Shown here in pieces: positions 1 through 32,000 of a DNA stretch of 32,000 bases (its first letter is position 1; the number at the start of each line of letters is the position of its first letter). The notes under the pieces are model-generated. The model was not told the DNA's origin. It saw only the letters and a list, made by a program, of their open reading frames with translations, and did not search any database. The position numbers and the translations under genes are program-made. Source of the stretch: Candidatus Saccharimonadota bacterium. Lineage in GTDB: Bacteria > Patescibacteriota > Patescibacteriia > 2-12-FULL-60-25. The stretch spans positions 390,001-422,000 of the forward strand of contig CP060222.1 in the NCBI GenBank assembly GCA_023898425.1, given 5' to 3'.

Positions 1-208
1 CTTTCTCTAAGGTTTGTGAGTTAAAGCTACGTATTTGTTTTTTAATGCGTGAAAGAGATTCGTTATATACAGCTACGAGGATGCTGATAATACAATCATC
101 TTTGATGGCTGGGAGTGGCTCTATGCTTTTTCTCTGTTCAGCAAATATTTGCTCAGCTTTTCGGATATCGCTTTGAGTATAATCAGAAAAATGATGTTTA
201 TGAGACAT
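1..208 (-). CDS. Glycosyltransferase family 2, N-terminal fragment (gene runs off the window start)
   Basis: Manual reverse-strand translation from ATG (complement of 206-208) gives MSHKHHFSDYTQSDIRKAEQIFAEQRKSIEPLPAIKDDCIISILVAVYNESLSRIKKQIRSFNSQTLEK. 'ISILVAVYNE' is the classic GT2 first beta-strand/YNE motif. The frame is open to position 1. Not in the ORF track because it is partial. Confidence 0.45.
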   Translation of the reverse strand, partial: MSHKHHFSDYTQSDIRKAEQIFAEQRKSIEPLPAIKDDCIISILVAVYNESLSRIKKQIRSFNSQTLEK

Positions 209-251
209 ACTTGTATAGTTTACTACAGTGTGACTGCAAAGATAGAGTATA

Positions 252-1309
252 TTAACTTTGTTTCTTTTGCTCTACGTCTCTCTTATTCTTTTGAACAATA
301 CGATGGTATACGTTGTTATATCCTTGAACCATTTTATTCACACTAAATAGTCTTTCAACACGGTTTCTACATGCTTTTCTATTAATTTTATCAATGTTGT
401 TGATTGCATCAATCATTTCTTCAGTTGAAGATACAACGAAACCTGTTTCACCATGTTGTACAACCTCTGGTACGGATCCTCGGTTCCAGCCGATTACAGG
501 AGTACCGCAAGACATTGCTTCAATCATAACGAGACCAAATACTTCGTCCCATTGAATTGGGAAAAGCAGGCCTTTCGCATTCTGAAATAATTCGATTTTT
601 TCTTTCTAGATCAGCTTCGCCAACGTAGCTAATCATTGTACCATCAATATGCGGTTCGATATGTTCTTGCCAGTATCCTTCGTTAGCGTAGCTTTTCCCA
701 GCGATTACGAGTTTAGAATTGGTTGCTTTGGCAGCCTCAATAGCCAGATGAATACCTTTTACTTCAGTAAGTCTACCAATGCACAAGAAATAGTCTTTAG
801 GCGTATTACTAAACTTAAACACATTTGTATCAATGCCATGATAGATATTAGCAACCCAGTTTAGCTCTGGGAGTTGTTTTCTTTGAGCTAGCGAAAAGAA
901 ATGTAGTTATTATCTTTATACTGACGAAGAAGCGGCTTTAATTCTTCTGTAATAGTGGTATGAACCGATGATACAGTAGGGGTAGTAACAAGGTTTGAAT
1001 GAAAAAAGAACTCAATAAAGAAAAATGAGAGTGAATTATATCAAATTCACTTGCTCTGCTGTAGCATTGTGAGATTAATGCGTGAGTGTGGTTTCTGATA
1101 GCAGTTTCGGGCAAGGATGATAGGGCTAGTGAGCGAGATGGGTAACCGTGTAGCAGAGTTTTTACTTTTGAATCCGCTGAGCCAAATACGGTAACGGTAT
1201 GCCCTTGTTTTGCGAGAGCGTCAGACAGTTCGCCTGTATGTGAATAAATAGCTTTAGTTGATCGAGGGTCAACTGGGTATAGGTTTGAGACGAGTTGGGC
1301 TATCTTCAT
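252..1309 (-). pseudogene. GT-B fold (GT4-like) glycosyltransferase broken by three frameshifts
   Basis: ORFs 938-1309 (N-terminal Rossmann half, MKIAQLV...DIIHSHF), 520-822 (FLCIGRLTEVKGIHLAIEAA...LVIAG) and 252-527 (MIEAMSCGTPVIG...ETGF) are consecutive parts of one glycosyltransferase in different frames. A fourth segment (about 895-1005, SNLVTTPTVSSVHTTITEELKPLLRQYKDNNYISF) is in yet another frame. The C-terminal frame continues upstream as KIELFQNAKGLLFPIQWDEVFGLVMIEAM. The shifts map to A6 (1004-1009), a T/A-rich run (about 893-901) and T6 (596-601). Confidence 0.75.
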
Positions 1310-1326
1310 AACTACAATTGGACAGG

Positions 1327-2520
1327 TTAAATTAATGATTTAAATAACTTGATATATTGTTTAAATATTTTTTCAGGGTCGTGCTCTTTCTCGAACAAAC
1401 TTATTAATTTTGCTGAAAGCGGTGTTCCGGCTAGTTTTTCAATCTTTTTTACTATGGTTTTGGGTTTGTTAAAATCGCCAATCCATTCAGCGTTGCCAGT
1501 TTTTCGGTAATGGTTTACCCATCCTACAGAGGATGAGATAATGGTTCCAATGCCTTGTGAAGCAGCTTCTAGGACAACGGTGGGAGATACGTCGAACAAA
1601 GAAGGCAATATGGCGATGTCCATTGTACTGAAGAATTTTAAAATCCCCTTACTATCAGTGGGTTTGTGCACCTCAATGAGCTCTCGGTATCTTTTTTTTT
1701 TTTCATCTTCTGAAGTTTGTTGGACTCGAGAATTGTTGTAATAACATGAAGTTTGATAGGCAGTTTTTGTGCGTCAATTTCCTCAGCTAGTGCTAACACG
1801 GCATTGTGATTCTTGATTCTGTCCCATCTTGCAACCAGACCTACGTTTATATTTTTGTGAGTATTTTTAGATCGTGGTTTCTTCTTTGATGCCTTGCTAA
1901 AGGGCGGGAAGTGGAATTATACAGCGCTTTGATTTTGATGTTCTCAGCACTGTTTTTTGAAAAACTTCTTCGCTGTAGCTATTTAAGAAGACTTGTTTTG
2001 TGGCAAGAGTAGCCGAATCAGTTTCAAATCTCTTCAGTAAATTTTCTGTATGAGATGTATAATATTCGGCGTAAGTATCGACTTCTATATGCAGTATGCC
2101 AGCATGCAATTGGACGACAGGTATCCCTTCTTTATGTGCAGCTATCAATAGCAACCAAGGGCTTAAAAACATTCCATTTATTAATACTATATCTGGCTTC
2201 AATGTTCGTAGTTGTTCTCTTATGAGTTCAATAACCTTGCTTAGCACTGCTGTTGGGTCTATGGGTTGATTTGCTTTGCGTACTTTTACTGCTAGCTTTT
2301 TAGGAAACGTCAGATCGATATATTCTAAGGAGCCACGTTTATATACGGATTTTGCTTGTGGTTTTGAAAGGTCTGCTTTTCTTATGATTATTCCAGTATA
2401 CTGATGCTTTGATTTCTTTAAATACAAAGCTAATTGTGCAGAGAACCGTGCTAAGCCGCCTTCTTCAATGGCTCGATTCCCAGGTATATTTGCTAAGCAG
2501 TCAGTAGAGAGTATATGCAT
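1327..2520 (-). pseudogene. Second GT-B glycosyltransferase, split by two frameshifts (one in a 12-nt homopolymer)
   Basis: ORF 1897-2574 is the N-terminal half (likely start MHILSTD... at 2520). The middle segment (about 1704-1915, KASKKKPRSKNTHKNINVGLVARWDRIKNHNAVLALAEEIDAQKLPIKLHVITT) reads in a different frame. ORF 1327-1671 is the C-terminal half (ILKFFSTMDIAILPSLFDVSPTVVLEAASQGIGTIISS = E..fg..lEA motif). The junctions lie at about 1897-1920 (ccc g ccc run) and at the T12 tract 1692-1703. Confidence 0.7.
1692..1703. repeat. Homopolymer tract, 12 x T on + strand (A12 in the coding sense of the minus-strand glycosyltransferase)
   Basis: Direct count: position 1691 is c, then t x12 (1692-1703), then c. 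It encodes a Lys run (KKKK) in the mid-segment frame. Confidence 0.95.
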
Positions 2521-2673
2521 AAAATAATAACAGAATACAAGCGAGATTGTGCCAGAATTTGTCCATTTTGTCAATCTAAAACGCCTCTTTGTGCAAAAAA
2601 TATGGCTTTATTTAGCAAAAAATGGTTGCAGGCTATATGTTAATTATATTATTTATACGTTCATAAGACATAA

Positions 2674-2707
2674 TTAATAAACACCCCACATGTGGGGTGT
2701 TTATTAA
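2674..2707 (-). terminator. Rho-independent terminator downstream of the peroxiredoxin gene (34-nt perfect palindrome)
   Basis: ttaataaACACCCCACATGTGGGGTGTttattaa. The core 2681-2700 is a perfect 20-nt GC-rich palindrome flanked by A/T runs on both sides. It lies 14 nt beyond the prx stop (2721). Confidence 0.7.
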
Positions 2708-2720
2708 TCTAAGGTTCTGT

Positions 2721-3263
2721 TTACTGTTGCGTCTTTAGATAATCAAGCATGGTCTTCGCATCTGAGATCTCAAACGGATCTGTAGGACAGTCATCAGAGA
2801 AGCCAGGTTCTACGAACATCTTCTTGATTTCGCCGTCTACAACATACATTGAGTAGCGCCAGGAGCGGTCACCGAAGCCGAGATTGCTCTTTTTTACGAG
2901 CATACCCATGCCACGAGTGAAGTCACCATTACCATCTGGAAGCAAGAAGGTTTTTTCTACATTCTGTGCTTTGCCCCAGTTGAACATTACGAAAGCATCG
3001 TTAACGGAGAGACAGATAACTTGGTCAACACCAAGCGCTTTAAAATCATCGTTTGCAGCTTCGTAACCAGGAAGATGCGTTGATGAGCAGGTAGGGGTAT
3101 ATGCGCCAGGTAATGAGAACAAGACAATTTTTTTACCAGCAAAGATATCGTTGGTCGAGAGATCCTGCCAGCGATACGGGTTAGGACCATCGACGCTCTC
3201 ATCTCTTACGCGGGTTTTAAATACAACCTCAGGTACGCGAGCGCCTTCTGTTAAATGAGACAT
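2721..3263 (-). CDS. Peroxiredoxin, Prx5-like subfamily (AhpC/TSA superfamily)
   Basis: MSHLTEGARVPEVVF...FSLPGAYTPTCSSTHLPGY... The PGA(Y/F)TPTCS peroxidatic-Cys motif is typical of Prx5-type enzymes. I chose the internal ATG at 3263 (MSHL...) rather than the track start at 3308, because the 15 extra residues are not family-like. Confidence 0.9.
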   Translation of the reverse strand: MSHLTEGARVPEVVFKTRVRDESVDGPNPYRWQDLSTNDIFAGKKIVLFSLPGAYTPTCSSTHLPGYEAANDDFKALGVDQVICLSVNDAFVMFNWGKAQNVEKTFLLPDGNGDFTRGMGMLVKKSNLGFGDRSWRYSMYVVDGEIKKMFVEPGFSDDCPTDPFEISDAKTMLDYLKTQQ

Positions 3264-3387
3264 GTTTTTATAGGGTTTAAAGATAAATAAATGTGGCAAG
3301 CCACGCACTGAAGATGCCAGTCGGACAAGGGGCTGTCAAAGATTGGTCTTGGTCATTTTGTGAACTTTCGTGATAAAGTTTTAATAT

Positions 3388-4023
3388 ATGTGTTTTTCAG
3401 CTACAGCAAGTTTCGTTGCATCCGCAACGTTGATTCCAGTAGGTGCTTATGCCTTAACTAAGGCAAAACCAAAAGATCGTTTCATCGCTCTAGCGCCATT
3501 ATTATTTGGGATACAACAAGGCATAGAGGGTTTTCAATGGATGCTCGTACATGCGGGACAGCCAAATCAGTATTTAGGGTATGCGTTTATGTTTTTTGCC
3601 TTTCTCTTTTGGCCATGGTTTATCCCACTTTCGCTCTACAAGGCTGAGTTGGACGCAAAAAAGAGACGCCTTATGCTAGCGCTTCTTTTTATAGGGGTAG
3701 CAACAAGCTTAGGATTGCTCATGGTTTTGTTGATGACACCCATGCAAATACTCATTCATCAAAGTTGTTTGCAGTATGATGTGCCAATTCAGCTACCGGT
3801 ACTAATACCGCTTGCACTTGGATATCTTGTTTCTGCCTGTGTGGCGCCTTTGCTTTCGAGTTATCGCTGGGTGCGACCAATGGGTGTTATTGGTTTATTT
3901 GCTGTTATTTTTTCTTTTGTTCTTTTCTGGACGGTATTTACCTCGGTATGGTGCTTCTTTGCCGCTGCGTTAAGTGTTTTTTGTCTTCTTCACGTTTTTG
4001 ATGAGAAGGGGCTCATCAAGTAA
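3388..4023 (+). CDS. Hypothetical multi-pass integral membrane protein
   Basis: 211 aa with about six hydrophobic segments (e.g. FVASATLIPVGAYAL, YLGYAFMFFAFLFWPWFIPLSL, LMLALLFIGVATSLGLLMVLLM). I do not recognise a family with confidence. Confidence 0.6.
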   Translation: MCFSATASFVASATLIPVGAYALTKAKPKDRFIALAPLLFGIQQGIEGFQWMLVHAGQPNQYLGYAFMFFAFLFWPWFIPLSLYKAELDAKKRRLMLALLFIGVATSLGLLMVLLMTPMQILIHQSCLQYDVPIQLPVLIPLALGYLVSACVAPLLSSYRWVRPMGVIGLFAVIFSFVLFWTVFTSVWCFFAAALSVFCLLHVFDEKGLIK

Positions 4024-4320
4024 AACGACGCTACCTTTGATGGCTGTTAAAAGCCCATGCTTATCAGAAATGGGTTTTAGATTTATCAGTGTTTTATATT
4101 TAGCTTCACCAATCAGAAAGTGAACCGGTTCGCGTTTGATCTCGGTACCTTTAAAGACATCAACTATACATTGTAAAAAATGTGGTAAGTCTTCACGTGT
4201 GACATACTCATCAAGTGCTTCGCCAATAAGAGTCTTCACAGATAGCAAAGCTGACAATTCTGGATCCGTGTCCACAAGACGAAAGTGGCGGTCTGTAGTA
4301 AACTTGTAAGTAGTAGACAT
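3970..4320 (-). CDS. Stand-alone PAS-like domain protein (cassette copy 1)
   Basis: 116 aa. KFTTDRHFRLVDTDPELSALLSV..LIGEALDEYVTREDLPHFLQCIVDVFKGTEIKREPVHFLIGEAKYKTLINLKPISDKHGLLTAIKGSVVLLD follows the PAS pattern (vtD..G.I..vN.a.e.l.G....l.G..l.d.........l......g....e......g.......l.p......g..g.......D). Homologous to the 5694-6056 product. Confidence 0.6.
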   Translation of the reverse strand: MSTTYKFTTDRHFRLVDTDPELSALLSVKTLIGEALDEYVTREDLPHFLQCIVDVFKGTEIKREPVHFLIGEAKYKTLINLKPISDKHGLLTAIKGSVVLLDEPLLIKNVKKTKNT

Positions 4321-4337
4321 AGCTCTTGTAGTTTATC

Positions 4338-5060
4338 ATGACACCTTCTTTTGAACAGACTCCAGCAGAACAAAAGCATCGCAAGCACGCGACGCGAATC
4401 TTAGGAGTGCTACAAAAGCGTGAGCTAGAAGGGGGTTTATCACCGTTAGAAGAGCAAAATGGCAAGCTTCCAATGTTGTTATCAGGTGATATTGTGCTTA
4501 TTCGACATAAAAAGGGGAGTCTGGCACGCAAAATCCTTCGTATCATCACTGACAGTTATTGGGATCATACGGCTATGATTATGTACCGCGAGAATCATTC
4601 GCGTGGGTATTCGTCTAATGTTATTTTAGAGTCATTGCGTGGTGGGTGGACGAAGCCCTATTATTTCGGTGCCGAGCTTCATCGTCTTAATAAATATCTA
4701 GATGATCCTGAAAAGTTTGATATAGGTATCAAACGATTTACTTGGCTAGATAAGTCGCTCAGACAAAGAGTAAGAGCCTATGCTTTGGCCTATGTAGATA
4801 CGCCATACTATCCGTATTGGACATGGAAGTTTTTGCTCGGTCTTATTCTCCCGAGTGTAAGAAAACGCATCTTAGCTACACAGCGATATACGTGTTCGGC
4901 GCTTATACAAAAAGCCTACTACGAAGCCGTTGATTTAGCTGATCGACAAAAAATTATGTTTCGTAAGCTTGACTATATGCCGATTCAACTTCTAGACATC
5001 ACTTCACCGGCAGATATCGCGAATAGTGATGTGACGACTTGGATCTATAATCAGCACTAA
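4338..5060 (+). CDS. Circularly permuted NlpC/P60 (YaeF/YiiX-like, peptidase C92-type) protein, type A, copy 1
   Basis: 240 aa. The motifs occur in the order GDIVLIR, SYWDH (His), ILES (acidic), FDIGIKR, TPYYPY, RYTCSALIQKAYYEA (Cys). This matches the E. coli YiiX pattern GDIIF..YSH..EA..V.R..PYD..YCSELV. A basic, poorly conserved N-terminal stretch of about 45 aa precedes the domain. No signal peptide or TM segment. Confidence 0.7.
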   Translation: MTPSFEQTPAEQKHRKHATRILGVLQKRELEGGLSPLEEQNGKLPMLLSGDIVLIRHKKGSLARKILRIITDSYWDHTAMIMYRENHSRGYSSNVILESLRGGWTKPYYFGAELHRLNKYLDDPEKFDIGIKRFTWLDKSLRQRVRAYALAYVDTPYYPYWTWKFLLGLILPSVRKRILATQRYTCSALIQKAYYEAVDLADRQKIMFRKLDYMPIQLLDITSPADIANSDVTTWIYNQH

Positions 5061-5062
5061 TT

Positions 5063-5692
5063 ATGGCAACGCTCTACCCAACAATAAAAGAGGCCATGCA
5101 ACACCTAGAAGTAGGTGATATTGTGTTAATGCGCTCTCGTTCTAATGGATTGTTCCGTCGAGCGATCCGGGAGTTGAGTCAAAGCTACTGGACACATGCT
5201 GCCATGGTCTTTGAAACGGTGAACATTGGTGGAGAGGTTGTATCTGTTTCGATTGTAGAAGCAAATGAAACAATTGAGGTCCATCGTTTAGAGACGTATG
5301 TCGCTAGTGAGCGTTATGATATTGGCATCAAAAGACTTCCAGGTCTCACTGAACTTGATAGAGATCGTATTCGTGGATTCTTTTTGGATGCTCTGGATAT
5401 CCCATATGATTACACATATATATTCGCTATTATGTTTGCACGAATATTAAGTTTCTTTTTAGGGAATAAGGCTTACCGATGGTTCGTAAAAAAATTTAGT
5501 CATGATAATTCGTATATTTGTACAACGTTTGCCCAGCGCGCCTTATACCTTGCTTCTGAGCCAGGACGTAGAAGAGCCGCTCTATTTAACGATGTTGCAG
5601 AACTTACTTTTGTTGAACAAATGTATCTTGTAAATCCACAAACAATATCTTCTAGTAAAAATACCATGTGGGTATTTAATGCTCACGAGTAG
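5063..5692 (+). CDS. Circularly permuted NlpC/P60 (YaeF/YiiX-like) protein, type B, copy 1
   Basis: 209 aa. GDIVLMR, SYWTH, IVEANE, YDIGIKR, IPYDYT, SYICTTFAQRALY. Homologous end to end with the type A protein. It starts 2 nt after the A1 stop (taa tt ATG). Confidence 0.7.
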   Translation: MATLYPTIKEAMQHLEVGDIVLMRSRSNGLFRRAIRELSQSYWTHAAMVFETVNIGGEVVSVSIVEANETIEVHRLETYVASERYDIGIKRLPGLTELDRDRIRGFFLDALDIPYDYTYIFAIMFARILSFFLGNKAYRWFVKKFSHDNSYICTTFAQRALYLASEPGRRRAALFNDVAELTFVEQMYLVNPQTISSSKNTMWVFNAHE

Positions 5693-5693
5693 T

Positions 5694-6056
5694 TCAATTT
5701 GATCGAACTGCTTTAAAAAGCGGGGTACAATCAACCGCTTGGTTTTTGATAGTGATATTAAACTGAAGCTTACTCGCAAGACTGTCGTTTTTTTTAATAG
5801 TTGGGATCATGTCCATAGAGAGAAAATGTTTTGCCCCATTTATAACGAGTGTTGCATTGTGTTCAAATATTTTTTCGCCTCGGTATGCAAGTAAGACATC
5901 CTTTAAAAACGATCTTAGGCATTGTCGATCAAGCCATTGATCCATAGGTTTGCCCAGGGCGTCTTTTTCTTTGATATTGAATGTTGATAAGAGCTCAGAA
6001 GAGATATCAACAACATCAAGCTTCTCGTCTGTGGTAATATGTAGGGAGCTTTTCAT
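5694..6056 (-). CDS. Stand-alone PAS-like domain protein (cassette copy 2)
   Basis: 120 aa. HITTDEKLDVVDISSELLSTFNIKEKDALGKPMDQWLDRQCLRSFLKDVLLAYRGEKIFEHNATLVINGAKHFLSMDMIP aligns with the 3970-4320 product (TTD..VD..EL...G...D...R..L..FL...G..I...I.GAK). Confidence 0.6.
   Translation of the reverse strand: MKSSLHITTDEKLDVVDISSELLSTFNIKEKDALGKPMDQWLDRQCLRSFLKDVLLAYRGEKIFEHNATLVINGAKHFLSMDMIPTIKKNDSLASKLQFNITIKNQAVDCTPLFKAVRSN
6032..6040 (+). promoter_or_regulatory. Extended -10 element (TGgTAATAT) for the A2/B2 operon, located inside the PAS-like gene copy 2
   Basis: TG at 6032-6033 and TAATAT at 6035-6040. An AGGGAG (6043-6048) lies in the predicted short leader, and the ATG is at 6063. 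Confidence 0.45.
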
Positions 6057-6062
6057 TTTCGC

Positions 6063-6092
6063 ATGATATCATTTCTTTTTAAAAAACAACAA
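6063..6092 (-). promoter_or_regulatory. Promoter of PAS-like gene copy 2 (TTGTTG-18-TGaTATCAT), predicted leaderless
   Basis: On the minus strand the TATCAT hexamer is the complement of 6063-6068, so it overlaps the ATG of A2 on the other strand. The extended TG is the complement of 6070-6071. Six nt separate the hexamer from the PAS2 ATG (6056). Confidence 0.5.
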
Positions 6093-6788
6093 GAGCTCGC
6101 AACAGCGAAAAATCAAAAACGCATTGCAAAAAAACTTGCTCATACGAGGTATAAACATGTCACGGTTTCTCCTCTTGAATATATCAACGGTAAGTTACCA
6201 AAACTGCTTACCGGGGATATCGTTTTAATACGTAAAAAGAACGGTGGTATAGGACGAGCGATATTTAGACGTATTACGAATAGCTACTGGGATCACATAG
6301 CACTAGTCATCTTTGGTAAAAACATCGAACGTGGTTACTCAACGAACATTATTATTGAGTCGATTCAGGGCTCGGCTGATAGACCGTTTTACTTTGGCGC
6401 AGAAATACATGCGCTTGATAAATATTTAAACGATCCAAAAGAATTTGATATCGGTATTAAACGTGTAACGTGGCTCACTCGTGCTCAGCGTCATAAGATA
6501 CGGTCTTATGCTCTCATGAATATTGATACGCCATACTATCCACTAAAAACTTGGAGACTGATAAAGCCCTATATTTTTTTCATGGCGAAAAAACAAGTTT
6601 TAACTCGTCAGAGATATTCGTGTTCTGCCTTGGTACAAAAAGCCTACTATGAAGCACTTGATCCAACGGTGCGCATGAAGGTGCTTTTTGGTAATCGTGC
6701 ATTTACACCTATGCAATTACTCGATATAACGTCACCCGCTGATTTTGGCCGAAGCCCTTTAAGCGAATGGATCTATAATAAACACTGA
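6063..6788 (+). CDS. Circularly permuted NlpC/P60 (YaeF/YiiX-like) protein, type A, copy 2
   Basis: 241 aa. By eye it is identical to the 4338-5060 product at a majority of positions (GDIVLIR, SYWDH, IIES, FDIGIKR, TPYYPL, RYSCSALVQKAYYEA, ...WIYNKH). Confidence 0.7.
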   Translation: MISFLFKKQQELATAKNQKRIAKKLAHTRYKHVTVSPLEYINGKLPKLLTGDIVLIRKKNGGIGRAIFRRITNSYWDHIALVIFGKNIERGYSTNIIIESIQGSADRPFYFGAEIHALDKYLNDPKEFDIGIKRVTWLTRAQRHKIRSYALMNIDTPYYPLKTWRLIKPYIFFMAKKQVLTRQRYSCSALVQKAYYEALDPTVRMKVLFGNRAFTPMQLLDITSPADFGRSPLSEWIYNKH

Positions 6789-6789
6789 T

Positions 6790-7443
6790 ATGGAACAATA
6801 CAGAAAAAAACGCAAGCCCAAGTCAGTTTATAAAAATTATAATGAAGCCATCAAACATCTTCAGATTGGTGACATAGTCTTTTTTCATGGAAAAATTGGC
6901 TGGCAAAGAACACTCAATAGAATTGTCAGCCGTTCATACTGGACTCATGTTTCCATTGTATTTGAAATTGTTAAATCAGGAGATGAGGTTTTATCTGTTA
7001 TTTTAATCGAAGCTAATGAAACGGTGAGATTACATCGCCTCGAAACATTCGCCTTACAAGAATATGAATATGAGATAGGTTTTAAACGCGTGCCGGGTCT
7101 AACGCCTAAAGAGATTGACCGCTTTAGAGGATTCTTTTTAGATGTTATTGATATTGAGTATGACTATGACCATGTTATGTATCTGTTCTTTCAGTTCTTG
7201 CTTTCGCGTTTTATCGGTGTACAGCTTACAAAGAAACTTGTAAGACATGTCCTCGCTACTGACGAGTATATTTGTTCATCGTTTGTTCAGAGGGCACTTT
7301 ATCTAGCTGTTGAACCAGATAAAAGAAGAGATGTGCTCTTTCTTGGTAATGATGTACCTTATGCTATCGCGCATGGTCTTGTATTGCCTAAGGACATCGC
7401 TGTGAGCAAAAGCACCATCTGGTTATATAATCCACACGAATAA
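6790..7443 (+). CDS. Circularly permuted NlpC/P60 (YaeF/YiiX-like) protein, type B, copy 2
   Basis: 217 aa. GDIVFFH, SYWTH, LIEANE, YEIGFKR, IEYDYD, EYICSSFVQRALY, ...WLYNPHE. It starts 1 nt after the A2 stop (tga t ATG). Confidence 0.7.
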   Translation: MEQYRKKRKPKSVYKNYNEAIKHLQIGDIVFFHGKIGWQRTLNRIVSRSYWTHVSIVFEIVKSGDEVLSVILIEANETVRLHRLETFALQEYEYEIGFKRVPGLTPKEIDRFRGFFLDVIDIEYDYDHVMYLFFQFLLSRFIGVQLTKKLVRHVLATDEYICSSFVQRALYLAVEPDKRRDVLFLGNDVPYAIAHGLVLPKDIAVSKSTIWLYNPHE

Positions 7444-7444
7444 A

Positions 7445-7467
7445 AACCCTCTCAAAATGAGAGGGTT
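7445..7467. terminator. Hairpin terminator shared by convergent B2 and xth
   Basis: AACCCTCTC-aaaat-GAGAGGGTT (9-bp stem). A T-tract follows only in the minus-strand sense (TTTTA). The xth stop codon (7452-7454) lies inside the hairpin. Confidence 0.55.
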
Positions 7468-8225
7468 AATCCAACTGGGCAATGATCTGAGCCTTCTTTT
7501 TCTGGATTTGTCCAGGCTTTTTTTACGTTTTTTTCTAGCTCATTTGAAACAAAGAAGTAATCGATTCTCCAGCCTACATTTCTTGCTCTGGCACCACTTT
7601 TCATATCCCACCAGGTATAGTGCCCACCTTCTTTTTCAAAGAGTCGAAAGGTATCGATATAGCCAGTTTCAACAAGCTTATCAACCCATTCACGTTCGAT
7701 GGGCATAAAGCCACTGACTTTGGCATTTTCTTTTGGTCTCGCAAGGTCAATTTCTGTATGTGCCGTATTTACATCCCCACAAACAACAATGGGTTTTATT
7801 TGACGGTACCCTTCGATGAGCTTAAGAAAACGTCGGTAAAATTCTAATTTAAATGCTAATCGTTCTTCGCCAGAACCACCGTTTGGAAAATACACGTTAA
7901 ATAAAAAGAACTTTTCAAATTCAAGCAGAACGATTCTTCCTTCGCCGTCCAAAAAGGGATCGCCAAACGTGGTGATAGCAAGGATAGGTGAGAGACGAGT
8001 ATAAATTGCAGTTCCGCTATAGCCTTTACGAATAGCCGAGCTCCAATACGACTCATAGCCCTCAGGATGAACGAGTTCAGGTGAAAGCTGGCCAACATGC
8101 GCTTTTGTCTCTTGCAAGCACACAATGTCATAGTCTGAGGTATGAAACCACTCAAGAAAACCTTTTTTCTCTGCAGCACGAATGCCATTAACGTTCCATG
8201 AGACAATTGAAAGGGTTTTCGACAT
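7452..8225 (-). CDS. xth: Exodeoxyribonuclease III (AP endonuclease, EEP superfamily)
   Basis: 257 aa. SWNVNGIRA...CLQETK...GYSGTAIY...FNVYFPNG...VCGDVNTAHTEIDL...RIDYFFVS...GSDHCPV. These are the canonical Xth motifs. Confidence 0.95.
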   Translation of the reverse strand: MSKTLSIVSWNVNGIRAAEKKGFLEWFHTSDYDIVCLQETKAHVGQLSPELVHPEGYESYWSSAIRKGYSGTAIYTRLSPILAITTFGDPFLDGEGRIVLLEFEKFFLFNVYFPNGGSGEERLAFKLEFYRRFLKLIEGYRQIKPIVVCGDVNTAHTEIDLARPKENAKVSGFMPIEREWVDKLVETGYIDTFRLFEKEGGHYTWWDMKSGARARNVGWRIDYFFVSNELEKNVKKAWTNPEKEGSDHCPVGLTLSF

Positions 8226-8233
8226 AGATCTTG

Positions 8234-8262
8234 ATTATGTTATCACAGTAAAAAATGAGCAA
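8234..8262 (-). promoter_or_regulatory. xth promoter TTGCTC-17-CATAAT, ATG 8 nt downstream (leaderless-type)
   Basis: On the minus strand the -35 is the complement of 8257-8262 and the -10 is the complement of 8234-8239. The spacer is exactly 17 nt. No SD is possible in the 8 nt before the ATG at 8225. Confidence 0.6.
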
Positions 8263-8271
8263 GGGCTCTAG

Positions 8272-8300
8272 TTGCACGTTCTATTTCTGTTCGATAGAAT
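8272..8300 (+). promoter_or_regulatory. rarA promoter TTGCAC-17-TAGAAT, ATG 6 nt downstream (leaderless-type)
   Basis: TTGCAC at 8272-8277, a 17-nt spacer, TAGAAT at 8295-8300 and the ATG at 8307. Confidence 0.6.
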
Positions 8301-8306
8301 TTGGCC

Positions 8307-9557
8307 ATGACAGATCTATTTGATTTAGCTGCGTCTCAACGAGATCAAAGCTGGCGACCGCTTGCAGAAAGAATGCGTCCAAAAACATTTGATGATTTTG
8401 TTGGACAAAAGAAATTAGTCGGAAAAACGGCCTCATTACGTCGAATGATCGAGGCGGATGATTTAGCGTCAATGATTTTTTGGGGTCCACCAGGTACAGG
8501 CAAAACATCGCTTGCACGCTTGATTGCTACCATTACTGCATCAAAATTTGTTGAAATCTCGGCGGTATTATCTGGAGTGCCTGAAATACGCGAAGTATTA
8601 AAAACAGCAGAGAGTGATCTTAAATGGCATACGGTTCGCACAATCTTGTTTATAGATGAGATTCATCGCTTAAATAAATCCCAACAAGATGCTTTGCTGC
8701 CTGCCGTTGAACGTGGGTTGATCGTTCTGATAGGCGCCACCACAGAAAATCCAAGTTTTGAAGTAAATCGCGCATTATTATCACGCTCAAAAGTATTTGT
8801 TTTTGAACGTGTAGAAGCGGAAGAGCTTGAAGTAGTGCTTGTTCACGCTGTAGAAATTGAAAAAGCATCTCGAAAGATTGGTATTACGGTTGATGATGGA
8901 TTATTGCATCGCGTAGCTCAAATGGCTGACGGCGATGTTCGTCAAGCGCTTACGGTACTTGAAATGCTCATTAAGTCTGCTGCAGCGACACCTAAGGGTG
9001 ATAAACATCTTTCCGTGGCAGAATTAGAAGACTTATTGCAAAAGGGTTTTCTTGCCTATGATAAAAATGGCGAAGAGTATTACAACTTAATTTCTGCACT
9101 TCATAAGTCATTACGAGGTAATGATGCGGACGCTGGTGTCTATTGGTTAGCGCGAATGCTCGAAGCAGGTGCAGATCCTCTTTATATTGCAAGACGGCTC
9201 GTTCGTTTTGCTTCTGAAGACGTAGGTCTAGCGGATTCACAGGCACTTATTCTTGCTGTTGCCGCTTATCAATCGTGTCATTTTATTGGGATGCCAGAAT
9301 GTGCGGTAAATTTGTCGCATCTTGTTGGTTATCTCGCCAAAGCACCAAAATCTATTGATGCGTACCGTGCATACAATAATGCCGCCAAAGAAGTGAGAGA
9401 AAATCCAAATGACGGTGTTCCATTCGCTATCCGTAATGCCCCAACATCTCTCATGAAAGATCTCGGATATGGAAAGGGTTATATTTATACGCCCGATAAT
9501 CCACAAGCGAAACAGGATTTTTTACCAGACAGAATCAAGACAAAAAGATTCTGGTAA
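8307..9557 (+). CDS. rarA: Replication-associated recombination protein A (AAA+ ATPase RarA/MgsA)
   Basis: [11 protein letters not shown]...[13 protein letters not shown] (Walker A)...LFIDEIHR (Walker B)...[11 protein letters not shown]...[28 protein letters not shown]...GYGKGYIY. I prefer the ATG at 8307 to the track's TTG at 8301 because of the promoter geometry. Confidence 0.93.
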
Positions 9558-9559
9558 TG

Positions 9560-9568
9560 TGATATACT
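9560..9568 (+). promoter_or_regulatory. Extended -10 (TGaTATACT) 7 nt upstream of the PBP ATG
   Basis: TG at 9560-9561, TATACT at 9563-9568 and the ATG at 9576. There is no SD. The element sits just after the rarA stop (9555-9557). Confidence 0.45.
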
Positions 9569-9575
9569 CTTGGTA

Positions 9576-11450
9576 ATGCGCAGTACTCGGGCCTCTTATC
9601 AGATAACGTCAAAAAAAGCCTCTCAAGAACCAAGTTTTGAAGGCCGTCTTTTGCTTGTTACGGTTCTTTTTAGTCTTTTAGCCGTTATTATCCTTGGTCG
9701 TTTATTCCAACTGCAAGTCGTAGAAGGTAAGACCTATAAAATCCTTGCTTCAGATCAGCATGAGGTGCAGGCACAGCTTGTCCCACGTCGTGGAACGCTC
9801 TATGTACAAGATCGTTTTGACCAAACATTACATCCCGTCGCGAAAGATCGTGATGCATGGCAGGTTTTCATGTTAAAGCGAGAAATGAAAGAAGACCAAG
9901 CAACAAGCTCGGCCGTAGCACTTGGTCCTGTCTTAGATATTCCGCCTGAAGAATTATTAGCAAAGTTTCTTTCGCCTACAACCACCTATGCAGTTTTAGC
10001 ACGTGAGGTAGACGCGAATAAAAGTGATGAGATAAAGGCGTTAAAAATACCAGGCATCGGTGTGACCAAGGTATTAGCGCGTTTTTATCCAGAGCAAGGT
10101 TTAGGTGGTCAGGTCTTTGGCTTTGTCGGACAAGATGATGCTGGTAAGCGACAAGGTAAATATGGCATTGAAGGTGAAATGGATGCGCAACTCTCTGGTA
10201 CTTACGGATCTCTCTCAATTGAGAAAGATGCGCGTGGTCGTCGTTTGAGTATTGGTACGACAGATTTGTCTTATGCCGTTGATGGTTCTGATATTGTTTT
10301 GACGCTCGATCGAACCATTCAATATGAAGCCTGTCAGCACGCCGCTGATGCCGTCGCACGTTACCAAGCAGATAGCGCAAGTATCACGGTGATGGATCCA
10401 AAGACAGGGGAGATCTGGGCTATGTGTAGCGCCCCTGATTATGATCCAGCAAATTATCGAATGATTGATGATATTGGTGTCTTAAATAATCCAGCGACGT
10501 TTGTGCAATTTGAACCAGGATCTACATTTAAAGCCTTTACACTCGCTGCTGGTATTGATGCAGAAAAGATTAATCCAAATACAACATACGTTGATACCGG
10601 CGAAGAAAAGATTGATGACTTTACCATTCGTAACTCAGATAAATTAGCACATGGCACACAGACCATGTCTCAAGTCTTAGAAGAATCATTAAACACAGGT
10701 ACTATTTTTGTACAGCGCTTATTAGGCAAGGACTTATTCAAGGACTATATGGAAAAGTTTGGCTTTGGCAAAAGAACGGGCATAGAAGTTGCCGCAGAAG
10801 CTTCAGGTGATTTGCGTCCACTTGAGAAGAAGGGTCAGATTTATGCAGCAACCGCCTCTTTTGGACAAGGTATTTCTGTAACGCCAATACAAATGTTGTC
10901 TGCTTTTGGTGCTCTGGCAAATAACGGTCTGTTGATGCAGCCGCATTTAGTAAAAGAGATTATCCATCCTGATGGGACGGTCATTAAAACCCCTATTCAA
11001 GAACTACGACAAGTTATCTCATCTCGTTCTTCTCGTTTAATTGGTGGAATGCTTGTTGGTGTTGTTGAAAAAGGTCATGGTAAGCATGCGGGTGTACCTG
11101 GTTATTATGTTGCTGGTAAAACAGGTACAGCACAGATCCCAGACACAAAGAATGGTGGCTACCTAACAGATGGAACTATCGGTAATTTCGCCGGTTATGC
11201 ACCGGTTGAAAACCCACGCTTTGTTATGTACGTAAAAATCGTTAAGCCTCGTACGGTGCAATATGCCGAATCTTCAGCCGCTCCAGTATTTGGTGAGATG
11301 GCGAGCTTCTTACTCTCTTATTTGCAGGTACCACCAGAACGTCCGTATACAAAGAAACCAGAGCTACCTCCGCTTCCTGTTGTTACATCTACTACAGCTA
11401 CAAAAGAAGCTGATCCTACAGCTTCATCCACAGAAAACGGAACACATTGA
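9576..11450 (+). CDS. ftsI: Class B penicillin-binding protein (FtsI/PBP2-type peptidoglycan D,D-transpeptidase)
   Basis: N-terminal TM segment (LLLVTVLFSLLAVIILGRLF), a PBP dimerisation region, then the transpeptidase motifs GSTFK (SxxK) and GKTGTA (KTG). It sits directly upstream of murF. The Pro/Thr/Ser-rich C-terminal tail is low complexity. The track start is TTG 9570; I prefer ATG 9576. Confidence 0.88.
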   Translation: MRSTRASYQITSKKASQEPSFEGRLLLVTVLFSLLAVIILGRLFQLQVVEGKTYKILASDQHEVQAQLVPRRGTLYVQDRFDQTLHPVAKDRDAWQVFMLKREMKEDQATSSAVALGPVLDIPPEELLAKFLSPTTTYAVLAREVDANKSDEIKALKIPGIGVTKVLARFYPEQGLGGQVFGFVGQDDAGKRQGKYGIEGEMDAQLSGTYGSLSIEKDARGRRLSIGTTDLSYAVDGSDIVLTLDRTIQYEACQHAADAVARYQADSASITVMDPKTGEIWAMCSAPDYDPANYRMIDDIGVLNNPATFVQFEPGSTFKAFTLAAGIDAEKINPNTTYVDTGEEKIDDFTIRNSDKLAHGTQTMSQVLEESLNTGTIFVQRLLGKDLFKDYMEKFGFGKRTGIEVAAEASGDLRPLEKKGQIYAATASFGQGISVTPIQMLSAFGALANNGLLMQPHLVKEIIHPDGTVIKTPIQELRQVISSRSSRLIGGMLVGVVEKGHGKHAGVPGYYVAGKTGTAQIPDTKNGGYLTDGTIGNFAGYAPVENPRFVMYVKIVKPRTVQYAESSAAPVFGEMASFLLSYLQVPPERPYTKKPELPPLPVVTSTTATKEADPTASSTENGTH

Positions 11451-11492
11451 TCTTGCGTACCTAAAACGCGTATGGTCTGATAAGTATCACTT

Positions 11493-12833
11493 ATGCCTAC
11501 ATACATTGAATCTTTTCTCGCTTCAGGTGCTGCAGCAGCGAAAAAAGCAAAGCCTACCATCATAGGTATTACTGGTTCTGTAGGCAAAACAACAACGCGA
11601 CAAATGGTTGTAGCGGCAATGTATGACCCGGAGCATAAACAACGCGTTCTATCATCACAAAAAAACTTTAATAATGAACTCGGTTTACCGCTCACGATTT
11701 TTGGCGAATCAAACTATCCTGGAAAGAATGTTTTTTCTTGGATACGCATAGTATCGAAAGCTTTTTTTGCTAAGCTTGGTGTCTGGAAATTGCCTGCGGA
11801 TATTTTTGTTTTAGAAATGGGCGCTGATAAACCGGGTGACTTAGCTTTTTTAACGCAGATCGCTCCTCCGGATATTTCTATCGTAACAGGGGTTTCGCCT
11901 ATCGATAGCAGCTTAGCGCCTGTGCATGTTGAGTTTTACCCATCCGCAGATGCCGTTGCAGAAGAAAAATCTACATTGGTAAAAAAAGTGCGCTCAAACG
12001 GTACGGTAATACTTAACGCTGATGACAGCCGTGTATTTGCAATGCGCCATCTTACAGACGCGCACGTTCTTGCGTATGGCGAAAATGATGGGGCTGATAT
12101 TCGCCTAATTTCTAAACGTATTCTCACAAGGTCTACTTTGCATGGAAACGAGCCACATGCTTTAGAGGTTGTTATCGAATGCTATCAAAAACCTTTTCGT
12201 TTTGTTATTGAGGGAGTATTTGGAACCTCTATGGCATATGCCCTTTGTGCAGCAGCAGCGACGATTGTGGCATTAGATCTACCAGAAGAACGTTTATCAC
12301 ATCTTGTTGAGCACTTTTCTGCTATGGCAGGCAGAACGCGTATTCTCCCTGGGATTAAATCAACGACGTTATTAGATGATACATACAATGCCGCCCCTTC
12401 ATCGACTATTGCCGCATTGCAGGACTTAGCAAAAATCGAAATAATTGCCGGCCAACGAAAAATTGCTTGTCTTGGTGAAAATCGTGAATTAGGCAATAAA
12501 GCAGAAGAAATGCACTTTCGCATTGGCCAAGAAGCCGCTCGTGCGAACGTTGACGTTTTGGTTGTCTGTGGTATATTCGCGACCGCTATGAAGGATGGTG
12601 CTTTGGCTGGCGGTATGTCAGCGGATCGCATTCATCACATTGAGGACACACCAGAAGCTGGACTCTTTCTTCAAGACCTCATTAAGCCAGGGGATATTAT
12701 CCTCGCAAAAGCTTCTCAAGGTGGTCTTGATACCAAGGGCGTTCGCATGGAACGGGTCATCAAAGAACTCATGGCAGAACCACTTCGTGCAAAAGACCTC
12801 TTGGTTCGCCAAGAAGGTAAGTGGGTTCAATAA
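11493..12833 (+). CDS. murF: UDP-N-acetylmuramoyl-tripeptide--D-alanyl-D-alanine ligase
   Basis: ITGSVGKTTT (P-loop)...QKNFNNELGLPLTIFG (MurF signature)...VLEMGADKPGDLAFL...LNADD...LDDTYNAAPSS. The P-loop is already at about residue 27 (see findings). Confidence 0.88.
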   Translation: MPTYIESFLASGAAAAKKAKPTIIGITGSVGKTTTRQMVVAAMYDPEHKQRVLSSQKNFNNELGLPLTIFGESNYPGKNVFSWIRIVSKAFFAKLGVWKLPADIFVLEMGADKPGDLAFLTQIAPPDISIVTGVSPIDSSLAPVHVEFYPSADAVAEEKSTLVKKVRSNGTVILNADDSRVFAMRHLTDAHVLAYGENDGADIRLISKRILTRSTLHGNEPHALEVVIECYQKPFRFVIEGVFGTSMAYALCAAAATIVALDLPEERLSHLVEHFSAMAGRTRILPGIKSTTLLDDTYNAAPSSTIAALQDLAKIEIIAGQRKIACLGENRELGNKAEEMHFRIGQEAARANVDVLVVCGIFATAMKDGALAGGMSADRIHHIEDTPEAGLFLQDLIKPGDIILAKASQGGLDTKGVRMERVIKELMAEPLRAKDLLVRQEGKWVQ

Positions 12834-12908
12834 GGCTCCATCGTCTATCGGCTAGGACGGCTCCCTCTCACGGAGCAAAGAGGGGTTCGATTCCCCTTGG
12901 AGCTACCA
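12834..12908 (+). tRNA. tRNA-Glu (anticodon CUC), CCA encoded
   Basis: Manual cloverleaf: acceptor GGCTCCA/TGGAGCT, D arm GTCT..GGAC, anticodon stem GCTCC/GGAGC with loop CTCTCAC (anticodon CTC), T arm AGGGG-TTCGATT-CCCCT, then A-CCA. TCGTCTA..GG..AGGAC resembles the E. coli tRNA-Glu D arm. Confidence 0.9.
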
Positions 12909-12910
12909 AC

Positions 12911-12940
12911 AAAAACCACCGCAGAAACGCGGTGGTTTTT
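12911..12940 (+). terminator. Rho-independent terminator after tRNA-Glu
   Basis: aaaaaCCACCGC-agaaac-GCGGTGGttttt. Confidence 0.8.
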
Positions 12941-12980
12941 GTATTGTGCTAATGAGATGATACGGAAAGTAATTTGTATA

Positions 12981-13010
12981 CAAAAACGCTCACGACGGTA
13001 GTCGTGAGCG
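12981..13010 (-). terminator. Rho-independent terminator of the minus-strand YdcF-like gene
   Basis: CGCTCACGAC-ggta-GTCGTGAGCG (12987-13010). In the minus-strand sense it is followed by TTTTTG (complement of 12981-12986). Confidence 0.75.
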
Positions 13011-13026
13011 CAACCCTATTCAGTGA

Positions 13027-13692
13027 CTAGAAGGATTCTAGTAGGGCTTTGAGTTGATCATGACATGCTTGTTTCTTGTCACTAGCAATGCCGAAAAGCT
13101 TTGGGATTAAGCGATAGAAAGGAGGTGATTTGTCATCGCCGCGGTGTGGCGGTTCAAGGATGGCGGTGTCAGCGACGGTCGCTCCTGCGAACGGGACTTC
13201 GGATGTTGCGACGTAGGAGTTTCGCCTCAGTTCGACGTCTTCGACATGGATGTCTAGATCTCGTCTACATCTTGCCCCATGTGACGGATTCGTCACGGTG
13301 ATGACCTTTGTGATAGACCGCCGTTTGTATTCGGCGTAAATACAGCGAAGCTCCTGCGCGGTATTTTGACTTTCAGTGTCAAGAAAGGCTTCTTCCAAAA
13401 GTGGTCTCATTGTGGAGACGCTCAGTCCCTTGAATGACTTTTCAAACATCAATGAGATGAGGTTTTTCAAGGCAAAGTCTCTCGTCCAGATCGCTTCTTT
13501 GACGCCGTTTATTTCGGACGCGCCTGTGCCAAAGGAGAGCATTGAAGCATCTTCTTTGATAGCGATATACAGAGCCATCGGTATCTGCCCCAACCGTCCG
13601 TCGCTCGAAAGCCACATATGTTGATGCCAGTCTACTGCTTGCAAATGCCTGCCATGGCAGTGCACGGCAACCTTTTGTGTCTGTGTGCTCAT
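13027..13692 (-). CDS. YdcF/DUF218-family-like protein
   Basis: 221 aa. AFLDTESQNTAQELRCIYAEYKRRSITKVITVTNPSHGARCRRDL parallels E. coli YdcF (IEDQSTNCGENARF...TAIVVQDPTMQRRT). The upstream SFGTGAS is comparable to ISGGIGHS. An SD-like AAGGA lies 7 nt before the ATG. Confidence 0.5.
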   Translation of the reverse strand: MSTQTQKVAVHCHGRHLQAVDWHQHMWLSSDGRLGQIPMALYIAIKEDASMLSFGTGASEINGVKEAIWTRDFALKNLISLMFEKSFKGLSVSTMRPLLEEAFLDTESQNTAQELRCIYAEYKRRSITKVITVTNPSHGARCRRDLDIHVEDVELRRNSYVATSEVPFAGATVADTAILEPPHRGDDKSPPFYRLIPKLFGIASDKKQACHDQLKALLESF

Positions 13693-13729
13693 TAAGGATT
13701 CCTTTGTTGTGGTAAAAGAACGACAATTG

Positions 13730-13758
13730 CTTATAGTATTCTATTACGGTTTTGTCAA
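13730..13758 (-). promoter_or_regulatory. Promoter TTGACA-17-TATAAG for the YdcF-like gene
   Basis: On the minus strand the -35 is the complement of 13753-13758 (perfect TTGACA) and the -10 is the complement of 13730-13735. The spacer is exactly 17 nt. Confidence 0.65.
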
Positions 13759-13922
13759 TGGATCCGTGTATTACAACTCGATGGCGGTCGTCAGAAGAGC
13801 GCGCTCCCGCACGCTGTTCAGGTGCGCTGATTGTTTTTTATATTGGCAAAATACACCCCATCGTCTAAATTGTTGTTAGTTCTTTTTAGCGTATAGACGC
13901 TACGGAAACTCGGAGGGTCAGC

Positions 13923-14486
13923 ATGGAGCGTGAATCTCAAACAACTCGCAGCGATGAGCAAACAGCTCAGGTGAGAGTAGAATCTGAGATCCCTGCAAAG
14001 CGGATCTCTTCTGAAGAAATAATCGCCCCCAAGAGCGGGCATATGATTACAAGCTTGGTGCGTTATGAGTTGATTTGTATTCAGCTCAAATGCCGTAAGT
14101 CGCCTGAACGCCTTGTTGTCCTTGATACAGATGCTCATGCGAGGGTGCGCCTTGCTTGGGTGTATCCAACAGCGAACTACTCTTCGGGGCAGCTGCACGA
14201 AGTTGTTTTTTCTTTCGAAGGAGAGAGCCTATCTCTCATTCCGAGTTTGTCTGAGTGTTTTAAGCGCGAATATATTCAAAAGAGCGCTGATTTCTCAACA
14301 ATGATGCCAACACGAGTAGTATCTGATCTTGTTGGTCGTATTTCTGACGATGCGATAAATTTAACTGTCGTGCGTCCACCTGATGAGATGCCTCTTGTAA
14401 AAGAGCATTACAATATCTACGGCATTCTTGGTAAGCGAGAAGCTTTGTGGAAGTTGTGGCAGCAAAAAGCTCCACTCGATCGCTAG
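13923..14486 (+). CDS. Hypothetical protein (orphan), polar and probably disordered N-terminus
   Basis: 187 aa. A strong SD, GGAGGG (13912-13917), lies 5 nt before the ATG, and the gene has its own terminator. I do not recognise a family. Confidence 0.6.
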   Translation: MERESQTTRSDEQTAQVRVESEIPAKRISSEEIIAPKSGHMITSLVRYELICIQLKCRKSPERLVVLDTDAHARVRLAWVYPTANYSSGQLHEVVFSFEGESLSLIPSLSECFKREYIQKSADFSTMMPTRVVSDLVGRISDDAINLTVVRPPDEMPLVKEHYNIYGILGKREALWKLWQQKAPLDR

Positions 14487-14514
14487 AACCCTGACCTATG
14501 TCAGGGTTCGTTTT
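14487..14514 (+). terminator. Rho-independent terminator
   Basis: AACCCTGAC-ctat-GTCAGGGTT followed by cgTTTT, starting immediately after the stop at 14484-14486. Confidence 0.8.
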
Positions 14515-14522
14515 ATATTATA

Positions 14523-14551
14523 TTGACAAAATCATATTTTTTTGATATATC
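14523..14551 (+). promoter_or_regulatory. Promoter TTGACA-17-TATATC with extended TG
   Basis: TTGACA at 14523-14528, a 17-nt spacer, and TGaTATATC with the hexamer at 14546-14551. The track's ATG at 14552 would lie upstream of the predicted transcription start site (TSS). Confidence 0.7.
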
Positions 14552-14584
14552 ATGCTCGCTCATCACAAAAACATTGGAGGTGGT

Positions 14585-15100
14585 ATGAGTGGTAAGAAGA
14601 ATGATAAAAAGGCCCCAAAGTTGATCGACCTAGAGTTGATGCAACAGGAGCTGAAGCTCAGAAAGCTACACCCCATTCTCATTGGTCTAGAACTGGCCGA
14701 AGGTACGGAGATGGCATTGTCCATCGTCCCCGGAAAGTCGGGTCACCCTCTCGAGCTCGAGATCAATGGACCCGACCTACAGGTCATCACTTTCGAGTTC
14801 GACGAGTGTATCGATTACTCGATCCTCCCCTCGATTCCTATCGACAGCCGCATCATTCTGGCTGCCGCAAGTGAAGACGTCCCAGGCTACCTCGATCATT
14901 ACGTAGCAAATATCGCTTCAGTGATGGCCGCATGCCTTGGTGAGCTCAAGGTCGAGTTCATCGAGCCAACCAACTCTGATTCGATCAGTGAGGTGGACAT
15001 TGTCCACTTCACTTTCACGATCGGGGAAAAGGAGTTCTTCACCACCGCCACGGTTCATGAGGTCGAGCACCTCATGAACTTCTTGCCCAAAGCTGCCTAG
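14585..15100 (+). CDS. Hypothetical acidic protein (orphan), GC-rich codon usage
   Basis: 171 aa from the ATG at 14585, which is preceded by GGAGGTGG (14576-14583). The protein is rich in E/D/I/L. Third codon positions are rich in G/C (ctc, gag, gac, atc, tcg). I do not recognise a family. Confidence 0.6.
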   Translation: MSGKKNDKKAPKLIDLELMQQELKLRKLHPILIGLELAEGTEMALSIVPGKSGHPLELEINGPDLQVITFEFDECIDYSILPSIPIDSRIILAAASEDVPGYLDHYVANIASVMAACLGELKVEFIEPTNSDSISEVDIVHFTFTIGEKEFFTTATVHEVEHLMNFLPKAA

Positions 15101-15120
15101 CAAAAAACCTTAACTACTTA

Positions 15121-15171
15121 AACGTGTCTGTAATCTAGGTAATTCTACCAAAGGTTATGGACACGTTTTTT
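15121..15171 (+). terminator. Long-hairpin terminator
   Basis: AACGTGTCTGTAA ... TTATGGACACGTT (about 13 bp including two G-U pairs), with an inner GGTA/TACC pairing, followed by TTTTT. Confidence 0.6.
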
Positions 15172-15181
15172 CTTTAGAATA

Positions 15182-15210
15182 TTGACAATTTATATTAAAA
15201 TATGTACTGT
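15182..15210 (+). promoter_or_regulatory. Promoter TTGACA-17-TACTGT
   Basis: TTGACA at 15182-15187, a 17-nt spacer and TACTGT at 15205-15210. The track's TTG 'start' at 15182 is actually the -35 box. Confidence 0.55.
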
Positions 15211-15238
15211 CAACATCGTTTCGCGTTCTTTTACAAGG

Positions 15239-15676
15239 ATGGAAGAGATGTTTTCATCAACAAAGATTGCAAAAGGTTATTCTGCCGAGAGGCTGAATTT
15301 GTCTGGGCTCATGCTTTTTGAAGTAGAGCATCAAGAACGAGTGAAGTCTTTGATTACAAAAATCAAGCCTCGACTTCGTTCTGTTGATCGGCCTTTTTTG
15401 AGAGTAGAAGAGGTCACGGACTGCGTTCGACTCGTAAAGGTCACACAAGGCAAAAGCGTTGATTATGACATCGTTGGCCTCGCTTGCTTCAAAGAAACGA
15501 TTCTTGGTCCCTTAAAAGGGGAGATTCGTTACTATGGATGCTCGGTTATCGATGGTGTCAGTCTCGCTCTTCAAAGAGAGCTCGAGATCTTTACGCTAAA
15601 TAGCTTGAAAGATGAAACACATTACCGTATTATCAATCTGTCACAATTGAACCGGGAGGATTTGCGTGCTTCATAA
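15239..15676 (+). CDS. Hypothetical protein (orphan)
   Basis: MEEMFSSTKIAKGY... An alternative ATG at 15248 is preceded by AAGGA. Its stop overlaps the downstream gene by 11 nt. I do not recognise a family with confidence. Confidence 0.55.
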   Translation: MEEMFSSTKIAKGYSAERLNLSGLMLFEVEHQERVKSLITKIKPRLRSVDRPFLRVEEVTDCVRLVKVTQGKSVDYDIVGLACFKETILGPLKGEIRYYGCSVIDGVSLALQRELEIFTLNSLKDETHYRIINLSQLNREDLRAS

Positions 15677-16181
15677 CAGTAATCATCCAATTAGCATTCA
15701 GCAGCTTGATAGAGAGCACGAGCAAGGACTACGTGTAGACGCTCGGCTACGAAGCAGGGTAGCCAACAGTATTGGCGCATCCTTGCTCAAAGCCGTGATC
15801 TTTCCAACGAGTTTTTTGCAGGCGCTTTCTAGACGCGGTAACTTGTATCTTGCAAAGCGTGACGATCAAGTCGTTGGAGCTGCTTATATGAAATTCATTC
15901 ATCGGCAACTGATGGGTGAATTGCTGGAACGTCAAAATTGGGCCGTTCTCTACGGTATTGATGCTGAAAACGAAACAATCTTTCGCTCGCTACTTCAATA
16001 CGTATTGGATGTGAATGCCCAACAAGGCATAAAGCGTCTCTATATTGGCAATGGTTTGCGTCGTAACGTCGTTGCTGCACTCAAGGCAAGCGTCGTTCAT
16101 CGAGAAACAAAGATCCTTCATGGATTAGACCTTGAGCTTTGTTTTGACAACGGACCTCAAGAGTTTTCTTTTCTGAAGTAG
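15666..16181 (+). CDS. Hypothetical protein, weak GNAT-acetyltransferase-like pattern
   Basis: A GTG start is preceded by the strong SD GGGAGGA (15654-15660). LYLAKRDDQVVGAAYMKF ... YGIDAENETIFRSLLQYVLDVNAQQGIKRLYI loosely resembles the GNAT beta4-alpha3-beta5 region but lacks a clear Q/RxxGxG/A motif. Confidence 0.5.
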   Translation: MLHNSNHPISIQQLDREHEQGLRVDARLRSRVANSIGASLLKAVIFPTSFLQALSRRGNLYLAKRDDQVVGAAYMKFIHRQLMGELLERQNWAVLYGIDAENETIFRSLLQYVLDVNAQQGIKRLYIGNGLRRNVVAALKASVVHRETKILHGLDLELCFDNGPQEFSFLK

Positions 16182-16231
16182 CACCAGCTACTTTTATGCC
16201 ATCGTTCTATCTCTAAAGAGTTGAGCGGTGG

Positions 16232-17740
16232 CTATTTTTTATTTTGGTTATTTTTTGCAAGTCGTTTACCGAGTTCTACGCCAAATTGATCAAAGTTATT
16301 TATATTTAATAAATGTCCTTGCACAAAGGTACGGTGCTCTTGTGTAGCATAAAGATACCCCAAAGACTTTGGTGTTAATTCATTCATCATCCAGAGACAA
16401 GAAGGGTGGTTGCCAGGCACTTCTTGGTAGGCATGTTCCGTTTGCGCATCACCATAGGCCAGCGCTTCGCGTTGAGCTGCTACATTTGATAAAAGCACTT
16501 GATGCTGTTCGAGAAACGAATGCGAAGGTTTTGAAACAGCGTAAAACTCAAAAGCTGTTTTCGTTGTACCTTGGTGAAACTGTTGAAAAAAGGCGTGTTG
16601 CGCATCTGTGCCAATGCCAGTGATTAAAAGGGGATTGGTTGGGTAGTTCACAGGTTTATTGTCACGATCAATGGATTTGCCATTGCTTTCCATGCGCAAT
16701 TGTTGAAGGTAATTTGGAAAAAGCGATAAGCGTTCGTCATAGGCGATCGCAGCCTCAGTATCTTTGTGTAAAAATTGTGTATTCCAAATACTCATGAGTG
16801 CAAGTATTGTTGCGGCATTACTTTCGTTATCAAAGAAATCAAGATCTGCTTGTTGAGCGCCATCTAGTAATTGTTTAAATACCTCAAATCCATAAACGAG
16901 TGCAATAGGTAGGCCTATAGAGCTCCAAAGAGAAAATCTCCCGCCCACCCAGTCCCACAAGCCGAAAATGTGATTCTTTGGTACACCAAAGTCTATCGCT
17001 GCCTTAGTGTCAGAAGTAAGCGCAACAAAATGTGTGGATATATCTGAAAGGGTTTTTGTGAGCCATTCTTTCGCGAGCTTCGCATTAAGTAATGTCTCTT
17101 GAGTTGTAAATGTTTTCGATGCAATGATGACGAGTGTCGTTTCTGGATTAAGGTTTCGAGTTGCTTCTATAAAAGCGTGCGCATCAACGTTTGAGATGGA
17201 ATGAAAGCGTAAATAGTGCTTGTGTTGAAAACGTAAGGCATTAATAATTGAACGTGGACCAAGATCCGAGCCACCAATACCTAAATGAATGATGTCGGTA
17301 AAGACTTTACCGGTACTACCAACAGTTTTACCTTCATGGATCATTGTAACAAAATCTGACATTTGTGTTTTGACGGCATGCACAAGATCTTGGATAGGTT
17401 GTCCATCAACCTTTGGATTACATGATTCTGTTCGCAAGGCGACATGTAGCGCAGGGCGTTGCTCAGTTTCGTTCACAATAGCACCTGACCATAATTGTTT
17501 TTTTGCTTCGTTCAATTGGCATTGGTCTGTTAATGCTTCAAGACTATGTAGGGTTGCCTCATCAATAAGTTGATAGTGAAAATCTAGTATGCCAAACGGT
17601 GTTTTTGTTTTTAATGCCTCAATGACTTCTGGCTTCTCATCATGCAATGTGCGTATTGTTGTTGATTGTAAGCGCTCTGCGTGATGAACGAGCTCTTGCC
17701 ATGCTTTTGTTTTGCTTGGATTTTGATGTGGCATGGTCAT
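16232..17740 (-). CDS. pgi: Glucose-6-phosphate isomerase
   Basis: 502 aa. IHLGIGGSDLGP...SKTFTTQET...GGRFSLWSSIGLP...ESNGK...HQGT...QFGVELGK are the canonical PGI motifs. Confidence 0.95.
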   Translation of the reverse strand: MTMPHQNPSKTKAWQELVHHAERLQSTTIRTLHDEKPEVIEALKTKTPFGILDFHYQLIDEATLHSLEALTDQCQLNEAKKQLWSGAIVNETEQRPALHVALRTESCNPKVDGQPIQDLVHAVKTQMSDFVTMIHEGKTVGSTGKVFTDIIHLGIGGSDLGPRSIINALRFQHKHYLRFHSISNVDAHAFIEATRNLNPETTLVIIASKTFTTQETLLNAKLAKEWLTKTLSDISTHFVALTSDTKAAIDFGVPKNHIFGLWDWVGGRFSLWSSIGLPIALVYGFEVFKQLLDGAQQADLDFFDNESNAATILALMSIWNTQFLHKDTEAAIAYDERLSLFPNYLQQLRMESNGKSIDRDNKPVNYPTNPLLITGIGTDAQHAFFQQFHQGTTKTAFEFYAVSKPSHSFLEQHQVLLSNVAAQREALAYGDAQTEHAYQEVPGNHPSCLWMMNELTPKSLGYLYATQEHRTFVQGHLLNINNFDQFGVELGKRLAKNNQNKK

Positions 17741-17747
17741 ATAGAGC

Positions 17748-18353
17748 CTATTGTACGTTAAGAGCTTTTATTGGCGCAAACGTTTTGCGATGTATAGGAC
17801 ATGCTCCATGTTTTGCAAGAGCTTCTTGATGTATTTTTGTGCCATAACCTTTGTGTTTAGCAAAAGCATATTCTGGGTAGAGTGTATCTTGCTCTAGCAT
17901 ATAATGGTCACGAGCCACTTTTGCCAGAATAGAAGCAGCGGCAATACAACGTAACTTACTATCACCCTTAACAATACCTTCATTTGGTAAGTCAAAGTTT
18001 GGAATGTTAAATCCATCAGAAAGAACGAGATCTGGTATTGTCTGCAGTCCTTTGATAGAGCGTTTCATTGCCAAAAAAGAAGCTTCGCGAATATTAAGGG
18101 TGTCTATTTCTTCAACGCTTGCAGAGGCAATACACCAGGCAATCGCATGCTGCTGAATAAGTGGAAAAAGTTCTTCGCGTTTTTTCTCGCTGAGTTTTTT
18201 AGAATCATCCAGCCCTGGCAGGCGAACATTGTCCGGCAAGATAACGGCAGCGGCATAAACGGGTCCTGCCCAAGGGCCTCGGCCCGCTTCATCAGTGCCG
18301 GCTATCGCTGTAAATCCTCGGGCTCGGTAGAGACTGTCTTGCATGCGTGCCAT
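17748..18353 (-). CDS. rnhB: Ribonuclease HII
   Basis: 201 aa. [21 protein letters not shown]...DSKKLS...[10 protein letters not shown]...KGYGT..H. Confidence 0.93.
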
Positions 18354-18369
18354 ATGCTAAGGTTTTATC

Positions 18370-18765
18370 ATGAGATTGCTTGGATTAGATTACGGCGCTG
18401 CCCGTATTGGCGTTGCTTTGGGTGATACCGAAAGTCGTATTGCAAACCCGTGGCAGGTGATTGCAAATACCGACGAAGAAACGGTTTTTGCTACATTATC
18501 AGAGTTACTTAAGCGAGAACAGGCGCAAGGTTTTGTCGTTGGCGTGCCGCGTTTGCTTTCGGATACATCCATTCAAACAGCACAAGCATCTGAGATCCGT
18601 GGGTTTATTATGAGAATGAAAGAAAGAGGCTGGGTCGTTTATGAGCAAGATGAAACATGGTCTACAAAGACAGCGGCCAATCAACAAAAAGAACGCGGTC
18701 AAAAAGGCAAGCGCGATGATTTGGCAGCTTCTGTTATCTTACAAAGTTATCTCGATCGTTTTTAG
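18370..18765 (+). CDS. ruvX: Putative pre-16S rRNA nuclease / Holliday junction resolvase-like protein YqgF
   Basis: 131 aa. MRLLGLDYGAARIGVALGD...VVGVP...DDLAASVILQSYLD. Confidence 0.88.
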   Translation: MRLLGLDYGAARIGVALGDTESRIANPWQVIANTDEETVFATLSELLKREQAQGFVVGVPRLLSDTSIQTAQASEIRGFIMRMKERGWVVYEQDETWSTKTAANQQKERGQKGKRDDLAASVILQSYLDRF

Positions 18766-18770
18766 CTCAT

Positions 18771-19547
18771 ATGCCGTCCTACTTACGTGAGACATTATTT
18801 GTCTTAAACGTTGAGCCTTATCGAGAACACGATGCTTGGATTACAGCTTACGGTAAAACAACGGGCAAAATTCATGCGATTGCACGCGGTGTGCGTAAAA
18901 TTGGCGCGAAGCAAATCGGACACCTAGAGCCGCTTTCATTTGCTGAGGTAATGCTTGCAAAGGGTAAAGCATATGATCATATTGCTGTTGCTCGTGCTCT
19001 TGGACCTGTATTACAAAGTCGAAGAAGACTTGGTTCGCTGGTTGTGCTTAAGGCATTTGCAGAAGCTGTTGATCGATTAACGCAGCCGGGTATTTCTGAT
19101 TCGGCGATCTATTCTTTCATTTCTGAAGTGGTGCGTACTTGGGAGGGGATTGAACAAGAACCTTCTTATCAACGCGGACAATATGCCCTCATGGCGGCAA
19201 TTCTTCGTCTTTTGGATTTATTAGGTATCGCGCCACCAATGGATGAATGCGTGCTTTGTCGAGCGACATTACGCGATGAGGCTTGGATGATGCCGAGACA
19301 AGGTTCACTGGCGTGCACGAGCTGCATTAGAGCAAAAAGAGCAGAGTATTCAACCGCCTACCAAATTAGTGGTGATACTCGCCGTATGCTTGCTTGGAGT
19401 GCGAATGCATCCTATCAACAAGCTCTCTCTGTTCGTGTGCCAACAAGGGTATTAAATGAAGTCTGCGTGGTGATTCACGACTGTTTACATCAGGCTCCAA
19501 TGCAAGGCACGTTTCGTGGTCATGAGTTTTTGACGGTTTTAAGTTGA
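18771..19547 (+). CDS. recO: DNA repair protein RecO
   Basis: 258 aa. An OB-fold N-terminus (FVLNVEPYREHDAWITAYGKTTGKIHAIARGVRK) and a Cys4 zinc motif (CVLC...CTSC). Confidence 0.85.
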   Translation: MPSYLRETLFVLNVEPYREHDAWITAYGKTTGKIHAIARGVRKIGAKQIGHLEPLSFAEVMLAKGKAYDHIAVARALGPVLQSRRRLGSLVVLKAFAEAVDRLTQPGISDSAIYSFISEVVRTWEGIEQEPSYQRGQYALMAAILRLLDLLGIAPPMDECVLCRATLRDEAWMMPRQGSLACTSCIRAKRAEYSTAYQISGDTRRMLAWSANASYQQALSVRVPTRVLNEVCVVIHDCLHQAPMQGTFRGHEFLTVLS

Positions 19548-19623
19548 CGCTTTGTTTGGTAGCTGGTTCAATAGATTTGTCTTGGACTTTTGAATATTGT
19601 TACGCAACCAAAAAGAGGTGTCC

Positions 19624-20493
19624 ATGCGAAATCCGTCAGTAGCACAACGCGCTCCTCGGTCGATTGGCTTGCCAGCATATACAGCTTTTCTTAGGCCAAG
19701 CATGGCTCATGATGCTGTAGATCTTGGTCGAGATTCAAGTCATCGAGAAGCGTTAGCGCTCTGCGTCTTTCTGCTTTGCTTAAGAAAACATCGGATGATC
19801 GCTACACATGAGGAGCCTGCCAATGATGCAGCGCCGAATGAGGTGACAGAGCACATCGACTTGACGAGTGAGCAAGACTGGAGAATGTGGGAGCAGTCAC
19901 GTATAGATCGTGCACATGAACGCGAACGCCGTCATTGGACGAGTCGAGCGGCGATGCCTGACCTTGCCGTCCAAGAGTTCAATGAAGTGATCAAGAGCGT
20001 TGATCGTGTTGACGAGAGCCTGTATAGGTTCACGATTACCGATCGGGCTTTGGGTGATTTCATTCGTCATTTTTTTGCCTATAGCCGCAAGGTTGGGCAT
20101 TTCTGTGAATGGATGGCTGAAAGTCCTGATCTCTGCAAGCAGACGCTCTATGATCCATATGGCGTCAAACGATTTTCTCAGCTCGAGACAACAGACAAGC
20201 GCGCTGTTCGTCATGAGATGCGACTCTTGCTTCAAGAATCCCTCAAAGCCCTGATTGCCTACAGTGAGTTGGGGCATGGTAAAAATGCTCACAGAGAGCA
20301 AAAAACAGAAGTGAGAATATTGAATATCTCGACACGAGAGCGTTTTTGCGCCGTCTTGGATCGAGAAAACTATATGATCATTGCCTTCTATCCTGAGAGC
20401 GAGCGCAATCGTAAGCGCGCTTATAAGTCACCTCGTCAATTCGACATCCGACTTAAGAGCCATCGCAATCGTAAAGAAGGACGCTTGCACTGA
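19624..20493 (+). CDS. Hypothetical protein (orphan), Arg/His-rich with a basic C-terminal tail
   Basis: The ATG at 19624 is preceded by AGAGGTG (19614-19620); the track's TTG at 19597 is less likely. The gene is locally GC-rich (hand count 38/60 in 19921-19980). I do not recognise a family. Confidence 0.55.
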   Translation: MRNPSVAQRAPRSIGLPAYTAFLRPSMAHDAVDLGRDSSHREALALCVFLLCLRKHRMIATHEEPANDAAPNEVTEHIDLTSEQDWRMWEQSRIDRAHERERRHWTSRAAMPDLAVQEFNEVIKSVDRVDESLYRFTITDRALGDFIRHFFAYSRKVGHFCEWMAESPDLCKQTLYDPYGVKRFSQLETTDKRAVRHEMRLLLQESLKALIAYSELGHGKNAHREQKTEVRILNISTRERFCAVLDRENYMIIAFYPESERNRKRAYKSPRQFDIRLKSHRNRKEGRLH

Positions 20494-20561
20494 TACTGAG
20501 ACGGCCATTATCCACGGCACCTGCTTTGGATGATGGTCGTTTTATGTTATTCTTCTTGTAT

Positions 20562-21182
20562 ATGGCCACTCAAAAAATGTCACGTGACTGGATGGAAGTC
20601 TTTATTGGTATCGGTGTTATCATTTTTATTGCATTTCTTGTTATCCCTCCAATGGCAACACGAGTGGCAACAAAAGAGATTCAACGTTATAGAGAATGTC
20701 AGGTTGCTGCCAGAGAAGATTGTAAGGCATCTATTGTTTGGAGACTTTATGATATCGCTCTTATTCAGTCCGGGGCGATCAATTTAACGAACAGTGCGTA
20801 TCAACAAGAGATTCAAGGTTTAATTGGAAGCGGTCGCGCAAAAACACCGCTTAGAAGCTCTGATAATGCCGCTATTATCGATACCTCAGAATTAGTTGGT
20901 CAAAATCCAGGCGCAGATGGTTTTTATCGTCCTAATGGTGGAGAAGAACTCGAAGTAAAGGCAACAATCACAGGCAACCCTGATGAAGTATTACTGTACT
21001 TAGTGCCAAAAGGTGTAGAGACAGCTGGCATCCCAGAAAAAGCCGGCGTGATGAAGGCAGAGGGCACAAACTACTCGACAAAGGTGCTTATTCCTAATGG
21101 TTATGTAGGAGAGCTCGAAATTCGTGCCGTTGGCCCGGGCAAAGAGCAGTCGCAGTTATATTTTGATATTGCTGCCCAGTAA
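20562..21182 (+). CDS. Hypothetical N-terminally membrane-anchored protein
   Basis: One TM segment (VFIGIGVIIFIAFLVIPPMA), followed by a soluble, beta-rich C-terminal region (EELEVKATITGNPDEVLLYLVPKG...GELEIRAVGPG). The start is uncertain: ATG 20562 or 20577, versus the track's 20526. Confidence 0.5.
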   Translation: MATQKMSRDWMEVFIGIGVIIFIAFLVIPPMATRVATKEIQRYRECQVAAREDCKASIVWRLYDIALIQSGAINLTNSAYQQEIQGLIGSGRAKTPLRSSDNAAIIDTSELVGQNPGADGFYRPNGGEELEVKATITGNPDEVLLYLVPKGVETAGIPEKAGVMKAEGTNYSTKVLIPNGYVGELEIRAVGPGKEQSQLYFDIAAQ

Positions 21183-21190
21183 GGTATTTA

Positions 21191-21219
21191 TTGATTTCAT
21201 TTCTATCATTCGCTAAGGT
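21191..21219 (+). promoter_or_regulatory. aspS promoter TTGATT-17-TAAGGT, ATG 8 nt downstream (leaderless-type)
   Basis: TTGATT at 21191-21196, a 17-nt spacer, TAAGGT at 21214-21219 and the ATG at 21228. No SD. Confidence 0.5.
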
Positions 21220-21227
21220 ACATCCCT

Positions 21228-22625
21228 ATGAACAGGACGATGATTTTGTCGATTGCCGACATGGTGGGACAAGAAGTTGAGCTCTATGGCTGGGTAGATA
21301 CACGCCGAGACATGGGAAAGATTTCGTTTATTGATTTGCGTGATCGTTCTGCGATCGCTCAGGTAGTTTTAGTACCAGCAGAATTAGACGAAGCCTCACA
21401 AGCAATTTTAAAAGATTTACGTTCTGAATTTTGTCTCTCGGTAAAAGGGATTGTTAATGCTCGTGGCGCAAATCAGGTAAATCCAAATATGCCAACAGGT
21501 ACGGTTGAGGTATTGGCAAAATCTATCACGATTTTAAACGAAGCTAAGACACCACCATTTGCACTTGATAATACCGCAGGTATTAACGAAGAAGTTCGTT
21601 TGAAATACCGCTATCTAGATTTGCGTAGTCAGCGCATGTTGAAGAATCTTGTCTTACGTGATCAAATCATTCGTTTTTTCCGCAGCTATTTGCATGGCGA
21701 AGGCTTTATTGAAGTTGAAACACCATGTCTTACAAAAGGCACGCCCGAAGGATCTCGTGAGTATCTAGTACCTTCACGTTTGCATGAAGGAGATTTTTAC
21801 GTTCTTCCACAATCACCACAGCAGTTTAAGCAATTACTTATGGTGTCAGGTGTCGAAAAGTATTTTCAAGTAGCACGCTGTTTCCGTGACGAGGATCAAC
21901 GCGGTGATCGTCAACCAGAATTTACACAGCTCGATATGGAGCTTTCATTCGTTGACCGTGAAGATGTCTTGAACTTGGTAGAAAAGATGATGATCGAATT
22001 AATCACCGCTGTTTCTCCAGAAAAGAATATCATTACCAAACCATTTCCACGCATTTCTTATGCTGACGCCATGGCAAAATATGGCAATGATAAGCCGGAC
22101 ATGCGCGTGAACAAAGAAGATCCAAATGAATTAGCCTTTTGTTGGGTAGTAGATTTTCCGATGTTCGAAGATGATGGTGAAGGGGGTGTACAAGCTGTGC
22201 ATCACCCATTTACGTCTCCACATCCAGAAGATATGGCTTTGCTTGATACTGAGCCAACAAAAGCAAGAGCAAATGCGTATGATCTTGTACTCAATGGCTA
22301 TGAAGTCTTTGGGGGTTCTATTCGTATCTACCAACGTGAGTTACAAAATAAGATCTTTACCTTGCTTGGCCTTGATGCTGAAACCATTGAATCACGTTTT
22401 GGTCATATGCTCGAAGCGTTTGAATATGGCGCTCCTCCACACGGCGGCATAGCGGCAGGACTTGATCGTCTTGTAATGATTTTGGCCAACGAACCAAATA
22501 TTCGCGAGGTAATCGCCTTTCCAAAAACAGGCGATGCACGTGATCTTCTCATGGGAGCTCCAAGCACTATTGAAGAAAAGCGCCTCATCGAAGCCCATGT
22601 GCAAGTTCGTCCTTCAAAAAAATAG
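21228..22625 (+). CDS. aspS: Aspartate--tRNA ligase, bacterial-type sequence but lacking the GAD insertion domain
   Basis: 465 aa. FIDLRDR..., [34 protein letters not shown] (motif 2), DKPDMR directly followed by ...[47 protein letters not shown] (motif 3). Confidence 0.95.
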   Translation: [465 protein letters not shown]

Positions 22626-22628
22626 TCC

Positions 22629-23336
22629 ATGAGTTACGCTGTTACCCTTGATCAATTCGAAGGTCCACTAGATCTCCTTTTGCAACTCGTCGAAAGCGAG
22701 AAGCTTACGATTACCGAGATTTCTCTCGTTAAGGTAACGGAACCCTTTGTTACGTATATCCGCCAAAACCAAGGAGTTATCCCTCCCGAAGAGTTGGCGG
22801 ATTTTTTGGTGATTGCAGCAAAGTTACTCTATCTCAAATCAAAGATGATGTTGCCAGATCTTCATGACCCGGAGCTAGAAGAAGGCCCTGATTTGGCGTC
22901 GCAATTAAAACTCTATAAAGCGTTCTCCGAAGCGTCACTTGTATTGTCGCAACGCTGGAACGAATCTAAGACGCTTTTTGGTAGACAGTTTCGTGCAAAG
23001 AAACCAGCGCCGGCATTTCTTCCTCCTCAACAGGTTGATGGTGATCTTCTACGGGAGTACTATCTAAAAGCTCTTAAACGTCTTGAGCCTGTTGTGAAGC
23101 TTCCAAAAGCAGCAATCGAACGTGTCGTGACGATAGAAGAAAAAATCGCTACATTAAAAACACGTATACATTCGATGATGCGAATGAGTTTTCAGCGCTT
23201 TTTAGCTGATTCGCATGACCGTTATGAAATGGTTGTCTCGTTTCTTGCGCTATTAGAGCTCATCAAACAAAAAGAAGTTACGTATGAACAAAGTGAGCTC
23301 TTTTCTGAGATAACGCTTAAGGCACCAACCGTATAA
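22629..23336 (+). CDS. scpA: Segregation and condensation protein A (kleisin)
   Basis: 235 aa. FEGPLDLLLQLVESEKLTITEISLVKVTEPF... and the C-terminal VVSFLALLELIKQKEV. Confidence 0.9.
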   Translation: MSYAVTLDQFEGPLDLLLQLVESEKLTITEISLVKVTEPFVTYIRQNQGVIPPEELADFLVIAAKLLYLKSKMMLPDLHDPELEEGPDLASQLKLYKAFSEASLVLSQRWNESKTLFGRQFRAKKPAPAFLPPQQVDGDLLREYYLKALKRLEPVVKLPKAAIERVVTIEEKIATLKTRIHSMMRMSFQRFLADSHDRYEMVVSFLALLELIKQKEVTYEQSELFSEITLKAPTV

Positions 23337-23340
23337 TTTT

Positions 23341-23928
23341 ATGACCGTACACGCCCTCCTCGAAGCAGCGCTCTATGCCGCTGGACAAAGTATCAGTATA
23401 AAAAAACTGGCACAGGTTTTATCTTTGGATGAAGACGCCATTGTTCAAGGGCTGGATATTTTAAAAAAAGATCTCGAAGAACAAGAAAGGGGATTGGTAT
23501 TGCTTGTTGATGATAAACAGGCTGAGCTTGTTACACATCCTGAGGCTGCAGAAACAGTGCGATCATTGTTAGACATCGAATCCCAAGGGGAGTTATCAAA
23601 AGCCTCAATGGAGGCGCTCGCCATCATTGCCTATCGCGGCCCTATGACAAGACCAGAGCTTGAGCAGATCCGCGGTATTCAGTCTTCGACGATATTGCGT
23701 ATCCTCTCGATGAGAGGTCTTATTGATCAAACGGACGAAATGCGTCTTGGTCAGCCTGTGTATACGGTAACTGCTGATTTCTTTAAGCATATCGGTTTTA
23801 CGAGCGCAGCAGAATTGCCTGATTACGAACAATTACGCAATCATACGTCTGTTGAGACCGTACTAAAAGAACTTGAACCACTCGCGACACAAGTTCCACT
23901 TCAATCTTCTGAACCATCTACACCCTAA
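23341..23928 (+). CDS. scpB: Segregation and condensation protein B
   Basis: 195 aa. LEAALYAAGQSISIKKLAQVL...SKASMEALAIIAYRGPMTRPELEQIRG. Confidence 0.9.
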   Translation: MTVHALLEAALYAAGQSISIKKLAQVLSLDEDAIVQGLDILKKDLEEQERGLVLLVDDKQAELVTHPEAAETVRSLLDIESQGELSKASMEALAIIAYRGPMTRPELEQIRGIQSSTILRILSMRGLIDQTDEMRLGQPVYTVTADFFKHIGFTSAAELPDYEQLRNHTSVETVLKELEPLATQVPLQSSEPSTP

Positions 23929-23930
23929 AC

Positions 23931-24860
23931 ATGACGGCCGAAACTCTTCTTTTTCTCGTAGGATCCCTGGCGTTTTCTACTGTGCAAACACAGGCACCTG
24001 AAACGGTCACTGCACGTTTGCCTATAGCAAAATATGTTTCTGTAACGGCGAATACTCCGGTAAAGCGTCGTTTAGAGTCTATTGGTGTTGATGTAACAGC
24101 AAAGAGTGCTGTTGTCGTTGATCTCGCAAGCGGCGAAGTTCTTTTTTCAAAAGATTCTGATGTTGCTTATCCTATTGCGAGTTTATCAAAACTTGTATCT
24201 ATCGTAACGCTATTGGATATGAAGGTTGACTTGGATGAAACGATCACGCTAAAAAAATCTGATGCTGGTTACGCTCGTTCGATATTTTTTGAAGGCGAGA
24301 CGTTTACACGTAGAGAGCTGATTAAAGCGATGCTCGTAGGTTCTTCTAACGAAGCAGCGAATGCTTTAGCGAGGACCTCTCCCGGAGGATATGATGCCTT
24401 TATTGCGCAAATGCGTGTAAAAGCCCGTGAGATTGGTATGCGTCGCGGTGAGTTTTATGACGCGGCTGGATTAGATCCGCGCAATAAAGCTACAGCACTT
24501 GATATTGCCTTAGCCCTCAAAAAAGCGATGTCTTATCCCGAAGTAAGAGAGGCTATGTCAATGCAGTCAGTTGAGTTAAAAAACACTATAGGGCCAAAGC
24601 CCTATAAATTGGCAGCAACGAATCTTTTATTGACTTCGGACTTAAATAAAGGCGATTACAAAATCATCGCTGCAAAAACGGGCACCTTACCTGAGGCGGG
24701 ATACTGTTTTGCGCAAGCAACAAAAGAAGGTGAAAAAACCATTATCTCCGTTGTCTTGGGTTCAGAAACGCACTTCTCACGATTTCAGGATGTGAAAGCC
24801 ATGACATACTGGACATTTGGGGCATATGAATGGCCGAAGCAGACGGTGAAACTGTATTAA
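23931..24860 (+). CDS. Serine-type D-alanyl-D-alanine carboxypeptidase (peptidase S11, PBP5/6-like)
   Basis: Signal-like N-terminus. Motifs SLSK (SxxK), SSNEAA (SxN) and KTGT (KTG). Confidence 0.88.
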   Translation: MTAETLLFLVGSLAFSTVQTQAPETVTARLPIAKYVSVTANTPVKRRLESIGVDVTAKSAVVVDLASGEVLFSKDSDVAYPIASLSKLVSIVTLLDMKVDLDETITLKKSDAGYARSIFFEGETFTRRELIKAMLVGSSNEAANALARTSPGGYDAFIAQMRVKAREIGMRRGEFYDAAGLDPRNKATALDIALALKKAMSYPEVREAMSMQSVELKNTIGPKPYKLAATNLLLTSDLNKGDYKIIAAKTGTLPEAGYCFAQATKEGEKTIISVVLGSETHFSRFQDVKAMTYWTFGAYEWPKQTVKLY

Positions 24861-24868
24861 AGAAGGAC

Positions 24869-24897
24869 TTGCCAGAAGTCTGAAAAATCGTTAGTAT
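24869..24897 (+). promoter_or_regulatory. Promoter TTGCCA-17-TAGTAT for tRNA-Met
   Basis: TTGCCA at 24869-24874, a 17-nt spacer and TAGTAT at 24892-24897. The tRNA 5' end is at 24909. Confidence 0.65.
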
Positions 24898-24908
24898 CTG
24901 GCCCACAT

Positions 24909-24985
24909 GGCGGGGTAGCTCAGCTGGTTAGAGCGTGGGACTCATAAGCCCGAGGTCGCGAGTTCGAGTCTCGCCTCCGCTACCA
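24909..24985 (+). tRNA. tRNA with CAU anticodon, elongator tRNA-Met type (tRNA-Ile2/lysidine not excluded), CCA encoded
   Basis: Acceptor GGCGGGG/CTCCGCT, D arm GCTC-AGCTGGTTA-GAGC, anticodon loop CTCATAA, T arm GCGAG-TTCGAGT-CTCGC. It resembles Bacillus elongator tRNA-Met (GGCGG.GUAGCUCAGCUGG.UAGAGCGU). It lacks the initiator pattern (no 1:72 mismatch). I note an A31.G39 mispair. Confidence 0.85.
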
Positions 24986-24990
24986 TGTCA

Positions 24991-25017
24991 AAAAACAGTC
25001 CAAAAGGACTGTTTTTG
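24991..25017 (+). terminator. Rho-independent terminator after tRNA-Met
   Basis: aaaaACAGTCC-aaaa-GGACTGTtttt. Confidence 0.8.
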
Positions 25018-25041
25018 CGTTTAACATTTTGTGATGGTAGT

Positions 25042-25521
25042 ATGGTCGCCTACGGTATGTTTATTACCACACACGCCGCCATAGGTGCGCTTATTGGGCA
25101 GAGTCTTCCAAATAATCCAGCATTGGCGTTTACGCTCGGCATGGCTTCACATTTTTTAACAGATTTAATTCCGCACGGCGACACAAATCTTTATAAGAAT
25201 TACATTGCAAAAACAAAAGCATATCGTTCGGTTGCTTATGTCGTTGTCGATTCTTTTGTTTTGCTTTTGTTTATCGCATACTTTTTTAGCTCGGATCTGA
25301 TCATTTCAAGACAGGCTGTGACGTATGGGATTATTGGTGGTGTTTTGCCTGATTTTATCGTTGGATTCTATGAGGTTTTTAAACCGCGTTGGCTAAAGTG
25401 GTTTCATCGTATTCACTTTCTTTTTCACAATCATTTTTCTGGTCATAAAGATATTCCCTTTTCGGTTGGGTTTGCATTACAGCTTATTTTTTTGATGGGG
25501 ATTCTTTCGGTCATTATTTAA
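25042..25521 (+). CDS. Small integral membrane protein with His/Asp motifs (possibly YdjM/DUF457-like metal-dependent hydrolase)
   Basis: TTHAAIGALIG...ASHFLTDLIPHGD..., about four TM segments, and ...HFLFHNHFSGH. The start was moved from the track's 24985 because that start overlaps the tRNA 3' end and its terminator. An alternative ATG is at 25057. Confidence 0.55.
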   Translation: MVAYGMFITTHAAIGALIGQSLPNNPALAFTLGMASHFLTDLIPHGDTNLYKNYIAKTKAYRSVAYVVVDSFVLLLFIAYFFSSDLIISRQAVTYGIIGGVLPDFIVGFYEVFKPRWLKWFHRIHFLFHNHFSGHKDIPFSVGFALQLIFLMGILSVII

Positions 25522-25526
25522 ACGGT

Positions 25527-25555
25527 TTGACAATAGGGCTGTTTTTTCGTATAGT
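25527..25555 (+). promoter_or_regulatory. Promoter TTGACA-17-TATAGT for initiator tRNA
   Basis: TTGACA at 25527-25532, a 17-nt spacer and TATAGT at 25550-25555. The tRNA 5' end is at 25574. Confidence 0.7.
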
Positions 25556-25573
25556 GTCGCCACAACCAATCGT

Positions 25574-25648
25574 AGCGGGGTAGAGCAGCGGCAGCTCGCC
25601 GGGCCCATAACCCGGAGGTCGCCGGTTCAAATCCGGCCCCCGCAACCA
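25574..25648 (+). tRNA. Initiator tRNA-fMet (anticodon CAU), CCA encoded
   Basis: There are three consecutive G:C pairs closing the anticodon stem (CCGGG/CCCGG). The T loop TTCAAAT and the 3' acceptor CCCCGCA-A-CCA are identical to the E. coli initiator. There is a 1:72 mismatch (A1.A72). The anticodon loop reads CCCATAA. Confidence 0.88.
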
Positions 25649-25651
25649 CGT

Positions 25652-25678
25652 AAAAGCGCAGCTAAAAGCTGCGCTTTT
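25652..25678 (+). terminator. Rho-independent terminator after tRNA-fMet
   Basis: AAAAGCGCAGC-taaaa-GCTGCGCTTTT. Confidence 0.8.
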
Positions 25679-25714
25679 ACTATGTTCACATAATGCGACA
25701 TCTACACGAAAAGC

Positions 25715-25745
25715 AAAAATCCTCAGCTAGTAGCTGAGGATTTTA
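25715..25745 (-). terminator. Rho-independent terminator after minus-strand tRNA-Leu
   Basis: AAAAATCCTCAGC-tagta-GCTGAGGATTTT. In the minus-strand sense the hairpin is followed by TTTTTGC. Confidence 0.75.
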
Positions 25746-25747
25746 CG

Positions 25748-25834
25748 TGGTGCCGCGAGAGAGAATCGAACTCTCATGACCTTGCGATCGCAGGATTTTG
25801 AGTCCTGTGCGTCTACCAATTCCGCCATCGCGGC
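25748..25834 (-). tRNA. tRNA-Leu (anticodon CAA), type II with long variable arm, CCA encoded
   Basis: The reverse complement is GCCGCGA-TG-GCG-GAATTGGTAGA-CGC-A-CAGGA-CTCAAAA-TCCTG-[CGATCGCAAGGTCAT]-GAGAG-TTCGATT-CTCTC-TCGCGGC-A-CCA. Confidence 0.9.
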
Positions 25835-25902
25835 AAACGATGCGACGTGAGGATAACGTAATTACGCATGCTTGGTCAAGCATGGTATACTGCCTACGAA
25901 CT

Positions 25903-27606
25903 ATGGACATGTTCCTTCAAATTGCGCTCGTGCTTTTTATTGCAACGGGTTTTTCGCTGCTCATGCAGGCTATCAGACAGCCTCTTATTTTAGGGCATAT
26001 CCTAACGGGTATTGTTGCCGGTCCAATGGTCTTGGGTTTTTTGCATCCAGAAGGGCCCTTTGAGCTTTTTGCAAAGCTTGGTATCACGGCGCTTTTATTT
26101 ATCGTTGGACTTTCACTGAGTCCAAAAGTAGTGCGCGAAGTTGGCGCCTCATCTGTTGTGGCGGGTCTTGGACAGATATTTTTTACAGCCAGCGTTGGGT
26201 TTTTATTGGTGCTATCTTTCGGCTGGGACCCGGTTTCTGCGATTTATATAGCACTCGCACTTACCTTTAGTAGTACAATTATCGTTTTAAAAATCCTTCA
26301 AGACAAAAAAGACATTAGTTCACTCTATGGGAGATTAGCCACTGGAACAATGCTTGTTCAGGACATCGCTGCTACTTTTATGCTTGTTGTAATGGCAGCG
26401 ATTGGCGGAGGCGTAGCAGGAAATATTGGTCCTGCATTACTTCTTGTTATCGGTAAGGGATTGTTACTTGCGGTGGGTTTGATCTTTTTCTCTCGCGTCA
26501 TCCTGCCATCAATGACAAAGCTCTTTGCTAATTCACAAGAGTTTTTATTGTTGTTCTCAGTTGCATGGGGCGTGGGTGTAGCAGTGATCTTTAAGTTGAT
26601 GGGTTTTTCGGTAGAAGTTGGTGCGCTTGTTGCCGGCGTATCACTAGCAACATCGCCATATCATTACGAAATTAGTGCAAAAATGAAGATCCTTCGAGAT
26701 TTTTTTCTCGTACTCTTTTTTGTCACGCTTGGCGCAGGTCTATCGTTTACAGGAATCTCACATCTCATCATCCCAGCGATAACATTGTCTGCCTTCGTGC
26801 TCTTCGGAAATCCAATTATCTTATTTGTCTTCTTGCGTAGACTTGGGTATGCTGCTAAACCATCTTTTCAAACAGGTCTTACCATGGCACAGGTCAGTGA
26901 GTTTTCTTTAGTGGTTATATTGCTTGCTCAAACCATGGGTCATGTTGGCGAAGATGCCGTCGCATTAGTAACCGTATGTGCGTTAGTTACTATTTCGATT
27001 TCTGCTTATTTGATGTCATTTGATGAGAAAATATTTAACTTCTTAAAGCCCGTTCTTGATCGTGGAACCAAAAAAAGCTCTACCCAAGAACCAAAATCAG
27101 AAGAAGAACATCATGAAGCGATTTTATTTGGCTGTCATAGACTTGGTGAAGATTTCTTGCCGCATATTGTTGAATTTGATGAATATCTCGTCATTGATTA
27201 TGACCCAAACACTATTGAGACCCTACAAAAGAAGGGGATTAATGCAAGGTATGGTGATGCAGAAGATAACGAATTTATCGATGATCTTAATCTTCAGAGC
27301 GCTAAACTCATTGTAACCACGTTACCTGATGTTGATTCTTCAATGTTTTTATTATCAAAATTGCGAAAAGTAAATCAAAAAGCTATTGCAATTGTCATGG
27401 CGCATTCAGCTACCGAGGCAAAGCTCCTATATGGTAAAGGAGCGAGTTACGTTATATTGCCGCACTTCTTAGGTGGTAATTATGCCTCTATTTTGCTTGA
27501 TAAATTTGGACTTAGTCAGTCTAAGTTTAGACTTGAAAAAGAAAAGCATTTGAGACATCTTGAGGATCGTTTAAAACGTTCAAATAAAGTGATGAACAAT
27601 GCATAA
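25903..27606 (+). CDS. Kef-type monovalent cation:proton antiporter (CPA2) with C-terminal RCK/TrkA-N domain
   Basis: About 12 TM segments starting MDMFLQIALVLFIATGF...ILGHILTGIVAGP. The C-terminal Rossmann-like region reads AILFGCHRLGEDF...VIDYDPNTIETLQKKGINARYGDAED. The start was moved from the track's 25798 because that stretch overlaps tRNA-Leu. TGgTATACT (25883-25891) lies 11 nt upstream of the ATG. Confidence 0.85.
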   Translation: MDMFLQIALVLFIATGFSLLMQAIRQPLILGHILTGIVAGPMVLGFLHPEGPFELFAKLGITALLFIVGLSLSPKVVREVGASSVVAGLGQIFFTASVGFLLVLSFGWDPVSAIYIALALTFSSTIIVLKILQDKKDISSLYGRLATGTMLVQDIAATFMLVVMAAIGGGVAGNIGPALLLVIGKGLLLAVGLIFFSRVILPSMTKLFANSQEFLLLFSVAWGVGVAVIFKLMGFSVEVGALVAGVSLATSPYHYEISAKMKILRDFFLVLFFVTLGAGLSFTGISHLIIPAITLSAFVLFGNPIILFVFLRRLGYAAKPSFQTGLTMAQVSEFSLVVILLAQTMGHVGEDAVALVTVCALVTISISAYLMSFDEKIFNFLKPVLDRGTKKSSTQEPKSEEEHHEAILFGCHRLGEDFLPHIVEFDEYLVIDYDPNTIETLQKKGINARYGDAEDNEFIDDLNLQSAKLIVTTLPDVDSSMFLLSKLRKVNQKAIAIVMAHSATEAKLLYGKGASYVILPHFLGGNYASILLDKFGLSQSKFRLEKEKHLRHLEDRLKRSNKVMNNA

Positions 27607-27672
27607 TATAAGATTGTTCGCTTGCGACATACTTACCCGTCAGTTAACATAATCACGATTCAACCGAGCACT

Positions 27673-28461
27673 ATGGCGCGTATTATTTCTATCGTAAATC
27701 AAAAAGGAGGGGTCGGTAAAACGACTACGGCTATTAGTGTCGGTGCCTATTTAGCAGAGATGGGCAAGTTTGTTTTAATTGTTGATTTAGACCCACAAGC
27801 AAATGCAACAAGTGGTATCGGTATTGATCATCGCAATATTGAACGTGGTGTCTATGAAGCGGTTTTAGGTGAGGTAAAGATGAAGGAGATTGTCCAACCA
27901 ACGGCACATGTAGGTCTGCATATGGCACCTGCAACAACGGCACTAGCAGGTCTTAATGTGGAGCTTGTTCAAATGGAACAACGTGAGTTTGTATTACGTA
28001 ACTCATTGCTTGAGATTCGTAATGATTATGATTTCATCTTGATTGACTGCCCTCCAACGCTTGGCTTGCTAACGCTTAATGGCATTGTCGCAGGAGACGA
28101 GGTCCTAATTCCGGTTCAAGCCGAGTATTATGCCCTTGAAGGTCTTGGACAGCTACTAGAGACGGTTCAGCTTGTTAAGCAGCATATACGCCCTGAATTA
28201 GAAATCTTAGGCGCTGTTATTACGATGTATGATCCTCGTACAAAGCTTTCAGATGATGTTTTGCACGAATTGTATAAATATTTTCCAAACAATATCTTTC
28301 GTTCGGTAATCCCTCGCAATGTTCGGCTAGCAGAAGCGCCGTCTTTTGGACGTACCATTGTGCATTTTGATGCGAGCTCTAAAGGAGCAAAAGCTTATGA
28401 ACGCCTCGCTCAAGAAATTATCGAAAGAGAAAATACTTCACTCGCATTACGCCCAGTATGA
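27673..28461 (+). CDS. parA: Chromosome partitioning ATPase ParA/Soj
   Basis: MARIISIVNQKGGVGKTTT (deviant Walker A)...LIVDLDPQANAT...ILIDCPP. I prefer the ATG at 27673 to the track's TTG at 27622. Confidence 0.93.
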   Translation: MARIISIVNQKGGVGKTTTAISVGAYLAEMGKFVLIVDLDPQANATSGIGIDHRNIERGVYEAVLGEVKMKEIVQPTAHVGLHMAPATTALAGLNVELVQMEQREFVLRNSLLEIRNDYDFILIDCPPTLGLLTLNGIVAGDEVLIPVQAEYYALEGLGQLLETVQLVKQHIRPELEILGAVITMYDPRTKLSDDVLHELYKYFPNNIFRSVIPRNVRLAEAPSFGRTIVHFDASSKGAKAYERLAQEIIERENTSLALRPV

Positions 28462-29366
28462 TCTTACAAAAACAATCCGGCCTCGGTAGAGGCCTCGGGG
28501 CAATTATCCCGCAAAAATCATCGCATCAACCAGGTACAGATGCGCCTGTAGCCCCTTCGGCACAGTCCGTGTCACCAGCCTCGGCAAATCTCCCGGATGA
28601 TATTCGTACCTATGTACTAGAGCTTCCTATTGCTTCGATTGAGCGCAATCCGCATCAACCGCGAAGACATTTTGACCATGGAGAGTTAGAGGAGCTTATT
28701 TCTAGTATTAAGGAGCATGGCGTCATGCAGCCTGTGGTTGTAACGGAGCTAGGGGATGGTAAATATCAGCTCATTGCCGGTGAAAGACGTTTAAGAGCTT
28801 CTACCATTGCTGGGTTGCAGACGATCCCTGCTATTTCACGAGAAGCAACGGAGATTCAAAAGCTTGAGCTTGCTATTATCGAAAACGTTCAACGCTCTGA
28901 TCTTAATGCCGTTGAAGAGGCTCATGCCTATCAGAGGCTGATTGATGATTTTGGGATGACGCAAGAAGAGGTTGGTAAAAAGATGGGTAAAAGCCGTCCA
29001 CAAATTGCAAATACGGTGCGCTTGCTTCAATTACCTGCTGAGATTCAACAAGCGATCGTTGATAAAAAAATTAGTCAATCAAATGCTCGTACACTGCTAT
29101 CGCTCCCGACCGATGCTGAGAGAATGAAGCTTTTCCAGACGATCGTTCACGGGCATGTTACAGTACGCGAAGCAGAAGAAGAGGTACAAAAAACACGTCA
29201 TCCCCGCGCCTTTGATGCAAATGCCTCTGCTGCCGAAGACACGCTTCGCAAGGCATATGGTGTAAAAGTATCAATCAAGAGACAGGCAACGGGCAAAGGT
29301 GAACTGAAGTTTACGTTTACCAATGACGAAGAATTTGAAGCACTCCTAGATAAGCTAAAACGATAA
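28458..29366 (+). CDS. parB: Chromosome partitioning protein ParB/Spo0J
   Basis: GLGRGLGAIIP...NPHQPRRHFD...EELISSIKEHGVMQPVVV...IAGERRLRAS...HTH (MTQEEVGKKMGKSRPQIANTVRLL). It has a 4-nt ATGA overlap with parA. Confidence 0.93.
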   Translation: MILQKQSGLGRGLGAIIPQKSSHQPGTDAPVAPSAQSVSPASANLPDDIRTYVLELPIASIERNPHQPRRHFDHGELEELISSIKEHGVMQPVVVTELGDGKYQLIAGERRLRASTIAGLQTIPAISREATEIQKLELAIIENVQRSDLNAVEEAHAYQRLIDDFGMTQEEVGKKMGKSRPQIANTVRLLQLPAEIQQAIVDKKISQSNARTLLSLPTDAERMKLFQTIVHGHVTVREAEEEVQKTRHPRAFDANASAAEDTLRKAYGVKVSIKRQATGKGELKFTFTNDEEFEALLDKLKR

Positions 29367-29397
29367 AAAACACTCACCATCTGGTGAGTGTTTTTTT
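29365..29397. terminator. Bidirectional rho-independent terminator between convergent parB and rel
   Basis: aaaaaaCACTCACC-atct-GGTGAGTGttttttt. The T-run overlaps the rel stop codon (29396-29398). Confidence 0.85.
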
Positions 29398-30907
29398 AGC
29401 TATTCGGTAAAATACCTTTTATCCAATTACCAATGCGGCTCTTAGAATACTGTCGAATCTTTGATTTTGCGTAGCGTGTTTTAACAAATTTAATCCAGTC
29501 GGGATTTGGGCCTTTGCGTGATTTATCGACGATGATGTCTACCATGTCACCATTTTTTAGTTTTTGTTCGAGCGGTGCTACATGATCATTTACCTTTGCC
29601 CCAGAACACGTATTACCAATATCCGTGTGAATAGCATAGGCAAAGTCTACGCTAGTGCTTTCTTCTGGCAAATCAATAACGTCACCTTGTGGGGTAAAGA
29701 CGAAAATTCTATCTTTAAAGATATCGATTTTTAATTCTTCAAGACCTTCGAGAAAAGCTTTTTGATCAAGCGTTTGTTGGATATCTACAAGTTCGGTAAC
29801 CCATTCTGGAGCTTTTGAATCTTTACAAAGACTTACTTTACCATTTTCATCGTAAGACCAGTGAGCTGCAATACCGTATTCATTCATGGCATGCATCTCT
29901 TTGGTGCGTATTTGAAACTCTACAATTTCACCGTCTTCACAAAATACGGTTGTATGAAGTGATCGATAACCGTTTGGTTTTGGTTGAGCGATATAGTCTT
30001 TGATACGACCTTTGAGCGGTGTCCATTTTGAGTGGATGATACCAAGCGCCGCATAACAATCAGCGAGCGAATCTACGATGACTCGTACAGCGATAAGATC
30101 ATAAATACGGGCAATGTTTCGATCGTTTTGTAAGAGTTTGCGGTATAGCGAGTAAAGATGTTTTGCGCGACCTTGGACATTTACGTCAACGCCTGATTCT
30201 TCTAAGAGTGAACGTGTTTCTTCTATAACATGATCTAGATATTCTTTCTTTTCTTCACGTCCTGTTTTAGAAAGATTTTTTACCCACTCGTATTCTTTTG
30301 GTAAAACATAGCGAAATGATGCGTCTTCTAGACGTCCCTTCATATCACCCATACCTAGACGGTTGGCGATAGGTGCAAAGATTTCTAGTGACTCAAGAGC
30401 AATACGATATTGTTTTTTTGGTGGAATGTGATCGAGGGTTTCAAGATTATGAAGACGATCGGCAAACTTAATAAAAACTACACGCACATCAGCAGCCATA
30501 GTCAAAAACATTTTGCGTAAGTTTTCGATATAGCGCTCAATTCCACGGTATTTAATTTTTCCTAATTTGGTGATTCCGCCAACCATATTGCCAACGTCTT
30601 CGCCAAATTCATTTGTGACGTCTTCGATCGTCTTTTCTGTATCTTCTGGAACGTCATGCAAGATGCCAGCCATTACGATAGGCGCTGGCATATGCATCTC
30701 TGCTAAGTAAAAAGCGGTTGCAAGAGGGTGGATGATATAGGGCTCACCTGAGGCACGCTTTTGTCCTTCGTGAGCTTCTTTTGCAAACGTATAGGCATGC
30801 TCGATAATAGAGCGGTCGGCTTTTTTATCGTATTGGCAGACCAAATCACATAACCCCTCAATGGTTTGTTGGGTTTTTGCGGTATTTGAGGGGGTTGTGT
30901 TTGGCAT
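29396..30907 (-). CDS. rel: Bifunctional (p)ppGpp synthetase/hydrolase, short Rel/SpoT homolog (HD + synthetase + TGS only)
   Basis: 503 aa from the ATG at 30907 (MPNTTPSN...), which is preceded by AGAGGT and TTCACA-17-TATAAC. Motifs: HD (ILHDVPEDT), synthetase (YIAQPKPNGYRSLHTTV, EFQIRT) and TGS (IFVFTPQGDVIDLPEESTSVDFAYAIH). The protein ends about 45 aa after the TGS domain. Confidence 0.9.
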   Translation of the reverse strand: MPNTTPSNTAKTQQTIEGLCDLVCQYDKKADRSIIEHAYTFAKEAHEGQKRASGEPYIIHPLATAFYLAEMHMPAPIVMAGILHDVPEDTEKTIEDVTNEFGEDVGNMVGGITKLGKIKYRGIERYIENLRKMFLTMAADVRVVFIKFADRLHNLETLDHIPPKKQYRIALESLEIFAPIANRLGMGDMKGRLEDASFRYVLPKEYEWVKNLSKTGREEKKEYLDHVIEETRSLLEESGVDVNVQGRAKHLYSLYRKLLQNDRNIARIYDLIAVRVIVDSLADCYAALGIIHSKWTPLKGRIKDYIAQPKPNGYRSLHTTVFCEDGEIVEFQIRTKEMHAMNEYGIAAHWSYDENGKVSLCKDSKAPEWVTELVDIQQTLDQKAFLEGLEELKIDIFKDRIFVFTPQGDVIDLPEESTSVDFAYAIHTDIGNTCSGAKVNDHVAPLEQKLKNGDMVDIIVDKSRKGPNPDWIKFVKTRYAKSKIRQYSKSRIGNWIKGILPNS

Positions 30908-30971
30908 AGGGTAGACCTCTGTTATAATCAACCTTTGCGAGTTTGTGAAGAGGGGGTAAACTGTCACCCAT

Positions 30972-31886
30972 ATGTCGAACCTTCCAGGAGCAGCAATAAA
31001 TATTCCTACAGCAGCTGTAGAAACCGGTACAAATACCGAATCTAGCTCTTCGGGCATTGAAAAAAGTGTTGAAGCAGCCATTTCTAATGGTAATGCGCCA
31101 GCGTTAGTCCAAGCCGGAACACAACTTACACAAGCGACCACGCAAACAATCCAAGCCATTGCTACCGCTGACCCAAATGAAGCAAATTTGCCAGAACAGG
31201 GGGTTATTGGCGCTATTGCTACTCAAGCAAACGGTTTAGCGCAAGAAGCTCATAGAGCCTATGTAAACAGCATAAATGAGATTCTTCAGTCACAGGTAGA
31301 AGAGGCGCAAGCTCCATTAGCCGAAACAGTGATGGAAGAACCGATTACTCCCGTTGCAGAAGTCATGCCTGGATTTGAACCAAGACCAGCGCCAACTAGT
31401 GATGTACCATCAGCTGCAGAACCGGCCGCTCCTGAAAAAACAGAAATAATTAAACCTCCATCCGTAGAGGTACAGTTTGTTGCCATTGCTGCGCAAGTAT
31501 ATCTCGATGAAAGAGTAGAAACAGAAAAAATCCTAACAGCAAGTCAATCAAATTACGAAGGTCACTCTATTCGTACAGCTGTTCCGTATTATGAAGCCGT
31601 TTTAGCGCAAGATCCTTCAGATCAACAGTGGAAGGCATTTGTCGCAGCACTTAAACTCGAATCAACGTTTTATGAGACAAAGTTACAACGAGCAAATGTA
31701 GCTCTAGAAATTAATGAGCTTCAAAACCAGATAGAGGACAATCGTAAGCACAATATTTTACCTACAGCAGAACAAGCGGAGAACTTAAAGCACTTACAGC
31801 AGCAATTTGAGCAATTAAATAAAGAGGTGTCTCATTTAGAACAAGAAAAGACACACGCTGAAGAACAATATCAATCAACACAATAA
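30972..31886 (+). CDS. Hypothetical protein: Ala/Thr/Gln/Pro-rich low-complexity N-half, coiled-coil-like C-terminus
   Basis: 304 aa. The C-terminal ELQNQIEDNRKHN...LKHLQQQFEQLNKEVSHLEQEKTHAEEQYQ has heptad character. It is divergent from rel and has its own terminator. I do not recognise a family. Confidence 0.5.
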   Translation: MSNLPGAAINIPTAAVETGTNTESSSSGIEKSVEAAISNGNAPALVQAGTQLTQATTQTIQAIATADPNEANLPEQGVIGAIATQANGLAQEAHRAYVNSINEILQSQVEEAQAPLAETVMEEPITPVAEVMPGFEPRPAPTSDVPSAAEPAAPEKTEIIKPPSVEVQFVAIAAQVYLDERVETEKILTASQSNYEGHSIRTAVPYYEAVLAQDPSDQQWKAFVAALKLESTFYETKLQRANVALEINELQNQIEDNRKHNILPTAEQAENLKHLQQQFEQLNKEVSHLEQEKTHAEEQYQSTQ

Positions 31887-31908
31887 CCCCGCTAGGGGTT
31901 ATTTTTTT
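31885..31908. terminator. Bidirectional hairpin terminator
   Basis: AACCCC-gcta-GGGGTT followed by ATTTTTTT. It overlaps the stop codons of both convergent genes. Confidence 0.75.
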
Positions 31909-32000
31909 GAACGTGTTTTCTTTGCAGGCGCTTTATTTGCAATAAGCTCTAGTGCTTGCTCGAGAGTAATAGCACCTTCACCAAGCTCTTTTGGAATGGT
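31899..32000 (-). CDS. 3' end (33 codons) of a gene continuing beyond the window; tail resembles a DNA topoisomerase I C-terminus
   Basis: Manual reverse translation gives TIPKELGEGAITLEQALELIANKAPAKKTRSKK*. An '(I/V)TLE(Q/E)A(L/I)ELL' motif followed by a basic tail occurs at the C-termini of bacterial TopA, but 33 aa is not enough for a firm call. Confidence 0.3.
   Translation of the reverse strand, partial: TIPKELGEGAITLEQALELIANKAPAKKTRSKK

Follow-up and report, generated by a model that had tools for sequence, protein, structure and literature searches.

A duplicated PAS and double YiiX-like gene cassette of Patescibacteria, assembled from known folds

YiiX from Escherichia coli (2IF6) and BcPPNE from Bacillus cereus (3KW0) represent the YaeF/YiiX family of circularly permuted NlpC/P60 papain-like enzymes (PF05708, MEROPS C92), for which a catalytic set of His, Glu, Tyr and Cys was defined by Xu et al. 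2011 (PMC3142127). YiiX was crystallised with a fatty acid in its hydrophobic S1 pocket, while BcPPNE was crystallised with lysine and not a lipid (PMC3142127). LnsA, a YiiX-like permuted enzyme of Staphylococcus aureus, handles fatty-acyl groups, participates in lipoprotein N-acylation and needs a second protein, LnsB (PMC7387801). The eukaryotic LRAT/PLAAT (HRASLS) proteins and the T6SS effectors Tox-Act1 and TseH share the permuted core and a Cys-His dyad, form an acyl-enzyme and work as phospholipase A and/or acyltransferase (PMC7387801, PMC12994826), with the two effectors being phospholipases and LRAT/PLAAT acyltransferases (PMC12994826). Separately, single PAS domains with no attached output are known from PYP, short LOV proteins and PAS-B domains that signal by protein contact. 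The locus analyzed here joins these two kinds of protein. As the initial annotation had supposed, no published description of a PAS plus double-YiiX module was found in the literature, and the module is undescribed, though assembled from known folds.

The window, meaning the whole 32,000-nt stretch of DNA that was analyzed, contains six ORFs at 3970–7443 that form two S-A-B cassettes, with the sizes, coordinates and A-to-B gaps matching those first annotated. In cassette 1, the minus-strand gene for S1 (3970–4320), a stand-alone minimal PAS-domain protein of 116 aa, is separated by a 17-nt spacer (4321–4337) from the divergent start codon of A1 (4338–5060, plus strand), an A-type enzyme of 240 aa, and 2 nt after the A1 stop codon follows the B-type paralog B1 (5063–5692, plus strand, 209 aa). 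Cassette 2 repeats this arrangement: S2 (5694–6056, minus strand, 120 aa) is convergent with B1, their stop codons lying 1 nt apart, and is separated by 6 nt (6057–6062) from the divergent start codon of A2 (6063–6788, plus strand, 241 aa), with B2 (6790–7443, plus strand, 217 aa) beginning 1 nt after the A2 stop codon. The 17-nt spacer is identical in three related loci (L001, L013 and L009), has no visible Shine-Dalgarno sequence, and leaves no room for two separate promoters and their leaders. The 6-nt spacer, together with the 10-nt palindrome ATGATATCAT (6063–6072) with which A2 begins, is also present in L001 and L013. On the outer side of cassette 1, the 3′-end of a plus-strand gene for a DUF6629 polytopic membrane protein (3388–4023; PF20334, E = 2e-21), which we treat as a neighbour only, overlaps the 3′-end of S1 by 54 nt.

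The four large proteins align end to end with 37 invariant columns, including every motif previously listed, and cross tblastn searches among them gave E-values of 1e-17 to 1e-32. A1 and A2 are 52% identical, versus 28–29% between A and B, and the homology among all four, like that between S1 and S2, is far beyond chance. The sole Pfam family they match is PF05708 (Peptidase_C92, YaeF/YiiX permuted papain-like), with A2 (E = 6.8e-10), A1 (E = 8.4e-9, 36.1 bits, gathering score 27) and B1 (E = 2.3e-8; identical to database protein P0053) above the gathering threshold. B2 scores slightly below it (E = 7.9e-6, 26.5 bits), but aligns over its full length to B1 and to the B orthologues with its catalytic residues intact. 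The AlphaFold (AF2) model of A1 (pLDDT 86.3) has only YiiX 2IF6 and BcPPNE 3KW0 as significant PDB fold matches, and the family profile searched against PDB sequences also matches 3KW0. Profile and structure searches thus keep the large proteins inside the permuted NlpC/P60 fold, in the YaeF/YiiX branch to which they had been assigned. The proposal that all four retain the catalytic His and Cys, with His first, extends to the complete His/Glu/Tyr/Cys set, which is invariant across all A and B proteins examined (23 sequences for A and 10 B orthologues). These residues are His77, Glu98, Tyr157 and Cys186 in A1; His45, Glu66, Tyr115 and Cys153 in B1; His78, Glu99, Tyr158 and Cys187 in A2; and His53, Glu74, Tyr124 and Cys162 in B2. 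Cys186 is the single cysteine of A1, and A2 and B1 have one cysteine each. Together, these data establish A and B as ancient paralogs within the YaeF/YiiX family of circularly permuted NlpC/P60 papain-like cysteine enzymes.

Beyond the catalytic core, A and B both have a hydrophobic helical hairpin separating the catalytic Tyr from the Cys, and A1 carries an N-terminal helical extension as well as a 13-residue loop after Glu98. Net charge differs widely, from −1 for B1 to +11 for A1 and +23 for the very basic A2. The A-type extension had been described as basic, which holds clearly for A2 (net +8) but much less for A1 (only +1); its conserved part is a ‘PLE..G.LP.L’ motif immediately before the catalytic core. 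By hydropathy, no transmembrane segment or signal-like N-terminus was found (maximum 19-residue Kyte–Doolittle score <1.5), in accordance with the initial annotation, and there were no secretion-associated domains or neighbours and no match to a defence system in PADLOC. From these sequence features we infer that A and B are cytoplasmic.

S is a stand-alone minimal PAS domain without an output domain. The AF2 model of S1 (pLDDT 84.7) has a b-b-a-a-a-b-b-b topology, and a Foldseek search returned 381 PDB matches at E ≤ 1e-3, of which the best ones listed are all PAS/LOV domains with TM-scores up to 0.77. At the sequence level, the S family profile matches the PAS domains of MmoS, DosP, LOV and hERG, and S orthologues score Pfam PAS matches, while a Pfam search with S1 and S2 themselves gave no PAS match. 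S1 and S2 are homologous to each other (24% identical, E = 2e-9), and S2 can be aligned with bona fide PAS orthologues, its score against the S-profile HMM being 106 bits. Both are trimmed to ∼100 core residues beginning at the first beta-strand, and S conserves neither a Cys nor a His that could bind a cofactor.

The survey covered 62 related loci, and those with a named source are all from Patescibacteria. Wherever a locus is long enough to include both genes, A is followed by B without exception, and among 49 non-redundant junctions the two genes are 1–3 nt apart in 34 and overlap in 4. S lies divergently upstream of A in ∼30 loci, with start codons 6–38 nt apart, and ∼17 loci carry A-B without any S; the enzyme pair can therefore do without it. 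S homologues found by profile search proved to adjoin A-B in all five cases traced from the S gene or through a shared contig (P0037 and P0012). Since the genes flanking the trio vary between lineages, the trio is self-contained. The DUF6629 gene adjoins the double cassette in 8/8 loci of the window's clade, on the opposite side in L012, and is absent from other lineages, so that a functional link is at most possible. Among 1.84 billion proteins, the A/B subfamily comprises 29 clusters at E ≤ 1e-30, in which every member with a source name is from Patescibacteria, and no A-B fusion protein occurs among these 1.84 billion representatives.

The double cassette is kept in the window and in L001, L012, L013, L018–L020 and L022, and goes back to one old duplication event retained in this one clade. 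All module genes are under purifying selection: dN/dS is about 0.17–0.19 where measurable (0.165 for S1 and 0.183 for S2, both against L013), and in the remaining comparisons dS is saturated and dN is 0.12–0.19, as for B2, which is 84% identical to its L013 orthologue (dN 0.125). The ∼30 loci with S, and the retention of the duplicated unit across the clade, support the earlier suggestion of selection on the trio as a unit. A further association concerns the loop after the catalytic Glu, which measures 12–13 residues in all 24 A proteins whose gene adjoins an S gene, 5–6 residues in all 14 A proteins that have no S, and 4–5 residues in 30/31 B proteins measured. This loop is of low confidence in the A1 model (∼60), and the P0017–P0020 group has the long A loop, yet the P0019 locus is without a called S gene; the loop–S correlation may come from a single evolutionary event.

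We propose, with a probability of about one half, that A and B form a cytoplasmic hetero-complex that hydrolyses or transfers fatty-acyl groups, with the PAS protein as ligand-binding partner or regulator and the two cassettes as specialised versions. A and B would be made in coupled, roughly equal amounts and would act as a hetero-oligomer, probably membrane-peripheral in view of the strong basicity of A and the hydrophobic hairpin of both; the idea of a complex is strengthened by the junction statistics, and gene order and junctions are what it is drawn from. The complex would form an acyl-thioester on its Cys, and the acyl group would then be hydrolysed or handed to an acceptor, in chemistry of the phospholipase A/acyltransferase or fatty-acyl amidase type. 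S may bind a small ligand, or sense a redox or lipid signal, and may control or assist the enzyme by direct protein contact with no DNA-binding or kinase output, for which the 7–8-residue loop insertion adjoining the catalytic Glu of A is a candidate site. The two cassettes would differ in substrate or signal, having arisen from the one old duplication. The literature favours a fatty-acyl substrate rather than peptidoglycan, as all permuted NlpC/P60 members assayed act on acyl lipids (PMC7387801, PMC12994826). L004 is the one locus in which A-B has lipid genes as neighbours: it appears to share an operon with genes for a PlsC-type acyltransferase, a YegS/DAG-kinase-type lipid kinase and an AMP-forming ligase, but the B gene of this locus carries a frameshift. 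Carried here by a tiny-genome bacterium, the module may bear on lipid handling in the lipid-dependent Patescibacteria.

Since BcPPNE, the closest solved relative by sequence, held free lysine in its active site (PMC3142127), amino-acid or peptide amidase activity has to be weighed against this proposal. A and B could be cytoplasmic amidases of peptides or amino acids, engaged for example in murein-peptide recycling or in gamma-glutamyl or N-acyl amino-acid cleavage, serving nutrient salvage in an auxotroph while S senses substrate or product. The NlpC/P60 superfamily consists mostly of peptidoglycan-peptide hydrolases, and the window also encodes PBP2, a Mur ligase and a D,D-carboxypeptidase. 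We nevertheless consider this unlikely: the hydrophobic S1 pockets of permuted members were judged unsuitable for peptides (PMC3142127), the assayed activities noted above are on lipids, cell-wall genes are not conserved as neighbours in other lineages, and A and B, being cytoplasmic, would have no access to the sacculus.

Among acyl-directed roles, a quite unlikely sub-case of the acyl-group proposal is oxidised-lipid repair, in which A:B would strip peroxidised acyl chains off scavenged phospholipids and the PAS protein would sense oxygen or redox state. The module is flanked by oxidative-stress genes in three separate lineages, namely a peroxiredoxin in the window's clade (8 loci), a thioredoxin reductase convergent with S in the L002/L005–L008/L026/L030/L054 clade, and, at the P0019 locus, an Fe-SOD directly downstream together with a hemerythrin; among the best PDB sequence matches of the S profile, moreover, are the PAS domains of MmoS and DosP, which are redox/O2 sensors. 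However, such neighbours are confined to these three independent lineages, S conserves no His or Cys for heme or flavin-adduct chemistry, and the ligand of a PAS domain is not predictable from sequence similarity.

The ∼17 S-less loci, and the 2–3 times faster evolution of S relative to A and B, would also fit S being functionally unrelated to A-B and adjacent to it only through conserved synteny and a shared, compact bidirectional promoter region. This seems improbable, as S holds its divergent position 6–38 nt from A in ∼30 loci whose other neighbours differ, was duplicated and retained jointly with A-B, and was found beside A-B, or on the same contig (P0037, P0012), when approached from the S side. 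Finally, a toxin-immunity or defence module, in which one of the C92 enzymes, or both, would damage membranes as toxins in the manner of Tox-Act1 and TseH and be neutralised by S or the paralog, is highly improbable: although permuted phospholipase toxins encoded beside immunity genes exist (PMC12994826), a small protein adjoins the enzymes and cassette duplication is common in conflict systems, the proteins have neither signal peptides nor secretion or PADLOC associations, the locus is inherited vertically and remains stable, in synteny with housekeeping genes, purifying selection acts on both enzymes and on S with none of the rapid diversification that typifies conflict genes, and were S the antidote, the toxin would be intolerable in the ∼17 loci that keep A-B alone.

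Compared with described systems, A and B share with YiiX and BcPPNE the permuted papain-like fold, the His...Glu...Tyr...Cys order and the catalytic residues, but at only 14–17% identity they constitute a separate small subfamily. Unlike YiiX and BcPPNE, which have no known PAS partner, their genes are invariably paired as A-B, and A carries an N-terminal extension and a loop insertion. YiiX, YaeF and LnsA have signal peptides whereas A and B do not; as cytoplasmic proteins, A and B could not reach the lipoprotein N-termini on the outer face that exported LnsA serves. LnsB, moreover, is no paralog of LnsA but a polytopic membrane protein of the CPBP family whose gene lies elsewhere, while A and B are paralogs, and the LnsA/LnsB system involves no PAS protein. 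LRAT/PLAAT, Tox-Act1 and TseH, whose chemistry is the one proposed for A:B, belong to other permuted clades (PF05708 is the sole Pfam match of A and B, and LRAT is not matched); LRAT/PLAAT are anchored by TM segments, Tox-Act1 and TseH are toxins that are secreted and have immunity proteins, and none of them combines two paralogs with a PAS protein. S differs from short PAS/LOV proteins in having no LOV cysteine or recognisable cofactor motif, and for those proteins partnership with a cysteine hydrolase pair is not described. S shares their fold and their layout, a single PAS domain without covalent output, so that signalling must run via partner proteins.

The six-gene region at 3970-7443 is extremely tightly packed, and it consists of two tandem copies of a cassette in which a small stand-alone PAS-type protein (S) is divergent from a pair of YiiX-like enzymes, A and then B. 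S1 lies at 3970-4320 on the minus strand (116 aa), followed on the plus strand by A1 at 4338-5060 (240 aa) and B1 at 5063-5692 (209 aa), while the second copy comprises S2 at 5694-6056 (minus strand, 120 aa), A2 at 6063-6788 (plus, 241 aa) and B2 at 6790-7443 (plus, 217 aa); all six ORFs were found at exactly the coordinates proposed in the initial annotation. Between the divergent S and A start codons there are 17 nt (S1/A1) and 6 nt (S2/A2), the A-B gaps measure 2 nt (A1-B1) and 1 nt (A2-B2), and the stop codons of B1 and S2 are 1 nt apart. The proposed tandem repetition is genuine and cannot be put down to chance: A1, B1, A2 and B2 can be aligned along their entire length with 37 invariant columns, at 52% identity between A1 and A2 and 28-29% between A and B, and identity between S1 and S2 is 24% (E = 2e-9). 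A1 and A2 are strongly basic (net charge +11 and +23), with the B-types near neutral. No TM segment or signal-like N-terminus was found in any of the six proteins, as had been claimed for the A and B proteins, and the location of A and B is cytoplasmic.

A single Pfam family, PF05708 (Peptidase_C92, the permuted papain-like YaeF/YiiX family), accounts for all four large proteins. A1 (36.1 bits), B1 (34.7 bits) and A2 (39.7 bits) all score above the gathering score of 27, and B2, at 26.5 bits, falls 0.5 below it and aligns over its full length with B1. No further Pfam domains were found on A or B, and NCBIfam gave only weak matches to YiiX and YaeF. A profile built from the four sequences picks up the Bacillus cereus YiiX-family protein BcPPNE (3KW0) among PDB sequences. 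The fold match rests on the AlphaFold model of A1 (pLDDT 86.3, 23 input sequences), for which 3KW0 and E. coli YiiX (2IF6) were the sole significant fold matches in the PDB (E = 1.6e-5, target TM-scores of 0.59-0.62). The catalytic set defined by Xu et al. 2011 consists of Cys, His, Glu and a signature Tyr, which in BcPPNE are Cys154, His49, Glu64 and Tyr127 (PMC3142127). The equivalents are His77, Glu98, Tyr157 and Cys186 in A1 and His45, Glu66, Tyr115 and Cys153 in B1, with A1 His77 falling on BcPPNE His49 and A1 Glu98 on BcPPNE Glu64 in the profile alignment to 3KW0. As expected for a circular permutation, His and Glu lie N-terminal to Tyr and Cys, and this order is the same in A1, B1, A2 and B2. 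Each of these four proteins has only one Cys, the catalytic one, and the catalytic residues are invariant across 23 aligned A/B sequences and also across 10 B orthologues. With profile match, permutation, catalytic set and, for A1, predicted fold all present, A and B are members of PF05708/C92. These data bear out both the proposal that the large proteins are circularly permuted NlpC/P60 (YiiX-like) enzymes and the claim that all four keep the catalytic His and Cys.

Permuted NlpC/P60 enzymes have hydrophobic S1 pockets, YiiX was co-crystallised with a fatty acid, and the region between Tyr and Cys builds an acyl-binding tunnel in YiiX (PMC3142127); in the A1 model the Tyr-to-Cys segment is predicted to form a hydrophobic helical hairpin. 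Where assayed, enzymes of this kind act on fatty-acyl linkages (PMC7387801, PMC12994826): LnsA of Staphylococcus aureus is required for lipoprotein N-acylation (PMC7387801), LRAT/PLAAT proteins are acyltransferases and phospholipases, and the T6SS effectors Tox-Act1 and TseH are phospholipases (PMC12994826). From these published pockets and activities we infer that A:B would be a hetero-oligomer of the cytoplasm, probably at the membrane periphery, that works as an acyl hydrolase or acyltransferase. S has no output domain and would act by direct contact, either as a ligand-binding regulator or as a substrate-presenting subunit. In its fullest form, this reading makes S-A-B a ligand-gated cytoplasmic machine for lipid acyl remodelling, in which a PAS-switched YiiX hetero-oligomer would deacylate and reacylate host-scavenged phospholipids or lysolipids and each of the two cassettes would be adapted to its own lipids or signals; we give it a probability of roughly 0.2. 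That A and B are cytoplasmic peptide or amino-acid amidases is a less likely alternative than an acyl enzyme, and it is kept because BcPPNE bound lysine (PMC3142127). Ordinary amidases would be a modest addition to the NlpC/P60 catalogue.

On their own, S1 and S2 gave no match to Pfam. The equivalent divergent gene in a related locus, L003, matches PF00989 at 3e-10 and can be aligned with both of them, and a profile search with S picked up 25 proteins that stand alone, 79-155 aa long, of which almost all have PAS matches in Pfam. Searched against PDB sequences, the S family profile matched PAS domains at 9.6e-8. The model of S1 (pLDDT 84.7) has the PAS order of strands (residues 3-9, 14-18, 61-70, 73-85 and 91-100) and helices (20-25, 36-39 and 45-56), the helices falling between strands 2 and 3 of a five-stranded antiparallel sheet (A-B-helices-G-H-I), and Foldseek returned 381 PDB matches to it at E ≤ 1e-3, of which the 50 listed were all PAS/LOV domains (TM 0.63-0.77). 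Predicted fold and family profile thus make a strong case that S is a PAS domain, as the initial annotation had suggested; S1 and S2 are minimal versions that start at the first beta-strand. Residues D37, G58 and P83 are invariant in the S family, and no conserved Cys or His was found in its alignment.

The genes around the module were surveyed by clustering 555 flanking ORFs from 63 loci, and no gene family was common to the flanks across lineages; the module's neighbours are housekeeping genes arranged in lineage-specific synteny blocks. At one related locus, L004 (7312-11606), A and B occur without S and belong to an apparent operon that also encodes a PlsC-type acyltransferase, a YegS/DAG-kinase-type lipid kinase and an AMP-forming ligase, and B is present there as two ORFs through a frameshift or an assembly error. 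This operon is a single case that fits the acyl-enzyme reading, and the link of the module to lipids is indirect. Three separate lineages have thiol and oxidative-stress genes beside the module, namely a peroxiredoxin in the window (2721-3308, minus strand), a thioredoxin reductase in L002 (6397-7350) and an Fe-SOD with a hemerythrin at the locus of P0019, a related protein. These neighbours suggest repair of oxidised lipids by A:B, a thinly supported sub-case of the acyl-enzyme reading. A toxin-immunity or defence module is unlikely, because the loci carry no secretion or defence signature, they sit among housekeeping genes in a vertically inherited setting, and A-B occurs without S in many of them. 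Secretion-associated neighbours were not seen at module loci, and PADLOC defence models gave no match, the score of S2 against JetA (E = 0.003, 14.6 bits) being at chance level.

The sole membrane neighbour noted, a polytopic DUF6629 protein, is confined to one clade. In the window its gene lies at 3388-4023 on the plus strand, convergent with S1 and overlapping the S1 3′ end by 54 nt, and it adjoins the double cassette in 8/8 loci of the clade, on the opposite side in L012. By loose analogy with LnsB, the partner of LnsA, DUF6629 may be a membrane partner of A/B, or its position may be plain synteny. In one S-less clade (L037, L041, L045, L047 and L062), a gene that we take to encode an SPFH/band-7 (stomatin-like) protein abuts the start of A on the opposite strand, and genes for a putative ECF-sigma-like factor and a putative membrane protein are close by. 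Elsewhere in the window, three short ORFs at 938-2574 (minus strand) contain GT4-family glycosyltransferase fragments (N-domain, C-domain, N-domain) and resemble one or two glycosyltransferase genes interrupted by frameshifts or stop codons. Seven consecutive or nearly consecutive ORFs of 164-298 aa, at 13027-16181 and 19597-21182 among housekeeping genes, had no Pfam match at E ≤ 1e-3.

Proteins near-identical to those of the window are encoded in Patescibacteria MAGs that bear the label Magasanikbacteria or Nomurabacteria, and an exact copy of B1 (P0053) is found on a 1.03-Mb contig. All relatives carrying names are Patescibacteria apart from L005 (CAYOMV010000036.1), labelled 'uncultured Gammaproteobacteria'. 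We reject this label: L005 shows gene-for-gene synteny (YibE_F, TrxB, S, A, B and ComEC) with L002 and L006-L008, which are Patescibacteria loci, and its public record probably contains a binning error. The A/B subfamily is small, with 330 matches at E ≤ 1e-3 and 29 at E ≤ 1e-30 among 1.84 billion representative proteins. A survey of gene neighbourhoods for the trio, which had been proposed at the outset, was run over 62 related loci in which every S, A and B was classified by profile HMMs. A is followed by B on the same strand in every locus with enough sequence, and about 30 loci have S directly upstream of A, encoded on the other strand; about 17 have room for S and lack it, with A there at most 45% identical to A1. 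The survey shows that A-B pairing is obligate and PAS association frequent, and that the assembly is restricted to a modest subgroup of Patescibacteria. That S is an unrelated neighbour of A-B is unlikely, because its position stays the same in lineages with otherwise different neighbours and the duplication took in S along with A-B.

The tandem double cassette, which occurs in the window, L001, L012, L013, L017-L020 and L022, marks the one clade in which the assembly is duplicated as a unit; peroxiredoxin, DUF6629, xth and rarA neighbours are also common to this clade. In a distance tree the A/B split is older than all sampled lineages, and the cassette was duplicated once, at the base of the double-cassette clade. 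Selection on the module genes is purifying, with dN/dS of 0.165 for S1, 0.183 for S2 and 0.188 for B1; only these three ratios are given because synonymous sites were saturated for most pairs, and dN for the remaining pairs was 0.12-0.19. The rate of evolution of S is 2-3 times that of A and B. A or B is in pieces at L004, L013, L024, L025, L040 and L062: beside an intact B, A consists of two or three ORFs in L013 (4193-4993), L024 (452-1192), L025 (2587-3327), L040 (221-985) and L062 (3795-4549). Such split genes reflect either assembly error or occasional decay, which in the case of A would be recurrent.

A-B junctions measure 1-3 nt in 34 of 49 non-redundant cases and overlap in 4 more. Short junctions of this kind are a classic signature of translational coupling, which usually accompanies equimolar subunits of a complex, a general principle rather than proof. 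No A-B fusion protein, sought as a sign of a complex, was found among the best 150 of the 330 matches in 1.84 billion representatives. The loop that follows the catalytic Glu has 12-13 residues in 24/24 A proteins encoded beside S, 5-6 residues in 14/14 A proteins from S-less loci with the upstream region visible, and 4-5 residues in B proteins, with one exception. This loop of A, modelled at low confidence in A1 (about 60), is a candidate docking site for S beside the active site. The correlation may reflect one evolutionary event, and the P0017-P0020 group has the long loop, yet no S gene was called at the P0019 locus.

The S|A spacers are never longer than 38 nt. In the single-copy clade they contain a conserved box, TGTATCATA, which gives TATCAT and TATGAT on its two strands (spacers at L002 7926-7955; L005 7663-7691; L006 5963-6000; L007 5971-6000; L014 4295-4330); as the conserved spacer box AAAATATTGTATCATA, it presents a -10-like hexamer on both strands, offset by 1. 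In symmetric bidirectional promoters, divergent transcription starts lie about 18 bp apart (PMC10268837), a spacing that the single-copy-clade box would fit as judged from sequence. Starts directed by the box would leave leaders of only about 5-8 nt on both mRNAs, without a Shine-Dalgarno sequence. For the window itself a symmetric bidirectional promoter was rejected, as its 17-nt and 6-nt spacers lack A/T at -11/-7, and a consensus promoter scan of the same spacers found nothing. A perfect 10-nt palindrome, ATGATATCAT, opens A2 at window 6063-6072, 6 nt from the S2 start codon, and recurs in L001 and L013; the divergent S2 and A2 may share it as an operator or promoter element.

The whole S-A-B assembly has not been described, as the initial annotation had supposed: the literature searched held no description of it, and public annotations of its members read only 'YiiX/YebB-like cysteine hydrolase', 'PAS domain-containing protein' or 'hypothetical protein'. 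From sequence, it appears to be an obligate cytoplasmic pair of ancient C92 paralogs with intact catalytic sets and a dedicated stand-alone PAS partner. The bacterial YiiX family, which is poorly understood, would thereby gain an obligate paralog-pair architecture and a dedicated PAS partner, both of which it has lacked. The double cassette is a natural experiment on how an entire sensor-plus-enzyme unit subfunctionalises. Patescibacteria do not synthesise lipids of their own, and how they handle lipids is an acknowledged gap (PMC11665869); the lineage-specific A-B pair is a concrete candidate for part of this missing biology. If true, the lipid-remodelling reading would provide the first lipid-processing system identified in Patescibacteria, and would for the first time assign a cytoplasmic YiiX-family enzyme a role in physiology and a partner that regulates it. 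Among known systems, LnsAB combines an exported NlpC/P60 subunit with a CPBP-family membrane partner, whereas A and B have no signal peptide, and no CPBP-like gene was found as a conserved neighbour of the module across 63 loci. Tox-Act1 and TseH are linked to secretion systems or trafficking domains and to an adjacent immunity gene, whereas the genes next to S-A-B are housekeeping ones and A and B bear no additional domains.
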